A stretch of 64,000 nt of DNA from Spirochaetota bacterium (GTDB taxonomy: Bacteria; Spirochaetota; UBA4802; UBA5550): contig JAFGBT010000006.1 of the NCBI GenBank assembly GCA_016933025.1, positions 155,078 to 219,077 on the forward strand, given 5' to 3'. The translations under genes were made by a program, and so were the position numbers. Numbering within the stretch: position 1 is the first letter of the stretch; each line of letters begins with the position of its first letter. Of the stretch, positions 1-64,000 are shown one piece after another. A model generated the notes under the pieces. That model was not told where the DNA came from. It saw nothing but the letters and a program-made list of their open reading frames with translations, and did not search any database.

Positions 1-638
1 CGCAGATCACTTTTGACGGGTAGTCCCACATGACCCGGTTCGCCATCCTGACCGTTTCCACCATGTCCTTCCTCGAGCTGTCGAAGAGCTCCTTGATCTC
101 TCCGAAGTCCATGTCCTCGACGAACCGTCTGAATATCGGCTCAAGCTTTTCGGCAAAATAATGCGGGTTGGCGTCGTGCAGCCCGTTGGTGATGCGCGCG
201 AACGATGTTATGATGGCGCCCGCGTGTCCACGGCCGGTGCCGGCAAACATGCCGTCAAGCAGGGCCTTCTTCTCCTCTGCCGGAAGGCCTTCAATACCCT
301 CGACAAACGAACCGGCCGCGCCCATAATTCCCTCAACGACAACAGGCGCCTCCCTCGTCGCCATCGCGATAAATCCCGGGTCTTTCATCAGAGACGCCAT
401 ATCGCGCGTCGTTTCATCATGTGCCCGGCTGATGAAACCGCCGGCGGCGATCTTTTCCAGGATCAGCGCCATCAGCTTTTTAATCGGGTTTCTCCCCGCC
501 CACTGGCCGAGAATGGCCGGAAGGATTCCCCCGATAATGCTGTTGAATTCTCTTGTTTCCGCCACTGCGCCCAGAAGGACGGTCAGCGATTCGGCGAAAT
601 TTCCGCCGGCATCAGTCGTCACCCCGGTTCTGTTCATT
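1..638 (-). CDS. hypothetical protein; 3' end (C-terminus) lies beyond the window start; missed by the ORF track
   Basis: Manual reverse-complement translation gives a clean frame (MNRTGVTTDAGGNFAESLTVLLG...RMANRVMWDYPSKVIC) from ATG at 636-638, preceded by GGGGAG. The two + strand ORFs 161-640 and 168-689 are low-complexity antisense products. Confidence 0.5.
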
Positions 639-709
639 GAACACTCCCCCTCTGTTGATGTGGCCGGCCTGGCGCGACCCGCGTCCTGAAACAGGGGCCA
701 TCATCATGT

Positions 710-1318
710 TTACACTTTCATTTTCGATTTCCCTTTCGGCTTTGATCCGGCATCCTGCCTCAATTTCTTTACGCAATCCATAAACATATCGAGAAACAGG
801 CCAAGCTGTTCGCGGAAAGATGCATCATCATGCAGCATGAGATCGTAATACATGAGCCCGATCATGTGCGTATATATGAACTTCGAGAGCTTCTCCGGCA
901 CGTTGAGATTGTCCGCCATTGCGTCTATGTAATACTGGATATATTCCCTTGTCACCCTCCCCTTGTCGGGACCGTGGTAGTTCCTGAAAAAATCGAGAGC
1001 CAGCAGGATGATGCTCTGATAATAGCTTTTATTGTCAGACCAGTGCTTTCCGTACACCTTCAGTTTTTCCTCGATAGTAAACGATTCATCAACCTGCTCG
1101 AGCACGGAAGCAACGTCGCTGTGGCTCATGTGGTCCGCCATATAGGCGAAAATGGCCTCTTTCGTGGGAAAGTAATGGTAGAGGAGCCCGGTGGAAACGC
1201 CAAGCTCTTTCGATATCTCCCGCATCGTGACATTTGCGTAGCCTTTTCTGCCGAAGAGTTCCATGCATTTATCAGCCAATTCTTTCCGGTATTTTTCATG
1301 GTCGACTATTTTTGGCAT
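710..1318 (-). CDS. TetR/AcrR family transcriptional regulator
   Basis: N-terminal HTH TMREISKELGVSTGLLYHYFPTKEAIF; about 200 aa; same orientation as the gene at the window start. Confidence 0.85.
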   Translation of the reverse strand: MPKIVDHEKYRKELADKCMELFGRKGYANVTMREISKELGVSTGLLYHYFPTKEAIFAYMADHMSHSDVASVLEQVDESFTIEEKLKVYGKHWSDNKSYYQSIILLALDFFRNYHGPDKGRVTREYIQYYIDAMADNLNVPEKLSKFIYTHMIGLMYYDLMLHDDASFREQLGLFLDMFMDCVKKLRQDAGSKPKGKSKMKV

Positions 1319-1349
1319 GTTACCCGTTCCTTGTGCTTTGATACAAAGG

Positions 1350-2720
1350 TCATCTTTTCACTGTCTTCGTTTTTGCCTTTGTCTTCGTCTTCACTTTTGC
1401 TTTCGATTTCAACGGCAGCTTCTTTTCAACAGACAGCTGCTTCGAAAGGCGCTTCGCCAGCGCAAGCAGCGTCAATGTCGGAGGCAGTCCCCACGGCTCC
1501 GGTATGACAGAGCAGTCGCATACCCAGAGGTTTTCAAACTTCTTCACCTTCAGGTTGGAATCGAGTATCTGCCCGATCTTCACGGTGCCTCCCGGATGCG
1601 CCGCCAGGTACGTGGTCCTGTATATCCCCCTGGCGCCGGCCTTCTCCAGTATCTCTGTAGCCCGGCGATATCCGTCCCTCAGCTTTGCCTTGTCCGCTTC
1701 GGTAAGCGCCTTGCGCACACCGCCGCTGTCTGTAATCCTGCCGCTCAGACCGTCCCTCGCCTTTATCATGATCCGCAGCGTCCTGCCTGACTCGAAGAGA
1801 CGCCAGAACCTGAATGCGCCCAGAGCGAAGACCGTCTTGTCGATTATTGCCGGAACGGCCATGTCGGTCATCACGTAGCCTTCCTCCGCCATGAGGCAAC
1901 CGGCGGACATCGGGATCTCGCATTTCAGTTTCCGCGGCGTCTTCACCCTCCCGCACACCGTGATAAGCGGGTCGTAAAAAAAATTATACCCGGCTTCCTT
2001 CACGCCACTCGCGCGCAGAATGACCGCAGACCCTATCCCGCCGGCCGATATGACAATCTTCGGCGCGAAAGCCCTGTGCAGTTTGCCCTTTATTTTAAAC
2101 TCGACACCGACCGCCTTCCTCCCATTAAAAATCACCTTCATCACCCTCGCCTTGTTGAGCAACTCCGCGCCTGTCTTGACCGCGTCGTCTATGAACATCC
2201 GCGAGCTCCACTTGACCCCGTGCGGATCGCCGTAATATCCGAATTTGAACCTCGGCTGCCATCGGTCCTGATACATAAACTTGTCGAGCTTCTTCCATTC
2301 GTACCCGAGGGCCTGTGCGGCCTTCATGATCTTCTTCGCCATCGGCGTCATCATCGCATCTTTCAGAGGAGCGATGGGGACCTCCTTCCTGATCTCTCTT
2401 TCCTCCTGTGTAACGTCGATACCGTATTTCGCCAGCATTGCATGGGGAACCGGGAATGCTGTTGCGTAGTAGAAGAGGGAACTTCCGCCGGTGGCGATCC
2501 CCCTTACCATGCCGACCATCTGCCCGGTTATAAAAAGGCTTTTCCCGGGTATGCACTGTTCCAGAACATATTGCCTGAGCGTCCCCCTGACGGGTCCCCC
2601 CGGCCCCCATTCAAGGATCAAGACCCTCTGCCCTTTCCCTGATAATTCCTTTGCAACGGTTGCTCCCCCCGGGCCGGTACCCACAACGATTACATCGAAC
2701 TTCTTGTTTTCGACATCCAT
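1350..2720 (-). CDS. GMC-family FAD-dependent oxidoreductase with Lys-rich C-terminal tail
   Basis: N-terminal dinucleotide-binding DVIVVGTGPGG; GMC-like C-terminal region; GGAAGGAA RBS upstream of ATG. Confidence 0.8.
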   Translation of the reverse strand: MDVENKKFDVIVVGTGPGGATVAKELSGKGQRVLILEWGPGGPVRGTLRQYVLEQCIPGKSLFITGQMVGMVRGIATGGSSLFYYATAFPVPHAMLAKYGIDVTQEEREIRKEVPIAPLKDAMMTPMAKKIMKAAQALGYEWKKLDKFMYQDRWQPRFKFGYYGDPHGVKWSSRMFIDDAVKTGAELLNKARVMKVIFNGRKAVGVEFKIKGKLHRAFAPKIVISAGGIGSAVILRASGVKEAGYNFFYDPLITVCGRVKTPRKLKCEIPMSAGCLMAEEGYVMTDMAVPAIIDKTVFALGAFRFWRLFESGRTLRIMIKARDGLSGRITDSGGVRKALTEADKAKLRDGYRRATEILEKAGARGIYRTTYLAAHPGGTVKIGQILDSNLKVKKFENLWVCDCSVIPEPWGLPPTLTLLALAKRLSKQLSVEKKLPLKSKAKVKTKTKAKTKTVKR

Positions 2721-3048
2721 TGCAGCTTCCTTCCATTCATTGAATTATTAAGGATTCCTTTTTATATCGAACATTCGTTTTAAATAAAATACAAACCAAC
2801 CGGCCGGTTCGTCAACTTTTTTATATAATTTTATTATATATAATTATAAGATTATACACCATTCATGATTGATAAATAGTATAATACACATAGCAGGATA
2901 ACAATCCGCGACCATCAGGGGTAATATTGTGAATAGATTCCTCTGCATCCCTGCAAGGCCTCTCCTTCATAAAAGTTGTTTACAAAAATCACTTCAGTGG
3001 AAACCTTCCTAATGATATCTGCACAGAAAAACTGACAAGGAGTTCTAC
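2721..3048. promoter_or_regulatory. AT-rich (about 25% GC) divergent promoter region between the GMC oxidoreductase and crotonase genes; contains the perfect palindrome ACCGGCCGGT (2799-2808) and TATAAT-like boxes
   Basis: Sharp GC drop in a 60% GC context; flanked by divergent gene starts; palindrome read directly. Confidence 0.4.
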
Positions 3049-3825
3049 ATGTCAACATGCAACTATACGGTTGATGAGCAGGGCGTCGCCTTCATGATCA
3101 TCGACAATCCGCCGATGAACGCCCTGAGCACCCCCGTGATCAACGATATCCGCGAATGCGTTCAGAAGGCGCTCGGCGACAGCGCCGTGCGCGTCATAAT
3201 ATTCACCGGCGCGGGGCGGGCCTTCATCGCCGGAGCCGACATCGGCGAATTCAAGGACCTGAACACGCAGAGGGCCGGGAGCGACTGGCTGAAAAACGGC
3301 CAGGACCTTCTCAACCTCGTGGAAAACGCCGACAAGCCGTTCATCGCCGCGATCAACGGGTTCGCGCTTGGCGGCGGCACGGAGATGGCGCTCGCCTGCC
3401 ACATCCGCCTCGCCGATGAAACGGCCCAGATGGGCCTTCCGGAAATCAAGCTCGGGATAATTCCCGGCTTCGGCGGCACCCAGCGCTCCCCCCGACTCTT
3501 CGGCACGGGACGGGCATACGAGCTCATCCTCTCGGGCAATTTCATCAGCGGGAAGCTGGCCGCCGAATACGGACTGGTCAACCGCTCGACCCCGAAAGGC
3601 ACCGTGGTCGCCGAGGCCAAAAAGCTTGCGGATGCCATCGCGCTCCGCGGCCGCCCCGCTGTCAGGACCGCCATGGACGTCATCCGCAGGGGTATCACGA
3701 TGAATCTCGCCGACGCGCTTACAATGGAGCGCGACGCATTCGGGGCGCTCTGTGAGACAGAAAACAAGCGTGAGGGCGTGGCCGCGTTTCTCGCCAAGCG
3801 GGACCCGGTTCCGAAGGACCTGTAG
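3049..3825 (+). CDS. enoyl-CoA hydratase/isomerase (crotonase family)
   Basis: Crotonase motifs FIAGADI, AAINGFALGGGTEMALACHIRLA; AAGGAG RBS. Confidence 0.85.
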   Translation: MSTCNYTVDEQGVAFMIIDNPPMNALSTPVINDIRECVQKALGDSAVRVIIFTGAGRAFIAGADIGEFKDLNTQRAGSDWLKNGQDLLNLVENADKPFIAAINGFALGGGTEMALACHIRLADETAQMGLPEIKLGIIPGFGGTQRSPRLFGTGRAYELILSGNFISGKLAAEYGLVNRSTPKGTVVAEAKKLADAIALRGRPAVRTAMDVIRRGITMNLADALTMERDAFGALCETENKREGVAAFLAKRDPVPKDL

Positions 3826-3835
3826 GATAATGGCA

Positions 3836-3935
3836 CTGGGCTGTCTCATAAGCCCCCTAAATCCCCCGAAGGGGGACTTTATGGAGCCTAAGCAACTGAA
3901 AAGCCCCCCTCTGGGGGGTTTGGGGGGCGGCGACG
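3836..3935. repeat. G/C-tract modular hairpin repeat, copy R1 (modules CCCCCGAAGGGGGAC and AAGCCCCCCTCTGGGGGGTTTGGGGGGC)
   Basis: Near-identical modules recur at 7744-7872 and in six or more further intergenic spacers. Confidence 0.6.
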
Positions 3936-3978
3936 CAAAAAACTTTTATGACAGCCCCACGCCGCATATCATATTCTC

Positions 3979-4419
3979 ATGAAGCTAATAATAAGGAAAG
4001 CTGCCATCGAGGACATCGACGCCGTATATGCGATCGAGCGGGAAGGACAGGCGCGGTGGAGCCGTCAGCAGTTCGCCGAAGAACTCGGGCTCGCCTTCTC
4101 GCGGTTCGTCGTCGTCGAGAACGGAACTGGAATCATCGGCTTCTCGGTCTCATGGAATGTTGCCGGCGAGATACAGCTGAACAATATCGGCGTCAGGCGG
4201 GAGCGCAGGCGCCGCGGGACGGGCACCCTCCTCATGGAGGAGATGGTCTCCTCCGCGCGTGAACCCGGCATGCAGGGAAAGATATATCTCGAGGTGAGCG
4301 AGCGGAACGAGGCGGCGGTGGCGTTTTACCTCAAAAACGGCTTTACCGCGACCGGCCGCAGGAAGAATTATTACGACACTATCGATGCCATTCTCATGGA
4401 GCGTGAAGTCCGGAAATGA
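3979..4419 (+). CDS. GNAT family N-acetyltransferase (RimI-like)
   Basis: GNAT motif region QLNNIGVRRERRRRGTGTLLM...AFYLKNGF; 146 aa; overlaps the next gene by 4 nt. Confidence 0.75.
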   Translation: MKLIIRKAAIEDIDAVYAIEREGQARWSRQQFAEELGLAFSRFVVVENGTGIIGFSVSWNVAGEIQLNNIGVRRERRRRGTGTLLMEEMVSSAREPGMQGKIYLEVSERNEAAVAFYLKNGFTATGRRKNYYDTIDAILMEREVRK

Positions 4420-5006
4420 AAATTCGCGACGTCTACTATCTGAAAAGCTGCGGGCGGCCGTCCGATTTTCCGCGCTATTCACACCCCGAATTCGCGTTCA
4501 TGGGCAGGTCGAACGTGGGCAAATCGTCCCTCATCAACATGCTGATGAGGAAAAAGGACCTCGTAAAGACCGGATCGAAGCCGGGAGTGACCAAAACCGT
4601 CAACTTCTTCCTGCTGAACGAGCGGATATCGATTGCCGACCTCCCGGGGTACGGATACGCAAAAGTCCCCCAGCAGCTCAAGAAGACCTTCCTCCCGCTC
4701 ATCCGAAGCTATATCGGCAACCGCGAAAACCTGAGGCTCGTCTTTCTCCTCATCGACGTTCGAAGGATACCCGACAGCTTCGAGCTCGACATCCTCGCCC
4801 TCCTGGCCAAAAACCGTATACCATCCGTAATAACCCTTACCAAGTGCGACAAGCTTTCGCGCAACCAGCGGACGAAAAGCATACGAACCATCAGCGAGGC
4901 GCTCGGAGTTCAGATGGATGCGCTCTTCCCGACATCCGCAAAAACCGGGGACGGGAGAAAAGAACTGCTCGGCCTTATGGAAGAATACGCGGCCGGCGGG
5001 AATTAG
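4416..5006 (+). CDS. engB: ribosome biogenesis GTP-binding protein YihA/EngB
   Basis: G1 motif GRSNVGKSS, G3 DLPGYG, G4 TKCDK; typical 196-aa length. Confidence 0.85.
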   Translation: MKIRDVYYLKSCGRPSDFPRYSHPEFAFMGRSNVGKSSLINMLMRKKDLVKTGSKPGVTKTVNFFLLNERISIADLPGYGYAKVPQQLKKTFLPLIRSYIGNRENLRLVFLLIDVRRIPDSFELDILALLAKNRIPSVITLTKCDKLSRNQRTKSIRTISEALGVQMDALFPTSAKTGDGRKELLGLMEEYAAGGN

Positions 5007-5800
5007 CCGCGCTCGGTTATCTCGGCATACTTGCTCCGAATGTCCTTGTACTGCACCTTGTCGTTGAAGATCTTGTACTGGTTCTTCCCGGAATACTTGG
5101 CGTCGTACAGGGCGTCGTCGGCGGCCTTCTGGAGCTTGAGATACTCCTGCTTGATGGCGTCCGTGTTGATTCGCTTCAGCCTGTTGAATTCCATTGCGAA
5201 AATCGCCACCCCCGCGCTTACGGTGACCCGGACGTCCATGTTGTCGAAGTTGTACTTCAGAGCGCGCAGGTTCTTGTATATCTTGTCGAGGTATGTCACC
5301 GCACCCTTCAGGTCGGTAGAGGGCAGGATCACGTCGAACTCCTCTCCCCCGAAGCGGATTATGTAATCCGTCGGACGGGAATACGTTTTCAGGATCGAAG
5401 CGAGATCGATAAGCACGATGTCGCCCTTGTCATGGCCGAAGCGGTTGTTAAGCTTGGAAAAGTTGTCGATATCGAAGCGGATATAGGAGATTGTGTACTT
5501 GTCGTTCGGGATCATGTCCAGGATCCTGGACGCCGACTTGATGATCATGGTAAGATAGTCGTCCCGGTATTTGAGGAGGTTCGTCTTCCAATCGATGTTG
5601 ACTTTTTCTTCGAGGATGTTGTTCTTGTCGAGAAGCGAGTGATACTCGAAGTTCAGCTTCCTGAGCGTTTCCATAACGTCGTCTTCAACCGCCCCGCTCT
5701 TGTACAGGTGCGTCATGATGTTTATGACATGCAGGTCGAACAGCCCGAGCTCCCGTTCAGTTCTGTCCCGGTCATCAGTAGCCATTTTCCTCTCCTTCAC
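5003..5800 (-). CDS. GGDEF-domain diguanylate cyclase
   Basis: Active-site motif RFGGEEF; GGDEF-domain architecture. Confidence 0.85.
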   Translation of the reverse strand: MKERKMATDDRDRTERELGLFDLHVINIMTHLYKSGAVEDDVMETLRKLNFEYHSLLDKNNILEEKVNIDWKTNLLKYRDDYLTMIIKSASRILDMIPNDKYTISYIRFDIDNFSKLNNRFGHDKGDIVLIDLASILKTYSRPTDYIIRFGGEEFDVILPSTDLKGAVTYLDKIYKNLRALKYNFDNMDVRVTVSAGVAIFAMEFNRLKRINTDAIKQEYLKLQKAADDALYDAKYSGKNQYKIFNDKVQYKDIRSKYAEITERG

Positions 5801-6035
5801 CCGATTGGAAATATCCGCTCATCCCCGCCTGACAACGGCCGCTTATTAGTGGAAACAGATATCGATGTGCAACCGGAAACGCCAACGGTGATTAAAGTAA
5901 AGCAGCTCAATACATCCTGTCAAGTTATAATTTGAACAGGAAGCGCTCTCTGGTGAAGAGGGGAGCGGGACAAAAAAATCTACACCTGCACCTCGCCGCG
6001 CCGCCCGGCATGCTTCGGCCGTGCCGACACTGATC

Positions 6036-6641
6036 TCAGACCTGTGTCATAAGGTACATTATGCGACTGGCCCTGTCAGCCTTGACTTCCGACATCTTCT
6101 GCATGAGGTATGGTGTGATGCTTGTCCTGCCTGCCTCCAGCGCATTCGCGTCAATCTGCCTGAGCACATCGATGATCAGCGTATCTTCCCAGTTCAACAT
6201 TATGCTTACCGCATTTGCCGGCGGCATGTTCACCATCTTGTCGGCGAGCACCTTCACGTTCTGGCGGTAGCCCGAATAACGAGTCTTCTCCTGGTCTAAT
6301 TTCTTTTTCTCGAGGTCCAGCCCCTTGCGCACCTCTTCCATCTTTTCTTTCTGAGCGTCGAGATCCTTTTCTCTTTCAGCGATCAGAGCCTCACGCTTGT
6401 CCAGGCTCTCAACCCGCTCCGCAAACTTCTGTTTCTCCTTTTCGAACTCCTCGCGCTCAACAAGCGACGGCTCGTCGCCACCAGCCTCGGTCACGAGCTC
6501 CGGCTCGCCCCTGAAGCGGTTTACATACGATGAGATGTCGAAGAGACCGATGTAATCGAGCCAGAAAAGGCCGAACCCGGATATAAAAAATATCAGCAGA
6601 ATCAGGTAAAGAATCTTTGCCCTGTTTGATATGTTTCTCAT
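6036..6641 (-). CDS. YlxF/FlbB/MotE-like flagellar-operon protein (TM anchor, coiled coil, MgtE_N-like C-terminal domain)
   Basis: Hydrophobic N-terminus, long charged coiled coil, C-terminal LIIDVLRQIDANALEAGRTSITPYLMQKMSE; position after fliJ. Start chosen at the internal Met with GGTGGAGG RBS (the ORF track extends to 6683). Confidence 0.5.
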   Translation of the reverse strand: MRNISNRAKILYLILLIFFISGFGLFWLDYIGLFDISSYVNRFRGEPELVTEAGGDEPSLVEREEFEKEKQKFAERVESLDKREALIAEREKDLDAQKEKMEEVRKGLDLEKKKLDQEKTRYSGYRQNVKVLADKMVNMPPANAVSIMLNWEDTLIIDVLRQIDANALEAGRTSITPYLMQKMSEVKADRASRIMYLMTQV

Positions 6642-6690
6642 GCACAACCTCCACCGCGGCGCGTCACCGGGCCGCCCCGGCACATAATTC

Positions 6691-7257
6691 TCATTCGCTG
6701 TTCTTCACGTAGGCGTCGATCACCTTCTTAACGTACTCCTGGGTTTCAGGGAAATCGGGTACGCCGCCGCTCTCGTTGACCGCCCTTCTCCCGGCGTTGT
6801 AGGCGGATAGTGCCTTTTTGTAATCTCCGTCATACTCGACGAGCAGATCTTTCAGCATCGTCACGCCGGCGCTTATGTTCTCGCCCGGGTTAAAGGGGTC
6901 CTTCACGCCCAGATCGTTGATTACCGAAGGCATTAGCTGCATCAGGCCCTTCGCCCCCTTCGGGGAGACGGCCCGGGGATTGTAGTTCGATTCGGTCTCG
7001 ATCACCGCCCTCACCAGCTCGGGAGAGACCCGGTTGGCAAGCGCGTAATGATCGGCCAGCTTCCGTATCTCCTCGACTGTCTTCCCCTCGATCCCCTTGA
7101 CGCCCCGATCGGAAGCGACCGCCCGGTCGTGCATGTCCCGATAGGCGTTGCGCGCCCCGCCCTCCGCGGGCAGGGACGCCGGCCGGTGCCGCCCGATCCC
7201 GAATCTGCTGCGGATCTCGTTGATCCGCTTCATGACCGTAAACATGTTGTCTATCAT
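6691..7257 (-). CDS. lytic transglycosylase (SLT domain), flagellum-associated (FlgJ-like muramidase candidate)
   Basis: SLT signature ETESNYNPRAVSPKGAKGLMQLMP; 2-nt gap after the fliJ stop. Confidence 0.85.
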   Translation of the reverse strand: MIDNMFTVMKRINEIRSRFGIGRHRPASLPAEGGARNAYRDMHDRAVASDRGVKGIEGKTVEEIRKLADHYALANRVSPELVRAVIETESNYNPRAVSPKGAKGLMQLMPSVINDLGVKDPFNPGENISAGVTMLKDLLVEYDGDYKKALSAYNAGRRAVNESGGVPDFPETQEYVKKVIDAYVKNSE

Positions 7258-7258
7258 G

Positions 7259-7717
7259 CTAAGCCGATTCCCTCTTTCTCATAGCGTATATTTTCTGATT
7301 GGTCTCGTCATTCTCCTTATTCAGCTCCCTGTTGACCTCGTATGCGTGCTGAGCCTGTTTCCGGTCCCTGAGCTTTTCCACGACCTTGCGGGCGCGCGAG
7401 GCCTCGACCAGCCGGGACCTGACCTCCTGGATCTGCGGCTCCATTCCCCTGATCCTCTCTTCGGCCGTGTCAATGGCTCTCAGCGACACGTCCACGAACC
7501 GCTCGAACAGGATGGCCTCGCCGGATGAAAATGCTCCACGCTTCAGCCTTTCGCCGAAGAGAGACTTCTGCTCCTCAATCCGGCGTCTGAGTTCCGCCTG
7601 TCTTTCGCGCTCGCGGTTCTGGACGCTCAGTATCCTTGCGAGCTCATACTGGATCTCCCGTTCACGGGCCTCCCGGATATTGAGCAGTGTCTGGAGCTTG
7701 AACTTGAATTTTTTCAT
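7259..7717 (-). CDS. fliJ: flagellar export chaperone FliJ
   Basis: 152-aa charged coiled-coil protein immediately downstream of fliI; FliJ-like N-terminus KFKLQTLLNIRE. Confidence 0.7.
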   Translation of the reverse strand: MKKFKFKLQTLLNIREAREREIQYELARILSVQNRERERQAELRRRIEEQKSLFGERLKRGAFSSGEAILFERFVDVSLRAIDTAEERIRGMEPQIQEVRSRLVEASRARKVVEKLRDRKQAQHAYEVNRELNKENDETNQKIYAMRKRESA

Positions 7718-7743
7718 GATACTATCCTGCCCACTTCAGCTTG

Positions 7744-7872
7744 CTCACAAGCCCCCTAAATCCCCCGAAGGGGGACCGCCCTCACCCCCTTCCCCTCTCC
7801 CACAGGGAGAGGGGAGAAGGTATCATAGACATGTTACTAAAGCCCCCCTCTGGGGGGTTTGGGGGGCATCGC
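7744..7872. repeat. G/C-tract modular hairpin repeat, copy R2, inserted in the fliI-fliJ spacer
   Basis: CCCCCGAAGGGGGAC, CCCCTCTCCCACAGGGAGAGGGG, AAAGCCCCCCTCTGGGGGGTTTGGGGGGC; shares over 60 nt with R1. Confidence 0.6.
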
Positions 7873-7904
7873 AACAGGGAGCGCCCCGCCTTCAAAAGCG
7901 TACA

Positions 7905-9305
7905 TCATCGTACTATCCGCGCGAATGCCGGCGTCCTGGAGACGATATCCGGCCTCGCTGACGGCCTCTTTTCTGAAAACATGTCGATCAGCCTCTTCAC
8001 GATAGATGCGTATTCGTCCTGCTCGTATATTCCCTGCCGCAAAAAAGCATTCATCGTATCCATCATTTCAAGTGCCCTGTCGACGGCCGGTACCGAACCC
8101 CGCGCGTACGCGCCCAGGCTGATCTCGTCCTCGTGCTCGGTGTAGGCCGCGAGGAGTTCGCGGAACTTGTTCGCCGCCTCCATGTGCTCAGGGGTAACGA
8201 CGTCTTTCATGCAGCGGGATATGGAGGCGAGCACATCGACCGCCGGGTAATGCCCCTTATGCGCCAGGCGGCGCTCCAGAACGATGTGCCCGTCAAGTAT
8301 GCTTCGGGCGTGATCGGCGATCGGCTCATTCATGTCGTCGGCCTCTACCAGGACCGCGTAAAATCCGGTGATGCTGCCGCCATCGGCGATGGTTCCCGCC
8401 CGCTCCATCAGCTTCGCCATGAGCGAAAAGGTTGATGGCGGATAACCGCGCATCGAGGATGGCTCGCCGGCGGCGATGCCCACCTCCCGCTGGGCCATGG
8501 CAAACCGGGTGATCGAGTCCATCAATAAATTCACGTGGAGTCCTTTATCGCGAAAAAACTCCGCGATTGCGTGGGCCAGGTAGGCCCCGCGTATCCGCAT
8601 CATGGCCGGCTGGTTGGACGTCGCCACGACTACGACCGTGTTCTTCAGGCCCTCCGGCCCCAGCTCCTTCTCGACGAAATCTTTAACCTCGCGGCCGCGC
8701 TCTCCGATGAGCGCCACCACATTCACGTCCGCGTCGGTAAACCGGGATATCATGGCTATGAGCGTAGATTTGCCGACGCCTGAACCGGAGAATATACCTA
8801 TACGCTGTCCCCGTCCCACCGTGTTGAGCCCGTCGATGGCCCTGATCCCGACCGAGAGGGGCCTGTCGATGACCACGCGCTCGAGCGGATTTATCGGCTC
8901 GCTGGTGACCGGATACCGCTCCTTCGTAAAGATGCTGCCCCGGCCGTCAAGCGGTTCGCCCACGCCGGAAATGACCCTGCCGAGGAGCTCCTCCCCAACC
9001 GGGACCATGAGCGCCGTACCGGCAGCGACGACGTCGGCGCCCGGGACGATCCCCTTCATGTCACCTATCGGCATGAGAACGACCCTGTTCTTGTTGAAGC
9101 CGACGACCTCGGCGTGGAGGTATCCGCCCCGGTCGAGCCGTATCTTGCAGAGCTCTCCGTATTCGACATCGGGACCGATCGACTCGATGGTGAGGCCCAC
9201 CACACGCTCGACCCGGCCGGTATACTTGATGGTCTCCAGCTCCTCAATGATACCCCTGTATTTCGAGAGGATATCGACCTTTTCATGTGGCAGGATTTTT
9301 ATCAT
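7905..9305 (-). CDS. fliI: flagellum-specific ATP synthase FliI
   Basis: Walker A GSGVGKST; T3SS ATPase conservation throughout; 466 aa. Confidence 0.95.
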   Translation of the reverse strand: MIKILPHEKVDILSKYRGIIEELETIKYTGRVERVVGLTIESIGPDVEYGELCKIRLDRGGYLHAEVVGFNKNRVVLMPIGDMKGIVPGADVVAAGTALMVPVGEELLGRVISGVGEPLDGRGSIFTKERYPVTSEPINPLERVVIDRPLSVGIRAIDGLNTVGRGQRIGIFSGSGVGKSTLIAMISRFTDADVNVVALIGERGREVKDFVEKELGPEGLKNTVVVVATSNQPAMMRIRGAYLAHAIAEFFRDKGLHVNLLMDSITRFAMAQREVGIAAGEPSSMRGYPPSTFSLMAKLMERAGTIADGGSITGFYAVLVEADDMNEPIADHARSILDGHIVLERRLAHKGHYPAVDVLASISRCMKDVVTPEHMEAANKFRELLAAYTEHEDEISLGAYARGSVPAVDRALEMMDTMNAFLRQGIYEQDEYASIVKRLIDMFSEKRPSARPDIVSRTPAFARIVR

Positions 9306-9335
9306 ACGTTATGTCTCATTGACATCCATTTTTTT

Positions 9336-9385
9336 GGCGCCCTCTGTTAGGGGCGGGTTTAAACCCGCCCCTAACAGAGGGCGCC
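9336..9385. repeat. 50-bp perfect palindrome in the fliH-fliI spacer (GGCGCCCTCTGTTAGGGGCGGG TTTAAA CCCGCCCCTAACAGAGGGCGCC)
   Basis: Read directly; 22-bp arms with a TTTAAA centre; lies 7 nt after the fliH stop and 30 nt before the fliI ATG. Confidence 0.7.
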
Positions 9386-9392
9386 GTATCGA

Positions 9393-10280
9393 TTATATCG
9401 TCGTCGTGCTCCTGATCGCCTCTTCTATGGCGTCAAGCTGCGTTGATATCTTCGCGTCGATGGCGCCGACGTCGGTCTCGATAATGCAGCCTCCCCGCTC
9501 GACCCGGGAGTCCTCGTAGATGTTGACCTTCTTCAGCGATTCCATCATCTTTATCAGCTCGTCCTTGTGCGCGGTGGTCATGTCGAGGTCAGCGAAGTTC
9601 ACGCGGATGTCGATCCGGTCGCGGTCTTTGACGCGCTTGATCGCCTCTTTGATGTTGTTGATGACAACCTCGCGGCGCTCCACGATCTCGTCCTTGATGA
9701 CCTTGCGCGCGATCATAAGGATCATCTCGGTCATCAGCTTCTCCGACGACTTGATGATGTCGTCGCGGATGTCCACGGCCGTGGAGACGATGGTGCCGAG
9801 CCGGTCGATGAGCCGCATGACCTCGGCCTGCCCTTCCTTGTATCCCTCTTCCCGACCGGCGTCGTAGCCCTTCTTGTACGCCTCGTGCTCGATCTCGGAG
9901 ACCTTGAGCTCGGCCTCCTTGATCATCTTCTCGGCCTCGAACTTGCCACGCTCAATCTCCCGCTCCGACTCGACCTTCAGGCGCTCGATCTCCTGGGTAA
10001 TCTGCTCCTTGGAGGTCTGGAGCTCGCGGAAAGCGGCCTGCCGCCCCTCCTCTTCTATCTGCTTGGCCTGCGTGCGGGCCTGCTCGAGCATGTCCTTGAC
10101 TTCTTCTTCTGTCTCGCGCCGGTACCTCTCGAGCTCCGCCTCCATCTCCTCGATGGACGGCCCCTGGTAGACGTCGATAGGATTCCCCTCGTCGTCGACC
10201 TCGAATTCCTTGAATTCCTCGCTTTCTATGAGGTTCTTCTGATATTTTGCCGGAAGCTCGATCTGCTTCGGGATGTTCAT
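9393..10280 (-). CDS. fliH: flagellar assembly protein FliH
   Basis: Charged coiled-coil N-half; FliH/YscL-like C-terminal domain (IRVNFADLDM...GGCIIETDVGAIDAKI). Start placed at the internal ATG 10278-10280, because the 10370 start would overlap fliG by 59 nt; weak RBS. Confidence 0.75.
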   Translation of the reverse strand: MNIPKQIELPAKYQKNLIESEEFKEFEVDDEGNPIDVYQGPSIEEMEAELERYRRETEEEVKDMLEQARTQAKQIEEEGRQAAFRELQTSKEQITQEIERLKVESEREIERGKFEAEKMIKEAELKVSEIEHEAYKKGYDAGREEGYKEGQAEVMRLIDRLGTIVSTAVDIRDDIIKSSEKLMTEMILMIARKVIKDEIVERREVVINNIKEAIKRVKDRDRIDIRVNFADLDMTTAHKDELIKMMESLKKVNIYEDSRVERGGCIIETDVGAIDAKISTQLDAIEEAIRSTTTI

Positions 10281-10311
10281 CTGGCGAATCTCGCCCGGTT
10301 TAAAAACTAAC

Positions 10312-11328
10312 CTAGACAACCAGTTCCTCCTCGCCGGCCCGTGCCACGATAATGTCGCCGGATTCCTCAAGTTTTCTAATTATGTTAACGATTTTCTGCT
10401 GCGATTCCTCAACGTCCCTCAGGCGGATTGGGCCCATGAAGTCCATGTCCTCGCGGAGGAGCGCGGAGGCGCGCTTCGACATGTTCCGGTAGATCTTTTC
10501 CTGCACTTCGGCGTCCACGCCTTTGAGAGCCTTGGCAAGATCCTGCGTGTCGACCTCGCGGAGGACCTTCTGTATCGAACGGTCGTCAAGCAGCACGATG
10601 TCCTCGAACACGAACATCCGCTTCTTGATCTCCTCCGCCAGCTCGGGATCCTCCTCTTCCAGCGCCTCTATGATGATCTTCTCGGTTCCGCGGTCGACGT
10701 TGTTCAGCACCTCTACGATGGCGTCGATGCCGCCGGCGGATGTAAAGTCCTCGCTCGCCAGTGTGGAGAGCTTGCGCTCGAGCACGCGTTCGACCTCGCG
10801 GAGCACGTCAGGCGAGGTCCGGTCCATCTGGGCGATCCGCTTGGCCACGTCCGCCTGTATCTGGTGCGGAAGGCCTGAAAGGATGAGCGCCGATTTCTGC
10901 GGGTCCAGATAGGCAAGTATCAGCGCAATGGTCTGCGGGTGCTCGCCCTGTATGAAGTTCAGAAGATGGCTCGGGTCGGTACGGCGTATGAAGTCAAAGG
11001 GCCTCACCTGCAGCGACGAGGTGAGACGGTTCACGATGTCAATGGCCTTCTGGGTGCCGAGGGCGCGCTCGAGTACGTCGCGGGCATAATCGATGCCGCC
11101 GTTCTGGATGAATTCCTGGGCCATCATCATCTCCTGGAACTCCTGTAAAACCTTGTCGCGGTCTTCCGGCTCGATCCGGTCCAGGCGGGCGATTTCGAAG
11201 GTCAGCTGCTCGATTTCATCTTCCCGGAGGTGCTTGAAAATCTCGGATGAGACCTCCGAACCGAGGGAAACGAGGAAAATGGCCGCTTTCTGGCGCCCCG
11301 ATAATTGCGATTTTTTCGATTGAAGCAT
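10312..11328 (-). CDS. fliG: flagellar motor switch protein FliG
   Basis: 338 aa; N-terminal SGRQKAAIFLVSLGSEVSSEIFKHL; FliG middle and C-terminal domains. Confidence 0.9.
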   Translation of the reverse strand: MLQSKKSQLSGRQKAAIFLVSLGSEVSSEIFKHLREDEIEQLTFEIARLDRIEPEDRDKVLQEFQEMMMAQEFIQNGGIDYARDVLERALGTQKAIDIVNRLTSSLQVRPFDFIRRTDPSHLLNFIQGEHPQTIALILAYLDPQKSALILSGLPHQIQADVAKRIAQMDRTSPDVLREVERVLERKLSTLASEDFTSAGGIDAIVEVLNNVDRGTEKIIIEALEEEDPELAEEIKKRMFVFEDIVLLDDRSIQKVLREVDTQDLAKALKGVDAEVQEKIYRNMSKRASALLREDMDFMGPIRLRDVEESQQKIVNIIRKLEESGDIIVARAGEEELVV

Positions 11329-11417
11329 CAGTTATTCCATCCTAAAGCCAGGTGGATATCATACACTATATTATCGGCCTCACCCTCAAATTAACATTAT
11401 TAATATATCAAAGTCAA

Positions 11418-11480
11418 ACCAAAAATAGCCCCCCTCCGGCCTGCGGCCACCTCCCCCCATTAATGGGGGGAGGACGGGAA
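11418..11480. repeat. G/C-tract hairpin element in the fliF-fliG spacer (CCTCCCCCC ATTAAT GGGGGGAGG palindrome plus an AGCCCCCCTCCGG module)
   Basis: Read directly; related to the modular repeat family. Confidence 0.5.
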
Positions 11481-11485
11481 GGGGG

Positions 11486-13186
11486 TTACTCCTCCGCCAG
11501 CCAGGTCCTGAGAAGCTGGGCCACGTCGTCCGGCCGCTCCCGTGCCAGGTTGATGGCATTCTCCTGAAGCTCCAGCCGGGCCCGTTCCTCCAGGGAGAGC
11601 TCAACATCGATTCCCTCCTCCTCGGCCGCACGCAGTGCGGCTTCCCGCATCTTCTGCTGCTCGAGGGCAAGGGCCTCTTCCTTCGCCCTCCTGCGCCGCT
11701 CCAACTCCTTCGAGATGGTCCGGAACAGAATGAAGCCGAGGAACAGTACGATCACCCCTATAAGCGCCGCGAGGAGTATCTTCTTGATCTGCTCCTTCTT
11801 TCTGAACTCGTTCCGTATCGACTCCCAGTACTTGCTCCGGTCGAACATGATGTTCTCGACAGCAACCTGGTCTCCCCTGGCGTCGCTGTAATTGATCGAT
11901 TTTTTCACCACATTTTCGGCCTTCTTCAGCTCCTCACCCGTAAGAGCAACCTGAACCGGCTCTTTCATCGGGTCGAGATCGTAGTCGCCGTTCGGAAGCT
12001 TCGGGAGGCTCTGTTGGCCGTCAATGGCGATAGCCACCGAGACTCTCGATATGTTGTAGGGATCGCGCTCTATCTTGCGCATGGTCTTGTTGACCGCGTG
12101 ATTTTTGATCTGCTCGTTCTTGCTGTAATTGGCGTACTGATCGTCGCTCGCCTTGTATCCCGGGGGCGTGTTTCCCTCGGTGCCGGCCGGTCCCTCCGGG
12201 TTCCAGCCGTGGCCCTTGAATTTCTCATCCGTCGTTTTTTCGGAAATCACCAGCGAGTCCTTGATCTGCCTGGTCGAGTACGGCTTGGTCGGATCCTGCT
12301 TCTCCAGCTCTATGGGGGTATACTCCTCCTGCTCCTCCAAGACCTTGTCCCAGTTGAATTCCATGTTCAGGCGTAAAATCTGTATCCGATCCGCCGAATA
12401 GATGCGCTCGAGGCCCGATCGGATATCTTTCAGCATCCGGACCCGCGCGCGTTCCTCCAGTTTGTGTCGGTATTCCAGAATTGTGTACTCGGTCTTGGCC
12501 CTGTCGAGCTCGTCGTCGAAATCAGAAATGATATTTCCGTAAGAGTCAGTCACGGTCACGTTCTCAGGCTTAAGCCTGTTGCCGACCCCGCGGGACACGA
12601 GGTATATTATACCCTTGATCTCCTTTTTCGAAAGCTTTTCGTACCCCGACTTCAGGTGGACGGTGACGGCGGCAGTGTACGGGGTTTGGTTATCGGTATA
12701 AATGCTCTCCTCCGTCATGGCAATGTCGACGTCCGCTTTCTCTATGTTTTCAAGCGACTGGATATGACGCTTTATCTCGTCGCGAAGGGCCCGCATGAAC
12801 TTTACGTCGAGCTCGCGCTCGGTCTCGGTCCACTTCGTCATGTCGAAGAGCTTCCAGCCCGGGATCCCTTTCGGTATCATCTTTTCCTGAGCCAGCTTTG
12901 TCATGATAAGATCCCGCTGTGCCGGACGCACCATGATGCTCGTCTGGCCGGCGGTCTGATAGCCGTATCCCATCTCATCGAGCTTCTTGGTGACCTGGCC
13001 GAAATCATCCGCTGATAGTTCCGTGAACAGGACGACATTGGGCTGGCCCGTGGATACGGTAAATAGGACGGCGAAGGCGGCCACAACAACGATGACAACG
13101 ACGCCGATGATGATTTTTTTCGTTCGGTCAAGCTTCCCGAAGAGTTCCTTCATCTGGGCAACTATCTTTTTGAAGAAGTCCTGCAT
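11486..13186 (-). CDS. fliF: flagellar M-ring protein FliF
   Basis: 566 aa; N-terminal TM segment; YscJ/FliF domain; C-terminal TM and charged tail; GGGAGG RBS. Confidence 0.9.
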   Translation of the reverse strand: MQDFFKKIVAQMKELFGKLDRTKKIIIGVVVIVVVAAFAVLFTVSTGQPNVVLFTELSADDFGQVTKKLDEMGYGYQTAGQTSIMVRPAQRDLIMTKLAQEKMIPKGIPGWKLFDMTKWTETERELDVKFMRALRDEIKRHIQSLENIEKADVDIAMTEESIYTDNQTPYTAAVTVHLKSGYEKLSKKEIKGIIYLVSRGVGNRLKPENVTVTDSYGNIISDFDDELDRAKTEYTILEYRHKLEERARVRMLKDIRSGLERIYSADRIQILRLNMEFNWDKVLEEQEEYTPIELEKQDPTKPYSTRQIKDSLVISEKTTDEKFKGHGWNPEGPAGTEGNTPPGYKASDDQYANYSKNEQIKNHAVNKTMRKIERDPYNISRVSVAIAIDGQQSLPKLPNGDYDLDPMKEPVQVALTGEELKKAENVVKKSINYSDARGDQVAVENIMFDRSKYWESIRNEFRKKEQIKKILLAALIGVIVLFLGFILFRTISKELERRRRAKEEALALEQQKMREAALRAAEEEGIDVELSLEERARLELQENAINLARERPDDVAQLLRTWLAEE

Positions 13187-13348
13187 ATAGTCCTCCCGAG
13201 CCCGCCCTGAACAGGGCCCCTGCCAAAATAAATCTCACCAGAAGCAAAGACAATGCGACATAATACAGCTTATCAGGACAAAAAAAAATGTCAATTAATT
13301 TTTCTAAAAATAATAATAAAAATATACATGAAAATTAATTGGATAACA

Positions 13349-13392
13349 GGCGGGCTGTAGGCGAGGTCACGTGACCTCGCCTACAGCCCGCC
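13349..13392 (-). terminator. 44-bp perfect palindrome (GGCGGGCTGTAGGCGAGGTCAC GTGACCTCGCCTACAGCCCGCC) followed on the minus strand by a U-rich tract; candidate fliE terminator; member of the GAGGTCACRTGACCTC palindrome family
   Basis: 8 nt downstream of the fliE stop; an AT-rich tract follows in the minus direction. Confidence 0.55.
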
Positions 13393-13399
13393 TCGCCTA

Positions 13400-13732
13400 T
13401 TATCTAAGGTTTAACAGCTCCCTATAGGACCTGACCGCCTCGTCCCGCACCGCCCTGGTGAAGCTCAGGGCAACCTCTGCCTTCTGCATGGCGATCATTA
13501 CGCTATGGATATCAACCGATTCTGGCTGGAAGATCATTTTCTGCGAAAGGTCCTCGGAATCGGTCTGGAGATCGTTCACCTTTCCCAGCGCCTTCATCAG
13601 TGAATCCGCGAACGAGGTTGAAACATCGTCATACTGCGGCTGGTTTTTCACCCTGTTGTCGTAATGAAGCGGGTGCGTGGTCCTCATGTTCACCACGTGG
13701 CCCGCAGGATCGTTGTTAATGACAAGCATCAT
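13400..13732 (-). CDS. fliE: flagellar hook-basal body complex protein FliE
   Basis: C-terminal VDIHSVMIAMQKAEVALSFTRAVRDEAVRSYRELLNL; start at internal MM with AGAGAGGAG RBS (the ORF track extends to 13804). Confidence 0.8.
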   Translation of the reverse strand: MMLVINNDPAGHVVNMRTTHPLHYDNRVKNQPQYDDVSTSFADSLMKALGKVNDLQTDSEDLSQKMIFQPESVDIHSVMIAMQKAEVALSFTRAVRDEAVRSYRELLNLR

Positions 13733-13901
13733 TGTACTCCTCTCTTGTTTTCGCACCGCATCTCGATCCTGCCCGTCGAGTACAGGTCGCTGACGTGGTC
13801 CCATATCCGATCGTCCCGCTTTACCCTGAAGCGTTTCGAGAGATGGTGAGAGACGTGAATCTCATTGTTAAACGTTGTTTCCCGGTACATGGCCTACCTC
13901 C

Positions 13902-14366
13902 TTATACCCCGCCCCTTCCGATTTCGAGGGCGCGGTTGAACATGGCCTTTTCGTTATTTATCATCTGCACATTGGCCTCATAAGAACGGGAGGCCGATAT
14001 TAGGTCAGTCATCTCAACGACGATATTGATATTGGGCATCTCGACGTACCCGGTTTTCGGGCCCACCTTGATCGCGTCCGGATGGGTCGGGTCGTACGTG
14101 AGCCTGAAGGGCGACTGGTCGTCCTCGATCTTCACGACCCGCACCCCCCTGCCGATACCGTGCCCGATGCGATCGGGGACCAGGGGCGACTTGTAGTTCG
14201 GCCGTATGTTCACGGGAGCGAAAATGGCGCGCTTGCGCCGGTACGGCCCGCCGTCCGGCGTCCTGGTGGTATTGGCGTTGGCGATGTTGTTGCTGATCAG
14301 GTCCATCCTCAGCCGCTGGGCCGTGAGGCCGGTCGCCGATATATTAAAGCTGTCAAACATTCCCAT
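13902..14366 (-). CDS. flgC: flagellar basal-body rod protein FlgC
   Basis: N-terminal FDSFNISATGLTAQRLRMDLISNNIANANTT; C-terminal SRSYEANVQMIN. Confidence 0.9.
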   Translation of the reverse strand: MGMFDSFNISATGLTAQRLRMDLISNNIANANTTRTPDGGPYRRKRAIFAPVNIRPNYKSPLVPDRIGHGIGRGVRVVKIEDDQSPFRLTYDPTHPDAIKVGPKTGYVEMPNINIVVEMTDLISASRSYEANVQMINNEKAMFNRALEIGRGGV

Positions 14367-14422
14367 ATCTTATTTCCTCTCTCCTAATCGCATCATTCTA
14401 ATCTCGACCCGCGGCCCATTGA

Positions 14423-14851
14423 TTATACCGTCCTCATGGCCAGTTTAAGCATCCTGAAATTATGATTCAGGTTGTTGGTGAAGGCATTGTAGCGCATAAG
14501 GTTCTTCGCCGCATCCACCATCTCCTTTTCAACGTCCACGTTGTTGCCGTCGTTTCGGGACGTCGTGTTGTAATCGAGGTTTATGCGGGGCCGCACGGCC
14601 ATGATATCGCGGGGAATGAAGAAGGGGATATGCCGCTCGTCGGTCATAAGCGCCGGCAGCCTGTTTTCCTTCTCCTTCCGGTCCATGATGGCGCGCTTCA
14701 GCTCGCTTTCGAAATTGACCTCGCTCCGCTTGAAGTGCGGGACGTCGACGTTGGAGATATTGTTCGATATCACCTTCCTCCTGAGCGACTCGACATCGAG
14801 CCCCCGTTCCAGGAGGTAGTTGGTCATCATCAATTTGCTGTTCTCGAACAT
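14423..14851 (-). CDS. flgB: flagellar basal-body rod protein FlgB
   Basis: FlgB N-terminus (LERGLDVESLRRKVISNNISNVDVPHFKR) and C-terminal NLMRYNAFTNNLN. Confidence 0.9.
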   Translation of the reverse strand: MFENSKLMMTNYLLERGLDVESLRRKVISNNISNVDVPHFKRSEVNFESELKRAIMDRKEKENRLPALMTDERHIPFFIPRDIMAVRPRINLDYNTTSRNDGNNVDVEKEMVDAAKNLMRYNAFTNNLNHNFRMLKLAMRTV

Positions 14852-14890
14852 CTCTCCATCCTTTCGCTACGGATTTTCTGCCTATTATTC

Positions 14891-14918
14891 AGATCGGCCA
14901 ATTCTGAAATACTTTAAG
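14891..14918 (-). promoter_or_regulatory. possible sigma-28-like promoter upstream of flgB (TAAAGTAT-N10/11-GCCGATCT on the minus strand)
   Basis: Match to TAAAGTTT-N11-GCCGATAA, about 50 nt upstream of the flgB ATG; weak and unverified. Confidence 0.25.
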
Positions 14919-14988
14919 CTTTTTTTAGCAGGGGACATAATTTTTTTGTGAAAATCGGCTCTGTGATTGATTAGGACCCTGTCCGCAT

Positions 14989-15032
14989 GCGCCCCGGGAG
15001 GCGGGGTCTTGTGACCCCGCCTCCCGGGGCGC
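14989..15032 (+). terminator. 44-bp perfect palindrome (GCGCCCCGGGAGGCGGGGTC TTGT GACCCCGCCTCCCGGGGCGC) followed by TCATCTTTTTTAT on the + strand
   Basis: Read directly; terminator-like geometry on the + strand although the nearest upstream + strand gene is about 9 kb away. Confidence 0.5.
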
Positions 15033-15217
15033 TCATCTTTTTTATACACTACCCCCTCCCGGCAGAAAAATTTTGTCATTAAATGCTACATTCCGACACT
15101 ACCTCTTTAGGTGCCCCGATTGATGATAATCCGGCGCGTGCGCACAATTTTCGTACAGCGCCCGAAAAGGGGTATCACGTTCAATTCATATTACATCTAT
15201 CGCGCGAAGGGAGGTTT

Positions 15218-15934
15218 ATGGTGAAAAATTTTCTATCAGCATGCATTGCTTTACTGTCCATTGTACTACTGTCTGCATCGGCCATGGCGATCGGGATTGG
15301 AGGGTATTTCGATATCGGCGCCGGGAGCACAACATGGAGCGGAGACCTCAGCGGAGGAACAACCGACCTGGTTCCCACCGGCGGACTGATCCTCGACACC
15401 GCCGCGGCCAAAAACAAGATATTCAATTACCGCCTTAAATTCGGGGGCGGCAAGATGCTGAGCGGCGACCTTAAACTCGACAAGGTCGGCATGGTACATA
15501 CCTTCGGCCTTTCCCCGTCCAACATGCGAGGCGACGAGGCCAGGTTCTTTTTCGGACCACGTATCGGCCTCCACTATGTCGGCGGGAAATACATGTCATT
15601 GGATGCGCCGGACCCGCTCATGTTCCTGTTCCTGGGACCGTACGCGTGGCTCTTGTCCGGAGACAAAATGGTCCATTTCGACATGTTCCGTTTCGATCTC
15701 GGGCTTGTCCTTCTCGGTTTCAATTTCAACCTCGGGGAGCACGCGACGCTCACCTTTGAGTTCGGTTTCGATTACGGCATTATGCTTGGCGGCGACGAGG
15801 CCTCAATCACGGCAAACGGAATAGAGGGATTCGCCACCCTGGGATTCATGTATCGCATCAACGACCGCTTCGGCGCGGTACAGAAGAACATCGAACGTCC
15901 GGATGAAAATAAAATGAGCATCAACGTTGATTAG
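15218..15934 (+). CDS. putative outer-membrane beta-barrel protein (signal peptide, Gly/aromatic-rich)
   Basis: Signal peptide MVKNFLSACIALLSIVLLSASAMA; alternating amphipathic beta-strand pattern; GGGAGG RBS. The ORF-track start at 15083 was trimmed. Confidence 0.55.
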   Translation: MVKNFLSACIALLSIVLLSASAMAIGIGGYFDIGAGSTTWSGDLSGGTTDLVPTGGLILDTAAAKNKIFNYRLKFGGGKMLSGDLKLDKVGMVHTFGLSPSNMRGDEARFFFGPRIGLHYVGGKYMSLDAPDPLMFLFLGPYAWLLSGDKMVHFDMFRFDLGLVLLGFNFNLGEHATLTFEFGFDYGIMLGGDEASITANGIEGFATLGFMYRINDRFGAVQKNIERPDENKMSINVD

Positions 15935-15961
15935 TGCCCAGGCGCAAGCATTTCTGAACGA

Positions 15962-15997
15962 GGGATCGCTCAAACCTATGCGAGGTCACGTGACGTC
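15962..15997. repeat. imperfect palindrome AAACCTATGCGAGGTCAC GTGACGTCGTATGGGTTT between convergent genes; GAGGTCACGTGAC core family
   Basis: 15 of 18 arm positions pair; shares its core with the 13349 and 18124 palindromes. Confidence 0.45.
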
Positions 15998-16038
15998 GTA
16001 TGGGTTTGCGCGACCCCACCCTCGCACCCGAATCCATT

Positions 16039-16800
16039 TCACGATTCGACGTCTCCGCGTGCGGACAGCTCGTCAAGGATTACGCCGCGGGCCCGTTTGA
16101 TAAGATCGCCGATAGTACTCTCATCGTAGCCGGAAATATCGATGGCCGGGTGAATGACCATGGTTGCGGTCCCCGGGAAGAGGTTCCATGACCTTGGAGA
16201 AAGAATACGTCGCGTTCCCGAGATAGTGACGGCAAGTACCGGAAGGCCGAGCTCACGCGCAATCACGAATGCGCCCTTCTTGAATTCGCCGAGCTCTCCC
16301 GTGCGGCTGCGCGTGCCCTCGGGGAGCATGATGACAGAAGTACCGCCGGTGACCTTCTTCCGGGCGGCATCGAGCGTACTCTTCAGGGCCTCCGGGCTCG
16401 ACCGGTCTATGTAGATGTTGCCGCCCATCTCGCCCGCGTACCCAAACACCGGCACCTTCCGGAGCTCGGCCTTCATCACCCACTTGACCTCGATGCCGAG
16501 CCAGCCATACAGGACCAGAATGTCATAGTGGCTCTGGTGGTTGGCGACAACCATGTACGACCGCCCCTTCTCTATGTTCTCCCTTCCGACAACCTTCACC
16601 CGGATGGGCGTTATATAGCTGACGAACCTCGCCCACCAGACCCCGGTGGTGCGGTGCGCAATCCGGTCGTTGAACAGGACGACGAACAGGGCACCCAATG
16701 CAACGAAGAAACAGGTTGCTATCAACATGAGAGGGACGAACACCAGAAACTTGTAGGGCTGGTATAGAATCCAAATGATTTTTCGCAGCATACTCATCAT
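16039..16800 (-). CDS. plsC: 1-acyl-sn-glycerol-3-phosphate acyltransferase
   Basis: Acyltransferase motifs NHQSHYD and PEGTRS; AAGGGG RBS at the chosen start. Confidence 0.85.
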   Translation of the reverse strand: MMSMLRKIIWILYQPYKFLVFVPLMLIATCFFVALGALFVVLFNDRIAHRTTGVWWARFVSYITPIRVKVVGRENIEKGRSYMVVANHQSHYDILVLYGWLGIEVKWVMKAELRKVPVFGYAGEMGGNIYIDRSSPEALKSTLDAARKKVTGGTSVIMLPEGTRSRTGELGEFKKGAFVIARELGLPVLAVTISGTRRILSPRSWNLFPGTATMVIHPAIDISGYDESTIGDLIKRARGVILDELSARGDVES

Positions 16801-16847
16801 CAACCCCTTGATTAAATGACAGGAATGGAACTCAGAACCATCAGCAA

Positions 16848-17391
16848 TCATTTAAACGGGAAATAAGCGGTCCATACAATGGCGTCCAGCAGTACCGTCT
16901 GCACACAGAAAGCCGCACACCCGACGACCGCAATCCGGTGCGCCCACACCGGCGCGGCAGGCTGCACCATGACCACCGAAGCCAGGAGCAGAAGGGAGGC
17001 GATACCTGTTATCGCCAGGACAAGCCTGACTGCGACCCACGTCAGCAGGGCCGGCTGACCGATCAACGCGAACGTAAACGGCATCCAGAGTGCGGACGGC
17101 ACAAGAATGAAAGCGTAGAGCCAGTTGAACAGACTGTAGGAAAAATGGCCGGCCACCGAGACCTCGTCCGGGTCGAGCCGAAACATGATGAAATAGGTGA
17201 ACGCCAGGTAGCCCGCGGCCGCGCAAAACATCGACACCGTGTAATAGGGCATGAGCGTCCTCGGCACCTCGCCCCAGAGCGCGCCGCGCGTGTCCGGGTG
17301 GGTGATAATGCCGATGGCATAGCTGCCGAGCACCGCGGCGCCGCCGATGATGTTGATCACAAGAAGGATGAGTTTTTGGTTGTGAAAGTTC
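16848..17391 (-). CDS. hypothetical integral membrane protein
   Basis: Five to six hydrophobic helices; start placed at the ATG with GGAGAA RBS; no family recognised. Confidence 0.5.
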
Positions 17392-17559
17392 ATAAAATTC
17401 TCCACGGCACGTAACGTCGAGTATTTATATGTATGATATCTATTGAAAAAAAACGACCGGTCAATCATAAAATCCAGCACACCAATAAATTACTAACGAA
17501 ACCCGAAGAATTCTGGCGGAAATATTGACAGTGACGAAAAATATGACTATAATTATCGC

Positions 17560-18099
17560 ATGAAATATAAACTATTGAAAAACCCGATCTCATTTATTGC
17601 ATCGTCCCTTCTGCTTCTATGTGGCTGCGGTGAAAAGCCGTCTCTTAAAACAGTGACCGGCGTGGACATCAAGCGCTTCATGGGCGACTGGTACGTGATC
17701 GCCAACATTCCCACGTTCCTTGAAAAAGGGGCGCACAACGCGGTCGAGTCGTACTCGCTTGACGCGGACGGAACGATCGCAACGACCTTCACCTTCCGCA
17801 AGGGCGGCTTCGACGGCCCGGTAAAGACCTATCACCCGCGGGGATTCATCCGCGACCCCAAAACAAACGCCGTCTGGGACATGCAGTTTTTGTGGCCGCT
17901 CAGGTCGGAGTATCTCATTATCTATCTCAGCAGGGATTATTCGGTCACGGTCATCGGCCGCAGCAAGCTCGACTATGTCTGGATCATGGCGCGCAGACCC
18001 GCAATCAGCGAAGCCGACTACCGGTCGCTTCTCAAGCTCCTGGCGGACGTCGGGTATGACGTGGACAGAGTGCGGAAGGTGCCGCAGAAATGGGATTGA
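17560..18099 (+). CDS. blc: bacterial lipocalin Blc (outer-membrane lipoprotein)
   Basis: Lipobox LLLCGC; lipocalin SCR1 motif GDWYVIA; about 179 aa. Confidence 0.85.
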   Translation: MKYKLLKNPISFIASSLLLLCGCGEKPSLKTVTGVDIKRFMGDWYVIANIPTFLEKGAHNAVESYSLDADGTIATTFTFRKGGFDGPVKTYHPRGFIRDPKTNAVWDMQFLWPLRSEYLIIYLSRDYSVTVIGRSKLDYVWIMARRPAISEADYRSLLKLLADVGYDVDRVRKVPQKWD

Positions 18100-18123
18100 A
18101 TCATGCATGCCGGGCGGTGTCAC

Positions 18124-18163
18124 GCGCATGTGAGCGAGGTCACATGACCTCGCTCACATGCGC
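18124..18163 (+). terminator. 40-bp perfect palindrome GCGCATGTGAGCGAGGTCA CATGACCTCGCTCACATGCGC, 25 nt after the blc stop, followed by a T8 run
   Basis: Read directly; shares the GCGAGGTCACRTGACCTCGC core with the 13349 palindrome. Confidence 0.55.
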
Positions 18164-18292
18164 ACAAATAATCATTTTTTTTCGTCCTGGAACTTAAACG
18201 TATGCTCCACGTATTTCTTCCCGCCGCACCCCGAGAAAAATGAAACCGTAGCTTCAGAAATTCCGGGGCTCGCAGCGCTATCTACAGCCGAC

Positions 18293-19468
18293 ATGATCGG
18301 CCAATCGCCCGCGGCCGCGGAGGAAGCCGGGAATCCGCTGCACAATATAAGGATCTTCGTCGTGGACGATGAGCCGGTTAACCTCCAGGTCCTCAGGAAT
18401 AACCTCTTCCTGGCCGGGATACAGGTCGAAACAGCGTCCGGCGCATTCGAGGCGCTGGAAAAACTTGAAACTGGATACCTCCCCGACATCATCCTTCTCG
18501 ATATTATGATGCCACGTATGAACGGGTACGAGTTATGCAAGATAATACGGAAGAGCCACAGCATCAGCGAAATGCCGATCATTTTCCTCACCGCGAAGGA
18601 CCGCACGTCGGACCTGATTGAGGGACTCTCGAGCGGTGCCAACGATTACATATCCAAACCCTTTTCGCCTCACGAGCTCATCGCCCGGGTCAACACGCAG
18701 ATCGCGCTGAAAAAGGCTGTCAAGGACAGGGAAAAGCTTGTCTCCATCAGGAACGAGCTCAGAATCGCGAGGGAAATACAGCAGGCCATCATACCCAAGC
18801 ACTACCCGCTCATGTCGGGACTTGACATTCAGGGCGAATATATTCCAATGGAGGCAGTCGGCGGTGATTTTTTTGATTTCCATCTTTTTGACGGGAAGAG
18901 GATCGGCATTGTAATCGCAGACGTATCGGGCCACGGCATTCCGGCAGCAATCGTGGCGGCGATGGTCAAGGTGGCCTTCTCGCTTTCACTCGGCGACGCA
19001 CACCGGCCGGACAGGGTACTGGAGACAATACAGCAAACCCTGATAGACAAGCTGGGCAACAATTTCCTGACCGCGGGCTACGTCTATATTGACGTTGAAG
19101 CCGGGACGATCAGCAGCTCCCGCGCCGGTCACCTGCCAGTGCTGGTCTTCAGGAAAAGCGAGAAAAAATTCTACGAGCTCTACCCCGCCGGCGGCATGAT
19201 CAGCAGGCTGGGGGAAAACCTTTTTGAGACGACTGACATGAAACTCGCTGAAGGTGACCGTATTATACTCTTTACGGACGGGATAGTCGAGATCACCGAC
19301 CGTTCGGACGTCATGTTCGAAACAGAACGTCTGATGAAGTTCATAGAGCGCAATTCAGAAAGAACCGCAAAAGAACTCTGCCGGACACTCGTGAAAGAAC
19401 TGACGATATGGGCCGGCAAGGATACATTCAATGACGATCTCACCCTGCTGATCATAGACATAACATGA
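18293..19468 (+). CDS. response regulator receiver fused to PP2C (SpoIIE/RsbU-type) phosphatase
   Basis: Receiver residues VVDDE...DIILLDIMMP...LTAK; PP2C motifs GGDFFDF, IADVSGHG, ILFTDG. Start placed at the internal ATG 18293 because the 18158 start lies inside the palindrome; start uncertain. Confidence 0.8.
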   Translation: MIGQSPAAAEEAGNPLHNIRIFVVDDEPVNLQVLRNNLFLAGIQVETASGAFEALEKLETGYLPDIILLDIMMPRMNGYELCKIIRKSHSISEMPIIFLTAKDRTSDLIEGLSSGANDYISKPFSPHELIARVNTQIALKKAVKDREKLVSIRNELRIAREIQQAIIPKHYPLMSGLDIQGEYIPMEAVGGDFFDFHLFDGKRIGIVIADVSGHGIPAAIVAAMVKVAFSLSLGDAHRPDRVLETIQQTLIDKLGNNFLTAGYVYIDVEAGTISSSRAGHLPVLVFRKSEKKFYELYPAGGMISRLGENLFETTDMKLAEGDRIILFTDGIVEITDRSDVMFETERLMKFIERNSERTAKELCRTLVKELTIWAGKDTFNDDLTLLIIDIT

Positions 19469-19570
19469 CAGGGCAACACGCGATCCTGTCTTCGGGTAAA
19501 ACAAACGGGGAAAAAATCTTAAGCCGTACCGACGCCTCTTGTCCCAGTCCACCACCCGCGGAAATTGTAT

Positions 19571-20113
19571 TCAGTGTTGAGCGGCGGGGCCGCGCAGCCC
19601 CGTAATCGCCTTTTCAAGGCGGGCAATCGTATCCTCATGCGCGCCCACCTCGCTGAAAACAATATACCCATCGCTGTTGACCAAAAACGTAGCGGGGAGC
19701 ACCTTGCTCGAATTGTATTTCTCAAGCGCCACATGATATATATCGAGAATGAACTCCTCGGAAATGCCGATCTTTTTCAGGAAATCCGATGCCTTTTTCT
19801 TAGCGCTCCCCGAGCTGTCATTGATGTCAGCGGATATAAGCAGGAGCGTGAGATTCTTTTCCCTGCGGTATTTTTTCCCCAATCCGACCACATCGGGGAG
19901 CTCCCTTTTGCAGGGCCGGCAATAGCTGGCAAAAAATGATATGAGAATGTTCCCCTTAATCGACGACTTGAAAACCATTCTGCCGCTGCTGGCGGCAAGG
20001 GCAAAATTCGGAGCCTTCCGATAGGCCGTATGGGCCGGGACCAGTGAAAGCAGAAGCAGAATAATCAGGCCTGTTTGCATTGATTTCATGGAGGCACCGC
20101 CGTCCCTCATCAT
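19571..20113 (-). CDS. TlpA/ResA-like thiol-disulfide oxidoreductase (thioredoxin fold), secreted
   Basis: CRPC active site; signal peptide; thioredoxin-like layout. Confidence 0.7.
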   Translation of the reverse strand: MMRDGGASMKSMQTGLIILLLLSLVPAHTAYRKAPNFALAASSGRMVFKSSIKGNILISFFASYCRPCKRELPDVVGLGKKYRREKNLTLLLISADINDSSGSAKKKASDFLKKIGISEEFILDIYHVALEKYNSSKVLPATFLVNSDGYIVFSEVGAHEDTIARLEKAITGLRGPAAQH

Positions 20114-21108
20114 CAAAATCTCCGGGCCAACCCTATGCTGAAATTAAAGCTCATAGTATTCATCCGGTACGGGTCGACAAAATTCTCCGGCGGAAATACC
20201 ACCGCAATATCACCTGCTCCCATGGCGGCATCCGCAGTATTGTAATGGATATAGCGGCCGATGAAGGTGATGAACATGATGGCGGCGAAACCGCCAAACC
20301 CCGCCCCGACGTAAAAGGCCGTGTTCCTCCCGCGCTCCGCTCTTTTAATTGCGTCCTTCTTGCTCTGGCTGTCCATTAAAAAATAAAGGGCCATGGCCGG
20401 TCCAAATCCCGAGGATCCCGCCAGCATGAACAGCGAGCCGTTGGACTGCATTTTCAAAGGATCGACGGTGAACTTGTAATGCAGCGCTCCGCCGGCGCAC
20501 ACGATGCCACCCGCAATAAGCGACCCCAGTGATATCCATGTGGTCGGATCCGAAACAGCGTCATAGGACGAATATCCTGTATAGGAATAATACCTGACCC
20601 CCTTGATTTTATTTGATGCGTCTTCCTTCGGCTTAGCCTTCTTGCCGGTTATTCGCTCGGTCAGCTTGCTGCAGAACTCATCCACCCCGCTGATCAGGTC
20701 GTTGTGGTTCGATACCGTCACTTTTTCGCTGAACTCATCAATGCCCTTTTCCACATCGACAACCCTGCCGGTGATGGCGATGCTGTCGCCGATCCTCATG
20801 ATGCTGCCGACCAGTATCTTCCGGGCCGACAGGAGCTTGCCCACCTGTACAGCGCAGGTCACATCCGTACAGCCGGTCATCTGGAAGCCCTGCTCCTTCA
20901 GGATCTTGTCCACCTGGGCGCGTTCAATCAATATATATGCGCCGCTGTTTATCAACTCGTTGCGAATGAGCTCCGAAACCTTTACTGCGTCCGCCCGTCT
21001 GAAATCATGGGCGGCGAAATCCATTATCGCCATGGTCATTTTCTCCGCGGCCATGATCGGCTGCGCAACGACCAAAATGAACACCAGTAAAAAAACGATC
21101 CTTTTCAT
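20113..21108 (-). CDS. CsgG-like (COG1462-type) periplasmic domain protein with Gly-rich hydrophobic C-terminal half
   Basis: Signal peptide; MAIMDF...LIERAQVDKILKEQGFQMTG...VGKLLSARKILVGSI pattern; GGGGAA RBS at the trimmed start. Confidence 0.5.
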   Translation of the reverse strand: MKRIVFLLVFILVVAQPIMAAEKMTMAIMDFAAHDFRRADAVKVSELIRNELINSGAYILIERAQVDKILKEQGFQMTGCTDVTCAVQVGKLLSARKILVGSIMRIGDSIAITGRVVDVEKGIDEFSEKVTVSNHNDLISGVDEFCSKLTERITGKKAKPKEDASNKIKGVRYYSYTGYSSYDAVSDPTTWISLGSLIAGGIVCAGGALHYKFTVDPLKMQSNGSLFMLAGSSGFGPAMALYFLMDSQSKKDAIKRAERGRNTAFYVGAGFGGFAAIMFITFIGRYIHYNTADAAMGAGDIAVVFPPENFVDPYRMNTMSFNFSIGLARRF

Positions 21109-21371
21109 ATCGGTTCCCCTGTGGAGAATATACAGATGTCGCCGCAACCGGGCGGAAAAATGGCCTGAAAAATCAGGCCATCGGATTTCGACTTTCAGTT
21201 AAATTTTTATAACCGGTATTAACAGAATATAGATAACAGTTATTTTTCAAATAATCACTGCTATTCGAGTCTATTGTCAATCATTAATTATCAAATGTAT
21301 GCGGTCCGAAGAAAACCGCTGCCGTCGTTACTCGATTTAAGCGGCCAGAGGTCCGGGGATACGGCGGTTTC

Positions 21372-21400
21372 AGTCAAAATAAGCGGCGCTTCACGCGCCG
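21372..21400 (-). terminator. rho-independent terminator candidate after the acyl-CoA dehydrogenase gene (GGCGCGTGAAGCGCC followed by a T-rich run, minus strand)
   Basis: Hairpin at 21385-21399 followed by TTATTTTG on the minus strand. Confidence 0.5.
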
Positions 21401-21429
21401 TTGGCGTGTAGATCAATGAATGTTTTACC

Positions 21430-22587
21430 CTATACGTCGTAGCACCCGATCTTCCTCGATATGACAATCCGCTGGACTTCCGAGGTGCCCTCGCCGATGG
21501 TGAGAAGCTTGTAGTCGCGAAAGAAGCGCTCGATATTGTATTCCTTCATCAGGCCGTAGCCGCCGTGGAGCTGCACCGCCTCGTCGACCACGCAGCCCAT
21601 CACCTCAGAGCAGTAGAGCTTGGCCATGGCAGCCTCCTTGCCGAAGGGCCTCCCGGTATCCTTGAGCTTGCAGGCCTTGTAAAGGAGATTGCGCGCGGCC
21701 TCGATTTCCGTGGCCATGTCGGCCAGTTTGAAGGCGTTCACCTGAAACGTGGAGATCGGCTTGCCGAACTGCTTGCGCTCCTTCGCGTACTTCATCGCCA
21801 GCTCGTACGCGCCCTGGGCCCCGCCGAGCCCCATGGCAGCAATTGCCAGCCTGCCGTTGTCCAGGGTCTGAAGCATCTGGTGAAACCCCTCGCCCCGCCT
21901 TCCGAGAAGGTTCTCCTCCGGGACCCGGCAGTCGTCGAAGTAGAGCTCGCCGGTGTCAGAGGCGCGCCACATCATCTTTCCGGTCATCTTTTTCTGCGCG
22001 AAGCCCTTCGTCCCGTTCGGCACCAGGATGCAGGAGACCTCCTTCTTGCCGTCCGGCTTGGTCCCGGTGATGGACTGCACCGTGCAGACGCCCGCCATCC
22101 TGCTGGTCGAGTTTGTGATGAATATTTTGGAGCCGTTAATGACCCACTCGCCGCTCTCGAGTTTCGCGTTCGTTTTGCTCGCGCCCGCGTCCGAGCCTGC
22201 CTCCGGCTCGGTGAGGCCGAAGGAGGCCAGGATCTCTCCCCTGCAGAGCCGCGGGAGCCACTCCTCCCTCTGCTTCTCGTTCCCGTAATAGTAGATTGGC
22301 CCGATGCCGAGGGAATTGCCGGCCGCCACCGTGGCGCCGTGGGAACCGTCTATCCGGCATATCTCCTCAACGGCGACGCAGTAGGAGAGATAGTCCATGC
22401 CGGCGCCGCCCCACTTCTCCGGGACGTATATGCCGAAAAGGCCCATAGACGCCATCTTCTCCGTTATCTCGCAGGAGAACTCCTCCTTTTCGTCGAGCTC
22501 CCGCGCCTTCGGGCCGATCTCCTTCTCCGCAAACTCGCGCACGTTGTAGCGGAGCATCTTCTGCTCGTCGTTAAGCCAGAAGTCCAT
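21430..22587 (-). CDS. acyl-CoA dehydrogenase (catalytic Glu present: IGEGTSEVQ)
   Basis: Full ACAD architecture, 385 aa; C-terminal YEGT-type motif. Confidence 0.9.
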   Translation of the reverse strand: MDFWLNDEQKMLRYNVREFAEKEIGPKARELDEKEEFSCEITEKMASMGLFGIYVPEKWGGAGMDYLSYCVAVEEICRIDGSHGATVAAGNSLGIGPIYYYGNEKQREEWLPRLCRGEILASFGLTEPEAGSDAGASKTNAKLESGEWVINGSKIFITNSTSRMAGVCTVQSITGTKPDGKKEVSCILVPNGTKGFAQKKMTGKMMWRASDTGELYFDDCRVPEENLLGRRGEGFHQMLQTLDNGRLAIAAMGLGGAQGAYELAMKYAKERKQFGKPISTFQVNAFKLADMATEIEAARNLLYKACKLKDTGRPFGKEAAMAKLYCSEVMGCVVDEAVQLHGGYGLMKEYNIERFFRDYKLLTIGEGTSEVQRIVISRKIGCYDV

Positions 22588-22610
22588 GGTTGTCCTCCAT
22601 TGTTACGGCA

Positions 22611-22715
22611 TTCTTGACAATCCCCCTAAATGGGGCCGCCCCAAAAGTCTCCTGCGACGCCCCCCCAACCCCCCGGAGGGGGGCTTGTGAGACAGCCCCG
22701 TTGGGGGGCGGGACG
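22611..22715. repeat. G/C-tract modular repeat copy R3 (inverted orientation relative to R1)
   Basis: The reverse complement contains GGCTGTCTCACAAGCCCCCCTCCGGGGGGTTGGGGGGGCG, matching the start and second module of R1. Confidence 0.55.
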
Positions 22716-22725
22716 TCGGGCCTCA

Positions 22726-23316
22726 CTAGAAAGAAAACCCCTTCGGCAGCTGATCTGCCTCCGTCCCATCGGGCACCCATGCCAGGTCGAGAATGGTATA
22801 GGTGGGATCCAATGTTTGGAAGATGGGGACCACACGCATGCCCATTTTCGGCTCGCCGACCGAGAGGTAGCTCATCAGGATGGTGCAGACGCCGTCGAAT
22901 TCTATGTTGATAAACTTAATCGGCTTATCAAGAATATTAAAAGCGCCCGACCGCTCGCACACCATGAAGGTGTGGACCTTCGCGGTCTTCTTCGCGATGT
23001 TCGTCATGTCTATCGGCGTCATCTTCGCCAGGCAGTCCGGGCAGTGGATGCGGAACGGCTGGTAGATGGACCCTTTCGTCTCGCATTTCGGGTTGTCGCA
23101 ACGCGTCGCCATCAACCTGCCCTGGCTCAGGGACTCGAAGAAGAGCGCCTCACCGCCGTACGAATGCATATACGTCATATCGCGCGGGTTCGTCACTCCC
23201 ATCAGCTTCCAGGCGTCATCCGCGTTCCGGATCGGGGTATTTGGAGTAAAATGATGGAAGTCTCCCTTTATCTTGTACTGATTGTTTTTAACGTGCACCT
23301 GTCCTATCATACTCAT
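22726..23316 (-). CDS. DUF35 family protein (rubredoxin-like Zn ribbon plus OB-fold), thiolase/aldolase partner
   Basis: Zn ribbon RCDNPKCETKG...HCPDC followed by an OB-fold region; immediately downstream of a thiolase-like gene. Confidence 0.75.
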   Translation of the reverse strand: MSMIGQVHVKNNQYKIKGDFHHFTPNTPIRNADDAWKLMGVTNPRDMTYMHSYGGEALFFESLSQGRLMATRCDNPKCETKGSIYQPFRIHCPDCLAKMTPIDMTNIAKKTAKVHTFMVCERSGAFNILDKPIKFINIEFDGVCTILMSYLSVGEPKMGMRVVPIFQTLDPTYTILDLAWVPDGTEADQLPKGFSF

Positions 23317-23327
23317 GGCCCATCCTC

Positions 23328-24764
23328 CTACGCGTCCTTCTTAATGAGATTTTCGGGGTTCATCAATATCGTCGCCGTCACGTGCGAGCCGACGCCGGCA
23401 TGGCTGATTGCAAGACCGCGCTTTGCGCCCTTGACCTGAAGGTCCGTCCAGTCAGCGGGCTTCTGGCGGCCGAACGCCTTCCATCTCTTCTCGTCGCCGT
23501 GGACCTCCGCCCAGCGGTTCCAGAGATGGCACGCAATCTCGAACACCTGCATGATGCCGGTCGCGCCGACCGAGTGCATGCAGCCGATCAGTCCGCCGGA
23601 GATGTTTGACGGAAGCTTGCCCGGCTTGCCGGTTTTCGGGCTGGTGTGATAGCAGTCTCCTGACTCAACATAGTCGCGGCCGCAGCCGTAGGGCCGCAGC
23701 CCGATGTCCTCGTAGGTCTGTACGTCACTGATGGTGAAGGCGTCGTGCAGCTCGATGACGTCAAGGTCCTCGGTCGGATCCTTGATGCCGACCTGATTAT
23801 AGGCGTAGTACGCCGCCATACGGGCGGCCAGGAACCCGGTGAATCCCGGATAGCGCTCGCCGCCGGGGAATTTCTTGCCGAGGTCCTTGTACTGATCCTT
23901 GGTCTCGTTCGGCAGGAGCGGTATCTCCATGTCGCGCCGGTCCGCCGGCCGCAACGTGTGAGAACCCGCCGTCACCCATATCCGCAGCGGCTTGTGGGGA
24001 GCGTTCTTCGCGAGCTTCATCGCCGTCTCCTCATCGCAGAGAATTCCACACGAAGCGCCGACGCTCATCAGGCAGCAATCCAGAGCGCGAAGCGGGTGCG
24101 CCACCACCGGAGAGTTGAGCACGTCTTCAACCGTTATCTTCATCGGCCCGTGCGCGTAGGGATTCATGCGCGCGTAGCCGTGGTGTTTCACGGATATCTC
24201 CGCCAGGGTTCTCCGGAACGAGTCCTCCTCCTTGCCGAAGACCTTCCAGTACTTCTGCGCCATAACGGCATAGTAGCCCGTGTAAATATGGCCCAGCGGG
24301 GATTCCCAGTCCTTGTCGGCCGCGCATGATATGAGGAAGTTGCCCTCGTCCGTGGGGACCTCGTCCATCCGTTCCCAGCCCATGCAGAGCACGCAGTCGG
24401 AATAGCCGGATGCCACGGCCTTAACGCCCTCCCAGAGTGTTGTGCCGCCGGTCGCGCCGCCTGTTTTAACGCCGCAGTTGCCCAGCGGGTCGAGCCCGAG
24501 CCGGTCATGGATGACCGCCTCGCCGAGGAGCTGGTCGCCGAAATGGTCGGCAAAATGACCGTAGTAACAGGTGTGGATGTAACTCTTGAGCTCCGCCGGG
24601 GTCATGTCGATCATCTCCGCCGCCTGCGTGAGTGCATCGATGCAGAGCTCCTCCGTCCTTTTGCCCGGGAAGGCACGATCGAACTTCGACTGCCCCGCGG
24701 TCACCAGATAGACCGGCCGCATCAATTTAGGTATTGATAGTTGTCTGTCGCTGAATGTTATCAT
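23328..24764 (-). CDS. SCP2-type thiolase-like protein lacking the nucleophilic Cys (Ltp2-like retro-aldolase candidate)
   Basis: Thiolase fold (KTGGATGG...VASGYSDCVLCMGWERM; C-terminal ISGGLIGCMHSVGATG). Gly aligns with the Cys of paralog 30361-31518. Start uncertain (24764 or 24722). Confidence 0.75.
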   Translation of the reverse strand: MITFSDRQLSIPKLMRPVYLVTAGQSKFDRAFPGKRTEELCIDALTQAAEMIDMTPAELKSYIHTCYYGHFADHFGDQLLGEAVIHDRLGLDPLGNCGVKTGGATGGTTLWEGVKAVASGYSDCVLCMGWERMDEVPTDEGNFLISCAADKDWESPLGHIYTGYYAVMAQKYWKVFGKEEDSFRRTLAEISVKHHGYARMNPYAHGPMKITVEDVLNSPVVAHPLRALDCCLMSVGASCGILCDEETAMKLAKNAPHKPLRIWVTAGSHTLRPADRRDMEIPLLPNETKDQYKDLGKKFPGGERYPGFTGFLAARMAAYYAYNQVGIKDPTEDLDVIELHDAFTISDVQTYEDIGLRPYGCGRDYVESGDCYHTSPKTGKPGKLPSNISGGLIGCMHSVGATGIMQVFEIACHLWNRWAEVHGDEKRWKAFGRQKPADWTDLQVKGAKRGLAISHAGVGSHVTATILMNPENLIKKDA

Positions 24765-24854
24765 AAACCAAATACCTCGTGTATAAAATCTTTAACGTAA
24801 TATCGCATATCCGCCTGAAGGCGCGGTTGCGTTCCCGCGCCTTCAGGCGGAAGC

Positions 24855-25241
24855 CTATACTTCCACCTCCGCCTCGACCTTCTGGAGCACCTCGACGCCG
24901 GTCTGCCTGGTGACTTTCAGGTCGACCTTTGCCCTGTTGCCCTGTATGTCTGACACGGCGCCCTCTATCGATATCGTGTCCTCGAGCATCACCGGCGCGC
25001 TGAACCGGCACCTGATCTTCTTGAGCTTGCCCGGATCGCCCGCCCAGTCGGTGACGGTCTTTGCCGCAAACGCGAGGGTGCAGAGACCCTGTAAAATTGC
25101 TCCGCCCAGGCCGACCATCTTGCCGAAATCCGGGTCGATGTGGATCGGGTTGAAATCTCCTGACGCGCCGGCATAATATATGGCCCGGTATTTATCGACT
25201 TTCTCGCTGCCGCTGAATGTCTCTCCTTTTTCGATAGCCAT
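24855..25241 (-). CDS. MaoC-like (R)-specific enoyl-CoA hydratase, C-terminal hot-dog subunit
   Basis: Motif GDFNPIHID; start at the internal ATG with AGGAGG RBS. Confidence 0.75.
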   Translation of the reverse strand: MAIEKGETFSGSEKVDKYRAIYYAGASGDFNPIHIDPDFGKMVGLGGAILQGLCTLAFAAKTVTDWAGDPGKLKKIRCRFSAPVMLEDTISIEGAVSDIQGNRAKVDLKVTRQTGVEVLQKVEAEVEV

Positions 25242-25252
25242 GGGCGTTCCTC

Positions 25253-25690
25253 CTACTTTCTCACCACAAAAGTGTATAACCCCCGGCACACGCTCCTGCC
25301 GTGCTGGTTCTTCGAAATCCCCTCGATGGTTATAACATCGAGCTTCTCCTTGTTCCTGATATCGCTGATTTTCGCCGTCGTGGTGATGGCATCGCCGGCC
25401 TTCACGACCTCGAAGAATTCGAACTCCTGCTCGCCGTGGACCAGCATCGCCATGTTCAGGTTAAGCTCGCTGTCCAAGAATATTGGCTCGATCAGATACG
25501 CGCCGAACACGACCGCGAAGGTCGGCGGAGCAATGATCGCGCCATATTTCGATTTTTTCGCAAACGCCTCGTCCATGAAATGGGGATCCTGGTTCTTGAT
25601 GGCCTTGGCGTACTCCTTGATCTTGTCCTTGCTCACATCGTAGGTGTACGACGGATACTCCTTGCCGATGAACTTCGTGTCTATTGCCAT
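25253..25690 (-). CDS. MaoC-like dehydratase N-terminal-type hot-dog subunit
   Basis: Hot-dog fold with HGEQEFEF; pairs with the adjacent C-terminal-type subunit. Confidence 0.7.
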   Translation of the reverse strand: MAIDTKFIGKEYPSYTYDVSKDKIKEYAKAIKNQDPHFMDEAFAKKSKYGAIIAPPTFAVVFGAYLIEPIFLDSELNLNMAMLVHGEQEFEFFEVVKAGDAITTTAKISDIRNKEKLDVITIEGISKNQHGRSVCRGLYTFVVRK

Positions 25691-25710
25691 ATCGTTTACT
25701 CCTTCTCATT

Positions 25711-25750
25711 CCCCCCCTCTCACCGTGGGAGAGGGGGTTGGGGGGGTGAA
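25711..25750. repeat. short G/C-tract repeat copy (CCCCCCCTCTCACCGTGGGAGAGGGGGTTGGGGGGGTG)
   Basis: Matches modules of R2 and R7. Confidence 0.4.
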
Positions 25751-25753
25751 GCA

Positions 25754-26929
25754 TCATTTCCCTCCGTACTTCCTTATCAAGTCCTTGGCGATCAATATCC
25801 GCTGGATCTCCGACGTTCCCTCGCCGATCTCGCCAAGCTTGGCGTCGCGGTAAAGCCGCTCCACCGGGAACTCCTTGATGTACCCGTACCCGCCGTGGAC
25901 CTGGACCGCCATGCTCGAAATCTGCGTCGCCGCTTCGGAGGCCCAGACCTTGGCCACGGAGGCCAGCACGGCGGCCTCGGGGTCCTTCATCTGCTTGGCC
26001 CACGCCGCCTGATAGATGAGGAGGCGCGCCACGTCTGTCTGAATCATCATGTCCGCGATCTTGAATGAAATCTCCTGATAGCGGTTTATCGGCCTGCCGA
26101 AGGCCTTCCGCTCCTTGGAGTACTTGTTTGCCAGCTCCAGGCACTTCGCCGCGATCCCGAGGCACACGGTGGCCATGCCTATCCTGCCGTACTCGAGGGT
26201 CTGCATCGCCTGGATAAAGCCCCTCCCCACCTCGCCGAGAACGGCGCCCGCGGGCACCTCGCAATCCTCGAAGATTAGCTCTGCCGTGGGCGAGCCGCGG
26301 AAGCCCATCTTGTCGAAGGGCTTGCTCACGGAAAACCCCTTCGTGCCCTTGTCAACCAGGAAACAGGTAACGCCTGCGCCCGGCCCCTTCTCCCGGTCAT
26401 TGTAAGCGAAGACCAGTGCCACGTCCGCGATCGTCGCGTTGGTTATGAAGGTCTTGGTGCCATTGATTACCCACCGGTCCCCCTTCTTCACGGCGTTCGT
26501 CTTGATGGAGGCCGCGTCGGTGCCGGCCTCCGGCTCGGTTAGACCGAAACAACCTAAGATCTCGCCCTTGATGATGCCGGGTATATACTTCTTTTTCTGG
26601 GCCTCGCTGCCGAAGAACCGAAGCGGCATGCCGAAGAGGCCTGACGAGGCCCCGCAGGAAAGGAAAGTCGAGGCGCACGCCTTGGCAACCTCCTCCCCCG
26701 CTATCGCCTGGCTGATCAGATCAAGGTCGGTGCCGCCGTACGCCTCCTCGTGGCCCATGCCGAGATAGCCGATATCCGCGAGCTTTCTGATGTTCTCCTT
26801 GATGAGTTTGTCAACGTCATCATGGGACGCCTGGTCGAGCATCTGGGCGCGCGGCTCGATCTCCTTCACGCAGAATTTTACAAAATTTTCCTTTATTGAT
26901 AACTGCTCGGATGTCAGATCGTAATTCAT
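25754..26929 (-). CDS. acyl-CoA dehydrogenase (catalytic Glu present: IGEGTSEIQ)
   Basis: Full ACAD architecture, 391 aa. Confidence 0.9.
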   Translation of the reverse strand: MNYDLTSEQLSIKENFVKFCVKEIEPRAQMLDQASHDDVDKLIKENIRKLADIGYLGMGHEEAYGGTDLDLISQAIAGEEVAKACASTFLSCGASSGLFGMPLRFFGSEAQKKKYIPGIIKGEILGCFGLTEPEAGTDAASIKTNAVKKGDRWVINGTKTFITNATIADVALVFAYNDREKGPGAGVTCFLVDKGTKGFSVSKPFDKMGFRGSPTAELIFEDCEVPAGAVLGEVGRGFIQAMQTLEYGRIGMATVCLGIAAKCLELANKYSKERKAFGRPINRYQEISFKIADMMIQTDVARLLIYQAAWAKQMKDPEAAVLASVAKVWASEAATQISSMAVQVHGGYGYIKEFPVERLYRDAKLGEIGEGTSEIQRILIAKDLIRKYGGK

Positions 26930-26975
26930 GGTCTCATTCTCCTCTCTGCTGTTTGGTTGCCCCGCCTCTCCTGTG

Positions 26976-28127
26976 TTAGAACATGCTCAGAATCCGGGAT
27001 ATGATAAAGCGCTGGATTTCCGACGTGCCGCCGCCTATCTGCGCCAGCTTGGCGTCGCGGAGGAACCGCTCGATCGGATAATCGTGGATGTAGCCGTATC
27101 CGCCGAAGACCTGGGTCGCCTCGCTGGCGGCCTTCACGCCCCAGTCGCCGACCAGCGCCTTGGCGATGGAGGTATGCATGTGGTTAAGGGGCTTCCCTGA
27201 ATCTTTGTCGAAAGCGACACGATAGACCACCATCTTCGCCGCTTCCTTTATGATCCTGAGGTCCGCCAGCTTGTGCTGGATCGCCTGAAACGAGCCGATC
27301 GGCTTGTCGAACTGCACCCGCTCCTGCGCGTACTTCGTGCACTCCTCTATCGCGAACTGCATTCCGCCAACGAAGGGGGAGAGGAGCGAGCTCCGGTCCC
27401 AGGAGAGCGTCTCATGGGCGTACTCCATCCCCTTCCCGACCTCGCCGATCAGGTTCTCCTCCGGGACCTCGCAGTTGTCGAGGAACACCTCGGAAGTCGA
27501 CGAGGCCCGTACGCCCATTTTGTGAAACGGCTTGCCCGTGGAAAAGCCTGGGAACCCGCGCTCCACGATGAAGGCGGCGATGCCGTTATGCTTCAGCTTT
27601 TTATCGATCGTCGCGTAGACCACGCATATGTTGCAGACCGGCGCGTTGGTTATGAAGGTCTTGGAGCCGTTGAGCATCCAGCGGTCGCCCTTCTTGACCG
27701 CTGTGGTCGACATTGCGGCTGCGTCGGAACCCGACCCGGGCTCGGTGAGACCCATGCAGCCTATCCACTCGCCGCTTGCAAGCTTGGGCACGTATTTCTT
27801 TCTCTGAGAGTCGTTGCCCTGCTTGTACAATGTGTCGGTGCAGAGATAGGTGTGTGCGCCCAGCGCCAGCAGGTGCCCCTGGTCGACGCCGGCGTGGCCG
27901 AGGGCCTCCCCCGCGAGGCAGCAGGTGACGACATCCGCACCAGAGCCGCCGAGCTCTTCAGGGAACGGAAGCCCCAGAAGCCCCATCTCCCCCAGTTTGC
28001 CCCAAACTTCAGGTGAAAACTCCGACTTGAGATCGGCCTCCTCGACGAGCGGAACGATCTCCTTCTTCGCGTACCGGTACACCGTCTCTCTGAACATCAA
28101 TTGCTCTTCAGTAAACCCAAACTCCAT
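26976..28127 (-). CDS. acyl-CoA dehydrogenase-like subunit with Gly replacing the catalytic Glu (IGGGTSEIQ)
   Basis: ACAD fold; motif substitution read directly; start at the internal ATG with AGGAGG RBS. Confidence 0.85.
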   Translation of the reverse strand: MEFGFTEEQLMFRETVYRYAKKEIVPLVEEADLKSEFSPEVWGKLGEMGLLGLPFPEELGGSGADVVTCCLAGEALGHAGVDQGHLLALGAHTYLCTDTLYKQGNDSQRKKYVPKLASGEWIGCMGLTEPGSGSDAAAMSTTAVKKGDRWMLNGSKTFITNAPVCNICVVYATIDKKLKHNGIAAFIVERGFPGFSTGKPFHKMGVRASSTSEVFLDNCEVPEENLIGEVGKGMEYAHETLSWDRSSLLSPFVGGMQFAIEECTKYAQERVQFDKPIGSFQAIQHKLADLRIIKEAAKMVVYRVAFDKDSGKPLNHMHTSIAKALVGDWGVKAASEATQVFGGYGYIHDYPIERFLRDAKLAQIGGGTSEIQRFIISRILSMF

Positions 28128-28184
28128 GCGCTCCTCCTTTGTAATACGGTCCGGGACGGACAACGCGCTCCGTCACCAACCCGG

Positions 28185-28811
28185 CTATTTCTTCTTTATG
28201 ACCAGATCGTTAATATGCTTCATGATCTTTTTCACGTAATCCTCATAATTGAAGGCGTTGTTGTCTATGACGTACTGTATAATCATGCCCTGGATGATCG
28301 AGATTATCACGGCCGCCGTGTAATCCAGGTCCATCTTCATGAAGATGCCCTTGTCAATCCCCTCGTTGAGGATCTTTATGATCTCGTCCCGGTAGCTCTT
28401 GAAGAGCTTGATATTCGCCCGCTTCATCCGCTCGTTCTTGTTGACCTGGGTCCAGAAATCGATGACGATGTAGAAGTAGTCTTTCTCGTTCTTCACCAGG
28501 TCAAAGGCCTGCATCATGAAGATGTTGAGCTTCTCTCTCGGGTCTTCCGCCTTGCCAATGGCCTTGTTCAGGATGGCCGTCATGTTGGTGTTGATTTCCT
28601 TTAACAGATTAAGGAGAAGGTCCTCCTTGTTCTTGAAATAGTAGTGAACCAGGCCTGTGGACAGACCCGCCTCACGCGCGATATCGCGGATGGTGAAATC
28701 ATAATACCCCTTCTGTCCCACGACCTTATATGCTGCGCGCGTCAGCTGCCCTCGCCTCATATTCATGATGTCGCTCTTGGTTTTCTCGTTCATGGCTGCA
28801 ATCACTCCCAT
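28185..28811 (-). CDS. TetR/AcrR family transcriptional regulator
   Basis: HTH TIRDIAREAGLSTGLVHYYFKNKEDL. Confidence 0.85.
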   Translation of the reverse strand: MGVIAAMNEKTKSDIMNMRRGQLTRAAYKVVGQKGYYDFTIRDIAREAGLSTGLVHYYFKNKEDLLLNLLKEINTNMTAILNKAIGKAEDPREKLNIFMMQAFDLVKNEKDYFYIVIDFWTQVNKNERMKRANIKLFKSYRDEIIKILNEGIDKGIFMKMDLDYTAAVIISIIQGMIIQYVIDNNAFNYEDYVKKIMKHINDLVIKKK

Positions 28812-28865
28812 TCTTATTTATTCCTCTCAAACGCGCCGCTCAATCACCGGCGACAAATTTCATCA

Positions 28866-29738
28866 TCACTCAAGGACCTCGACTCCCGCGCCCTCGAGCA
28901 GGGCGGCGCGTCCGCTCCACTCGTTCTCCTGCACCCACCGGCCGTCCGATCCCGGGGGATATTCCCCGAGAAAGGCTTTCTCCTCGTTCGGCCGCGTCCC
29001 GCCTACGATGACGGCCCTTCCCGCAGCTCGCTCAACCCTGAACGGGTCGATGATAATGAAGCCTATATCATCATGCTCGAACTCTCCCCTGTTCGCATCG
29101 AGGACGCCGTGCATCCGTTCGCACACGCACTCACCGGGAGCCGCGTCGAGGAGCGTGCGCTCCCCTGAAAAAAGGGAGCGACCGGCGCAGTAACGAAGCA
29201 GGTCGTCGAAGCCGTCGGTCGCCAGAATCAGCCTGCTGTCACGGTTTGCCACTCGGTGCTCGGTGACGCCTGCGATCTCCATGCTCCTCCCCGCAAAATT
29301 CATGTCTGGCGCCGTCCGAAATTCAACGGCGCCGCCGGCAGGATCGACCAGCGTCACCACGCTGTCCCCGCCGTGTGACACGATCAGGGTCACCCCCGCT
29401 TCATCGTTCGCGAGGGCGACGCAGCTCAGGGTGGTCTTGTGCTGAAATTTCTGTTCCGAATATACCTCGCCGTTTATCAGCTCCTTCCACTCCTCCGCGG
29501 TCCCGGGCGCGCCGCTCCGGACCAGGCACTTCCACAACCGCCGCAGCAGGTCGCGCGACGCCCAGGGAAAACGCTCGGTCCCGTCCGCCACGGCGAATAC
29601 CATCCTCCCGAAATCGAGGTACAGGCAATCGCCGTTCCCGTATCCGCTCCGAATCTTTTCTGTGCCCGTTATGACCGACCCGCATGCCGCGCCTGTCTGC
29701 CTCACGATGCGCCTCGATGGACTGATCTCTATCGCCAC
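28866..29738 (-). CDS. PP2C/PPM-like phosphatase-fold protein (degenerate motifs), function unknown
   Basis: FAVADGTER, SHGGDS, LILATDGFDDLL resemble PPM motifs; weak assignment. Confidence 0.4.
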   Translation of the reverse strand: MAIEISPSRRIVRQTGAACGSVITGTEKIRSGYGNGDCLYLDFGRMVFAVADGTERFPWASRDLLRRLWKCLVRSGAPGTAEEWKELINGEVYSEQKFQHKTTLSCVALANDEAGVTLIVSHGGDSVVTLVDPAGGAVEFRTAPDMNFAGRSMEIAGVTEHRVANRDSRLILATDGFDDLLRYCAGRSLFSGERTLLDAAPGECVCERMHGVLDANRGEFEHDDIGFIIIDPFRVERAAGRAVIVGGTRPNEEKAFLGEYPPGSDGRWVQENEWSGRAALLEGAGVEVLE

Positions 29739-29751
29739 AGGCCCCCTGCCG

Positions 29752-30216
29752 TCAGTCTATGACCCTGAAAAACTCTATGTCCCGGATGCTCCCCTTCGGG
29801 TTCATTGAAAAGACCGGCTCGACACGGGCGCCGATCCTGATCTTCTTCTCGTCCTCAACGCTGATATAATGCTGGAAAAGCGTGTCCGCTCCGTCCAGCC
29901 TGATGAAGCCGTATCCGTAGGGCACGGGCTTCTGATGACCCGTCTCCGGATCAATGAACGCGAACCGGAGGATCGTAAAGGTGCCGATGACGCCTCCCGG
30001 TCCCACCTCGACCCAGTCGTTCATCTCCACAAAGCAGTCGCCGCAGACGCCGCGCGGGGGAATGTAGACCTTTTTGCATTTCGGGCACCTGATACCCATG
30101 AACCGCCGGTTGTCCCGTATCTCGGTGAAAAATTTGCTCCCGTGCATCCCGATTGAATAGGTGAAGGGCTGCACCGCGTCGCCTGACTCAATAATGATAT
30201 GATTGCTGTCTGCCAT
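29752..30216 (-). CDS. DUF35 family protein (Zn ribbon plus OB-fold)
   Basis: CPKC...CGDC ribbon; OB-fold C-terminal half; GGAGG RBS at the trimmed start. Confidence 0.8.
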   Translation of the reverse strand: MADSNHIIIESGDAVQPFTYSIGMHGSKFFTEIRDNRRFMGIRCPKCKKVYIPPRGVCGDCFVEMNDWVEVGPGGVIGTFTILRFAFIDPETGHQKPVPYGYGFIRLDGADTLFQHYISVEDEKKIRIGARVEPVFSMNPKGSIRDIEFFRVID

Positions 30217-30240
30217 GATATTTCCTCCACTTTGCTCCAA

Positions 30241-30352
30241 TCTTTTCTCTTAAGCCCCCTCCGGGCGTTGCACTGAACGGTTCAACAGGCTTGTCCTGAG
30301 CTTGCCGAAGGGCTCACCACAGGCCTGTCGAAGTGGGGTTTGGGGGGATGGT
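30241..30352. repeat. G/C-tract modular repeat copy R5
   Basis: AAGCCCCCTCCGGG ... GTGGGGTTTGGGGGGATGG modules. Confidence 0.5.
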
Positions 30353-30360
30353 TCTCAGAA

Positions 30361-31518
30361 TCATTTCGGCTTCTTCCTGCCGTGAAGTATCATGTCTGTC
30401 CACCAGCACCCGCCGAATCCTGTGCTGAAGGCGAAATTTACGTCCGGCACCTGCCGGCCCTCGGCCTTACCCATCACCTGCATCGCGGCCTCTGCGCACC
30501 GGATAAGCCCGGTCGCGCCGATCGGGTTGCAGGATATAACGCCGCCGGACGGGTTAATGGGGAGCTCACCCCCCATGTCGGTATTCCCGTCCCAGATGTA
30601 CTGCGGCGCCTCGCCCGGGCCGACGATTCCCATGTCCTCTATCCAGATGAGCCCGCCGAACGAATAGGGCTGGTACAGCTCGATCACGTCCAGCTCCTTC
30701 CGGGGCTCTTTGATGCCGGTTTTCTTCCATATCTCCTGCGCGCCCTCCCGCATGCTGGTGAGGCGGCCGTAATCGGCGTCCCCCAGGTAGGTGTAGGAGT
30801 GACGCGCCGCGGTCGCCCATATCCAATCCGGCTTCGGCGCGATCTTCTCCGCGAGTTCCCCGCTCGCCATGATGACCGCGCAGGCGCCGTCCGTGCGCGG
30901 ACAGACGTCGAGTAGATGTATCGGGTCCGCCAGCATCGGCGACGCCAGGACCTCCTCCAGAGCCACCTCCTTGCGGAGCTGGGCGTGGGGATTGTTCATC
31001 GCATGCCTGCGGTCCCGCACGCTGACGCGCGCGCCGTCCCGATCGGTCGCGCCGTACCGTGCCATGTAGGCCTGCGCCTCGGCGGCAAGGCCCGATATGG
31101 CGCCGGCAAACACCAGGCGGTCCCATATCGGATCGAACGCCGTGGTGATGGCGCCGGTCGTGTCCGACTCTGAATTCTTCTCCCAGCCGATTATCAAAAC
31201 TTTATCGAACATGCCCGACGCCACAAGATGGTACCCGCCGATCGCCACGGTGCACCCGGTCGTCCCGCCGGTCGTGAGCTTGATGATCGGCTTCATGGTC
31301 CCGCCGGAGCCGTCAACGCTCCAGCAGTCGACATAGTTTATTCCCTCGAAATGGTCCATGTTGCCAATGACGACGGCGTCGATATCCTTCATTTTCAGGT
31401 CAGCATCTTGAAGGGCGCGCACCACCGCCTCGTTTATCAGCTCCTGCCCGTTGACGTCGGGGCGATGGCTCTTATGGAACGTCTGGCCGGTTCCTACAAT
31501 CGCAACTCGTTTTCCCAT
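30361..31518 (-). CDS. SCP2-type thiolase-like protein, subfamily A (Cys present at the nucleophile position)
   Basis: TTGGTTGCTVAIGG...LVASGMFD...IGWEK; C-terminal GGVISCNPIGATG. Confidence 0.85.
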   Translation of the reverse strand: MGKRVAIVGTGQTFHKSHRPDVNGQELINEAVVRALQDADLKMKDIDAVVIGNMDHFEGINYVDCWSVDGSGGTMKPIIKLTTGGTTGCTVAIGGYHLVASGMFDKVLIIGWEKNSESDTTGAITTAFDPIWDRLVFAGAISGLAAEAQAYMARYGATDRDGARVSVRDRRHAMNNPHAQLRKEVALEEVLASPMLADPIHLLDVCPRTDGACAVIMASGELAEKIAPKPDWIWATAARHSYTYLGDADYGRLTSMREGAQEIWKKTGIKEPRKELDVIELYQPYSFGGLIWIEDMGIVGPGEAPQYIWDGNTDMGGELPINPSGGVISCNPIGATGLIRCAEAAMQVMGKAEGRQVPDVNFAFSTGFGGCWWTDMILHGRKKPK

Positions 31519-31529
31519 GGCTTCTCCTC

Positions 31530-32672
31530 CTACCTGTCCCCCAGGAGCCAGACGCAGTGCGACTGGCCGCCCAGACCGTTCACCCCGTGGACGAGGCCCG
31601 TTCTCGCCTTCTTCACCTGAAAGCCGCCCGCTTCGCCCCTGATCTGCCTGACCACGGCGGCCATGCTGTACAGACCGGCGGCGATAACCGGATGACCCGA
31701 CAGGAGCCCGCCCGAAGGATTTACCGGAAGCCTGCCGTCAATATTGTACTCCCCTTTTTCAAGATGCCTTCCCGCCGACGATTCATCGGCGAGGCCCATC
31801 TCCTCGAGCCACATGAGCTCCTGGTAGGTAAAGGCGTCGTGTATTTCAGCAACATCGATCTCCGTGCGCGGGTCTTTTATCCCCGCCATCGCGAATGCCT
31901 TCTTCGCCGCCTCGGTGAGCGACCTGGCTCGCGAAAGATCCCGGTCACCGAAGAAAAAAGAGTCGGCGCAGAGAGATACTCCCCTGATCCACACCGGCTT
32001 CTTCCTGAATTTCTTCGCAACCGACTCATGGGCAATGACAACCGCCGCGCACCCGTCTGAGACCGGCGAGCAGTCGAGCTTTCGGAGCGGATCTGCTATC
32101 ATCTCGGAATCCAGGACGTCTTTAACCGTGATATCCATGGGGAGCTGGGCGTGAGGGTTCTTGAGCGCATTGCCGTGGTTCTTCACCGACACCATCGCCG
32201 TCTGCTCGCGCGTTGTCTTCGTCCGGTGCAGGTAGGCATTCGCCTGCATCGCGCACGCGGTAATCATGTCCATACCGAGCATCCGCTCGTAGATCGGGTC
32301 GAAGGCGCAGTTCGTTATCAGGCTCGACACGCTCTCCGATCCCTTGGAATGGCCCGTCACCAGGGTTGTTTTGTACGATCCCGAGAGGCACCTTGCCATG
32401 CCGTAAAAGGCGCCGTACGTTCCGTCGCCCTCCACGCAGGAGACGTTTTTGTGCGCGGCGCCGCTCGCGTCGCCGACGGCCATGCAGGATATCGTTCGCC
32501 CGTCCCAGAAATCGCTTGATGTGGTGACGACATTGTCGATGTCGTCGATGGTCATGCCGGCGTCCTCGAGAGCCCCGTTCACGGCCTGCCATGCCATGTC
32601 GGCAAAGGTCTCACGTACCTTCCTCTTCTCGATCTTGACCGTCCCGACGCCTACTATCGCTGCTCTGTCCAT
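31530..32672 (-). CDS. SCP2-type thiolase-like protein, subfamily B
   Basis: Thiolase fold (YGMARCLSGSYKTTLVTGHSKG...NPSGGLLSGHPVIAAG); 11-nt gap to the subfamily A partner. Confidence 0.85.
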   Translation of the reverse strand: MDRAAIVGVGTVKIEKRKVRETFADMAWQAVNGALEDAGMTIDDIDNVVTTSSDFWDGRTISCMAVGDASGAAHKNVSCVEGDGTYGAFYGMARCLSGSYKTTLVTGHSKGSESVSSLITNCAFDPIYERMLGMDMITACAMQANAYLHRTKTTREQTAMVSVKNHGNALKNPHAQLPMDITVKDVLDSEMIADPLRKLDCSPVSDGCAAVVIAHESVAKKFRKKPVWIRGVSLCADSFFFGDRDLSRARSLTEAAKKAFAMAGIKDPRTEIDVAEIHDAFTYQELMWLEEMGLADESSAGRHLEKGEYNIDGRLPVNPSGGLLSGHPVIAAGLYSMAAVVRQIRGEAGGFQVKKARTGLVHGVNGLGGQSHCVWLLGDR

Positions 32673-32687
32673 GTCTGCGCTCCTTTT

Positions 32688-33155
32688 CTATCGTACCGGC
32701 CTGAAATGGGATATATCGCGGATGGTCCCCTTCCGCTCTTCGGCGAAGACCGCCTTCACGCGCATGCCGATGCTCACGTCTTCCGGCTTAACATCGCCCA
32801 GATAATGGAGCAGGGCCGTGTCCGCGCCGTCCAGCTTCACCAGCCCCCAGATGACCGGCGCCTTCAGCTCCCGGGGAATTGACGCGAATTGCCGCCGGGC
32901 GACCGTGAACGAGAGAAGCGTCCCCTCATCGGATACATCCACCCACTCGGTATCGCCGGTGAAGCAGGCCGGGCAGCTCTTGCGCGGCGGGAGATACGTC
33001 TTCCCGCAGGTCATGCATCTCGTCGCGATGATTTTCTTCTCGTCCCTGAGAGAGATGAAAAACCTGGACGCCGTGTCCCCCGCCCACCATGAATAGGGGA
33101 TATTGATCATGCTCTCGTATACCATCGGCTCAATGCCCTTGAATTGGTCTGTCAT
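32688..33155 (-). CDS. DUF35 family protein (Zn ribbon plus OB-fold)
   Basis: CMTC...CPAC ribbon; OB-fold. Confidence 0.8.
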   Translation of the reverse strand: MTDQFKGIEPMVYESMINIPYSWWAGDTASRFFISLRDEKKIIATRCMTCGKTYLPPRKSCPACFTGDTEWVDVSDEGTLLSFTVARRQFASIPRELKAPVIWGLVKLDGADTALLHYLGDVKPEDVSIGMRVKAVFAEERKGTIRDISHFRPVR

Positions 33156-33175
33156 GATGATTCTCCTTGTAATAC

Positions 33176-33272
33176 CTCACCCCCTTCCCCCTCTCCTCAA
33201 AGGAGAGGGGGAGAAGAAGAATATCGCATTCTTCTCCTCCCCTTCTTCCTGTGGGAGAAGGGGCCGGGGGAT
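33176..33272. repeat. G/C-tract modular repeat copy R6 (CCCTCTCCT CAAA GGAGAGGG and CCCCTTCTTCC TGTG GGAGAAGGGG hairpins)
   Basis: Read directly; same module style as R2 and R7. Confidence 0.5.
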
Positions 33273-33277
33273 GATGT

Positions 33278-34048
33278 CTATCTTCCTATAATATACCGGT
33301 GCGGGTCCACCTGCTCGCGGAGGATCCGCAGTTCATCCGCGTGCGGGGGCTCGGTATCCGTGAGCCTGTCGGCCCACATCAGCTCGAACCCGCAGTTCGC
33401 CTGGATGTCCTCCCGGTCATAGCCGGGATTGACGCTCAGAACCTTCATCCGCTTCGATATCTCATCGAACCCCATGATCGCCATGTTGGTGATGATCCGG
33501 TAGGGCCCGGTACCCTTCGGCAATCCCGCCTCGTAGCGGGAATTCCCGCCCTGCAGATAACCGGGCGAGGTGATGAAATCGCACTTTTCGGTGAATCGCT
33601 TGGCGTCCTGCGGGGTCATCATCATGGTCCTCCAGCAGAGGGAGGCCAGGTCGTTCGCCCCGCCCGATCCCGGAAAGCGGACCTTCGGCCTCGCGTGGTT
33701 ATCGCCGATCATCGTCGAGTTGATGTTGCCGTACATGTCGATCTGCGCGCCGCCCAGGAAGGTGTAGTCCACCATCCCGCGCTGGCATGTCTCCATCACG
33801 TCCGGCATGGAGCTGGCGAGTATCGCCTTGTGAAAGGTCCGCGAATCGCCGACGGATATCGGCATCGAGGGCAAAAACGGCGCCACGCCGCCCGCCTCGA
33901 ACATGATGGTGAGATTGGGCGAATGCGTCTTCTGCGCCAGCATAGCGGCCGCGCACGGGGCGCCGGTGCCGACCACGACCGTCGCGCCGTCCTCCAGGTT
34001 GCGCGCCGCAACGCATATCATCAATTCCATAGGGTTATAGTCTGCCAT
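33278..34048 (-). CDS. CoA-transferase subunit B (glutaconate/3-oxoacid CoA-transferase family)
   Basis: Family I CoA-transferase beta-subunit conservation (GGAQIDMYGNIN, SGGANDLAS). Confidence 0.8.
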   Translation of the reverse strand: MADYNPMELMICVAARNLEDGATVVVGTGAPCAAAMLAQKTHSPNLTIMFEAGGVAPFLPSMPISVGDSRTFHKAILASSMPDVMETCQRGMVDYTFLGGAQIDMYGNINSTMIGDNHARPKVRFPGSGGANDLASLCWRTMMMTPQDAKRFTEKCDFITSPGYLQGGNSRYEAGLPKGTGPYRIITNMAIMGFDEISKRMKVLSVNPGYDREDIQANCGFELMWADRLTDTEPPHADELRILREQVDPHRYIIGR

Positions 34049-34049
34049 C

Positions 34050-35054
34050 TCATTTCTCCTTGTTGTTCGCGACCAGGTTCTCGATGGCGCGAAGCTTCAG
34101 GATCCTTTCGATCCCGCCGTTCAGCTCCAGGTATTCGTAAAAGTCCTTCGTGTCGAGGATTTGCTTCCGGTAAAATTTCCTGAACTCTTCCGGGTCCTTC
34201 TCAACGGTGAGCCACTCCCTCAGGTGCTCCTCGTCGGAAAAATACTCGTAGGGCATGTTGCCGGGGTAGCTCCCGAAGGGGACCTCGACCACTGCGTCGA
34301 CGCACCAGAAGGGAATGAAGGTCGCATGGGGCGTATGCCTGATTTCATCGTTCGGTATGATCCGCTCAGTGGTCAGCACAACCCGCTTCGACGCCCGCGC
34401 AAGGTCCTGGTCGGACACGGACGCGCCTAAAACGCGGGCATTGCCGTACACGTCGCACTCATGCACGTGGATGGCGGCAAAATCCGGATAAAGCGCCGGG
34501 TATGCCGCGTATTTCTGCCCGGTAAAGGGACACAGTATCTCCTTCGCCGCGCTGTAGTTAAAGGTGTCGGTGCCGAGAATGTTGCGCGCCGGCAAAAAAG
34601 AGAGCCCCATCGCCGCCGCCTTGAGCCGCCACGAGAGCGTCGCGTTGGTCCACTCGGTGAGCTTGATATTCCCGCTCTCGACGGCGCGGCGGGAACTCGG
34701 CGAAAGGCCCCGCGCCTCCAGTCCTATGATGTAGGCGATGTCGAGACGGTCGATGCAGCCGCCCCCGACCAGGATCTGCATGTCATGGGTCGAGGTATGG
34801 CCGGCAAAGGCCAGATTTTTCTTCCCCTGACGCGCGATCTCATGAAGAACGGCGGTCGGGATCCTGTTGGCCCCGAACCCGCCGATGGCTATGTAGTCCC
34901 CGTCTTTCAACAGGGTCTTCACGGCCTCCCGCACCGTAGTGACCTTGTTCACCATGGCGCGCGACTTCTGCCTGAAAAATTGACGCGCGGCGTCGGCATC
35001 CGGGTCGGAGAACAACTGGTTCCGGCCTTCCTTCAATTCAACTGGATTGCTCAT
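34050..35054 (-). CDS. CoA-transferase subunit A (GctA-like)
   Basis: GctA-like length and motifs (IAIGGFG...); 1-nt gap to subunit B. Confidence 0.8.
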   Translation of the reverse strand: MSNPVELKEGRNQLFSDPDADAARQFFRQKSRAMVNKVTTVREAVKTLLKDGDYIAIGGFGANRIPTAVLHEIARQGKKNLAFAGHTSTHDMQILVGGGCIDRLDIAYIIGLEARGLSPSSRRAVESGNIKLTEWTNATLSWRLKAAAMGLSFLPARNILGTDTFNYSAAKEILCPFTGQKYAAYPALYPDFAAIHVHECDVYGNARVLGASVSDQDLARASKRVVLTTERIIPNDEIRHTPHATFIPFWCVDAVVEVPFGSYPGNMPYEYFSDEEHLREWLTVEKDPEEFRKFYRKQILDTKDFYEYLELNGGIERILKLRAIENLVANNKEK

Positions 35055-35105
35055 AATTCCGCTCCTTGGCTCTTAAGGTTTTCCCGGTACTCAATCCATT
35101 CCGGA

Positions 35106-36947
35106 TTATTTCTTTTCGAATAAACCATCCGCTGCCTCTTTCGCGTACATCTCTTCGATGAGGTCCCTGTACTTCTCCTGTACCACTTTGCGCTTGACCT
35201 TCAGCGACGGGGTAAGCTCGCCGCCGTTCTGCGAAAACTCGGTCTTGATGATCCTGAACTGCTTTATTCCCTCGTACCTGGCGAGGTGCGAGTTACGCTC
35301 ATCCACGTGCCTCTGCACAACCGATAGAAACTTCTGATCGTCCAGGAGGCCGGCCGGATCCCCGAAGGCGATGCCTTCCGCCTTCGCGATTCGCGCGGCC
35401 TCCTCGATGTTGATGTTGCACAGGCCGGTCAGGTACTTCCTCTTCTCGCCGATGACGATAAACTGCGTGAACAGCGGGTCCGATTTGAAGAGATTCTCGA
35501 TCTTCTGGGGCGCGACGTTCTTCCCGCCCGAGGTGATAATCAGGTCCTTCTTGCGGTCGGTGATGAGAAGGTTCCCCTCGTCATCGAACATGCCGATATC
35601 GCCCGACATGAAATAGCCGTCGGGGGTGAATGCGTCTTTCGTCTCGTCCGGAAGCTTCCAGTAGCCCCTGATGACATTCCCTCCCTTGATTAAAATCTCC
35701 CCGTCGTCCGCAATTTTGATATCCTCTCCCGGAATCGGCTTACCGGTGGTCCCGATCCGGTAATCGGCGAGGGACTGCATGGTGGCCGGCGCGGTCGTCT
35801 CGGTCATGCCGTACCCCTGGATGACGGTGATGCCGGCGGCGTTGAAGAAGCGGATGATCTCCTCGGCCGTGGGAGCGCCGGACGCGGTCATCCAGGTGAC
35901 CCGCCCTCCCAGCTTGTCCTGGAGCTTCTTGAAAATCATGGCGTAGGCGATCCTGTATTTCAGCTTCAGCCAGAATGGTATGCGCCTGTGCATCTCCCGG
36001 CGCCTGCTGATCCTGCTGCCGACCTTCTGTCCCCAGTAGAACACTCTCTGCTTGAAGGCGGACTGCTCCTGCACCTGCGCCATGATCTTCTGGTAGACCT
36101 TCTCGCAGACGCGGGGCACGGCCAGGATCATGGTGGGCCGCCTCTCCTCGAAGTCGGCCAGCAGGGTGTCGATGCTCTCGGCGTACGAGGCCGTGATGCC
36201 GCAGTACATGCCGTAGAAGTGCCCTGCGATCCGCTCGAACACGTGTGAGAGCGGGAGGAAGGGAACGGTGCAGTCCGTATCCGAGGCAAAATGCGGCCGG
36301 ATCGCGTCGAGCGACTGGACCACCCAGAAAATGTTCCCATGACTGATCATCGCGCCCTTGGGGAGTCCGGTCGTCCCAGAGGTATAGACCAGGGTCGCCA
36401 GGTCGTCCGGACCAACATCGGCCGCCAGCTTCTCGAACAGGTTCCGGTCCGCCTCCTGTTGTTTGCGTCCCAGCTCCATCAGCTCATTGAAGGAAATCAC
36501 CTTCGGGTTCGACCTGTCCGCGTCGCCATCCTCCATGACGACAATCTTCTCCAGTTTCGGGCATTTATCCGCTATCTCGAGTATCTTGGTCAGCTGGTTC
36601 TTATTTTCAGATATGATTATTCTTGATTCCGAATTGTTGAGGATGTATTCTATCTCCTCGGCCACCAGCGTCGGATATACCGGTATGAGGACGCCGCCGA
36701 TTCCCATGATCCCCATGTCGGAATACAGCCACTCGAGGCGGTTCTCGGAGAGAAGAGCCACCATGTCCCCCTTCCGTATGCCGAGATAATACAGGCCGAG
36801 GCCGGTCGCGCGCGCCCGTTCATAATATTCGTTCCAGGAAGCGCCGTGCCAAACGCCTTTCAGTTTTTTCTCTATCGCAAGTCTGTCGCCGTATTTCTCA
36901 ACGCGATTGCGGAAAACATCATTGACGGTCCTTTCTGCTGATTCCAC
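35106..36947 (-). CDS. long-chain-fatty-acid--CoA ligase (AMP-binding)
   Basis: AMP-binding motif TSGTTGLPKG; 613 aa, FadD-like. Confidence 0.85.
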   Translation of the reverse strand: MESAERTVNDVFRNRVEKYGDRLAIEKKLKGVWHGASWNEYYERARATGLGLYYLGIRKGDMVALLSENRLEWLYSDMGIMGIGGVLIPVYPTLVAEEIEYILNNSESRIIISENKNQLTKILEIADKCPKLEKIVVMEDGDADRSNPKVISFNELMELGRKQQEADRNLFEKLAADVGPDDLATLVYTSGTTGLPKGAMISHGNIFWVVQSLDAIRPHFASDTDCTVPFLPLSHVFERIAGHFYGMYCGITASYAESIDTLLADFEERRPTMILAVPRVCEKVYQKIMAQVQEQSAFKQRVFYWGQKVGSRISRRREMHRRIPFWLKLKYRIAYAMIFKKLQDKLGGRVTWMTASGAPTAEEIIRFFNAAGITVIQGYGMTETTAPATMQSLADYRIGTTGKPIPGEDIKIADDGEILIKGGNVIRGYWKLPDETKDAFTPDGYFMSGDIGMFDDEGNLLITDRKKDLIITSGGKNVAPQKIENLFKSDPLFTQFIVIGEKRKYLTGLCNINIEEAARIAKAEGIAFGDPAGLLDDQKFLSVVQRHVDERNSHLARYEGIKQFRIIKTEFSQNGGELTPSLKVKRKVVQEKYRDLIEEMYAKEAADGLFEKK

Positions 36948-37014
36948 GGAACACCTCCTGCATAAAATATTATGCCTGATTCAGACTGTTATATTTCAGT
37001 TCAATATGTATACC

Positions 37015-37054
37015 GCGGCGCCTCCCTGTTTTTTGGGAGACAGGGAGGCGCCGC
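37015..37054 (-). terminator. stem-loop GCGGCGCCTCCCTG(N12)CAGGGAGGCGCCGC downstream of the crotonase gene
   Basis: 14-bp perfect stem; weak U-tract. Confidence 0.4.
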
Positions 37055-37064
37055 ATAACATACC

Positions 37065-37844
37065 TTATCTCCCCTTGAAACTCGGCCTCCGCTTCTCTAA
37101 AAACGCGGCAATCCCCTCTTTCTTGTCCTCGCTCTCCGCAAGCCCTCCGAAGAGCCGGCTCTCCAGCTTCAACCCGTCCGCCAGTGGCATCTTCCCGCCG
37201 ACCAGGACAGCCTCGATGACGGCGCTCACGGCGAGCCGGCCCTTGAACGAAAGGTCCTTCGCGAACTTCATGGCCTCCTCCATGAGGGCGGCATGGGGGA
37301 CGACGCGGTTGACCAGCCCGATCCTCTCGCACTCGGACGCCGGTATGAATTTACCGGTGAGCATGATCTCAAGCGCCCGCGCCGGCCCCAGGAGCCGCGC
37401 CGCCCGCTGGGTTCCGCCGAACGCCGGCATGATGCCGAGCAGGATCTCCGGCAGGCCCATCTGCGCCTGGTCGCCGATGAACCGCATGTGGCATGCCATG
37501 GCAAGCTCGGTGCCGCCCCCCAGACAGAGGCCGTTGATCGCGGCGATTACAGGCTTTCGAAGGTTTTCTATCAGATTTATAATCCCCTGGGCCTCTGACG
37601 TGAGCGCCTCGCCCTTCTCGCGCGTGTCGACTTCCCGCACCTTGTTGACGTCGGCCCCGACGATAAATGTCGGGCCCTCGCCGGTGATTACCACGACCTT
37701 CACCGAATCGTCGGCGGCGATCTTCTTCATCGAGCTTTCAAGCTGGCGCATGGTCTCCTCATCCAGCGCGTTCATCGGGGGGTTGTTGATCTTCAGAAGG
37801 GCAACGCCCCGCTCGTTGACTTCGTAATAGCATTTGTCAGCCAT
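37065..37844 (-). CDS. enoyl-CoA hydratase/isomerase (crotonase family)
   Basis: AAINGLCLGGGTELAMACHMRF; paralog of the 3049-3825 gene. Confidence 0.85.
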   Translation of the reverse strand: MADKCYYEVNERGVALLKINNPPMNALDEETMRQLESSMKKIAADDSVKVVVITGEGPTFIVGADVNKVREVDTREKGEALTSEAQGIINLIENLRKPVIAAINGLCLGGGTELAMACHMRFIGDQAQMGLPEILLGIMPAFGGTQRAARLLGPARALEIMLTGKFIPASECERIGLVNRVVPHAALMEEAMKFAKDLSFKGRLAVSAVIEAVLVGGKMPLADGLKLESRLFGGLAESEDKKEGIAAFLEKRRPSFKGR

Positions 37845-37865
37845 ACAATCTCTCCTCGCTTAAAC

Positions 37866-37905
37866 ACCCTCACCCCTGCCCCTCTCCCACGGGGAGAGGG
37901 TACAC
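37866..37905. repeat. G/C-tract repeat copy R7 (CCCTCACCCCTGCCCCTCTCCCACGGGGAGAGGG)
   Basis: Near-identical to the middle module of R2. Confidence 0.4.
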
Positions 37906-37917
37906 CGTGGCGTGAGG

Positions 37918-39345
37918 TCATTTCTTCCTCAATCCCATGATCGCGCGGGCCTCGTCGCAGGTGGCAATCGGCCTGCCGAGACATTCGGCGACCCCGACCG
38001 CCACCTCGACCAGCTCGTAGCTGCCCTTGGCCAGCTCGCCGTTCGGCATCCTGATATTGTCCTCCAGGCCGACCCGCATGTGCCCGCCGAGGAGGCACGA
38101 CTGCATGATGCACGGAAACTCGTCGGTGCCGACGCCGCAGGTGGTGAAGTTCGCCTTCGGCGGGAGCGCGTTCATCATCGCTATGAAGGTCTCGGCCCTG
38201 AAGGCCTGGCCGCCGGCCACGCCCCAGACGAAATTGAAGTTCATCGGATCGGTGAAGAAACCCTGCTTCGAGATCAACATGGTGTTGTCGAGCCCCCCCA
38301 TGTCATAGCACTCGATCTCCGGCTTCACGCCGTTCTCCTCCATGGCCTTGCCGAAATCCTGCAGCATGGTAAAGGTGTTCTCGAACACGTAGTCGATGAA
38401 GATCTTTCCGGTCTTCCGGTCGATGATACTGAAATTCATCGTATTGGTGTTCAGAGACGCCATCTCGGGCTTGATCTCCACGATCTGGCTGATGCGCTGC
38501 TCGGCGGTCTTGCCCATGCCGACGGCCGAGCTCAGGTTCACGATCAGCTCCGGGCTCTTCTGCTTGATGGCGTCGTGGGTCGCCCGGATCCTGTCGATCT
38601 CGTGCGTCGCGAAGCCGTTGTCCATGCGCGCGTGCACGTGCACCATGGCCGCGCCCGCCTTCCAGCACTTGTGCGCCTCTTCCGCGAACTCCGCCGGCGT
38701 GTATGGGACGCTCGGGTTCTGGTTCTTCATGGTCGCCGCGCCGGTAAGGGCGGCGGTGATTATTACTGGCTTTGACATATCCGGTTTTCCTCCCCTTCGT
38801 TTTTCCTGAGTTTCAGGCTCGTCCGACGGAACCCATTGTTTACGCAACTTGCTGCGCTCGTGTACCGACAGCGTTTCAACCGCCGGCCTGAAGTGATCGA
38901 TGTCGAGAATGGTGCTCGTCGTTTTCTCGGCGAACACCGCCTCAACCTTCATCCCTATCTTGACGTCCTCTATCTTACACTCTTCGACAATATGCAAGAA
39001 GGGCGTGTCCGCGCCTTCCAGCTTGATGAGAGCGAGGACGAACGGCGCCTTTCGCGGCAGGTGCTTGTCGTCGTAGCGCACCACCGTGAAGTTCGTCACC
39101 GTTCCGCTTGAGCCCACTTCGACCCAGTTGTCCCGTATATCCGTTAAATCCTTGTCGCAGACCTGCCGCGGCGGCAGGTACACCATGCCGCAGGCCGGGC
39201 ACTTCACTCCCATTATCTTCTTCTTGTCCCGGATCGTCGTGATGAACTTGCTGCCGACGCGTCCGGCGAAATAGCTGTACGGGAGCGCCATCTTGCCTTC
39301 AATGATGTAGCTGTCTTCATATCCCTTTATTTGCTTATCTATCAT
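37918..39345 (-). CDS. fusion protein: N-terminal DUF35 (Zn ribbon/OB-fold) domain and C-terminal BKACE/DUF849 (3-keto-5-aminohexanoate cleavage enzyme-like) domain
   Basis: Single uninterrupted frame (the ORF track reports 37918-39453). N-half GVKCPACGMVYLPPRQVC plus OB-fold; C-half starts MSKPVIITAALTGA. Start chosen at ATG 39345 with TAAGGAG RBS, 11 nt after the upstream stop. Confidence 0.6.
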   Translation of the reverse strand: MIDKQIKGYEDSYIIEGKMALPYSYFAGRVGSKFITTIRDKKKIMGVKCPACGMVYLPPRQVCDKDLTDIRDNWVEVGSSGTVTNFTVVRYDDKHLPRKAPFVLALIKLEGADTPFLHIVEECKIEDVKIGMKVEAVFAEKTTSTILDIDHFRPAVETLSVHERSKLRKQWVPSDEPETQEKRRGGKPDMSKPVIITAALTGAATMKNQNPSVPYTPAEFAEEAHKCWKAGAAMVHVHARMDNGFATHEIDRIRATHDAIKQKSPELIVNLSSAVGMGKTAEQRISQIVEIKPEMASLNTNTMNFSIIDRKTGKIFIDYVFENTFTMLQDFGKAMEENGVKPEIECYDMGGLDNTMLISKQGFFTDPMNFNFVWGVAGGQAFRAETFIAMMNALPPKANFTTCGVGTDEFPCIMQSCLLGGHMRVGLEDNIRMPNGELAKGSYELVEVAVGVAECLGRPIATCDEARAIMGLRKK

Positions 39346-39356
39346 GTCCCGGCTCC

Positions 39357-40550
39357 TTACTCGTCGATTTCGAAATATTTGATGTCCCAGATATCGCCGG
39401 CCCGTTTTTCCTCCCAGACCGGACGAACGCGCGTTCCCTTCTTCTCGTTCCATCCCATCTCGATCTTTTCAATCTGGTCCTTCCGTATAAAATGAGGGAG
39501 GGTCTCGTTGCCCTTGCATCCGTCCAGGAGAATCATGATCGACCCGTAGGGCGTCTCTCGCGCCACTCCGGTCAGCGGGTCGGGAAGAGCGTAGTAGACG
39601 ACATCCATGTACCGGACTTCTCCCTTCGGCCCGACCTCTACAAATTCAGATACGCGTACCCTGCACTCGGCGCACATCTCCCGCGGCGGGAGCTGTATGC
39701 GGCCGCACTTCGGGCACCGGTTCCCGTATATCTTTTTATCCTTCAGTCCCTTGAGGAACCTGCCCATGACCGGGCCGGTCGCGTACTTCTGGTTGACCGA
39801 GATAATCTTCTTCAACACCAGAAGCTCCTGCTCGGGTACGGCGCCGCCCATCGGGTCCTTGTATTTCTCGAACATGACCGGCCATTTCGTCTGAATGAGG
39901 TTGATATCGCCTTTGGCCGATCCCTTGCCCGCCGCCAGCAGGGTCTGCGCGTCTATCTTACCGAGGATAAAATCGACATAGTCCTTCGCGTCGTTGAATT
40001 CGAGGGTCACGGTCGGATTGCCCTCGATGGTCGTCGCAATCGTGCACTTCTTGTCCTTGACGGATACCGTCCACGTGCCGCCGTCCGGGCCGCCGAGATC
40101 GTAGGCGAACGACGCGTCCACGTCCTCCGCCTCCTCGGGCTTGAATCGCGACACGATCGTCCCGAACATGTCCTCTATGTACTCCCGGGTCGACATCTCC
40201 TTCTTCGCGATGACGAACTTGCGAAACATCCTGCCGGTCTTGCCGAACGCGCCCATGTCGCCCTCAACCTTGACCTTGCCTCCCATGAAGGCGTTCGTCG
40301 CGTCGACCTTGCCGGTGTTCACGCCGACGAAGGTCTCGCCGTCGGCGCTCATCGTCGCGACGCATCCGGTTATTCCGTCGACCCTCTCAACCGCCGCGAG
40401 CGTTCCGTTATACACGGTCACCTTCCATTTTCCTTCCCCGGCGATATCGTATCCGTACGAGGCCGTTACGCCCTGCGCGCCCTCGGGACGGAACCGTTCC
40501 TGCATGGTATTGAATATATCTTCAACTTTAATTCCCCAGTATTCTGCCAT
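39357..40550 (-). CDS. fusion protein: two tandem SCP2 sterol-carrier domains and C-terminal DUF35 domain
   Basis: Two AFMGGKVKVEGDM-type SCP2 signatures, then NRCPKCGRIQLPPREMCAECR plus OB-fold; AGGAGG RBS at the trimmed start. Confidence 0.65.
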   Translation of the reverse strand: MAEYWGIKVEDIFNTMQERFRPEGAQGVTASYGYDIAGEGKWKVTVYNGTLAAVERVDGITGCVATMSADGETFVGVNTGKVDATNAFMGGKVKVEGDMGAFGKTGRMFRKFVIAKKEMSTREYIEDMFGTIVSRFKPEEAEDVDASFAYDLGGPDGGTWTVSVKDKKCTIATTIEGNPTVTLEFNDAKDYVDFILGKIDAQTLLAAGKGSAKGDINLIQTKWPVMFEKYKDPMGGAVPEQELLVLKKIISVNQKYATGPVMGRFLKGLKDKKIYGNRCPKCGRIQLPPREMCAECRVRVSEFVEVGPKGEVRYMDVVYYALPDPLTGVARETPYGSIMILLDGCKGNETLPHFIRKDQIEKIEMGWNEKKGTRVRPVWEEKRAGDIWDIKYFEIDE

Positions 40551-40560
40551 GATTGTCCTC

Positions 40561-41760
40561 CTACCAGTTGAGTTCCTTCTCGAGCATCGTGAGCACGGTC
40601 CACATCGTGCCGCCAAAGCCCGAGGCCAGCGCGTGGTTTACCGGGGTCGGGATCTGGTGATCGCCCGCGCCGCCCCGTACCTGAAGGGCGGCCTCGGCGA
40701 CCCGTACCAGCGCAGTCGCTCCGATCGGGTTCGACGCGATGACCCCGCCCGACGGGTTGATCGGCAGCTTCCCGCCTATCATGACCTCTTTGTCCTCAAT
40801 CAGCCTGAGGTGCTCATCGCCCTTGAGATCGAAAAAGTCCCTGAGCCAATCTATGGCCCACCACGATGCGGGATCGTACATCTCGAACACGTCAAAATAA
40901 TTCAACGGGTCCTTGATGTCATTCCGTTTGAAAAGCTGTTCCGCCGCGAACTTGTGGCTCTTGGTAACGGGGAACGCCCTGTTGTATCCGAAGATGGTGA
41001 ATATCTCTTCCTTGTGGATGGCGATATGGTCCCGAACCCAAACCGGCCGCCGTGACAGCTCCTTCGCCTTTTTCTCGGAGGCGTATATGACCGCGCACGC
41101 TCCGTCCGACTGAGAGCACATCTCGATCAGCTTCAGATCGCCGACGAGCTTCGGGGACGACTTGATCAGGTCGTCGATCTGGCTGAAGTCGAGGCCGAAG
41201 GCGCGGTGCGCGTTCGGGTTAAGGCACGCGTGCTTGTCCATTATGATGCGGTATGTCAGGGAGACCCTGTTGGCCCTCTCGAGGCCGAATTCCCGCGAGA
41301 CATCGTACGCCGATGACCCGGTCAGGGCCCCCGCCTGGATCTTGCGGAACCAGAGCGGGTCCGCCATGTTGGTGATGCCGGCTGTGGTGTGCCCCTCCTG
41401 CAGTTTCTCGAAGCCGATGGCCATGACGATGTCGTACATGCCCGACGCCACCAGGTTGTCCGCGGCGCAGGATATGGTTGCGCCCGACGTGCCGCCCGTT
41501 GTGATCCTGATGCTGTCCTTGCCGTAGGCGCCTGTTCCCAGCATGTGCCACATGTCCGGCTGGTGAATCATCTCGAAGAGCTCCATATTGCCGTGAACGA
41601 CACAGTCGACGTCATTCATCGTCAGGTTCGCGTCTTGCAGCGCGAGGCTGACCGCCTCGTATATCATCTCCGGCTGGTTCACGTCCTCGCGGTGGCTCGA
41701 ATGCTTTGTCTGCCCCACGCCTATTATACCGACGTTTCTGTTCTTTTTTCTGTGTGCCAT
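40561..41760 (-). CDS. SCP2-type thiolase-like protein, subfamily A (Ala at the position of the Cys in paralog 30361)
   Basis: TTGGTSGATISCAADNLVASGMYD...IGFEKL; C-terminal GGVIASNPIGATA. Confidence 0.85.
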   Translation of the reverse strand: MAHRKKNRNVGIIGVGQTKHSSHREDVNQPEMIYEAVSLALQDANLTMNDVDCVVHGNMELFEMIHQPDMWHMLGTGAYGKDSIRITTGGTSGATISCAADNLVASGMYDIVMAIGFEKLQEGHTTAGITNMADPLWFRKIQAGALTGSSAYDVSREFGLERANRVSLTYRIIMDKHACLNPNAHRAFGLDFSQIDDLIKSSPKLVGDLKLIEMCSQSDGACAVIYASEKKAKELSRRPVWVRDHIAIHKEEIFTIFGYNRAFPVTKSHKFAAEQLFKRNDIKDPLNYFDVFEMYDPASWWAIDWLRDFFDLKGDEHLRLIEDKEVMIGGKLPINPSGGVIASNPIGATALVRVAEAALQVRGGAGDHQIPTPVNHALASGFGGTMWTVLTMLEKELNW

Positions 41761-41772
41761 TGTTCTTCCTCC

Positions 41773-42918
41773 CTAAGCTTCCATTACGATAACGGCCTGG
41801 TGCTGGCCGGCGCCGCCGGTCGCGGCCTGGGCGACGGCCCTCTTCACTCCCTTGACCTGGCGGTCGCCCGCCTGACCTGAAAGCTGATAGTAGCATTCGA
41901 TAGCCCGCGCCGCCCCCCCGAGGAGGAGCGGATTGCCGTTGAGATGGCCGCCAGACAGGTTGACATTGAACTTTTCCATACCGCCGTCATCAATCCACTT
42001 ACCGCCCTTCCCTTCATCGGCAATACCGACCCCCTCAGCCCACATCGGGAGCTGGTACGCCGCGTGATCGCTCAGCTCGAAGAGCTGGACGTCCTTTCGC
42101 GGGTCCTTGATGCCCGCCCTGGCGTAGGCCCTCTGCGCGGCTTGTTTCAGCGAGAAGTTCGAGCAAAGATCCCGGTCGCCTATGAAATACCGGTCCATGC
42201 AGCTGCCGTATCCGGTGAGCCAGACCGGTTTTTTGGTGAATTCCTTGACGCGTTCCTCGCAACAGAGGAGTATCCCGTACGCCCAGTCGGTGACCGGATA
42301 CACGTGAAGTTCGCGCAGCGGGTCCGCATACATCGGCGAATTCATCACCTCTTTCTCATCCACTTGTCTGTTCTCCCGCGCGTAGGGGTTCTTCTTAGCG
42401 TTTTTCCTGGAACGGACGACTATCTTCGCCAGGTGCTCCTCGGTAACGCCGGACTTCTCCATGTACTCCCGGGCCTGCAGGGCGTCGACGTTCTGAAAGT
42501 CCATCCCGACCGGCCGGCAGTAAAATGGATCGCAGGCGAGATTGGTCGCCATCCGCCTGCTCTCTCCCTGAGACTCCTTGCAGTGCCCCATGAAGAGTAT
42601 CACATCGTCATGGCCGCTCAGGATACAGGCCATAGCGTACCCGAGCCCGTTGATGCTCTCCTGAGCCATCTTCTCTTCGCCCCTGAAGTGGGCGCCCACG
42701 ACGTCAGTCACGCCGTTGTCTGATATGGTCCGCGCATCGAACACGTCATCGGAGCATGTTATAATGTTTCTGATACCCCTTTCCATGTCAAAGGTGACGC
42801 CGGTCTGCTCCATGATAGGCTCGAAGCACTCGAGCAGCATGTTCTGGAAGCGCATGTGCGCGTATTCCGGCTCGTTCTTGACCTGCGCCACTGCGCATAC
42901 CGCTATTCTTTTACTCAT
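41773..42918 (-). CDS. SCP2-type thiolase-like protein, subfamily B
   Basis: YAMACILSGHDDVILFMGHCKESQGES aligns with the 31530 paralog; GAGGAGG RBS. Confidence 0.85.
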   Translation of the reverse strand: MSKRIAVCAVAQVKNEPEYAHMRFQNMLLECFEPIMEQTGVTFDMERGIRNIITCSDDVFDARTISDNGVTDVVGAHFRGEEKMAQESINGLGYAMACILSGHDDVILFMGHCKESQGESRRMATNLACDPFYCRPVGMDFQNVDALQAREYMEKSGVTEEHLAKIVVRSRKNAKKNPYARENRQVDEKEVMNSPMYADPLRELHVYPVTDWAYGILLCCEERVKEFTKKPVWLTGYGSCMDRYFIGDRDLCSNFSLKQAAQRAYARAGIKDPRKDVQLFELSDHAAYQLPMWAEGVGIADEGKGGKWIDDGGMEKFNVNLSGGHLNGNPLLLGGAARAIECYYQLSGQAGDRQVKGVKRAVAQAATGGAGQHQAVIVMEA

Positions 42919-43019
42919 TACCAATCCTCCTCTCAATTCTTTTACGGCAACGGATCATGATAATACCACCTCGCATAACAGATTTGACATGGGCTTTGAT
43001 ATTGCCGCCTCGTGAATCT

Positions 43020-43568
43020 TCAGACATAACAGTTCCAGAATTTTCCATTCTTAATGGCTTTTAATATGGCGTCCTTTTCGCGCTTCGAGTCGAGCTCTAT
43101 CCATGCCCGCCCGATGCCGATGAGCGTATGCGAATCGTCCGATGCGATCTTGGGATACCGGATGTTCAGCGATTCAAAAATTGTGTCCCGGAAGCCTTTT
43201 GTCGTGATCTCGACGGCGTCAAGGGGGTACATCTTCTCGAGCTCGGCCAGGCGTTCAAGAACCTGTTCCGGCGTTAGATCGTATTCGCCGATGTGATTGA
43301 ATATGTGGAGCACCTCTTCATCGCCCTCTATCTTTGACACGTGGATGTATCCCTTCACAAATACCGTCAGCTCAATCCCGTGAAAAATAATCATGTCGGT
43401 CTTGACCTGTGAATACAGATCGCGGTAATTCGGTTTCACCAGGTAGTCGTGGTCTGTAAAGGCGATAAAATCATACCCTTTTGATTCATAGGCATTGACC
43501 ACCTGCTGCGGCGTCAGCTTTCCGTCAGAGCAGGTCGTGTGAGTATGTAGACATCCTTTTAATAGCAT
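43020..43568 (-). CDS. small PHP-domain phosphoesterase
   Basis: HTHTTCSDG PHP signature; lower local GC. Confidence 0.7.
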   Translation of the reverse strand: MLLKGCLHTHTTCSDGKLTPQQVVNAYESKGYDFIAFTDHDYLVKPNYRDLYSQVKTDMIIFHGIELTVFVKGYIHVSKIEGDEEVLHIFNHIGEYDLTPEQVLERLAELEKMYPLDAVEITTKGFRDTIFESLNIRYPKIASDDSHTLIGIGRAWIELDSKREKDAILKAIKNGKFWNCYV

Positions 43569-43639
43569 ACTTCCCTGCGTATTGCCGTCTCATGAAAAAA
43601 TGCGGATCGGAGCCATACTCGCACGTATATAAATCTTTG

Positions 43640-43773
43640 ATTGGATGTTCAACCAATTACCTGGTCCCGATCCACCCCTTCTGACACAGCATTATTCAAA
43701 TAAAAACGGTTATATCGTTATCACTGGATATTTAAATTAATGTCCAATTTATGAGTTGGACGGCCAACCAACT
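43640..43773. promoter_or_regulatory. two related palindromic sites (ATTGG-N8-CCAAT at 43640-43657 and AGTTGG-N8-CCAACT at 43754-43773) in the AT-rich region upstream of the PHP gene
   Basis: Read directly; candidate operator pair; no cognate regulator identified. Confidence 0.25.
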
Positions 43774-43896
43774 ACTTATTAATTAATCACTCCGCCTGTT
43801 ATTGTCAATTAAAAAGTATCCAAACAGATGAAAAATTTTTCTGCACGCCTGGTATCGACGATCGACATCGTCCGGGGGCTGGCCCCGGGCAGAGAA

Positions 43897-44538
43897 TCAC
43901 TCCTTGTTTTCAAGGGATTTTTTCAAATCCTTTCCCATCTGATCAAGTATGTATTCCCTGCACCGGTTCAGGGTCATCGAATCGGTGACCTCATACGAGC
44001 GCTCGGGGCGGTCGTTCTTTATGGTCAGGATCGTGCCGCCGCTCGAGGTTGACACGAGGCGGGCCTGCACCTGGAAATAAAAGAATTTTTTCTTCTTCCT
44101 CTTCTTGACCTTTTCGGTCTCCTTCGTAACGGGATTCTTCACGTAATCGATGTATTCAACCCACTTCGTCTCTTCGCTGTTCCGGGTCACGTTTCCGAAC
44201 AGAAGCGCCTGCGCGCCGGTCAGGCGGCCGATCTCCTCGGAGTCCGATACCACCCCGGACTGGGAGCGTTCGATCTCCCTGAGTATCGTCCTCAGTTTCG
44301 CCCGCTCGACAACGTTCTTTCCCGCATCGATGAAGCTGCTCCGGAAGGCATCCTCGCACTCGACAGCGATCGCCCTCGGTATCCCCGGGGCCTTGTCAAA
44401 ATCCATTATCGCGAGCGTTTCGACCCTGTTCATTTCCGACTTGTTCAGCGAAATCTTTGAGGTCGAACAGGACATCATGATGATTGAAATGACCGCCGCG
44501 CCCGTGATAACGCCAATGACACACATTACTCTTTTCAT
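43897..44538 (-). CDS. CsgG-like (COG1462-type) lipoprotein
   Basis: Lipobox IMMSCS; LAIMDFDKAPG...VERAKLRTILREIERSQSG...ALLFGNV pattern; KKRKKKK stretch. Confidence 0.5.
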   Translation of the reverse strand: MKRVMCVIGVITGAAVISIIMMSCSTSKISLNKSEMNRVETLAIMDFDKAPGIPRAIAVECEDAFRSSFIDAGKNVVERAKLRTILREIERSQSGVVSDSEEIGRLTGAQALLFGNVTRNSEETKWVEYIDYVKNPVTKETEKVKKRKKKKFFYFQVQARLVSTSSGGTILTIKNDRPERSYEVTDSMTLNRCREYILDQMGKDLKKSLENKE

Positions 44539-44687
44539 ATATTATGCTCCTGGTACCTGTGGCCGCGCCCGGTAGCCGCGGCATATACTATGCCTGACAT
44601 GGCATGCACGCATTGCAGCAATGATAGCAGCGAAACAATTCCTGTCAATTATAATGCGTGCGGGGTTATAATTATCATGACCGCCCT

Positions 44688-46205
44688 TCAGGGTCCGAGA
44701 CGCGCGCTGATGCCGTCGGCCACGTGCGTGGAGAGCGCCATGATGGTAATCTGGGGATTCACCCCGAGCGACGTGGGGACGATGCTGCCGTCGGCGACAT
44801 ACAGGTTCTTCACCTCGAAACTTTCGCCGCTCCCGTCCACGGCGCCCCGTGACGGATCGGCCGCCATGCGGCAGGTCCCCAGGGGATGGAAGGCCATGGT
44901 CTCTATCTGGCTCGGCTTGATACGGGTCTCCAGAAGCCTGTCCGCGTCAGCGGCCGAATGGAGTACGGGCATTTTCGCTATGGCGGTGTAGACAAGCCTG
45001 GCCCCGGCCGCGAAGAAAATCTTCGAGAGATAGGCGATCCCCCGCTTGAGCTTGTCGGCATCGGCCTGCTTGATTAAATAGGTCGCGAAGATGCCCGCGT
45101 TCTTCCGGGTATCAAATCCCTTAAGCACCCTCCCCTCGGTCTCATCGTGGGCCATTATGCCGAAGACCGCCAGGCTGTTGTACTTGAGCGCCATCTCCTT
45201 GTGCTCGTACCCCACCCCCGGGAGCGCCGCCAGGAGGAGCGAGGGATGTACCATCACCCCCTCCATCATGATCCCCTCTCCCTCGAAATCGGGGATGTAG
45301 GCGCCCTGCGATACGCCCTTCCAGCCCTCGACGGTCTCGTCCATCAGGGCGACCACCCTGCCCGCCGGATGGATCTGCAGGTGCCTTCCGATGTGCCTGT
45401 TCTTCAGACCGCTCCATTTAAGGAACGACGGCGTGATCATCGATCCGCAGGAAACCACGACGACGCGCGACTTCACGCTGACGCGTCGTGTCCGCCTCCC
45501 CGTTTTCGGCTCCACCACCGAGCCTTCAACGCCCGCCGCGACGCCGCCGCTGACAATCACCCGCTCCGCCCTGCAGTTGGCATAGACCCGCGCCCCCGCC
45601 TTCACGGCCAGGGGGACATAGGTTACGTTCACGCTCTGCTTGGCGTTCTCCGGGCATCCGAACTGGCAGGGTCCGCATCCCTTGCAATCCTTAACGTTAT
45701 GTCTGAGGGGCAGGCAGGTATACCCCAGTTTATCGCAACCGCGCTTTACGATACTCGCGTTATTGCCCAGGATATCCCAGGTGAGCTCGGTGACATTGAT
45801 GATTTTCTCCACCCTGTCGAAGTAGGGACCAAGAGTATCCTCGGACATGGCTCCGAGTCCAAGCTCGTCGCGCCACCGGTCAAGGACCGGACCGGGCGTC
45901 CTGAAGCAGGTTGCCGAGTTCACCGTGCTGGTCCCGCCTATGCACTTCCCCAGGGTAATGGATATGAAGGGATTCCCCAGCGTCCCGGTTGTGCCGCCGC
46001 CGCGGTACATTGCCGACATCCCGCTTGCCGGTCTGCCGTCCCAGTCGTCCACGGTGAAGTGCCCCCCCTCCTCCAGAAGCACCACCGAATGGCCCTTCTC
46101 CGCGAGCTCCTTCGCGACCACCCCGCCGCCCGGCCCGCTGCCTATGACGCATACATCGCAGGATTCATCGATATCGCCGGTGTAGTCTTTATATGTCTTT
46201 ATCAT
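44688..46205 (-). CDS. GMC-family FAD-dependent oxidoreductase (large subunit)
   Basis: CVIGSGPGGG dinucleotide motif; GMC C-terminal region (HPLGTCRM...NLYVADGSIVP). Confidence 0.85.
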   Translation of the reverse strand: MIKTYKDYTGDIDESCDVCVIGSGPGGGVVAKELAEKGHSVVLLEEGGHFTVDDWDGRPASGMSAMYRGGGTTGTLGNPFISITLGKCIGGTSTVNSATCFRTPGPVLDRWRDELGLGAMSEDTLGPYFDRVEKIINVTELTWDILGNNASIVKRGCDKLGYTCLPLRHNVKDCKGCGPCQFGCPENAKQSVNVTYVPLAVKAGARVYANCRAERVIVSGGVAAGVEGSVVEPKTGRRTRRVSVKSRVVVVSCGSMITPSFLKWSGLKNRHIGRHLQIHPAGRVVALMDETVEGWKGVSQGAYIPDFEGEGIMMEGVMVHPSLLLAALPGVGYEHKEMALKYNSLAVFGIMAHDETEGRVLKGFDTRKNAGIFATYLIKQADADKLKRGIAYLSKIFFAAGARLVYTAIAKMPVLHSAADADRLLETRIKPSQIETMAFHPLGTCRMAADPSRGAVDGSGESFEVKNLYVADGSIVPTSLGVNPQITIMALSTHVADGISARLGP

Positions 46206-46291
46206 AATCTATAATCCTTTTGATAATTAAATCTTAAAGTATAAGAGATAAAATATATAGAGCATGGCGGATGCATCCGCCGCTATATTTT

Positions 46292-46747
46292 TTATTTTTT
46301 CCAGGTACACCCGTGCTCGTACCCGGTAAGGCACGCCCGTTCGTCGCTCTCGTAAAACGTCAGCATGGTTATCAGCTTGAGCAGAAGCATGATCATCCGC
46401 TTGTAAAAGAAGCGGCTCTTCTCCATCGATTCAAGAAAGCGGATCCTCTTTTCCTCGCTTAACCGCGTGAACACCTTTCCATGCCTGGTTAACGCGCCGT
46501 ACTGAACGTATTTCAGCATCACCGGGAAGAGCTTCCTGATCGATGGGTCATAGCTCATGATGAGCTCGCCGGCGCGCGGCAGGAGGTCATAATCGGCGGC
46601 GCCGGGACCGAACGCGCCGCCCCGCGGGATTATTGTGTCCATCACCGACCTGAGTATCTCGCCGCTCCCACCACGGAGCACGCCCGGCCCTGCGATCCCT
46701 TCTGTTCTCTTCATACCGATATCCCTCCGCGAGATTCTTGAACGCAC
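46292..46747 (-). CDS. gluconate 2-dehydrogenase subunit 3-like small subunit of the GMC oxidoreductase
   Basis: LRSVMDTIIPRGGAFGPGAADYDLLPRAGELI pattern typical of small subunits paired with GMC enzymes; start uncertain. Confidence 0.55.
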   Translation of the reverse strand: MRSRISRRDIGMKRTEGIAGPGVLRGGSGEILRSVMDTIIPRGGAFGPGAADYDLLPRAGELIMSYDPSIRKLFPVMLKYVQYGALTRHGKVFTRLSEEKRIRFLESMEKSRFFYKRMIMLLLKLITMLTFYESDERACLTGYEHGCTWKK

Positions 46748-46820
46748 CGATATATAATGTATTTATATCCTATATATCAAAAAAACGAGGCTGTCGTCTG
46801 GAATGATAATTCCGGAAGGA

Positions 46821-47666
46821 TTAACCGGTTTTTTTCGCGGCCCGGCCGACCCAGTCCTCCATGCTCTTCCCGATGCCGAAGACCTTCGAGGCGAGAAACA
46901 TTATGATAAAATCCGGGACCAGGCCCCTCATGAGAGCGCCCAGGTGGAGAGTGGCCGGAATTTTGACGGTGTTGCGTCTCTTTTTGACCGCCTTCCCGAC
47001 AATGGCGCGGGCGACAATATCCGGGGATTTTATCCGGGGCAGCAGAAGCTCGCCGAGCCGGTTGAGGTGCCCGCCGGCGAACAGCCCCTCCTTGAGAAAG
47101 TGGGGATGCACCGATGCGACATGGATATCTTTACCGTCCGCAATTACTTCAAGCCTGATGGATTCGGTAAAACCCCAGACCGCCCACTTGGTTGCGCAGT
47201 AGGCCGCGAGGTCGGCTACCCCGATGATGCCGGCCGCAGACGAGATATTCACTATCCACCCTGAATTTCTCTCGTACATGCGGGGGAGGACCGCATGGGT
47301 CGTGTAAAAAATAGAGAGCAGGTTGACATCCACGACCTTTTCCCATTCTGACAACGGAACGGCGCAGAAACGGCCGTGGCGCTCGATCCCGGCGTTGTTC
47401 ACGAGAATATCGACGCCCCCCATGTCGGAAACCGCCTTGCGCACGAGTGTGAGCACCGCTTCCCTTTTGGTTACATCGCACTGGTACGCGAAAACCCTTC
47501 CGGGCCCGGCGCCCTTCAATTCCCTCACCGTTTCCTTGAGGGCCGCGGCGTTGACGTCGCAAATGGCGACATCGACGCCCTCGGCGACGAGCATGCGGGC
47601 TGTCGCGCGGCCTATCCCCATTCCGCCGCCGGTGACTATCGCTTTTTTCCCCTTGATCGACAACAT
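46821..47666 (-). CDS. SDR family oxidoreductase
   Basis: TGGGMGIGR, NNAG, Y-x3-K (YCATK) motifs. Confidence 0.85.
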   Translation of the reverse strand: MLSIKGKKAIVTGGGMGIGRATARMLVAEGVDVAICDVNAAALKETVRELKGAGPGRVFAYQCDVTKREAVLTLVRKAVSDMGGVDILVNNAGIERHGRFCAVPLSEWEKVVDVNLLSIFYTTHAVLPRMYERNSGWIVNISSAAGIIGVADLAAYCATKWAVWGFTESIRLEVIADGKDIHVASVHPHFLKEGLFAGGHLNRLGELLLPRIKSPDIVARAIVGKAVKKRRNTVKIPATLHLGALMRGLVPDFIIMFLASKVFGIGKSMEDWVGRAAKKTG

Positions 47667-47701
47667 GGCACCCTCCTTTCAACCCTGACGTTATGATATC
47701 G

Positions 47702-49519
47702 TTAGCTGCTTCTCAGCATCAGCATCATGGTGAGGTCATCCTCGATACGCTTCCCGCCTGTCCACCTTTCCAGGTCGCCCATGATATGCCTGGCGGCCTC
47801 GGCCGCGCTTCCGACCGGCGCAGTCTCAAAAGACGCGATAAGCCTCCCAAGGCCGTAATGCTCCTTTCCGGCATCCGCCGCCTCTATCAGCGCATCGGTG
47901 TACAGGAGGAGCATGTCTCCCGGCGCCACCTTGAAGGTCATGACATCGAACCTCGAGACCATCTCCGGAACGCCGAGAAACGCGCCCCTGAAATCCCGGT
48001 CGGGCAGATTGACGATTGAGACCGCACCGCCGTCCCCCCGCTTCAGGAGGAGGTGGGTGTGCCCCGCATTGACATATTCAACGGCGCCGTCCCCGATCCG
48101 AAGCAGGATGCCCGTGATAAAGTTGTCGATGTGGCCGATGTCCCTGACCAGCTCGTCGTTGATCAGCCGGGCGACATGGTTCAGCGGGGCGTCCGTGTGC
48201 GAGGTAAAAATCCGGTAGACGATCGATTTAGCGATCATGGTTATGAGTCCCGCGGCCACGCCATGGCCCGAGACGTCGAAGAGGGACACCCCGCGCAGCC
48301 TCCTTTCTGATACGTAAAAATCGTAGAAATCGCCCGATACCGGAAAGACCGGCCTGAACACCATGGAGACGCTCCATCCCTCTATCCCGGAGGGAGGGGA
48401 CGGAAAAATGCCGGACTGGACACGCGCCGCCATTTCCATGTCGATGTCGACCATGCGCTGCATCTCTATCAGCTTTTTGGTCTCGCGCATGTCATATCCG
48501 ACAAACACGAATCCCAATAGATCGCCCTCGGCGTCGCGTATGGAAGAGCAGGAAAGGCGAACCGGGATGGTGCTCCCGTCGCCGGTCCTGAAATGGACAT
48601 CGGAGATGCTGCTGTCCCGCGGGAGGAAACGGAAATGGCGCATCTCATCATCGATCTGGTCACTCTCTACAACCAGAAAACCAATCGGTTTCCGGATAAG
48701 ATCGGCACGGCCGTACCCGAGGGCGGCGCAGGTGCGCGGGCTGACATGGCTGATAATGCCGTCATAGTCGGCCAGCACCATCAGGTCTCGCATGCTCTTG
48801 ATGATCTCGCTCGCCGCGAAGGACGTGCTCAGCACCATCAGCCGGTATTTCTTTACGGCGAACCACAGGCCAACGAGCCATATCATTCCCATCACCGGCG
48901 CCATCACCGGAATGACCGCTATATTCATGGCCGGAAGCATGACGTCGATGAACGACCCGAACGCGAGCGCCACCACGGAGGTTGCGATGATGATCCGCAT
49001 CTGCTTCTTTTCCCTCCTGAATCGGGCCCGCCTTCCCCAGAGATAGAGCGCGGTAAAGCCGGTCACAAGATAAAGCACATAGGCGGAGACATACACAAGC
49101 ACCGGATGGAAGCTGATGTTGTACACCGGGACCCAGCCGCCGGGGACCTTGCGCAGAATCCCCGGGTGCAGGACATGCGCGTTCGCATAAATGATGCCAG
49201 CAACCGCGGGCGCGTACATGATGACAAGGGTCCATGGGTTGACGAACCGCTTGTTATGCGACATCAGCAGAAGGAGATGAAGCGTGAGGGGAACGAACAT
49301 GTTCCAGCCGACGGAAGAAATCCGGTACCAGGCGAATGCGTCATAACGGCCGGCGGCGGCGTGCATGAACGCGAACGAAAAGGCCCACAGGGTATACGAG
49401 ATACAGAGGAGCAGCATGACGCGGTTCACCATCGACTTTTTATCGAGGCGGTACGTGATAATGCCCAGGTAGAGGTAATTAAAGCACGCAAAGAATAATA
49501 GGAGAGAAAATATATTCAC
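47702..49519 (-). CDS. membrane sensor (multi-TM, PAS-like) with C-terminal PP2C/SpoIIE phosphatase
   Basis: About 8 hydrophobic helices; PP2C motifs SGDFYDF, LFDVSGHG, LLYTDAL. Confidence 0.75.
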   Translation of the reverse strand: MNIFSLLLFFACFNYLYLGIITYRLDKKSMVNRVMLLLCISYTLWAFSFAFMHAAAGRYDAFAWYRISSVGWNMFVPLTLHLLLLMSHNKRFVNPWTLVIMYAPAVAGIIYANAHVLHPGILRKVPGGWVPVYNISFHPVLVYVSAYVLYLVTGFTALYLWGRRARFRREKKQMRIIIATSVVALAFGSFIDVMLPAMNIAVIPVMAPVMGMIWLVGLWFAVKKYRLMVLSTSFAASEIIKSMRDLMVLADYDGIISHVSPRTCAALGYGRADLIRKPIGFLVVESDQIDDEMRHFRFLPRDSSISDVHFRTGDGSTIPVRLSCSSIRDAEGDLLGFVFVGYDMRETKKLIEMQRMVDIDMEMAARVQSGIFPSPPSGIEGWSVSMVFRPVFPVSGDFYDFYVSERRLRGVSLFDVSGHGVAAGLITMIAKSIVYRIFTSHTDAPLNHVARLINDELVRDIGHIDNFITGILLRIGDGAVEYVNAGHTHLLLKRGDGGAVSIVNLPDRDFRGAFLGVPEMVSRFDVMTFKVAPGDMLLLYTDALIEAADAGKEHYGLGRLIASFETAPVGSAAEAARHIMGDLERWTGGKRIEDDLTMMLMLRSS

Positions 49520-49565
49520 GTGATTATCCCTGACGTACGATATAACGCTACAGCGGGCGTGTCAA

Positions 49566-50669
49566 TCATTTCCCCTGCCTTTTCCTGAACGCCTGCGGGG
49601 AGAGCCCGGTAAACCGGGAAAACGCTTCGTAAAACGCGGATTTTGAATTGAATCCGACATCAAGAGAGATTGCCAGCACCGTTTTCTCCGGCTCGTTCAG
49701 AAGGGCATTCTTCGCCGCCTCAATCCGACGCTGGTTGATATACGCGTTGAAATTGGTGTTGAGCCGTTCATTCAGGAGCTGCGACAGCTGATGGGGTGTT
49801 ATGGAAAGCTCGTCCGCCACGTCGCGCAGGGTGAGCTGGTCGTCGGTGTATATCCGTTCCCGGTCCATGAGGAGTTCAAGCCTTCCGATCAGCGCGGCGA
49901 CATCGACTCCTTCCAGCAGCGATCGGCCGCAGTGTTTCTTCTCCGCCTCGAACATCAGGAGCTGGAGTATCTTCGGATGCCTCTGGCTTATCAGGTACGC
50001 GCAGATGACAAGGAGGCCCGCCAGGTTCGTTCCCCACCGGAGAAGGGTATACGATCCAATCAGGTATCCGAGAATGATAATCACCGTGAGCGCCGCGATG
50101 ATGATCACGCTGCTAATCATCACATAGATGATCGTCACGTTTTCCCCTTCAACCCTGGTGGCCCGCATCCTCCTGAACAGAAAGCCCATGTAGACAAGCA
50201 TCTGGACACCGGCGCCCGCGATGACAAGCCGTGCGGCCAACGCGCAGGGAGAATGCCCGCCGGCGAACAATGCGCTCAGCAGAGCGACCCTCTCGCCGGC
50301 CGGCAGCACCATGTATCCGATGTCCGCGGCAAGGCCGACAACCACCGGAAGAAACAGGAAGGCCATTCTCCGCGGCATGCTTTCGACCGGCAGGATCACC
50401 AGGTAATCGGCGATATAGACGATGGGCGCCATGAAGTAGAGGGCGGTACCATGGAAGAAGAGGAGCCCCGGGTGGGCCAGGAATGCGTCATTGACAATCA
50501 CGCAGACCTGGAAAAAAATCGCTCCCAGGCAAAACAGGTACAGAGCGAGCACATAGTTCTCGAAATACCGTATCTTACCGGAGAGCTGGCCCAGACAGAG
50601 GAGGAACGATAGACCGGAGGAAAAAAATATGAAAGCCGCCGATATGAATTCAATGCTCAGTATTTCCAT
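49566..50669 (-). CDS. membrane-anchored AraC-family transcriptional regulator
   Basis: About 6 N-terminal TM helices; C-terminal HTH_AraC (LTLRDVADELSITPHQLSQLLNERL...SLDVGFNSKSAFYEAFSRFTGLSPQAFRKR). Confidence 0.75.
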   Translation of the reverse strand: MEILSIEFISAAFIFFSSGLSFLLCLGQLSGKIRYFENYVLALYLFCLGAIFFQVCVIVNDAFLAHPGLLFFHGTALYFMAPIVYIADYLVILPVESMPRRMAFLFLPVVVGLAADIGYMVLPAGERVALLSALFAGGHSPCALAARLVIAGAGVQMLVYMGFLFRRMRATRVEGENVTIIYVMISSVIIIAALTVIIILGYLIGSYTLLRWGTNLAGLLVICAYLISQRHPKILQLLMFEAEKKHCGRSLLEGVDVAALIGRLELLMDRERIYTDDQLTLRDVADELSITPHQLSQLLNERLNTNFNAYINQRRIEAAKNALLNEPEKTVLAISLDVGFNSKSAFYEAFSRFTGLSPQAFRKRQGK

Positions 50670-50678
50670 GAGCCGCCG

Positions 50679-51356
50679 TCACCTGAATATGAGCGCGGAT
50701 ATGAAAAGGAGCTCCACGAGAAAATGAAAAAGGAATGGAAGCCATATGCTCCGTGTCTTCAGGGCGAGCCAAGAGAGGATCGGCGAGCCGACCAGCAGCC
50801 CGAGCGCCTCGAGTTCTGGCTTAACGAAATGGAAAACCACCTCGAATATCCAGGCCACGGCCACCGCCAGCATTACCGCAGTCTCCTCGCGTATTCCCTC
50901 CCGCTCGGTCAGTACGTATCTGAGGCCCATGAGGAGAAACCCCCTGTGCAGGAACTCCCACCCCGTGAGCGTTGACGCGGTGAAGACCATAAAGCTCGCG
51001 AAGCGATCGAACCGGCTCCCTCCCCCGAACGAATAGGCATAGTGGGAAAAATATCCCTGTATGAAATATATCCCGGCAAAAATGACTATCAGGACGACGA
51101 TACCGGCGATAACGACAGTGCGCATCTTCCGGTCCAGGCGGGGAAGGCCGAGGCCGATCCGGGAAAACGGAATTTTCAGAGCCATCAGGACGATAACCGG
51201 TACCACGATGCGGAGAACGACCCAGAGCGCGTAAAAGGAATCTCCAATGATAAACGACTTCGCGTGGTACGAGCCTGCGAGCTGCGCCGCCAGCGCGGTG
51301 AAGATGATGATCAGGAATGACGATACAGCGGGAAACCCGCGGGTCTTAGAGGCCAT
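50679..51356 (-). CDS. CPBP-family intramembrane metalloprotease (CAAX protease-like)
   Basis: Polytopic; candidate motifs WEFLHRG and FHF..H. Confidence 0.6.
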   Translation of the reverse strand: MASKTRGFPAVSSFLIIIFTALAAQLAGSYHAKSFIIGDSFYALWVVLRIVVPVIVLMALKIPFSRIGLGLPRLDRKMRTVVIAGIVVLIVIFAGIYFIQGYFSHYAYSFGGGSRFDRFASFMVFTASTLTGWEFLHRGFLLMGLRYVLTEREGIREETAVMLAVAVAWIFEVVFHFVKPELEALGLLVGSPILSWLALKTRSIWLPFLFHFLVELLFISALIFR

Positions 51357-51388
51357 GGAGCACCCTCCCGGGGAATGCAGACGCGTGA

Positions 51389-52360
51389 TTATTCCTCTGA
51401 TCGAGTCTCATCAGGCTTGTCCTTCCCGAATTTTATTGAATAGACGGCGGACAAGACAATTCCGTAGAAGTGATCGTACTTGCCGTCATAGTGCGCGAAT
51501 TCATAGTAGTATTTCCATCCGGTATTCGGCTGAATGAAATAGAGAACCTGATACCGGAACCCGAGGGAGAGCGAAATGTTCGCCTTGCTGATGTAATAGG
51601 CGAACGAGAGGGAGCTGTTTCCGGCAATCGCGTAAAAATTCGACTTGCGGTACTGGGTGGGATTCTGCTGGACGCCACTATCCCCTATCAGGATAAAATA
51701 ATTATGTTGAAACGAAAAATGCTCCTGACCGAACAGAAATGAAGCAGAACCGTTTATCAGCACATAAAAATTCTCAATGAGAGGAATGTTGAAACCGAGG
51801 CCCAGCCCCAGCCCCAGGTTTCTCATGACGTCGCGGGCGTTTCTGGCAAAAAGCGCACCTTCCTCTGTAAAGTTGGCAAACCACATGTTCTCCCGGTAGG
51901 TATATCCCTGGTATTTAAATCCAAGGAAAAGCCTGAAATACCTGTTGACCTGGCAGTTTAACGTGGAGTCGCTGTCATATTTTTCGATCTTTTTCCTGTA
52001 CCTTGTATCACCCAGATACCCGAATCCGGTGAGGCGGGGACCGTTCGAAACGAACTCGAACCTGCCGTACATGAACACCGAAGCCACGCTCCACCGATGG
52101 TCAAACCCGATCATGAGCATCGGGCCATAGAGAAACGACATGTCAGAGGTAAAATCATTTAATTTTATCGGCACCGGTACGGGTGGAAAATCACCCGTCA
52201 GGGTCGCCGGCACCCTGAATTTCCAGTATGCCCAGGCAGGCTCCCACTTGCTGTACCAGGTGGTGCCGCCGAAGGCGATCTGAAATGAATAGGCGGGGAT
52301 CGCTGCGGTCGTCACAATGACACTTATGAGTAACAGCACCACTCTCGGAAGATATTTCAT
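51389..52360 (-). CDS. putative outer-membrane beta-barrel protein
   Basis: Signal peptide MKYLPRVVLLLISVIVTTAAIPAYS; aromatic-rich beta-strand pattern; C-terminal F; AGGAGG RBS at the trimmed start. Confidence 0.5.
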   Translation of the reverse strand: MKYLPRVVLLLISVIVTTAAIPAYSFQIAFGGTTWYSKWEPAWAYWKFRVPATLTGDFPPVPVPIKLNDFTSDMSFLYGPMLMIGFDHRWSVASVFMYGRFEFVSNGPRLTGFGYLGDTRYRKKIEKYDSDSTLNCQVNRYFRLFLGFKYQGYTYRENMWFANFTEEGALFARNARDVMRNLGLGLGLGFNIPLIENFYVLINGSASFLFGQEHFSFQHNYFILIGDSGVQQNPTQYRKSNFYAIAGNSSLSFAYYISKANISLSLGFRYQVLYFIQPNTGWKYYYEFAHYDGKYDHFYGIVLSAVYSIKFGKDKPDETRSEE

Positions 52361-52601
52361 AGACTCCCTCCTGGCTCCATGGCACATTTACCGAAGGCTG
52401 GCAGCCAAACGATGTTCCACCACGCCTTTCATGCATACGAATATCAAAAATAACCTGAAATGAATAATATTTCAAGAAAAATATGATGGGCGGCATGCGG
52501 TCGCTTAAAAATTACTTGCTGAAAGTGCTTTTCACTATCATTATTCTGTAATACCATGTATATTATATACCAACAGAGCGTATCTTCTACGGAGAATCTT
52601 C

Positions 52602-54281
52602 ATGGAATATGACTTCGCGGTAATCGGAAGCGGGTTCGGCGGCAGCGTGGCCGCCCTCAGACTGGCAGAGAAAGGATACTCGGTCATCGTGCTCGAGCAG
52701 GGCGGGCGCGTGTCGCCGCAGGACATGGAGGATGCTTCGAAGAGCGTCAGGAAGCTCTTCTGGATGCCGCGGCTCGGCATGAGGGGCTTTTTCACCCAGC
52801 GCTTCTTTTCACAGGCCTACATAGTCGGCGGCGCGGGCGTGGGCGGCGGGAGCATCGTGTACGCGGCTGTCCTTCTCCGGCCGAAGGACGATTTCTACCG
52901 TGACGCTTCGTGGAGCGGCCTGGGCGTCGACTGGAAGAAGGAGCTGAAGCCGCACTACAATACCGCCATGAAAATGCTCGGGGCGGTGAAGAATCCCGGC
53001 TTCGACATCATGGACGACTATCTGAAAAGAACGGCCAAGCGGATGGGGGCGCTCGCCACATTCGGGCCGACGATAAACGGCATCTATTTCGGCACGCCGG
53101 AAGTGACGCGGGACGACCCCTACTTCGGCGGCCGCGGACCCTCGAGGACGGGGTGCCGCCTCTGCGGTGAGTGCCTGACGGGGTGCAAGTACGGATCCAA
53201 GAACACGCTCGACAGAAACTACCTCTATCTCGCCGAGAGGCTCGGGGCCACCATACTTCCCAACCGGAAGGTGGTCAATATCGTGCCGCAGCGCGACGGC
53301 GCCTATCTCCTCAAAATGAAGGACCCGACACGGAGGCTTTCGCGCTGCCCTGATATCCGGGCGAAGAAGATCGTGATCGCGGCTGGCGTGCTCGGCACGC
53401 TCGAGCTCATGTTCCGGTGCCGGGACGTCACCCGCGCCCTCCCCGGCATCTCGCAGCAACTCGGCAGGATAGTGCGCACCAACAGCGAATCGATCGTGGG
53501 AGCGCTCTCGCCGGACAGGGGGCTTGACATATCGCATGGCACCACCATCTCGTCCGATTTCTATCCGGACGCCCACACCCATATCACGCAGAACCGGTTC
53601 CCCGTCGGCTACAACTTCATGAGGATGTACGCCGGTCCTCTGGTCAACGGCGACATCCCGTTCGTCAGGGCGCTTACAACCCTGGGTAAAATCGTCATCA
53701 ACCCGATGTCCCTGTTCCGCAACTGGTTCGCCGCTGACTGGAACAGGAGGTCGACGTTTCTCACCGTGATGCAGAACCTCGACAACCGCATATCCTTTGC
53801 CTACGGCAGGAAGGCATCGGCCCTCTTTCTCGCGCGCGGCCTCAAGTCCAGGCGCTGGAAGGGCAAGGAGGCGCCCGTGTATATCCCGATCGCCAACGGT
53901 GCGGCGAGGGTCCTCGCCGAAGAGATGGGGGGCATGCCCCTCAACGTCATCATGGAAAGCCTCATGAACCGCTCGACCACCGCGCACATCCTGGGCGGGT
54001 GCCACATGGGCAAATCGGCGGAAGACGGCGTTATCAGCACCGGCAACGAGGTGTTCGGCTGCCCGGGAATCTACGTGATCGACGGCTCGGCCATCTCGGC
54101 GAACGTCGGTGTCAACCCGAGCCTCACCATCACCGCGCTGGCGGAGCGGGCCATGGGCCTTATACCGTCGAAGAAAACGGCGCAGAAGGACTTTTTAAAA
54201 AACGAGCCGCGCATACCGGCGAAGAACGCCATCATGCAAATAGCCAAGAAAAAGAGACGGGTCGGGCCGGACAGGGAGTAG
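52602..54281 (+). CDS. GMC-family oxidoreductase, cholesterol-oxidase/long-chain alcohol oxidase-like
   Basis: FAVIGSGFGGSVAALRLAEKG; cholesterol-oxidase-like GCRLCGECLTGCKYGSKNTLDRNYL segment; GMC C-terminal region. Confidence 0.85.
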   Translation: MEYDFAVIGSGFGGSVAALRLAEKGYSVIVLEQGGRVSPQDMEDASKSVRKLFWMPRLGMRGFFTQRFFSQAYIVGGAGVGGGSIVYAAVLLRPKDDFYRDASWSGLGVDWKKELKPHYNTAMKMLGAVKNPGFDIMDDYLKRTAKRMGALATFGPTINGIYFGTPEVTRDDPYFGGRGPSRTGCRLCGECLTGCKYGSKNTLDRNYLYLAERLGATILPNRKVVNIVPQRDGAYLLKMKDPTRRLSRCPDIRAKKIVIAAGVLGTLELMFRCRDVTRALPGISQQLGRIVRTNSESIVGALSPDRGLDISHGTTISSDFYPDAHTHITQNRFPVGYNFMRMYAGPLVNGDIPFVRALTTLGKIVINPMSLFRNWFAADWNRRSTFLTVMQNLDNRISFAYGRKASALFLARGLKSRRWKGKEAPVYIPIANGAARVLAEEMGGMPLNVIMESLMNRSTTAHILGGCHMGKSAEDGVISTGNEVFGCPGIYVIDGSAISANVGVNPSLTITALAERAMGLIPSKKTAQKDFLKNEPRIPAKNAIMQIAKKKRRVGPDRE

Positions 54282-54285
54282 CGCC

Positions 54286-54495
54286 ATGAACAAGATACGG
54301 CTCGCCCACAATGCCACCTGTGAAGTCTGCGGGAAGAAGCAGGCGGTGGTCTACTGCGACGGCTGCGACAAGCCGCTCTGCGAAGAATGCCGCGTCTTCG
54401 ATATCTGGTGCTCCGGGTGCGGCTATGGCGAACCGCATGTCTTCTGCAAGGCATGCAATGAAAACCCGAAGATCAATATATGGAAGGGGCTGTAA
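54286..54495 (+). CDS. small Cys-rich protein with five CxxC motifs (Zn-ribbon or metal-binding candidate)
   Basis: 69 aa; CEVC, CDGC, CEEC, CSGC, CKAC; GGAG RBS; 4-nt gap after the GMC oxidoreductase stop. Confidence 0.5.
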   Translation: MNKIRLAHNATCEVCGKKQAVVYCDGCDKPLCEECRVFDIWCSGCGYGEPHVFCKACNENPKINIWKGL

Positions 54496-54509
54496 ATTCC
54501 GATTTGTCT

Positions 54510-54684
54510 GCCCCCCCCCCAAATCCCCCGGAGGGAGACTTGCCCTCACCCCCGACACTGAGTGACAGGATGTCACGAATGCAGCAGCGTACACGGATGT
54601 ACAAGCTGCTGCCTCCCAGAGGGAGAGGGGAGGAGTTGTCAGATACATTTTCTTATAGCCCCCCTCTGGGGGGCTTGGGGGGAT
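54510..54684. repeat. largest G/C-tract modular repeat copy (R8) with nested hairpins (GTGACA GGA TGTCAC; CAGCAGCGTACA...TGTACAAGCTGCTG; AGCCCCCCTCTGGGGGGCTTGGGGGGA)
   Basis: Shares CCCTCACCCCC, AGAGGGAGAGGGGA and the terminal module with R1 and R2; ends at the coaE stop. Confidence 0.55.
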
Positions 54685-55317
54685 TCATGCCGATATTTTC
54701 CTGCGCAGTTCCTTGAAGAGCTTTTCAACCTGTTTTTTCGTTTCGGCCAGGGTCCCGGTATTGTCGATCAGGTATTTCGCCCACCCCTTCTTCTCTTCAA
54801 TGTCCATCTGCGCCCTGATAGTTATCGCCGCGGTTTCGCGGTCCAGGCCGTCGCGCTTCATGAGACGCTCGATCTGGAGCGGTACTGGCGCGTACACCAG
54901 TATCGCTTCCGGAAACATCGTATCCCACCCGGATTCGTACAGAAGGGGCACATCGATGATGATAGGCATTCCGTCCTTTTTCGCGGCGTGTACGGCGATG
55001 CGTTCCAATACGATTTCGTTGATTTTTGGATGGGTGATGCTGTTGAGCCTGTTTCTCTTTTCCGGGTCGCGGATGATGAGGCCGCGCAGCTCCTCCCGGT
55101 TCAGCGTCCCGTCCGAATTGATGACGCCATCGCCGAAAAATTCACGGATCTCCCCGAGGGCCGGCTGGCCGGGCTCCACCACCGCGCGGGCTATACGATC
55201 GGTATCGATGATATGGGCGCCCATGTCCGCGAGCATCGAGGCCACGGCCGACTTACCGGTCCCGATGGCACCGGTAAGGGCGAAGCAGTTCTTGATATTA
55301 CCGTAAACATCCGTCAT
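54685..55317 (-). CDS. coaE: dephospho-CoA kinase
   Basis: P-loop GAIGTGKS; CoaE length and layout. Confidence 0.85.
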   Translation of the reverse strand: MTDVYGNIKNCFALTGAIGTGKSAVASMLADMGAHIIDTDRIARAVVEPGQPALGEIREFFGDGVINSDGTLNREELRGLIIRDPEKRNRLNSITHPKINEIVLERIAVHAAKKDGMPIIIDVPLLYESGWDTMFPEAILVYAPVPLQIERLMKRDGLDRETAAITIRAQMDIEEKKGWAKYLIDNTGTLAETKKQVEKLFKELRRKISA

Positions 55318-55394
55318 TAAATATTCTCCAAAACTTATGAGCCGCTATCTTAAACGGTTAAATTACGACAGCCCACAAACACTGAGGGATGCGA

Positions 55395-55916
55395 TCAGGT
55401 CTTCAAAAAATTCTCTTCAATCAGATCAGCAAGCTTCCCGACCTCATCGAGTCCGAGACAGATACAGCCCACACCCAAAGGCACATCGCTCATCACCGCC
55501 ATCACGTCATCAATCGTGCGGCAGAGCGGCTCCTCGCCGAGCGCCTCCCGAAAAACCTCTATTTTCGGCGCTGAATCCCTCTTGAACCCCTCGGACAGTA
55601 TGATGTCCGCGTCGTGGATAAACCGGTCCCTAATTTCATCCAGCGAGGCATCGTGGTCCATGTCGCGTACGAGCGCCAGCTGGCCCGCGGATGAAAGCAC
55701 CGTGCACGCGGCGCCCGCCTTCCGGTGCCGCCAGGTGTCCTTGCCCTCCCGGTCCATGTCAAAGCCGTGCGAGTAGTGCTTCACCGTAGCGACGCGACAC
55801 CCCCGCCCCGCGAGCTCCGGAATCAGTTTCTCCAGAAGGGTGGTCTTGCCGGAGCCCGACCATCCGATTATGGAAACAATGGGGACTTTTGCTGACTTTT
55901 TCATCACATCAAACAA
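55395..55916 (-). CDS. mobB: molybdopterin-guanine dinucleotide biosynthesis adaptor MobB
   Basis: P-loop GWSGSGKTT; MobB-like length. Confidence 0.8.
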   Translation of the reverse strand: MFDVMKKSAKVPIVSIIGWSGSGKTTLLEKLIPELAGRGCRVATVKHYSHGFDMDREGKDTWRHRKAGAACTVLSSAGQLALVRDMDHDASLDEIRDRFIHDADIILSEGFKRDSAPKIEVFREALGEEPLCRTIDDVMAVMSDVPLGVGCICLGLDEVGKLADLIEENFLKT

Positions 55917-56179
55917 TTGTTAATAATAAAAAAATTACAATAAAAAAATTATTGGGCGGCCGCAGACGCGGTATGACTTAACGGCAGGCGGAAAATTATC
56001 AACCAATCAGCCCGACTTCTGGGATCCGGTTATAGTTTGCGCTCCCAGAAAATAGTTTCATTTAATTTTAAGTCGCCTGCCCGGAATTTTTGCCTGTCAT
56101 GGCTTATCAGATGTATGATTGTCGGCTCCAACAAGGTCCTTCACGTCTATCCCGCAGGGCCGGCCGGCGGTGCAACATC

Positions 56180-58279
56180 CTATACGGTCTTTTTCAAGTA
56201 TTTCACCAAAACAATTCTGTTCCCCTTTTCATTGAACCTGACAACGTCAAACGTATCGCTGATCATCATGAGACCGCGGCCGTGCATGAGCCCGGCATTG
56301 TCCGCATCATCACAATCACAATTCATCGCCGATTCATGATCGAAGCCGTCCCCCTCGTCGGCAATCGTGTATTCTACGCTATCCCCGTTCAATGAGTACG
56401 CCACGTGGACCTTTCTCTCGGCAACCGCCTGCGCCGCCTGCCGTTCCTTCACCACATCGAAGTAACGACCTGCCGCCAGGCATTCGGATTTCTCCTCGAA
56501 TGAGAGGTTGAGGTTCCCGTGCTCGATCGCGTTGATAATCGCCTCCCGCAGAGCGATCCTGACCTCGGATATTGTCGAGCCGTCCAGGAATTTATACAAA
56601 TTCCTGACCAGCCGCTGGCTGATGAGGTCGGCGTTGCTCAAGTAGTTGTTGAGGTTATACTCATGCCGCTCCGACTCGAGAAAATACGATATGACGTCGT
56701 CAATAACCGGCGAAGCCCGGCCCAGGATGACATAGTCGGTATCCATGCCCCCCGTATATTCCAGCGTCACGGCAAACTCCTTCGGCTCGTGACTGTATTT
56801 ATCCTTTATTGTGGTGCGGAACTTGACGCTCCCCTTTTTCCTTGCCTTGAGGTCGGAAATGTATTCCAGCACAACATGACGCGCGATATTGGTCTTTTTA
56901 TGCCACGTCTCCACGATCAGATCGGGAAAATCGGCGTTCGCGAGCTCCTCGGGCGTGAATCCGAGATGCACCTTCGCCGCGCCGTTGACGCTCTGAATTC
57001 TGTTGCTCTCGTCAAGGGTGAAAATTATCTCTCCGGTGCTTTCTACGAGGTGCCGGTACCGGCTCTCCCCCGCATCAATGACGTCTTTCATCCTGTTGAT
57101 CTTGTCCGCCATGCCGAAGGAGAGGAGTACCAGGGCAGAAGCAAAGCCGAGCTGCATTGACCAGCGGGTTAAGAAATTCGCGGGCAGCACGCCCATCATG
57201 GTCAGAATGACGATCGGTATCGTCACCATGACAAGAAAAAACGCGATGAGCAGGATTCTGACCTGACGGGATGGCGGTTTTCTGAAGAACGCCAGATATA
57301 TTCCGATAATCATCACCGGAAGGGTGAGCATGCCCACGAAGGCGTATATAATCTGCAGGCTTACATCCACACGGACGATGAGCGACAGCACGGCCAGGCC
57401 GGGACAGGCCAGCATCAGGACCCAGATGACAAGCCTGTGCAGACGCGGATGAATCTTTTTGTATTCCGCGAATTCAATAATGAACATATACGCGAAAAAA
57501 ATCTGGATGCTGACGAAAACCGACTGGGCATGCTGCGTCCACCAGGGAACATTCGGCCACAGGTACTGCGCGGCGAAGCCCTTGAAATTTAATTCAAACA
57601 GCACATTGAAGACGACCGTCCCGGCCAGGTAGAGGTAGCCCGTTTCCCTGGTGAATACGAAGAGCACCAGATAGTAGAGGGCCATGACCACCATGAGGCC
57701 GAAAAAGAGCCAGTATATCGGCATGTCAGTGTACAGCCGATCAATAAAGTAATCGGTGGAGAGCATATTTAAATTGAAATTCAATGAATGGTCGGAAGTG
57801 ATGCGGATATAGCACTGCATGGGGCCCGGCTTCTGATCAATCCTGAAGATAAAGTTAATGTATTTCATTTCCCTGGTGTCGAACGGAAGCGTGTCGCCCG
57901 TTCTCTTGACGCGATATCCGCCATGACCGTCCGGGAGATACAGCTCTATCAGATCAAGTGTGGGAAAATCGAGCTCCAGCAGCCAGCGAAGAACCTTGTC
58001 CGCCTCGTTATCAACGGTGAAGCGGAACCAGTAGGCAGACCTGGTATAGCCGAAATTAATATTGTCCCTTTTCGGCTGTTTCCATTTCAGCGGCACCCCC
58101 CCGGAAACGTCACTTATGGTCAGGGTCTTTTTTGCATCCTCACAATATTCGATACGGCCGGTGATGTTCCTGAATGAAAGGCTTTCGTCAAAGGAAATCG
58201 GCTCGGCTGCGAACGCAGGGCAGGCCAGGCACAGGACGATGAAGCATGCCGGAAAGATTGTTCTCTGTAGAGTCTTCAT
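56180..58279 (-). CDS. 7TMR-DISM-type membrane sensor (periplasmic domain, 7 TM, PAS) with C-terminal RsbW/SpoIIAB-like HATPase (Ser kinase) domain
   Basis: Signal peptide; extracytoplasmic domain; 7 hydrophobic helices; C-terminal REAIINAIEHGNLN...DEGDGFD...GRGLMMISDTF. Confidence 0.7.
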   Translation of the reverse strand: MKTLQRTIFPACFIVLCLACPAFAAEPISFDESLSFRNITGRIEYCEDAKKTLTISDVSGGVPLKWKQPKRDNINFGYTRSAYWFRFTVDNEADKVLRWLLELDFPTLDLIELYLPDGHGGYRVKRTGDTLPFDTREMKYINFIFRIDQKPGPMQCYIRITSDHSLNFNLNMLSTDYFIDRLYTDMPIYWLFFGLMVVMALYYLVLFVFTRETGYLYLAGTVVFNVLFELNFKGFAAQYLWPNVPWWTQHAQSVFVSIQIFFAYMFIIEFAEYKKIHPRLHRLVIWVLMLACPGLAVLSLIVRVDVSLQIIYAFVGMLTLPVMIIGIYLAFFRKPPSRQVRILLIAFFLVMVTIPIVILTMMGVLPANFLTRWSMQLGFASALVLLSFGMADKINRMKDVIDAGESRYRHLVESTGEIIFTLDESNRIQSVNGAAKVHLGFTPEELANADFPDLIVETWHKKTNIARHVVLEYISDLKARKKGSVKFRTTIKDKYSHEPKEFAVTLEYTGGMDTDYVILGRASPVIDDVISYFLESERHEYNLNNYLSNADLISQRLVRNLYKFLDGSTISEVRIALREAIINAIEHGNLNLSFEEKSECLAAGRYFDVVKERQAAQAVAERKVHVAYSLNGDSVEYTIADEGDGFDHESAMNCDCDDADNAGLMHGRGLMMISDTFDVVRFNEKGNRIVLVKYLKKTV

Positions 58280-58463
58280 AGCTTCATTGAGGAAATGCCC
58301 ACCTCCCGCATGGCCTTTGCATCATAAAAAATATATTTTATAGACCCCTGTCCAGAACTTTTTACTTTTTAAAAGCCTCAGATGGGCTATACCTGCTTCA
58401 GACAAACCCTGTTGTGCCGCACGATCCCCGGCAGTAGCAGGAACTCATTCCCGAATGATAATC

Positions 58464-59867
58464 TTACCGTATACCGTGCTCAAAATCAAAGGAGAAGGAA
58501 TAGTCCTCGCGGCTAAACCCGACGTACGCGTGAAGGATGGTCGACTGGTTCCAGGGCACCACGACGCCGCCGCCGTAGCAGTACCTGTAGTCATCCCAGC
58601 GGGGATGGGCGAAGGGGTCCCCCGGCTCGTCATAGACATTGCCCGCCTCGACAAAGGCGACAAGCTTGATGCCGAAGCGTCCCAGGAGCGGGACATCGAA
58701 ATCGACGACATGGTAGCGGAGCTCGAAGTTGGCAAGGGTCATTGTCTTGCCCACGAAGCGGTCCACCCGGTAGCCCCGCAGGGTACGCGGGCCGCCCAGG
58801 CCCGCCTCGCGGTTCCAGAAAAAGGCGAACCGATCCATCTCGAAAAAGGGCATGTTGCGCGCCGATGTGGTATAGGCGAAGCGGATTACGTGCATCAATC
58901 CCTTGTAGTATGTCTGGTACCACCTGAACCCGAAGGTGTTGCGGTAGTACACGTAGTCTGAACCGAAAAAACGATGGGAGGTCTCCATGCAGTACTCTAT
59001 TCGCACCCCCTTCCTCGGGTCCGGCTCGAAGTCGATAGTGCTGAACGCCAGGCCGAGCCGAATGAAGTTGGTCCAGCCTCCGCGGTAGCCCCGCGGCCGT
59101 TCCCGGTTGATCCTCGTGGGATTGAGCTCGACGAAGCGGCGGCCGTTAACCCGGTACCCTCGCAGGTCCCAGCGGCTGATCCGCGTGTGCCCGGCCTGAA
59201 AGCCGGCCAGATACTCGAAGTTCTTGAGAACGGGGGCATCATCCGTGAACGTCCCGTAGAGATTGAAATATCCCTTCGGCTGCACGTACCCGTAGTTGTC
59301 GTACTTGTAGTTCACGAAATGCCACCACTCGCCCCGGGCGAAATTGCGGTAATCATCCTTTAAGAACCGGCGGTAGTAGTGCTGTCGAGAATCGTGCACC
59401 GCGAAATTCCCGTCCTCCAGGTTTCTGCGCGTCGTCCGGGAACCGATGCCGAAATAATTGGCGTTGATCTTCTTTTCATACATCACGCAGGCCCGCACCC
59501 TGAGGCTCGTCCCGCCGAGGCGGAATTGGTCCCATTGCAGCATGTGCTGGGTCCATCCGTTCGTGGTCTGGAAAAACTGGCCGTATAACTGCGTGAAGTA
59601 TGGCGTTTCGTCAAAGCCGGGATCTTCATCTCTGCCGTTCTGGTAAAAATAGACGCCCGCGCCGTAGCCGAGGCCGTTATCGCTCGTTAAATTCAGGATC
59701 GGCATGCCGGTGAAATACCAGCCCCGCTTCTTGTTCTTCAACGTGTAATCGTCGAGCTTCCCGGCAGCCAGCACCCGGGACCCGATCAGGCAATACACAA
59801 GGACGCAGCCGAGCAGTCCGGCCGTTATCCGGCAAAACCGGGCCGCCATATTACCCGGGGCGCTCAT
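58464..59867 (-). CDS. putative outer-membrane beta-barrel protein (surface-antigen/Omp85-like?)
   Basis: Signal peptide; Tyr/Phe/Arg/Gly-rich beta-strand pattern; family not recognised. Confidence 0.5.
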   Translation of the reverse strand: MSAPGNMAARFCRITAGLLGCVLVYCLIGSRVLAAGKLDDYTLKNKKRGWYFTGMPILNLTSDNGLGYGAGVYFYQNGRDEDPGFDETPYFTQLYGQFFQTTNGWTQHMLQWDQFRLGGTSLRVRACVMYEKKINANYFGIGSRTTRRNLEDGNFAVHDSRQHYYRRFLKDDYRNFARGEWWHFVNYKYDNYGYVQPKGYFNLYGTFTDDAPVLKNFEYLAGFQAGHTRISRWDLRGYRVNGRRFVELNPTRINRERPRGYRGGWTNFIRLGLAFSTIDFEPDPRKGVRIEYCMETSHRFFGSDYVYYRNTFGFRWYQTYYKGLMHVIRFAYTTSARNMPFFEMDRFAFFWNREAGLGGPRTLRGYRVDRFVGKTMTLANFELRYHVVDFDVPLLGRFGIKLVAFVEAGNVYDEPGDPFAHPRWDDYRYCYGGGVVVPWNQSTILHAYVGFSREDYSFSFDFEHGIR

Positions 59868-60886
59868 CCCCGAAACCAGTCGACCTGCGGGGTGTCCCTG
59901 GCGATGACGCCGTCAATTTTTCCGACCGGATATCCGAGCGCGATGCAAGTGACCGCCTTCCAGGGCCGGGCTATGCTGAGCTTTTTCCTGAATCCCTTCA
60001 TCAGCGGGAGGTTCATCGACTTAATGGCAAGCGATATATAGCAGGTACCCAGGCCGAAGGAATGCGCCGCCAGCACCATGTTCTGGCAGCATATGCCGAC
60101 ATCGAGGTCAGGATTGCTGATGCCGAGCGTGTTCTTGAGCACCATAATGACGACCGGCGCGTCCCAGTATATCTTCTCGTCGATCCGGTCCGCCTTCTCC
60201 ACCGCCGTGAACGGACGCGGGTCCATGCTCTGCGGATCGAACCAGCTGTAGACGGTGAAAAAAATTCTCTTCCATAACGGACGCTTCCCCTTCCCGGATT
60301 TGTCGAAGTAGAGATTTTTAAGGAGCCGGAGCGACCTCATGGCGCCGTGCTCCAGCTCTTGAATGATTTTTTTATCGCTGATCACGATGAACCGGTACGG
60401 CTGGTTGTTGCCGGCTGACGGGGCGAACCTTCCGGCCTCGAGGACGCGGTTGACCGTCTCCTCCGGAACCGCCTTCTTCTGGTTGAACAGCCTGTTGGAC
60501 CGTCTCGTGTAGACGACGCGCTCTACTTCAGTGAGCTGCTTCGCATATGATTCATAGGGCCTCCTGTCCTTCTCGCCGAAAGGATGGGGAAGGCTGATAT
60601 TTTTCCTGAGATAGGTCTTATGCCTCCCCCTGTCCACGTAATAGGCGCCCTCAACCCTGATGGCACCGTGCGGGCACACGGCCACGCAGTTCCAACAGCT
60701 TATGCATGCGTCCGGGTATCCACCGTATCCGTGCGGATGCGGATAATTATCGTCCCCCCACACATAACCATAGCTGGGGCAGGCGTCGAAACAGCGCCTG
60801 CAGCTCTTGCATTTCGAATAGTCGACGATCCTCCGTGGAAAGGTGATCGTCTTAGGCATATACGCGTTCGTGAATATTCCCATCAT
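59864..60886 (-). CDS. 4Fe-4S dicluster ferredoxin domain fused to a nitroreductase-family domain
   Basis: CKSCRRCFDACP and CISCWNCVAVCP cluster motifs; nitroreductase segment AGRFAPSAGNNQPYRFIVI. Confidence 0.75.
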   Translation of the reverse strand: MMGIFTNAYMPKTITFPRRIVDYSKCKSCRRCFDACPSYGYVWGDDNYPHPHGYGGYPDACISCWNCVAVCPHGAIRVEGAYYVDRGRHKTYLRKNISLPHPFGEKDRRPYESYAKQLTEVERVVYTRRSNRLFNQKKAVPEETVNRVLEAGRFAPSAGNNQPYRFIVISDKKIIQELEHGAMRSLRLLKNLYFDKSGKGKRPLWKRIFFTVYSWFDPQSMDPRPFTAVEKADRIDEKIYWDAPVVIMVLKNTLGISNPDLDVGICCQNMVLAAHSFGLGTCYISLAIKSMNLPLMKGFRKKLSIARPWKAVTCIALGYPVGKIDGVIARDTPQVDWFRG

Positions 60887-60902
60887 GCACCTCCCTTGTC
60901 CG

Positions 60903-62510
60903 TTATACTGTTATCGCCGCGACGTTCGCGGCGTCCGGCCTGAAAATATCGCGCAGCACCCGCTCGAGCGCCTTCTCCGTCACCGTTTTCGGAATCTCGT
61001 CGACGATCTGAATATAACCCGGAATCGAGTTGCGCTCGAGCTTGGAGAGGCATAGCTTTTTGATCCCGTCCACGTCGACCTTCTTCCCCTCAAACGGCGC
61101 GACCGCGGCCACGATATCGCTCTCACCCGGCGCGCCGGAAGCGGCAGGGATCCCGTAGACGCAAACCTCCGACACGCTCTCATGCTCGCCGATTATCTTC
61201 TCGATCAGGTCCGGCTGGATGAAATCGCCCTGCCGCCTGAGGCCGCCGCCCTTACGAAAATCGAAATAGAGAAAGCCGTTTTCGTCCTGATGGCAGATAT
61301 CGCCGCTCCGCAGCCATCCTCCCCTCGTTTTCTCCTCGGATTCTTTTTTCTTGCCGTAGTAGGTGACCTCGGTGTCGCCGCTTTTCATCCGGCTGATCAG
61401 CTCTCCCTTCACGCCGGGCGGGCACTCGTTGTCGTTCTCGTCCACGATCTTCACCTCGATGATCCCCTCGATCGGCTTGCCGAACGAGCCGACCGGCCCC
61501 GTGCCCGGAGGATTGTGGGCGAAGCCGCCCTCAATCGCCGCGTACCACTCGTGTATCTTCACGTTGAAGCGCTTCTCGAACTCCACCCAGATGGAACGGG
61601 GAGTGCCGGCGCTTATCACCACGCGAACCGGGTTGTCGCCGTCGTCCGGCCGCGGCGGCTCGTTATAGATGCCGGCAAGCATCCCGCCCAGCGACGAGAA
61701 GGTGGTGCACCCGTACTTTCTGCAGATGTCCCATATCCTGCTCTTGGTGAACTTCTCGCCTATGACCGCCGGTATCCCCTTCGCGAGCGACGGAATTATC
61801 GTGACAGACTGCGAGTTGCCGTGTGTCATGGACAGGCCCGTGTAGGGAATGTCGTCGGGCTGGTACTTCCAGACCAACGCCCCGAGAAAGGCATAGGTCG
61901 TGTACCGGTTGGCCTTGAGCACAACACCTTTCGGGTCGCCGGTCGTACCGGAGGTGTGTATGATCTGGGCCGGGGCGTTCCCGTCAAACGGCAGGGTCCT
62001 ATCGGGAGGGTTCTGGTCGCCGTGGGCCAGCACTTCGTCAAGCGAAGGATAGGCCGTGCGTTCGGCCACTCCATGGTGCTTCTTGTAGGCGACGCCGATC
62101 ACCGGCACACCCTTAACGTCGGCGGCAATCTCATCGAGGCTTTCGATGAACTCCCCGGTCAGGATGATGCCCTTCGACTTCGTGTTGTTGATCTGGAACG
62201 ACAGCTTCCTCTCCTTCGATCGGGGATCGATGGGGACCGCAATTGCGCCGATGGAGAGCGCCGCAAACATCGCGTAGAGGAATTCCGGATGATTCCTCAT
62301 TAAAATGCTGAAGGTGTCCCCCTTGCCGATGCCCGCCTTGAGCAGGGTATGCGCCACCCTGTTCGTGTTTTCAAAGAGCTGCAGGTAGGTTATCTTCTCG
62401 TCCGAGCCGTCGGTGTTCACGAACGTGAAGGCCGTCTTATCGGGCTGGACGGTGTTCAGGCCCACCCCCTTGAATATCGGGAGATCTTCAATCTTGACTC
62501 TCATAGGCAC
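60903..62510 (-). CDS. acyl-CoA synthetase (AMP-binding)
   Basis: TSGTTGDPKG AMP-binding motif. Confidence 0.85.
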   Translation of the reverse strand: MPMRVKIEDLPIFKGVGLNTVQPDKTAFTFVNTDGSDEKITYLQLFENTNRVAHTLLKAGIGKGDTFSILMRNHPEFLYAMFAALSIGAIAVPIDPRSKERKLSFQINNTKSKGIILTGEFIESLDEIAADVKGVPVIGVAYKKHHGVAERTAYPSLDEVLAHGDQNPPDRTLPFDGNAPAQIIHTSGTTGDPKGVVLKANRYTTYAFLGALVWKYQPDDIPYTGLSMTHGNSQSVTIIPSLAKGIPAVIGEKFTKSRIWDICRKYGCTTFSSLGGMLAGIYNEPPRPDDGDNPVRVVISAGTPRSIWVEFEKRFNVKIHEWYAAIEGGFAHNPPGTGPVGSFGKPIEGIIEVKIVDENDNECPPGVKGELISRMKSGDTEVTYYGKKKESEEKTRGGWLRSGDICHQDENGFLYFDFRKGGGLRRQGDFIQPDLIEKIIGEHESVSEVCVYGIPAASGAPGESDIVAAVAPFEGKKVDVDGIKKLCLSKLERNSIPGYIQIVDEIPKTVTEKALERVLRDIFRPDAANVAAITV

Positions 62511-62530
62511 CTCCAGAGATATAATATATA

Positions 62531-63343
62531 TTATGCATCTTTCTTCAAGGCGAAATTGGATATGGCGTCAACAATCACTCTCGGCGTAATGCGGTTCAGC
62601 ACCAGGTGGACGAACTTGTTCACCAGCCCGGGCACGTATACCGGCCTGCCTTTCACCAGGGCCCGCACGCCCTTGCGCGCGATGACCGCCGGGTCGGCGA
62701 GACCGCTGATCCTGATCCACCTGACCTTTTCGGGGAAGCCCCCTTTTTTCAACAGAGGCGTGTCCGTGTATGAAGGACAGAGCGCCGTAATCCGCACCCC
62801 CGTGCCCCGGAGCTCCTGGTTCACCGCTTCGGAAAGGCTCTGGATGAAGGCCTTGGTGGCGCCGTAGACCGCGTGGTGCGGCGTCGGCTGGAACGCCGAC
62901 ACCGAGCTGACGTTCAGGACCCTCCCCCCGCCGCGCTTTATCATCCCGGGGGTGGAGAGCCGCATGAGGTCCATGTAGGCGATGGCGTTCACCCGCACCA
63001 GGTTTTCCTGGGGGCCAAGGCGCGCCCGGTGGAAAGGGCCATAGACCACCATGCCCGCGTTGTTCACCAGGACATCAAGCCGCGGCACGTTCCTCGACAC
63101 CTTTCGGTACAACTTTTCCGGTCCTCCCCTGTCCAGAAAGTCCTCGAACAGGCACCAGACCTTCACGGCATGCTTTTCTCTCAGCTCCCGTCCCAGAGCG
63201 GCAAGCGTCTTGCGCTGCCCCGGCAGGGCATGGAGAACACAGTTCGCCCCTGCCGCCGCGAAGCAGCGCGACAGCTCCTTTCCGATGCCGGTAGCCGCGC
63301 CGGTGATGAGAACGTATTTGCCTTTCAGATCGTATTTTGACAT
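62531..63343 (-). CDS. SDR family oxidoreductase
   Basis: TGAATGIGK, NNAG, Y-x3-K (YGATK). Confidence 0.85.
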   Translation of the reverse strand: MSKYDLKGKYVLITGAATGIGKELSRCFAAAGANCVLHALPGQRKTLAALGRELREKHAVKVWCLFEDFLDRGGPEKLYRKVSRNVPRLDVLVNNAGMVVYGPFHRARLGPQENLVRVNAIAYMDLMRLSTPGMIKRGGGRVLNVSSVSAFQPTPHHAVYGATKAFIQSLSEAVNQELRGTGVRITALCPSYTDTPLLKKGGFPEKVRWIRISGLADPAVIARKGVRALVKGRPVYVPGLVNKFVHLVLNRITPRVIVDAISNFALKKDA

Positions 63344-63346
63344 ATG

Positions 63347-64000
63347 TCACACCTTCCGGAGAATATGGATGCACATCGCCGCCTCTTCCACGCGGATGTT
63401 GCCGCCGCCGTTCTCCGCGAGGCCGATACGCGCCTTTTCTACCTGTCGCCTGCCCGCCTCTCCCCTGAGCTGCAGCACCAGCTCGTGGATCTGGGCCAGG
63501 CCCGAGGCGCCGATGGGATGCCCCCTGCACTCGAGACCGCCGCTAGTGTTGACAGGCCGCTTGCCGCCGAGTCGCGTCGCGCCGGACTCGGCGTACGGCC
63601 CGCCCTCTCCCATCGGGCAGAAGCCCATCGCCTCGGTCTGATGCAGCTCGCCCCAGGAGGTCGCGTCGTGCAGCTCGGCGAGGCTGATGTCCTCCGGCCC
63701 GACCCCGGCCATCTCGTACGCCTGCTTGGCCAGCCGCTCGCCTATGTCCTCGCCGTCCATGTCGCGGTCGCTCCCCTGACCCGGGACCGACGCGATGATC
63801 TCGACCGGCCGCGCTCCGGCGAGCTTCTTCAAATATTTTTCCGAACAGACGATCGCGGCTGCCGCGCCGTCGCCCACCGGCGCGCACATCGGCCTGGTGA
63901 GGGGCCAGGCGACCAGCCGGTCCGCAAGCACCTCATCGACCGTCATGTCCTGCTGGTACTGCGCCAGCGGGTTGAGCGATCCGTGAAAGTGGTTCTTGGC
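63347..64000 (-). CDS. SCP2-type thiolase-like protein; 5' end (N-terminus) lies beyond the window end
   Basis: C-terminal thiolase domain (NTSGGLECRGHPIGASG); the frame continues upstream of the listed Met (AKNHFHGSLNPLAQYQQD), so the gene is truncated by the window edge. Confidence 0.75.
   Translation of the reverse strand, partial: AKNHFHGSLNPLAQYQQDMTVDEVLADRLVAWPLTRPMCAPVGDGAAAAIVCSEKYLKKLAGARPVEIIASVPGQGSDRDMDGEDIGERLAKQAYEMAGVGPEDISLAELHDATSWGELHQTEAMGFCPMGEGGPYAESGATRLGGKRPVNTSGGLECRGHPIGASGLAQIHELVLQLRGEAGRRQVEKARIGLAENGGGNIRVEEAAMCIHILRKV

Follow-up and report, generated by a model that had tools for sequence, protein, structure and literature searches.

The window, by which we mean the whole 64,000-nucleotide stretch of spirochaete DNA that was analysed, contains short G/C-rich repeat elements whose adjacent genes include a flagellar operon and a fatty-acid/steroid-type degradation cluster, and spacers inside both carry copies. 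A sequence-only reading of this DNA had listed nine such elements and described them as always intergenic. We found all nine by reading the sequence directly, and on a GC3-based, Pfam-checked gene map every one lies in an intergenic gap (Table 1). Elements are present in 9 of the 37 gaps of at least 40 nt and make up ~17% of the intergenic DNA in the window, and the non-coding 9.3% of the window contains 42 of its 119 G/C runs of at least 5 nt.

Table 1 Repeat elements of the window, their parts, gene context and predicted folding (z relative to shuffles).
Feature	Coordinates	Strand	Composition	Context	Folding (dG in kcal/mol; z)
Complete doublet A	3838-3957	+	M1, 25-nt spacer, M2, outer inverted repeat	between enoyl-CoA hydratase stop (3825) and GNAT gene start (3979)	-67; z -5.7
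A, outer inverted repeat	3838-3849 / 3948-3957		GGGCTGTCTCAT / ATGACAGCCC		
A, M1 unit	3852-3877		GCCCCC TAAAT CCCCC GAA GGGGG AC		
A, M2 unit	3901-3928		AAGCCCCCC TCT GGGGGG TTT GGGGGG C		
Composite B	7739-7873	+	M1 7751-7776; BoxC-type M3 7779-7820 nested in spacer (G4 motif 7779-7801); M2 7840-7867	between fliI (7905-9305, minus) and fliJ (7259-7717, minus)	-83.9; z -4.2
Mosaic	11428-11485	+	M2 5' half AGCCCCCCTCCGG; inserted unit CCTCCCCCC ATTAAT GGGGGGAGG; third tract GGGAAGGGGG; triplex-type motif 11450-11485	between fliF stop (11486) and sigma-28-like fliG promoter	z -3.7
Rearranged copy	22620-22701	.	M1-like remnant CCCCCTAAATGGGGCCGCCCC 22622-22645 plus; M2 22659-22686 minus, joined directly to left outer repeat GGGGCTGTCTCACAAG 22684-22699 minus		z -0.8 (no excess)
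Degenerate solo M3-type unit	25711-25749	+	CCCCCCCTCTCAC CGT GGGAGAGGGGG TT GGGGGGGTGA; G4 motif 25727-25746	fills gap from acyl-CoA dehydrogenase stop (25754) to ribosome-binding site of MaoC-type hydratase gene	z -1.1
Split M2 (read directly from the sequence)	30253-30349	+	AAGCCCCCTCCGGG, 73-nt insert with arms ACAGGCTTGTC/GACAGGCCTGT, GGGGTTTGGGGGG		z -1.0
Inverted doublet of M3-type units	33175-33274	.	first unit CCTCACCCCC TT CCCCCTCTCC TCAAA GGAGAGGGGG; central hairpin; second unit CCCCTTCTTCC TGT GGGAGAAGGGG CC GGGGGATGA		-71.8; z -7.3
Solo BoxC/TM_ECO-type unit	37866-37901	-	minus strand CCCTCTCCC CGT GGGAGAGGGG CA GGGGTGAGGG; G4 motif 37867-37888	between BKACE-family gene stop (37918) and enoyl-CoA hydratase gene start (37844)	z -2.0
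Composite paralogous to B	54511-54683	+	M1-like 54511-54539; M3 with ~59-nt interruption, CCCTCACCCCC 54546-54556 ... CTCCCAGAGGGAGAGGGG 54613-54630; M2 54656-54683	between convergent genes	z -3.6 to -3.9

According to the earlier reading, the elements are mosaics of three short modules, here called M1, M2 and M3. All three recur above shuffled controls: the M1 core (CCCCCGAAGGGGGAC) has 4 matches in the window at up to 2 mismatches against a mean of 0.29 in shuffles, M2 (AAGCCCCCCTCTGGGGGGTTTGGGGGGC) has 4 at up to 3 mismatches against 0, and M3 (CCCCTCTCCCACAGGGAGAGGGG) has 4 sites against 0. However, the modules are not independent, as M1 is M2 in inverted and diverged form and one unit design is common to all, namely a hairpin of one pyrimidine and one purine arm, accompanied by a third tract in mirror symmetry with the arm next to it. 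Where the arms are asymmetric, the third tract was a mirror repeat in 9 cases and a direct repeat in 1. There are two unit types, an all-G/C type (M1/M2; C6 N3 G6 TTT G6) and a BoxC-type (M3), which occur solo, as inverted doublets or nested in one another; the mosaic structure and the use of either orientation, also inside operons, were borne out. The element placed at 11418-11480 is present, with its composition amended to the 5' half of an M2 together with a hairpin unit of another kind (11428-11485). An ITxF-like search of the window gave 12 triplex-type motifs, each in intergenic DNA, versus none in 30 Markov-1 random sequences.

The proposal that each module is a short hairpin held in part, with excess folding over shuffles at only 5 of the 9 sites (z -3.6 to -7.3). 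The arrangement M1-spacer-M2 is an inverted doublet that gives one long hairpin; such folding was found for A, in which M1 pairs with M2, for B and for 33170-33277. The composite at 54511-54683 shares 84% identity with B over 70 nt, spacer included. In terms of annotation, the repeats account for spurious ORFs in the window: the translations SPLNPPKGD and KPPSGGFGG noted earlier are correct, and several mechanically called ORFs traverse the repeats. They also account for contig breaks in short-read assemblies of the organism, in which contigs end inside A at ~3879 and inside B at ~7773.

A census outside the window showed that the modules recur widely and are intergenic there too. M1 was an inverted M2 in 28 complete doublets from at least 20 genomes, with conserved units and free spacer sequence; across genomes of 35-60% GC the M2-type 25-mer is exact and M1 near-exact, and the spacers have diverged. 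The M1/M2 type is restricted to a clade of uncultured Spirochaetota spanning this GC range. Matches to the M2 25-mer outside Spirochaetota (L054, L067, L069, L085) lie inside long ORFs and were set aside as coding coincidences, and viral contigs gave 0 M2 matches. Literature searches by M1/M2 sequence strings returned nothing, the GGGAGAGGGG string gave eukaryotic noise only, and nothing specific was found on small dispersed repeats in cyanobacteria or on MITEs in spirochaetes.

BoxC/PIT/TM elements have been on record in E. coli since the 1990s, and earlier work on them is said to include that of Bachellier et al. in the 1990s and of Hoyne and Maher in 2000 and 2002. M3 is almost identical to the BoxC repeat of E. 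coli (also PIT or TM_ECO), and the window repeats belong to this intrastrand-triplex class, not to REP. Holder et al. (2015, PMC4666352) described the class in E. coli and other Proteobacteria as an intrastrand triplex motif with thousands of copies across hundreds of genomes and the pattern CCCTCNCCC N3-6 GGGNGAGGG N3 GGGNGAGGG; Enterobacter asburiae LF7a has 143 of these TM copies in that survey, and Salmonella is an example of genomes that lack TM_ECO units. When this pattern was relaxed to a second loop of 3-5 nt, two exact matches were obtained on the minus strand, at 7779-7813 and 37867-37900, against 0 in 100 shuffles; both miss the strict N3 pattern by 1-2 nt, because the window stems are 10 nt. 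The elements at 33175-33274 and 25711-25749 are diverged versions of the pattern. Of 5,426 E. coli genomes, 4,860 matched window positions 7776-7824 in unannotated intergenic DNA (84-90% identity), with at least 80% query coverage in 3,878 of the 4,860.

The two sets of elements share the order of pyrimidine arm, loop, purine arm, short loop and mirror purine tract. The minus strand of window 7779-7814 reads CCCCTCTCCC TGT GGGAGAGGGG AAG GGGGTGAGGG, and E. coli copy #1 reads CCCTCTCCC TGT GGGAGAGGG CCG GGGTGAGGG. Both are always intergenic, form solo units and heterotypic inverted doublets (M1/M2 here, type A + type B pairs in E. coli) and are associated with local variability. They differ in that the window stems have 10 nt, not 9, and the second loop has 3-5 nt. 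A spirochaete is the host here, and Proteobacteria are the hosts from which TM_ECO was reported; that report (PMC4666352) describes neither the all-G/C M1/M2 type nor the outer inverted repeats and clade restriction of this type. The window repeats extend the BoxC/PIT/TM class to Spirochaetota, with clear gain at orthologous sites.

The earlier suggestion of G-quadruplexes stands formally for M3 units only, as predicted motifs. The window has five canonical G4 motifs (four tracts of at least three G, loops of 1-7 nt, one strand), of which three fall in M3 units; M2 has two G6 runs only, and each of its G tracts lies next to a complementary C tract. By CD and NMR, single-stranded DNA of the E. 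coli relative formed a triplex rather than a G4 (PMC4666352). The further suggestion of a structured RNA, stabiliser or attenuator, is not supported as a family property. Rfam gave 0 matches at the gathering score and only sub-threshold microRNA-hairpin noise at E < 1, nothing was found by Rfam on the flanks of DUF559 genes (see below), and a tRNA scan found none. Intrinsic terminators were rejected as well, with 13 terminator-like sites against 8.4±2.8 and 11 against 12.1±3.7 in shuffles, and only weak hits overlapped elements in the transcribed orientation. Both orientations occur in operons, and the orthologous junctions of relatives are without these elements.

Comparison of orthologous flagellar loci showed clear gain. 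The fliI-fliJ gap measures 187 nt in the window versus 3-14 nt in most relatives, two loci (L087, L088) carry different M3-like doublets at this same junction, and the fliF-fliG junction holds other GC hairpins or none in relatives. The modules were found in 0 of 80 orthologous flagellar loci, and the elements are absent from the orthologous sites of close relatives at the flagellar junctions compared. The closest relatives sampled reach a best FliI match of 88%, and SRR13394437 is the only Logan sample with genes identical to the window. These comparisons show that the elements inserted into intergenic spacers after the lineage split from its nearest sampled relatives. In AT-rich relatives, copies have an 18-bp terminal inverted repeat (CAATGTCATTAAGTTAAG), and flanking direct repeats of ~10 nt (10-11 nt) were found in 4 of 6 pairs. 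In the window, the outer inverted repeat is clear in copy A only, and target duplications are not visible at any copy.

Alternatively, the elements might be cis-acting structural modules kept for host function (mRNA 3'-end protection, attenuation, protein binding, H-DNA or G4) rather than selfish insertions. The cross-genome conservation of M2 and M1 beside diverged spacers, the very stable hairpins and the G4 motifs of M3 units speak for this reading, as does the orientation of M2 in tandem gene contexts, 17 antisense versus 2 sense (p = 7e-4), a test limited to AT-rich loci since in GC-rich loci the repeats extend spurious stop-to-stop ORFs. However, the closest relatives do without elements at orthologous junctions, both orientations occur inside the window operons, copies are nested, split and decayed, Rfam gave no match and the terminator signature is not above shuffles. 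In E. coli, PIT/BoxC elements showed neither promoter nor terminator activity and no triplex was detected in vivo (PMC4666352). We therefore regard retention for host function as improbable.

A candidate protein partner was indicated by the genes that the units enclose. In the loci selected by repeat, units flank each DUF559 gene on both sides; these genes encode ~120-residue DUF559 proteins (PF04480, Vsr-like PD-(D/E)xK; E 1e-30 to 1e-35). Six bacterial DUF559 homologues, picked solely for long contigs, were all bracketed by units (6/6), L305 with exact M1 as an inverted pair on both sides. In viral contigs, where DUF559 loci were selected by protein, hairpins lay on both sides in 10 of 20 versus 1 of 620 control ORFs (Fisher p ~1e-15), and on at least one side in 15 of 20 versus 8 of 879 (Fisher p ~1e-13); the 20 loci form about 11 related groups and are not fully independent. 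Our strict triplex finder, which takes pure pyrimidine arms and a second loop of at most 6 nt, misses many DUF559-flanking units, in which one purine sits in an arm or the second loop is a small hairpin, so this quantitative test is conservative. Distinct DUF559 lineages carry distinct unit sequences, and in AT-rich doublets the beginning of the spacer is similar to the inner left end of DUF559 elements. In E. coli, TM_ECO #9 lies 168 nt downstream of ycjD (DUF559), and the 3' end of the gene is formed by a BoxC-like half unit. The 64-kb window contains no DUF559 gene.

The bracketed genes belong with the DUF559/Vsr-like endonucleases (PF04480; PDB 3HRL; Caulobacter VsrA; E. coli YcjD), of which Caulobacter VsrA, treated as a repair-type nuclease (PMC12907096), was the sole member with a published function in the literature searched. 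An independent survey found DUF559 genes enriched among inverted-repeat-flanked genes (PMC9881135); beyond this enrichment, searchable papers yielded none that links DUF559 to BoxC or repeat elements. Whereas the 2015 survey never found a mobility gene near TM_ECO (PMC4666352), the units here bracket DUF559 genes. The small DUF559 nuclease, YcjD in E. coli K-12, is thus a concrete candidate partner enzyme for the BoxC class, one not previously proposed in searchable literature.

The sequence-only reading had called the family REP- or MITE-like. The kind is right, with intergenic, hairpin-forming, mosaic and nested copies that are absent from orthologous sites of relatives, but the REP class is not, as neither a GTAG-type head nor a RAYT was found. 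A REP/REPIN family mobilised by RAYT, the IS200/IS605-type Y1 transposase, would share the short intergenic palindromic units, the mosaic clusters and the inverted doublets with long hairpins, as well as conserved units around a free spacer as in REPINs (PMC3116915, PMC3337134). One protein gene flanked by its own repeats is also the logic that identified RAYTs. However, the alignments lack the conserved 5' GT[AG]G head, since units begin with a C tract or CCCTCA, and the arms are homopyrimidine/homopurine with a mirror third tract. With E. coli RayT as query, tblastn found no homologue at E <= 1 in the window and in 2.37 Mb around 95 M2 and 131 M3 copies, a search of limited sensitivity that covered the surroundings of these 226 copies rather than whole genomes. 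The 25 Pfam families seen most often in 107 neighbouring ORFs do not include Y1_Tnp, and the gene actually flanked by units encodes a DUF559 PD-(D/E)xK nuclease, not a Y1 HUH transposase. An origin through RAYT is therefore very improbable.

Compared with bacterial MITEs (Correia, ERIC, RUP, Nezha and others; survey PMC11602168), the elements are likewise below 200 bp, non-coding and intergenic, have terminal inverted and direct repeats in AT-rich relatives, form a long stem-loop when transcribed and are probably deletion derivatives of a gene-carrying parent. DUF559 genes bracketed by the same units would be such a parent with the same ends, yet the gene is not a recognised transposase. Further differences are that conservation is stronger in the subterminal units than in the outermost repeats, and that the window shows no visible target duplications. 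The Pfam families of neighbours and ORF clustering of 84 M2 loci gave no recurrent transposase family over 600 kb around 95 M2 copies. To our knowledge, no PD-(D/E)xK nuclease of 120 residues is known to act as a transposase by itself.

Since the same units bracket DUF559 in related and unrelated bacteria, the gene-less doublets are most likely MITE-like derivatives of DUF559-carrying elements, probably arising by deletion. A different course of events would make DUF559 a homing-type selfish gene that invades the spacers of pre-existing doublets, with doublets and solo units spread otherwise, by a DDE transposase in trans or by recombination or replication slippage at hairpins. The homology of doublet spacers to the inner ends of DUF559 elements fits insertion equally with deletion, and the terminal inverted repeats and ~10-nt direct repeats of AT-rich relatives are typical of DDE-type MITEs. 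In addition, the nuclease domain of the mobile-intron homing endonuclease 3R3P is a weak match to the DUF559 profile (E 3e-4), and a GIY-YIG nuclease ORF adjoins one repeat copy. Against this, no transposase family recurs in the 600 kb around the M2 copies, lineage-specific unit sequences suggest that DUF559 recognises the units themselves, and solo BoxC units offer no spacer to invade. We consider the homing scenario unlikely, though less so than the two other alternatives.

Taken as a whole, the nine sites are best read as copies and mosaics of small mobile elements of the BoxC/PIT/TM_ECO class with a predicted DUF559 source element, a reading to which we assign a probability of about 0.68. 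Several observations weigh against this reading: the ~10-nt direct repeats that flank copies in AT-rich relatives would be compatible with a DDE transposase working in trans, earlier BoxC authors saw neither a mobility-gene link nor a triplex in vivo (PMC4666352), the 17 to 2 orientation bias of M2 could indicate selection at the RNA level, and the window has neither a DUF559 gene nor visible target duplications. In the proposed mechanism, the DUF559 nuclease would copy doublets in trans by cutting at a target hairpin, with either repair-mediated copying or insertion at a staggered cut as the next step. The window copies would probably be transcribed within polycistronic mRNAs and form very stable hairpins, which would not terminate transcription and may alter mRNA decay and translational coupling.

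More tentatively, and in our estimate slightly short of even odds, DUF559 genes may form the coding cores of very small selfish elements that end in triplex-type units and make up a widespread, undescribed class. Enterobacterial BoxC/PIT/TM_ECO (with ycjD resident), G/C-rich triplex motifs from other phyla and the window's own M1/M2/M3 would then be gene-less derivatives, with a cognate unit sequence for each DUF559 lineage to recognise. A confirmed partnership of DUF559 with the repeats would explain a common orphan repeat class, give a role to a large family of "endonuclease domain-containing" genes, and account for local genome instability and assembly breaks at these motifs.

Finally, M2 lies in frame inside giant ORFs in relatives (L036, L057, L035), where it adds roughly SPPNPPEGG. 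In this respect it resembles the Rickettsia palindromic elements (RPE), which differ in that their sequence and structure are unrelated, and the window has no coding insertions.

The three GC-rich hairpin units M1, M2 and M3 were all found at the nine sites claimed by the sequence-only reading, and its statement that they are always intergenic held on a gene map drawn from GC3 with Pfam as a check, in which all nine sites lie in gaps between genes. In the window, the M1 core matched four times at up to 2 mismatches, compared with a mean of 0.29 in shuffled sequences; the 28-nt M2 matched four times at up to 3 mismatches and the 23-nt M3 at four sites, each compared with none in shuffles. An element is present in 9 of the 37 gaps of at least 40 nt, amounting to about 17% of the intergenic DNA, and 42 of 119 G/C runs of at least 5 nt fall in the non-coding part, which is 9.3% of the window. 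The window carries a flagellar operon lying wholly on the minus strand (fliF, fliG, fliH, fliI and fliJ), as well as a large acyl-CoA/ChsH2/thiolase-type degradation cluster, in which three paralogous acyl-CoA dehydrogenase genes share about 70-76% nucleotide identity over long stretches. Upstream of fliG, a sigma-28-like promoter motif (TTTGAC ... GCCGATAA) is kept in many relatives, so that fliF and fliG are not simply co-transcribed.

Unit design and doublet structure are evident from the alignment of 95 oriented M2 copies, taken from the window and public genomes, and from the predicted folds. Set against the reverse complement of M2 (GCCCCCC AAA CCCCCC GGA GGGGGG C), M1 (GCCCCC TAAAT CCCCC GRA GGGGG AC) proves to be M2 in inverted, diverged form, which makes the inverted doublet M1-spacer-M2 the canonical element. 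Across 28 complete doublets, drawn from 20 genomes or more, both units are near-invariant, and the spacer varies in sequence but stays within its length class (21-27 or 39-61 nt). As a single strand, the complete doublet A folds into one long hairpin in which M1 pairs with M2, closed by GGGCUGUC/GACAGCCC (dG -67 kcal/mol, z -5.7); the composite B (z -4.2) and the doublet at 33170-33277 (z -7.3) fold likewise, and at four sites the folding stability was not above expectation. M3 follows the same design as M1 and M2, a hairpin with an all-pyrimidine and an all-purine arm plus a third tract mirroring the adjacent arm. Where arm asymmetry allows a decision, 9 cases have a mirror repeat as their third tract and 1 has a direct repeat. 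A search modelled on the published ITxF rules returned 12 triplex-type motifs from the window, every one of them intergenic; 30 random sequences gave none.

Positions and arrangement of repeat units and neighbouring features, in the window or in loci (L) from other genomes and viral contigs
Feature	Position	Arrangement
Element A	3838-3957	complete M1-spacer-M2 doublet
Element B	7739-7873	M3 nested in spacer; in fliI-fliJ gap
Paralogue of B	54511-54683	84% identity over 70 nt including spacer; its own M3 interrupted
Split M2	30253-30349	M2 split by 73 nt
M2 half	11428-11485	with another unit; between fliF and sigma-28-like fliG promoter
Fused M2	22659-22701	fused to left outer repeat
Sigma-28-like fliG promoter	11371-11378 (minus strand GCCGATAA) and about 11395-11410	
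Acyl-CoA dehydrogenase genes	21430-22587, 25754-26929, 26976-28163	
GAGGTCACGTGACCTC palindromes	13348-13393, 14998-15019, 15977-15998, 18131-18152	13348-13393 is a perfect 46-nt palindrome
fliH-fliI palindrome	9336-9385	perfect, 50 nt
DUF559 gene, L047		reverse-complement M2, gene, M2
DUF559 gene, L039		M1, gene, reverse-complement M1
DUF559 genes, L044 and L046		whole doublets on each side
DUF559 gene, L075		units 17 and 12 nt from gene
GIY-YIG ORF, L043	2987-3352	23 nt from M2-containing element
GAAC-N7-GAAC	L283-L285, L288-L291, L293, L299	upstream of DUF559 element
In-frame M2	L036 1417-1441; L057 7579-7603; L035 1526-1550	two tandem units in L035
Rfam matches, L075	6121-6175 and 6373-6437	

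The insert at 54557-54610, which breaks an M3 unit, contains GTGACAGGATGTCAC and a GCAGCAGC...GCTGCTGC hairpin, and the flagellar spacers of L091 and L115 hold long inserts with repeated ACATCCTGTC motifs beside CCCTCACCC tracts; these inserts may represent a further repeat family. A second, unrelated palindromic intergenic family is centred on GAGGTCACGTGACCTC, and the related GGCGGGGTCACGTGGCCCCGCC lies in the fliH-fliI gap of the relative L087. The window's own fliH-fliI spacer carries a perfect palindrome, and this junction in relatives (e.g. L086) shows different long perfect palindromes, after which a conserved AATGAGACATAACGT immediately precedes fliI.

The class to which these units belong has been described by Holder et al. 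(2015) as intrastrand triplex motifs, with TM_ECO as the earlier BoxC or PIT element and the pattern CCCTCNCCC N3-6 GGGNGAGGG N3 GGGNGAGGG (PMC4666352). TM_ECO has 23 copies in E. coli K-12, always intergenic and five as heterotypic inverted pairs, and 3,610 copies in 262 proteobacterial genomes; its single strand forms a triplex in vitro, undetected in vivo, and it has no promoter or terminator activity and is associated with local variability (PMC4666352). The same authors are explicit that its surroundings yielded no remnants of a transposase or integrase (PMC4666352). With the second loop relaxed to 3-5 nt, two window units match the pattern, which makes M3 a new member of the known BoxC/TM_ECO kind, from a phylum new to it; the M1/M2 doublet, all G/C, represents a clade-specific variant. 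The earlier label "REP/MITE-like" was right in kind, the specific class being the BoxC/triplex-motif type instead. For REP repeats with their RAYT transposase, no homologue of E. coli RayT was found in 2.37 Mb around 226 copies. A structured RNA module and G-quadruplexes, both also proposed, found no support as explanations. No Rfam family matched at its gathering score, the sole matches at E < 1 being microRNA-hairpin noise, and terminator-like sites were not enriched. A role as terminator is further opposed by the lack of a U tract in the transcribed orientation and by fliJ and other downstream genes, which require read-through.

The M1/M2 type is clade-restricted, whereas M3 is identical in kind to BoxC across phyla. 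Scanning one genome per species with the exact M2 pattern yielded 84 stretches, nearly all from uncultured Spirochaetota ("Leptospirales") MAGs with local GC of 35 to 60%; the few matches in other phyla sit within long ORFs, and none was found in viral contigs. M3 is far more widespread. A 10-nt-stem pattern gave 112 viral-contig stretches with a sharply bounded unit of 36-41 nt and unrelated flanks, and the window M3 has matches of 84-90% identity in the unannotated intergenic DNA of 4,860 out of 5,426 complete E. coli genomes. In tandem gene contexts, counted at AT-rich loci only (GC <= 0.47, among L002-L085), M2 is antisense to the flanking genes 17 times versus 2 sense (p = 7e-4), a strong bias that strand-specific insertion could produce, as could selection acting against the hairpin-UUU orientation. 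In some relatives, M2 also occurs in frame within giant (>1,400 aa) FG-GAP/RHS-like ORFs, adding about SPPNPPEGG, a situation reminiscent of the in-frame palindromic elements of Rickettsia. One spirochaete MAG contig with several M2 units (L075) has gathering-score Rfam matches to DUF3800-VI RNA and Bacillaceae-1 RNA.

The elements have been gained at orthologous junctions and have nested in one another. The modules are absent from all 80 orthologous flagellar loci compared (FliI identity 88-54%), and the fliI-fliJ spacer is 187 nt in the window versus 3-14 nt in most relatives and 8 nt in the closest. Exactly at this junction, L087 and L088 hold different M3-like inverted doublets. Short-read contigs of the same organism stop within A and within B. 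One AT-rich relative has the doublet as the core of an element of 175-215 bp, which ends in an 18-bp terminal inverted repeat, is inserted into GC-rich hairpins and is flanked by 10-11-nt direct repeats in 4 of 6 pairs.

The part worth pursuing is the link to DUF559 (PF04480), a family of small Vsr-like PD-(D/E)xK nucleases whose structural counterpart is PDB 3HRL ("endonuclease-like protein"), with a weak match to the domain of a mobile-intron homing endonuclease as well. Pfam screening of 107 ORFs beside M2 copies returned four small DUF559 genes, tightly bracketed by units, and one GIY-YIG gene, a second type of small nuclease gene adjoining the repeats. Two viral contigs found via M3 have a DUF559 gene enclosed by BoxC-type units that are true inverted repeats and whose loops are complementary (TGACGCG/CGCGTCA). 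In the converse test, starting from the protein, a DUF559 profile gave 20 viral-contig loci, where a finder kept strict by design (pyrimidine/purine hairpins within 220 nt of the gene) detected hairpins on both sides in 10 and on at least one side in 15, compared with control values of 1 of 620 ORFs for unselected loci and 8 of 879 ORFs for M3-selected ones (Fisher p about 7e-16 and 8e-14, the viral loci being only partly independent). By visual inspection such units were present at 17-18 of the 20, and several of these contigs stop within a unit. All six homologues of the spirochaete DUF559 protein that were selected solely for long contigs are bracketed, among them L305, where the window's exact M1, differing in one base, forms an inverted pair, and L307, with an M2-type pair. 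In E. coli K-12 (L281, 1,351,040-1,351,460), TM_ECO #9 lies 168 nt downstream of the DUF559 gene ycjD, whose annotated 3' end is a BoxC-like half unit; a duplicated C-terminal coding fragment (GAATATTCTCCAGCACCGTCTCC) follows about 100 nt downstream, beyond the half unit, and the end of the gene seems to have been reshaped when a repeat inserted. In the literature searched we found no paper tying DUF559 to BoxC or to repeats; in one survey it is listed with the families whose genes are unusually often flanked by inverted repeats (PMC9881135), and Vsr-like nuclease action has been shown for a member from Caulobacter (PMC12907096).

Over their first ~22 nt, the spacers of AT-rich doublets are similar to DUF559 elements at the inner left end. 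We infer that the doublets derive from such elements and lack their gene. The DUF559 nuclease would act on its own units, copying would begin with cleavage and go on to repair or staggered-cut insertion, and transcribed copies may influence mRNA fate. The main rival explanation, which keeps the association, casts DUF559 as an invader of pre-existing repeats, which would be spread by another enzyme. Pfam found no transposase among the 107 ORFs beside M2 copies. The window itself contains no DUF559 gene.

Close DUF559 homologues are mostly recorded on very short contigs (0.5-2 kb), as expected if the gene is embedded in assembly-breaking repeats. Upstream of the DUF559 element in viral-contig loci (GC about 0.7) lies a conserved GAAC-N7-GAAC direct repeat, which we take to resemble the alphaproteobacterial SOS box, and many of these contigs end 30-50 nt past the gene.

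Follow-up and report, generated by a model that had tools for sequence, protein, structure and literature searches.

The 50-bp perfect palindrome between fliH and fliI, in the 64-kb stretch of DNA that we analyzed (the window), is, from sequence comparison, best filed as an unusually long, perfect form of a REP-like intercistronic hairpin placed just past a stop codon, and not as a device specific to fliH and fliI. Its structure, its position, the recurrence of hairpins with changing sequence at this junction and the relationship of its core to a dispersed family were all read directly from the DNA. When identity and role are taken together, we lean slightly towards a REP-like palindrome that has been extended symmetrically and that would decouple fliI from fliH post-transcriptionally. 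The features on which this reading depends are as follows.

9336..9385, no strand: perfect palindrome, 50 bp (25+25); predicted RNA form a 23-bp stem with a UUAA loop
9336..9347, no strand: left outer arm GGCGCCCTCTGT, whose partner ACAGAGGGCGCC lies at 9374-9385
9342..9379, no strand: 38-nt stretch made of CTCTGT, the core and ACAGAG, matching the inner part of the L086 palindrome
9348..9373, no strand: inner core, 26 nt, TAGGGGCGGGTTTAAACCCGCCCCTA, the same in the same slot of relative L001
9386..9392, minus strand: 7-nt spacer from the fliH stop to the stem base
9329..9335, minus strand: A7 run directly 3' of the stem on the mRNA
9393..10280, minus strand: fliH (FliH, PF02108), stop TAA at 9393-9395, probable start ATG at 10280; the longest open reading frame runs from TTG at 10370
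7905..9305, minus strand: fliI, flagellar export ATPase (ATP-synt_ab, T3SS_ATPase_C)
9306..9319, minus strand: conserved motif ATGAGACATAACGT of the fliI ribosome-binding region, corresponding to AGGAGACATAATA in low-GC relatives
14893..14916, minus strand: sigma-28-type promoter-like site TAAAGTATTTCAGAATTGGCCGAT (TAAA-N14-GCCGAT) upstream of flgB, in a block conserved in relatives

The palindrome consists of two 25-nt arms, GGCGCCCTCTGTTAGGGGCGGGTTT followed by AAACCCGCCCCTAACAGAGGGCGCC, with 100% complementarity and a spacer of 0. The earlier note described it as 22-bp arms around TTTAAA, which is the same object. Read along the mRNA, the fliH stop is followed by 7 nt, the palindrome, A7, 23 more nucleotides and the fliI ATG (9305-9303). 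The earlier note's distances, 7 nt from the fliH stop and 30 nt to the fliI ATG (9306-9335), agree with the coordinates.

To set a chance level for stems, the window was simulated 100 times with a first-order Markov model. The longest perfect stem was 9.7 bp on average and 13 bp at most, and none reached 15 bp; the observed stem is 25 bp. Nothing like a 25+25 perfect palindrome is expected by chance. Folded as RNA in a 121-nt context, the region gave -62.3 kcal/mol (z = -9.3; 0 of 200 shuffles equal), and the palindrome was predicted to form a perfect 23-bp stem with a 4-nt loop. As single-stranded DNA the palindrome gave -33.9 kcal/mol (z = -12.4). The folding supports the proposed intercistronic stem-loop within a same-strand flagellar gene run. 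A search of the window for the 22-nt arm with up to 3 mismatches returned nothing besides the palindrome's own two arms. Rfam 15 gave zero matches across the whole window at gathering thresholds, and a permissive Rfam search returned just sub-threshold, generic-hairpin matches to microRNA precursor models, which are meaningless.

A canonical intrinsic terminator was considered and rejected. The GC-rich stem-loop is present, but a U-tract is absent on either strand: the stem is followed by A7 (9329-9335) on the mRNA and by GTATCGA on the opposite strand, where the T7 precedes the stem. The palindrome is also missing from the list produced by a terminator scan of the window. On this point the earlier note, which had argued from the A7 run, was right.

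The window carries the flagellar genes flgB-flgC-fliE-fliF-fliG-fliH-fliI-fliJ-SLT on the same strand. Its sole sigma-28-type promoter match is TAAAGTATTTCAGAATTGGCCGAT, which we take as the probable promoter of the transcript carrying the palindrome. As this site lies upstream of flgB and no other sigma-28-type match was found between flgB and fliJ, fliH and fliI are probably co-transcribed. The earlier note had stated co-transcription as a fact; the promoter evidence favors it, but it stays an inference. In front of fliI, AGGAGACATAATA forms the Shine-Dalgarno region in low-GC relatives. A 5-bp mini-hairpin downstream of the palindrome was considered as a means of sequestering the fliI ribosome-binding site, and it was rejected because L073 and other relatives do not conserve it.

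To follow the junction across species, 80 loci were collected from genome contigs with FliI as the query, and 78 related Spirochaetota loci were surveyed at their gene junctions. The closest FliI relatives are all uncultured Spirochaetota (Leptospirales-like MAGs), the best with 91% amino-acid identity, and the gene order of the flagellar run is conserved among the relatives. The fliH-fliI spacer measures 2-278 nt. Among the 44 relatives in which it is at least 40 nt long, 33 have a hairpin of -10 kcal/mol or lower that starts no more than 15 nt past the fliH stop. In about 34 of 78 relatives the spacer is shorter than 40 nt and has no hairpin; the palindrome would therefore be dispensable for flagellar assembly in this lineage. 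Perfect stems of at least 8 bp are concentrated at fliE-fliF (26/58), fliF-fliG (20/73) and fliH-fliI (21/79), with 5/66 at fliI-fliJ; at flgB-flgC, flgC-fliE, fliG-fliH and fliJ-SLT they were found in 0-1 loci. The fliH-fliI stem starts at a median of 4 nt past the stop in the survey, 2-5 nt past it in L001, L002, L044, L060 and L073, and 7 nt past it in the window. In close relatives the distance from the hairpin to the ribosome-binding motif is a steady 13-16 nt.

The flanks of the junction can be aligned across species (the 3' end of fliH on one side, ATGAGACATAACGT before fliI on the other), and the hairpin between them is non-homologous. Relative L073, for example, has an unrelated 54-nt perfect palindrome in the fliH-fliI slot, with A6 where the window has A7. 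After the slot hairpin of most other relatives comes TTT(T). In low-GC relatives the slot holds ordinary hairpins of terminator type with T-runs, and the full A-tract/stem/T-tract form is present in L022, L023, L028, L031, L034 and L052. In most relatives the stem of the slot hairpin is just 8-14 bp. The slot is occupied by one core (core A) in the window and L001, by a second (core B) in L002 and L044, and by a third type in L003 and L005. FliI genes of the window and L001 are 80% identical, and those of L002 and L003 are 92% identical; as far as these sequences go, the hairpin types do not track the fliI tree. The recurrence at this junction, the alignable flanks, the non-homologous hairpins and the mismatch with the fliI tree together suggest that the slot is conserved and its occupant turns over.

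Because the slot hairpin is swapped from species to species, no specific sequence appears to be tied to FliH:FliI stoichiometry. The suggestion that the stem-loop sets unequal fliH and fliI expression or protects the upstream mRNA names what is still the most plausible effect, given the 33 hairpins at the 44 longer junctions, but it does not extend to this particular sequence. The earlier note had also set its reading against a generic repeat without positional bias. The element is indeed generic, but its bias is clear: such hairpins stand just past stops and at certain junctions only. Taken as a whole, the earlier interpretation is partly supported; it missed the hairpins after other genes, the dispersed REP-like core and the turnover of the slot.

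Other DNA has entered the same region. A separate MITE-like element is inserted at the fliH-fliI junction in seven relatives; the 200-nt element of L001-L005 has TIRs and a TAACGT duplication.

Hairpins resembling the one at 9336-9385 also follow fliE, fliF, fliI and non-flagellar genes in the window. Perfect hairpins with stems of at least 10 bp number 9 in the window against 0.68 expected; six of these nine have stems of 15-25 bp, and four window hairpins have perfect stems of 19-25 bp. Several start 3-12 nt past a stop codon within same-strand gene runs, and at 7 same-strand junctions a strong hairpin begins 0-14 nt past the upstream stop codon. On a rough gene map, about 14 intergenic regions, all at 3.8-38 kb, contain hairpins of -15 kcal/mol or lower. 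Those within the flagellar run include the following.

13348..13393, no strand: sister palindrome, 46 bp perfect, 6 nt past the fliE stop, with a 28-nt GTAG...CTAC core GTAGGCGAGGTCACGTGACCTCGCCTAC and 9-bp outer arms
11450..11473, no strand: sister palindrome, 24 bp perfect, 12 nt past the fliF stop
7791..7815, no strand: hairpin 11+3+11 of a C-rich/G-rich type, in the fliI-fliJ spacer

Long palindromes in the window and its close relatives have a layered build, with a 28-nt unit, NNAG-N10 joined to N10-CTNN, enclosed by outer arms that are palindromic independently of it. Examples start at 9336, 13348, 14989, 18124 and 24810 in the window, at 7406 in L005 and at 5918 in L073, and the tags are GTAG, TTAG, ATAG, GAAG, GCAG and GGAG. 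Of 77 even-length hairpins, 20 have the "AG" at the fixed offset, where about 5 would be expected. We also looked in the relatives for the window's outer arms in "empty" form, and no candidate was convincing.

The core links this palindrome to elements well outside the flagellar locus. In L001 the slot contains TAGGGGCGGGTTTAAACCCGCCCCTA, exactly the 26 nt at the centre of the window palindrome. The base pair that follows outwards is inverted, being A-T in L001 and T-A in the window, and L001 lacks the symmetric outer-arm extension GGCGCCCTCTGT/ACAGAGGGCGCC. A scan of metagenome contigs placed the inner 22-mer of the core in 68 loci; the samples are very diverse, and contig GC spans 0.33-0.70. 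The exact 28-mer GTAGGGGCGGGTTTAAACCCGCCCCTAC (GTAG...CTAC) has 46 metagenome copies, whose flanks beyond the 28 nt are unrelated. Five core copies lie on one 407-kb contig, and in six metagenome loci another copy, slightly degenerate, lies a few kb from the first. The genome behind the Bradyrhizobium-like contig JAESGS010000031 is one in which the 28-mer is multi-copy. Many copies stand near the 3' end of an ORF, convergent or same-strand, at a distance of 6-40 nt, and six of them supply the ORF's stop codon through the TAG of their tag. On this comparison, the core behaves in metagenome contigs like GTAG-type REP elements. Two samples (L147 and L106) have core copies at both intercistronic junctions around one gene. 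A REPtron arrangement, with a RAYT between two cores, was considered for these loci and rejected, as the enclosed gene is a livF-like ABC ATPase.

One metagenome copy is close to the window element in length as well. L086, a non-orthologous locus with TPR and M23 peptidase genes (GC 0.48), has a 56-nt perfect palindrome that has 38 nt in common with the window element and differs in the outermost arms alone. The only other long core palindrome in the metagenomes, L111, lies where its contig ends and could be an assembly artefact. We rejected the idea that the core habitually inserts into other hairpins: most metagenome copies are not nested, and just 12 of 69 extend at least 1 bp past the tag, against about 17 by chance. 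The window has one core copy in its 64 kb, and the related loci have one more in about 0.9 Mb.

GTAG REPs are described as short, GC-rich palindromes with a GTAG tag and stem-loop units of 20-40 bp, mostly 20 bp or less from the upstream ORF's 3' end and between unidirectional or convergent ORFs; the TAG of the tag often serves as stop, and many are probably transcribed (PMC3733652). The window element resembles them as a short GC-rich, TAG-tagged palindrome that is extragenic, within 20 nt of the upstream ORF end (7 nt past the fliH stop) and between same-strand genes. The core family is multi-copy in other genomes, its TAG is sometimes a stop, and the window copy is presumably transcribed. 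The unit length agrees with GTAG REPs for the 26-28-nt core, but the full 50 bp exceeds the described range, and the 25-bp arms compare with stems of 6-13 bp in ordinary REPs (PMC3733652). The tag itself departs from GTAG (or GYAG, GTRG): the window has TTAG...CTAA and L001 has ATAG...CTAT. In the window TTAG/CTAA is paired and stands at both ends, whereas the classic REP has a single unpaired tag (PMC3733652). The copy number in this lineage is apparently low. RAYT/TnpA-REP genes (Y..NP + HUH) were sought in the window and the fetched loci with a crude regular expression, covering a small fraction of each genome, and none was found. With a TTAG tag, a low copy number here and no RAYT by this crude test, full REP membership is incomplete and is not established by the sequences at hand. 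REPs that are perfect palindromes form a recognised group (PMC8266576; Corneloup et al. 2021). A survey placed GTAG REPs in Proteobacteria, Cyanobacteria, Chloroflexi and the PVC group, not in Spirochaetes (PMC3733652; Di Nocera et al. 2013).

Two compound structures were considered and rejected. A REPIN consists of two inverted REPs and a spacer; here there is one continuous palindrome with no spacer, and its arms are not independent REP-like palindromes. As for a MITE, the palindrome has no internal non-palindromic segment, and its flanks, TCGATAC and AAAAAAA, are not a target-site duplication.

Other known systems share parts of the arrangement. In E. coli, an intercistronic REP in the malE-malF operon and similar REPs are reported to stabilise mRNA, an effect demonstrated by experiment (Newbury/Higgins work; Higgins et al. 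1988 is cited in PMC8266576). By analogy, the stable intercistronic stem-loop between fliH and fliI could shield the upstream mRNA from 3' exonucleases and lead to unequal expression. The E. coli REPs differ in being imperfect, about 35 nt long and often paired, and the effect here is a projection from them. With intrinsic terminators and attenuators the window element shares a GC-rich stem-loop immediately downstream of a coding region, and T-run versions occupy its slot in relatives; it differs in having A7 in place of a U-tract and a stem at least about twice as long as usual. In cyanobacteria, Elhai et al. (Genome Research, 2008) are said to have described small dispersed repeats that lie nested within other palindromes. 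The likeness is in palindromic units of 21-28 nt centred in other palindromes to give layered hairpins. The sequences and hosts are different, and nesting in our case is suggested by the layered architecture alone.

We propose the following course of events for the preferred reading, the REP-like palindrome that separates fliI from fliH; transcription through the palindrome and all functional consequences are deduced from position and comparison. A TAG-N20-CTA core (26-28 nt), of a family dispersed in many unrelated bacteria, is lengthened here by 11-12 perfectly symmetric bp per side and fills the recurrent post-stop hairpin slot of the flgB-flgC-fliE-fliF-fliG-fliH-fliI-fliJ operon. The polycistronic mRNA would include the palindrome and form a very stable 23-bp stem 7 nt past the fliH stop. 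This stem would act after transcription has started, not as a canonical terminator. It may hold up exonucleases working 3'-to-5', or be processed as a double-strand site, giving the flgB...fliH and fliI...fliJ parts different lifetimes. With about -55 kcal/mol, it may also keep ribosomes that end fliH from sliding to fliI or re-initiating there, and fliI would be translated on its own from a weak GAGA-type ribosome-binding site in an unstructured A-rich stretch. The net result would be an expression of fliI that is separate from, and probably below, that of fliH. The stoichiometry argument is weak, since hairpins follow fliE too, where less fliF would run counter to known subunit numbers. The recurrence at certain junctions could reflect spacer DNA that tolerates insertions.

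It is possible, and in our judgment less probable than the preferred reading, that the palindrome is a selfish or neutral insertion, a small mobile or recombining hairpin that persists in tolerant post-stop spacers and has no selected flagellar role. Such a history would suit the dispersal of the core across unrelated genomes, the replacement of slot hairpins between species out of step with the fliI tree, and the MITE-like element at the same junction in seven relatives. It stays credible because many relatives have no hairpin at fliH-fliI. However, the ordinary, non-REP-like hairpins of low-GC relatives imply that the slot is kept filled by unrelated sequences, the distance to the ribosome-binding motif is held at 13-16 nt in close relatives, and a stem of about -55 kcal/mol at 7 nt from the stop is unlikely to be physically inert on the mRNA. 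A site for a DNA-level function, either binding by a dimeric protein or a cruciform affecting supercoiling or replication, is the least probable of the alternatives. It would make use of the symmetry through the centre (TTTAAA), which an RNA hairpin does not need and which recurs at 13348 and 11450 and in L073 and L002. The identity of the 26-nt core in the window and L001 at 80% fliI identity likewise suggests a sequence-specific constraint, or else recent acquisition. Against this, other close relatives have a wholly different sequence in the orthologous slot, the analysis turned up no candidate binding protein, and palindrome origin or homogenisation explains the central symmetry equally well.

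The remaining alternatives concern the transcript. Bacterial RNase III needs about two helical turns of duplex, as at the intercistronic sites of T7. The perfect 23-bp stem predicted here would supply uninterrupted double-stranded RNA of the ~20 bp or more that make a substrate, and cleavage on both strands would sever the fliH and fliI parts and alter their stabilities. The four window hairpins with perfect 19-25 bp stems are in the same length range, and the symmetric lengthening would gain a rationale, since ordinary REP stems of 6-13 bp (PMC3733652) are too short for the enzyme. We consider this unlikely as the main explanation, and whatever function is conserved at the slot, it cannot be cleavage by RNase III, given stems of just 8-14 bp in most relatives. 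An effect on fliH itself is quite unlikely. A stem at the mouth of the mRNA channel would slow termination at the fliH stop and lower FliH, not FliI; REPs that lie about 15 nt or less from a stop codon have reportedly been found to stall ribosomes and trigger tmRNA action, and the stem starts 7 nt past the stop in the window and 2-5 nt past it in L001, L002, L044, L060 and L073. From ribosome geometry, however, a 7-nt spacer should let the stop codon enter the A site with little or no unwinding, and FliH is needed in excess of FliI, so that lowering it has no obvious benefit. A leaky intrinsic terminator (attenuator), by which part of transcription would end after fliH and leave less fliI-fliJ mRNA, is very unlikely in the window. 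The TTT(T) after most relatives' slot hairpins and the full A-tract/stem/T-tract form in low-GC relatives speak for it elsewhere, but the window offers no U-tract in either direction, having A7 after the stem on the mRNA and T7 before the stem on the other strand, and its stem greatly exceeds the length typical of terminators.

If the functional reading is true, these uncultured spirochaetes would use interchangeable hairpin cassettes to divide a long flagellar operon into segments that are tuned separately, a compact way of tuning subunit ratios without extra promoters. For annotation, long perfect post-stop palindromes in these genomes are to be treated as REP-like elements and not as gene-specific regulators. 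One 28-nt palindrome across GC 0.33-0.70, together with layered, always-symmetric lengthening, makes a small, tractable case of how such elements spread and stay perfect. Three aspects are less ordinary: very different genomes share an identical 28-mer, hairpins are replaced like cassettes at a fixed slot, and lengthening is always symmetric. These do not turn the original finding into a highly surprising one.

A bolder version of this history, which we regard as doubtful, is that the TAG-N20-CTA 28-mers are an ultra-small family that crosses phyla, whose members repeatedly settle in the same post-stop slots, displace each other there and grow into layered, perfectly symmetric palindromes by insertion at the apex of resident hairpins or by arm-to-arm template switching. 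In this spirochaete lineage they would be interchangeable cassettes partitioning the transcript of the flagellar operon. If true, hairpins would turn over and palindromes would grow in a mode not described for classic REPs. A phage origin is unsupported, as neither core A nor the GCGAGGTCACGTGACCTCGC core was found in viral contigs. Literature text searched for substrings of the palindrome gave nothing relevant, and the sequence is absent from the supplements of the GTAG-REP survey (PMC3733652). A BLAST search of plasmids with a 30-mer returned near-matches only, on a Leptolinea plasmid and on a plasmid of Gloeothece PCC 7822 (GTACGGGCGGGTTTGAAACCCGCCCCTAC). The Gloeothece match fits the cyanobacterial GTAG REP families.

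Strong hairpins are clustered regionally within the window. About 14 intergenic hairpins of -15 kcal/mol or better lie within its first 38 kb, and no intergenic hairpin of this strength was found in the last 26 kb (38000-64000).

Hairpins and palindromes in the window.
3903-3928, 7791-7815, 22657-22716, 33186-33212 and 37880-37900: C-run/G-run hairpins
13348-13393: perfect palindrome (46 bp) whose 28-nt core is GTAG...CTAC, 6 nt past the fliE stop
14989-15032: hairpin (20+4+20), ~70 nt upstream of the promoter-like site of flgB
15962-16017: imperfect palindrome between convergent ORFs
18124-18163: palindrome 24 nt past the stop of a lipocalin gene and immediately before a response-regulator/SpoIIE phosphatase gene
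24810-24851: strong hairpin, 3 nt after the stop of a non-flagellar ORF (24855-25289)
37015-37054: strong hairpin, 10 nt after the non-flagellar enoyl-CoA hydratase gene (37065-37844)

The palindromes after fliE, after the lipocalin gene and between the convergent ORFs have a common centre, GCGAGGTCAC(G/A)TGACCTCGC. These three appear to form a second family of small repeats, all inside 5 kb. In low-GC termite-gut metagenome contigs (L081, L083, L088, L094, L099, L110, L124, L129, L132 and L136), the 28-nt form of the core of the fliH-fliI palindrome lies inside a longer repeat, cgtcattcctgcggaaggta-core-tacggcaaacaacgcaatcttgcagg, with copies in both orientations. In these contigs this core belongs to a larger composite repeat.

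Two other window hairpins match those that occupy the position just 3′ of the fliH stop in related uncultured Spirochaetota. The stem AGGCGGGGTC/GACCCCGCCT, contained in the hairpin upstream of flgB, forms the fliH-fliI hairpin of loci L002 (1238-1261) and L044 (5757-5780). The same stem is found as a 38-nt perfect palindrome at a different locus of a distant relative (L020, 347-384). In L060, the fliH-fliI hairpin equals the inner stem (GAAGGCGCGG...) of the window hairpin at 24810-24851.

The C-run/G-run hairpins make up a family of the form CCCTCTCCC-NNN-GGGAGAGGG with CCTCACCCC flanks and are located in intergenic spacers. They are similar to the terminal repeats of a MITE-like element of ~200 nt, which in L001-L005, L044 and L060 separates the RBS motif from the fliI ATG (about 5790-6000 in L001). 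This insertion is bordered by terminal inverted repeats, CCCCCCTGTCCCCC.../...GGGGGACAGGGGGG, and apparently by a target duplication, TAACGT, and the fliI start codon follows it at a distance of 0 nt. At the corresponding position the window has an empty site. Extra hairpins of the type CTGTCATCGCGAGG...GCTCGCAATGACAG are inserted 3′ of the RBS motif at fliH-fliI in L009 (about 5880-5965) and L011 (5894-5922); these are another recurrent repeat type colonising the fliH-fliI spacer.

The same spacer of the window contains a six-codon mini-ORF:
9309-9329, minus strand: ATG GAT GTC AAT GAG ACA TAA

Its start is within the A7 run and its stop is 3 nt ahead of the fliI ATG. The window, L073, L001, L002, L003 and L005 share an in-frame ATG...GAG ACA TAA, which is missing from L044, L060 and the distant relatives. 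The mini-ORF could be a re-initiation device or could have arisen by chance.

Upstream of flgB, one conserved block was identified:
14893-14919, minus strand: AAAAAAATTATGTCCCCTG...GCTTAAAGTATTTCAGAATTGGCCGAT, matching the sigma-28 (FliA) promoter pattern TAAA-N14-GCCGAT

The block suggests that sigma-28 drives the entire flgB operon in the lineage of the window and its relatives. A homologous block is found upstream of flgB in L001, L003, L005, L006, L008, L044, L060 and L073.

FliH is usually expected to be less conserved than the ATPase FliI, whereas the close relatives show the reverse. Compared with the window proteins, those of L001-L009, L044, L060 and L073 have amino-acid identities of 94-96% for FliH, 98-99.7% for FliG and only 85-91% for FliI.

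Follow-up and report, generated by a model that had tools for sequence, protein, structure and literature searches.

Whether the striking palindromes lying near the flagellar genes of an uncultured spirochaete are operators, terminators or something else altogether is the question raised by this locus. A first-pass annotation of the window (by which the whole 64-kb stretch of DNA analyzed is meant) had singled out three long palindromes with a common centre, and had proposed for them either a terminator family with a conserved apex recognized by a protein or a palindromic binding site, with AGGTCA half-sites, for a dimeric regulator. The evidence presented here makes it quite probable that the palindromes are, instead, REP-type elements, and that their conserved 20-24-nt part is the predicted recognition structure of a RAYT/TnpAREP-type Y1 HUH nuclease; such an arrangement of hairpin and RAYT is an already described type, of which the present case is a further example and not a new kind of system.

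The perfect palindrome reported at 13349-13392 (H1) was confirmed and even turned out to be one base longer on each side, whereas the other two copies needed some correction (Table 1): the coordinates given for H3 hold, yet it is not strictly perfect over its 40 bp, as its middle reads CACATG in place of CACGTG, and the copy described as imperfect (H2) both exists and is imperfect, but had been placed 10 nt too low, at 15962-15997. The shared centre is real as well, H1, H2 and H3 having in common a 20-nt core that can be written as GCGAGGTCAC[G/A]TGAC[C/G]TCG[C/T]. These three are, however, not the only copies, since two more diverged members (H4 and H5) were recovered within the window, H4 as a 3-mismatch match to the core and both of them with an AGGCG-N14-CGCCT pattern search, which brings the total to three clear and two diverged copies in 64 kb, spanning 13.3-24.9 kb. 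With up to 3 mismatches allowed, the core 16-mer gave 8 strand-matches in the window against 0.70 expected, and 0 of 100 shuffles reached 8; the palindromes are a real family, far beyond chance. The stem variant GCGCGG of H5 recurs in another genome (L013) and beside the RAYT gene of yet another (L140).

Table 1. Palindromes of the window: positions, symmetry, sequence layout and gene context.
Feature	Position	Symmetry	Sequence layout	Gene context
H1	13348-13393	perfect 46-bp palindrome, 23-nt arms, no spacer	GGCGGGCTGTAGGCGAGGTCACGTGACCTCGCCTACAGCCCGCC at 13349-13392; outer arm AGGCGGGCT, foot GTAG, 20-nt core, foot CTAC, outer arm AGCCCGCCT	6 nt past fliE stop, 160 nt upstream of fliF start
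H1 core	13361-13380	20 nt	GCGAGGTCACGTGACCTCGC	
H2	15972-16007	imperfect copy	AAACCTATGCGAGGTCACGTGACGTCGTATGGGTTT; parts AAACCTAT-GCGAGGTCACGTGACGTCG-TATGGGTTT	between convergent gene 15284-15934 (+) and acyltransferase gene 16039-16794/16851 (-)
H2 surroundings	15962-16017	looser palindrome, 84% complementary		
H3	18124-18163	19-nt arms, 2-nt centre CA	GCGCAT-GTGA-GCGAGGTCACATGACCTCGC-TCAC-ATGCGC	25 nt past lipocalin (blc-like) stop; upstream of response-regulator/SpoIIE gene, called start 18293
H4 (diverged)	14989-15032	20-bp perfect arms, 4-nt loop	GCGCCCCGGG-AGGCGGGGTC-ttgt-GACCCCGCCT-CCCGGGGCGC	divergent region, flgB (-) / gene 15284-15934 (+)
H5 (diverged)	24810-24851	17-bp perfect arms, 8-nt loop	TCCGCCT-GAAG-GCGCGG-ttgcgttc-CCGCGC-CTTC-AGGCGGA	in 90-nt gap between two minus-strand genes
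Further palindrome	9336-9385	50 bp, perfect		between fliH and fliI

Being short, GC-rich palindromes with arms of 17-23 bp, the copies are predicted to fold into stable single-strand hairpins. Folding energies of the window hairpins range from -36 to -54 kcal/mol as RNA (z -3.7 to -10.8) and from -18.5 to -33.1 kcal/mol as DNA (z -4.7 to -9.8, the overall DNA range being -4.7 to -11.6), with -51.5 kcal/mol (RNA; z -9.9) and -29.5 kcal/mol (DNA; z -9.7) for H1, -45.4 kcal/mol (RNA) and -24.9 kcal/mol (DNA) for H3, and -53.9 kcal/mol for H4. No shuffle matched the native fold in 10 of the 11 folds, and 1 of 200 did so for the minus-strand RNA of H2, a copy that, because of G-U pairs, pairs better as plus-strand RNA (-41.5 kcal/mol) than as minus-strand RNA (-36.0 kcal/mol). 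All 87 of the 87 bp in the stems of H1, H3, H4 and the palindrome between fliH and fliI are Watson-Crick pairs, and this complete lack of G-T pairs is easier to reconcile with a constraint on the DNA, or with stems copied from a template, than with selection acting on RNA only. Furthermore, symmetric variants changed in both arms, with the CACGTG centre kept, occur within single 8-kb loci (GAGATCACGTGATCTC, GAGGTTACGTAACCTC and GCGCGGTCACGTGACCGCGC), while H4, the apex of which is changed (AGGCGGGGTCttgtGACCCCGCCT), differs from the core by an A-to-G exchange in one arm with a compensating T-to-C exchange in the other; the coexistence of such variants in single loci, taken together with an apex-diverged H4 that is still perfectly paired, argues that selection has preserved pairing rather than one particular operator sequence. 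The view that these are hairpins of one family, conserved at the apex and with self-complementary arms that co-vary, is upheld.

The same variants bear on the possibility that the palindromes are double-stranded sites for a dimeric protein, be it a regulator binding AGGTCA half-sites or a ParB-type protein binding a parS-like site. A perfect dyad running through the CACGTG centre, few copies per genome that are clustered within a few kb, and conservation independent of genome GC would all be in keeping with a site of this kind, but symmetric compensatory variants would then hardly be expected to coexist in the same loci, and the perfect arms exceed any plausible protein footprint and differ between copies. 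Moreover, a transposase gene carries the site in frame (discussed further on), and neither a regulator family nor a ParB family recurs among the 25 top-ranked Pfam families of the 101 ORFs nearby, in which Y1_Tnp alone is linked to the core. The half-site regulator proposed initially is, consequently, unsupported, as both the compensatory variants and the paired, apex-diverged H4 point to pairing, and we regard a dimeric protein site of any sort as scarcely credible. The canonical parS (TGTTNCACGTGAAACA) does share the central TCACGTGA with the core; identity with parS was nevertheless rejected, given that no parS-like match (at most 3 mismatches) was found in the window, that only the central TCACGTGA is shared and that compensatory variants exist.

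As for the gene context, for which gene identities were assigned by Pfam and the gene calls around H3 and H4 were taken from contigs identical to the window (L131 for H3), the minus-strand order is flgB-flgC-fliE, H1, fliF-fliG-fliH, the palindrome at 9336-9385 and then fliI, so both of these palindromes are inside the flagellar operon. The plus-strand gene converging on H2 has no Pfam match, its “OMP” label thus coming from the first-pass annotation only. All five copies of the window are intergenic; the claim that every copy sits at a gene end is true of the three copies for which it was made, whereas no gene ends at H4, which occupies a divergent promoter region. The acyltransferase beside H2 is 100% identical to a protein of a Spirochaetes MAG. 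No further hairpin copies are present in a ~4-kb extension of the window, taken from short Logan contigs of SRR13394437 that are identical to the window.

Well beyond this genome, a scan of 185,579 species genomes for the exact 16-mer GAGGTCACRTGACCTC returned at least 120 matches at no fewer than 119 loci. About three quarters of the matches listed are isolated chance matches, mostly in high-GC coding DNA; GC...GC flanks around the 16-mer, on the other hand, were seen in 31 of the 120 matches listed versus about 0.5 expected, and nearly all of these 31 extend into perfect palindromes of 26-48 bp whose arms differ by site. The 20-24-nt core, with the 20-nt core of H1 being identical, is accordingly present at at least ~30 mostly intergenic sites in MAGs of ~10 lineages (Spirochaetota, Leptospirales, Bacteroidota, Ignavibacteria, Calditrichota, Anaerolineae, Patescibacteria, Peribacteria, Altimarinota and one gammaproteobacterial MAG among the matches listed), the GC of the core loci ranging from 0.28 to 0.64, and a single 1.07-Mb Spirochaetota contig carries two of the exact core matches listed. 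Of the 31 family matches listed, crude ORF calling puts 23 in intergenic DNA, and 12 have convergent ORFs on either side and in many cases take up the entire gap; extragenic placement of this sort, mainly past the ends of ORFs and between genes that are unidirectional or convergent, is that seen in REPs. The foot tetranucleotides are GTAG...CTAC in H1, GTGA...TCAC in H3 and CTAT in H2, and in the relatives GCAG (8), GAAG (7), GTAG (3) and GAAA (3), so that the foot of most relatives reads G-N-A-G. Family-type matches were absent from 2.9 million viral contigs, where all 11 matches found were without palindromic flanks and are thus attributable to chance, meaning that the element is not phage-borne in that collection. 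No Rfam family matched at gathering score (there were only sub-threshold, generic hairpin matches to miRNA models), and a literature search for the exact core sequence gave nothing relevant, just eukaryotic E-box and primer matches.

One contig (L123, 17.3 kb) is a single inverted repeat centred on the core. The idea of a hairpin telomere, which this contig had prompted, was set aside, since the window copies lie in unique chromosomal flanks; the contig is more likely, if unproven, an assembly or amplification chimera that arose at a strong hairpin.

Placement just after genes invites a more conventional explanation, i.e., that these are host-evolved (bidirectional) intrinsic terminators or mRNA-stabilizing hairpins whose similarity reflects selection for a stable apex, possibly one to which an RNA-binding protein attaches, transposase activity playing no part. 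H1, H2 and H3 are indeed just past stop codons or between convergent genes, many of the relatives fill convergent-ORF gaps, A- and T-runs surround the stem at three other loci (L116, L051 and L092), the predicted RNA stability is very high, and H2 is better paired as plus-strand RNA owing to its G-U pairs; a GC-rich stem-loop after a stop codon, with T-runs near H3 and H4, is also what a Rho-independent terminator looks like. Stems of 19-23 bp are, however, far longer than usual for such terminators, there is no T-run (no U-tract in the transcript) at H1 and H2, and the T8 run of H3 starts 12 nt downstream; the rule of a stem followed by a T-run is satisfied solely by H4, which has no upstream gene on that strand. 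Neither would termination sit easily with copies in a promoter region or, as with H1 and the palindrome between fliH and fliI, within the flagellar operon, and it leaves unexplained both the 20-24-nt identity across ~10 lineages of several phyla at 28-64% GC and the in-frame copies in RAYT, PrmC-like and DHH genes, while stems free of G-T pairs point to a constraint at the DNA level. Such a host-evolved origin is, in our opinion, unlikely. What remains of the protein-recognized terminator family suggested at first is the recognition of the conserved part, which, as RAYT-type recognition of single-stranded DNA, belongs to the best explanation; the terminator role is unproven.

The link to a RAYT comes from the genes in which, or next to which, the core is found in other genomes. 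A Pfam scan of 101 ORFs around 27 family loci gave Y1_Tnp (IS200-like) as the sole recurring mobile-element family, and at L029 (Bacteroidetes), L057 and L107 (Peribacteria) the core-containing ORF itself encodes the Y1_Tnp protein. The three proteins align over their full length, with the core corresponding to an invariant ARSRDLA (GCG AGG TCA CGT GAC CTC GCC) that is preceded by the HuH part and followed by the C-terminal PKFKWQxSFHDHIIR...Y stretch containing the WQ and Tyr motifs. With L140 included, the core is in frame within the Y1_Tnp (“RayT”) gene in four other genomes; L140 has one copy (TAGGCGCGGTCACGTGACCGCGCCTA) 13 nt upstream of the RAYT start and a second, intragenic one (GCGAGGTCGCGCGACCTCGC), the latter being a variant in which ARSRDLA is nonetheless retained, since this reading frame has each third codon position paired with another third position. 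A Spirochaetes MAG (L058) holds a truncated C-terminal RAYT fragment that starts at a variant core. Overall, an HMM of the RAYT-like family matched 4 of the 27 family loci (L029, L057, L107 and L058) and 0 of the ~92 chance loci (Fisher p = 0.002). Occurrence of the core at random positions, inside genes included, had been named beforehand as something that would speak against the family, and the core does occur in genes elsewhere, yet it does so in frame and notably in the transposase gene, which identifies the family and does not refute the finding.

A database search returned 96 relatives, which, where named, are called “transposase” or “REP element-mobilizing transposase RayT”. Their lengths are mostly 180-225 aa, and their consensus contains ..ydHfHlL.. 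and PKFkWQKSFHDHiIR along with the Tyr motif nY[TI]xYN[FYW]xKH, in which N is at +4 in 85 of the 96 proteins and there is no P. SRD[LRVP]A occupies the same linker in 21 of the 96, and other members of the family have repeated linker peptides there, such as EGDIGQ[CY]RL (e.g., EGDIGQCRL), EGDVGQRRL or EGANSNSRL; at L139, the one such locus whose DNA was read, EGDIGQYRL comes from GAAGGCGACATTGGCCAATATCGCCTTC, a different palindrome with the same GAAGGCGA...TCGCCTTC base. The proteins associated with the core are mutually only 35-53% identical, despite the 20-24-nt core being identical across loci of 28-64% GC.

One could also suppose that the palindromes are a remnant or target of some other mobile element, either as abutted terminal inverted repeats or as a hot-spot palindrome of the IS110/IS3 type, the association with RAYT being secondary. 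A pair of 10-12-nt inverted repeats, back to back, is one way to read the core, L029 has tandem half-core arrays flanking the HuH-coding part on both sides, and some insertion sequences are known to insert into REPs (IS1397, ISPpu9/10 and, from the IS110 family, IS621). No further transposase family is recurrent, though, among the 25 top-ranked Pfam families of those 101 ORFs, nor is there a single family-type match in the 2.9 million viral contigs, and the position of the core within the RAYT gene is constant, between the HuH and WQ motifs, all of which makes another mobile element a very improbable source.

How the REP-type elements favoured here compare with the known ones is best seen against the classification of Y1 HUH proteins by Quentin, Siguier, Chandler and Fichant (2018; BMC Genomics 19:475, PMC6006769), in which TnpAREP subclass 2.4 (Bertels group 4) goes with “canonical long” and “double-foot” REPs having 5' GT[AG]G and 3' C[TC]AC, and with REPs inserted in frame in a tnpAREP whose linker is variable and contains repeats. 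The resemblance includes the long GC-rich hairpin, with 5' GTAG and 3' CTAC feet in H1 (the layout of which is, to judge from its sequence, that of the “double-foot” REP type), the palindrome in frame within the Y1 gene, where it occupies the variable linker that separates the HuH motif from the Tyr motif and often bears tandem copies, the patchy phyletic distribution, and the proteins as such, which are ~190-200 aa long and have (N/D)HFH and WQ, the subclass having NH[IFV]H, WQ and a median length of ~194 aa. The Tyr motif, in contrast, is Y[TI]xYN[FYW]xKH and not YIxNNP, due to which the associated protein family is called “2.4-like” here and is not considered a member. Unlike the GT[AG]G of subclass 2.4, the foot is mostly G-N-A-G (GCAG/GAAG), the canonical one being confined to H1 in the window; the hosts are Spirochaetota, CPR (Patescibacteria, Peribacteria), Bacteroidota, Calditrichota, Ignavibacteria and others instead of mainly Cyanobacteria and Bacteroidetes; these lineages have one and the same 20-24-nt core, while the outer arms vary between copies of one genome; and the cognate gene is not among the genes of the source window and its ~4-kb extension, in which the family HMM found no RAYT-like gene.

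Similarly, the REP/REPIN-RAYT systems of E. coli and Pseudomonas (Nunvar 2010; Bertels & Rainey 2011; Ton-Hoang 2012; Messing 2012) have in common with the present elements the extragenic hairpins located 3' of genes or between convergent genes, a single-copy, domesticated Y1 HUH transposase (presumed for the source genome), recognition of the hairpin together with its foot tetranucleotide (here presumed by analogy) and proposed roles in mRNA stabilization or termination. Classical REPs are, however, imperfect and bulged, with the whole unit conserved, and their copies run to tens or hundreds, in many cases arranged in inverted pairs (REPINs, BIMEs), whereas the palindromes described here are perfect through the centre, conserved at the apex only, provided with locus-specific arms and apparently few. 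According to Di Nocera et al. (2013; PMC3733652), REPs chiefly follow ORFs and separate genes that are unidirectional or convergent, with occasional copies in ORFs; the core lying in frame within a PrmC-like methyltransferase ORF (TRSRDLAY) and a DHH-family ORF (RRGHVTSP) of Peribacteria MAGs is akin to such intragenic REP/RPE insertions (Rickettsia palindromic elements; PMC3733652), from which the window copies differ in being intergenic throughout.

Some hints as to where the arms come from are provided by “removing” the core. H1 without its 24-nt core leaves AGGCGGGCTGT joined to ACAGCCCGCCT, with AGGCG...CGCCT ends and a 12-nt centre versus 14 nt in full members, and this suggests, as far as the sequence goes, that H1 might be a REP nested at the dyad of another one; the same operation on H3, H4 and the relatives leaves loop-less palindromes bearing no resemblance to AGGCG...CGCCT. 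The locus-specific perfect arms would, we infer, have arisen either by the element inserting into other palindromes at their dyad or by copying templated by the hairpin. Insertion into the loops of ordinary terminators was also considered and is weakened by the perfect, loop-less palindromes that core removal leaves (rare in terminators) and by most copies being without a T-run. At the ends of the orthologous lipocalin and acyltransferase genes, the hairpins are missing from three relatives found through the acyltransferase (L132, L133 and L135; 74-82% aa identity), but these are too distant for intergenic alignment, so they demonstrate neither an empty site nor pre-existing arms. L132 has a different palindrome family of its own.

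That a single REP “species” (AGGCGAGGTCACGTGACCTCGCCT) should be letter-identical in ~10 lineages could, rather speculatively and with considerable doubt on our part, be accounted for by the RAYT gene carrying the master copy and by the dispersed copies being self-extending palindromes. The core might have stayed identical because, in the RAYT-borne master copy, wobble positions are paired among themselves, so that gene and substrate would be passed on and constrained as one, and the arms of the dispersed copies would grow by dyad insertion or by snap-back/template-switch synthesis in lieu of belonging to a repeat of fixed length.

The proposed mechanism is modelled on E. coli TnpAREP and IS608 TnpA, the biochemistry of which is established. 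By analogy with these, a palindrome exposed in single-stranded DNA (e.g., on the lagging-strand template) would fold into a hairpin, which a RAYT, presumably encoded by the source genome, would bind together with its foot tetranucleotide (GTAG...CTAC in H1 and G-N-A-G in most relatives), and binding or cleavage of the hairpins here by this enzyme, with cutting and rejoining of the single strand at the foot, would lead to the element being copied or moved. Copies would in this manner build up in intergenic DNA, mostly just after genes. An effect at the RNA level is possible too: transcribed copies would give very stable RNA hairpins that may shield the upstream mRNA from 3' exonucleases, and may partly stop transcription or attenuate read-through, for instance between fliE and fliF (H1) and between fliH and fliI (9336-9385). 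Both stabilization of upstream mRNA and attenuation of read-through have been reported for the REPs of E. coli.

If the REP reading is right, as seems quite probable, striking palindromes near the flagellar genes of an uncultured spirochaete would be explained without having to invoke a new regulator, and the REP/RAYT world would extend to Spirochaetota and candidate-phyla bacteria, with one core remaining unchanged across very distant lineages. For the annotation of such genomes, this would mean that hairpins of this kind should not be scored as operators or as simple terminators. Most importantly, their useful features (perfect palindromes, locus-specific arms, in-frame copies in the transposase and other genes, and copies within an operon, between fliE and fliF and between fliH and fliI) would make them clean test cases for how REPs spread and how they affect neighbouring transcripts.

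Copies of the core, the conserved 20-nt centre of palindromes H1–H3 of the window, were found both beside and within genes for RAYT, the IS200-like Y1 HUH transposase tied to REP hairpins. At L140, one palindrome lies 13 nt 5' of the RAYT start and another within the gene, a REPtron-like layout, and the in-gene copy, whose apex is TCGCGCGA instead of TCACGTGA, nevertheless specifies ARSRDLA, since in that frame each wobble position is paired with another wobble position. At L029, tandem half-core arrays border the stretch of the RAYT gene that encodes HuH: left half-cores (GCAGGCGAGGTCAT...) lie upstream of it, and the gene interior holds a repeated 27-nt right-half unit, CACGTGACCTCGCCTGCAATGATATAT, translated as SRDLACNDI repeats. 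Non-transposase ORFs of Peribacteria also contain the core in frame, with the reading TRSRDLAY in a PrmC-like methyltransferase ORF and RRGHVTSP in a DHH-family ORF; these correspond to the two frames in which the palindrome has no stop codon.

In the Patescibacteria MAG contig of L123, a perfect inverted repeat about the core extends for 652 nt, up to the start of the fetched stretch, and is centred on contig position 8660, the exact middle of the contig, which is why the contig in its entirety is probably a single inverted repeat. Its likely origin is a chimera produced at the hairpin during assembly or amplification, a hairpin-ended replicon being a possible alternative.

Further hairpins were seen in the window itself. 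In the flagellar operon, 87 nt separate the end of fliH from the beginning of fliI, and most of this spacer is taken up by the perfect palindrome 9336-9385, which has an RNA folding energy of -57 kcal/mol; its CTGT(T)AGG foot is similar to that of H1, the perfect palindrome between fliE and fliF, whereas its apex is not that of the family core, and no peptide matching it was found among the 96 RAYT proteins. The window also carries a second family of hairpins, (T)CCCC(C)TCTCC-loop-GGAGAGGGG(A), in four copies, all intergenic and directly 3' of minus-strand genes. From H1 to the fliF start runs a very AT-rich 160-nt tract with long runs of A and T, in surroundings of 52-60% GC; this tract might serve fliF as an internal promoter or UP-like region.

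Coordinates of the features described (window or comparison locus)
Feature	Source	Position	Strand
Perfect palindrome, 50 bp, GGCGCCCTCTGTTAGGGGCGGGTTT|AAACCCGCCCCTAACAGAGGGCGCC	Window	9336-9385	
Second hairpin family	Window	7791-7815, 25713-25737, 33186-33212, 37880-37900	
Perfect hairpin CCTCCCCCCATTAATGGGGGGAGG, between fliG and fliF	Window	11450-11473	
AT-rich tract	Window	13187-13347	
Perfect hairpin GCGGCGCCTCCCTGT...ACAGGGAGGCGCCGC, 15-bp arms, 10-nt loop	Window	37015-37054	
RAYT HuH-coding part with half-core arrays	L029, Bacteroidetes MAG	5970-6650	
Full cores	L029	6105, 6526	
Palindromes at RAYT gene	L140	9963-9988, 10296-10319	
PrmC-like ORF with core	L012, Peribacteria MAG	3557-4426	-
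DHH-family ORF with core	L046, Peribacteria MAG	2344-3180	-
Inverted-repeat contig, 17,320 nt	L123, JBAYNP010000006.1		
Palindromes, apex CCGCAAAC[G/A]TTTGCGG	L132	3069-3098, 17697-17732	
CACGTG-centred 20-mers	L022, Microbacterium sp. PRF11	1970-2116	

Palindromes of other kinds were encountered in other genomes. The four CACGTG-centred 20-mers of L022 (e.g., TCGAGGTCACGTGACCTGGC), packed inside about 130 nt in an iteron- or operator-like arrangement, are probably without relation to the REP family. The L132 palindromes, from a spirochaete relative (82% aa identity), belong to a different family, with perfect arms that vary between copies, and this suggests that related genomes carry differing REP-like families.
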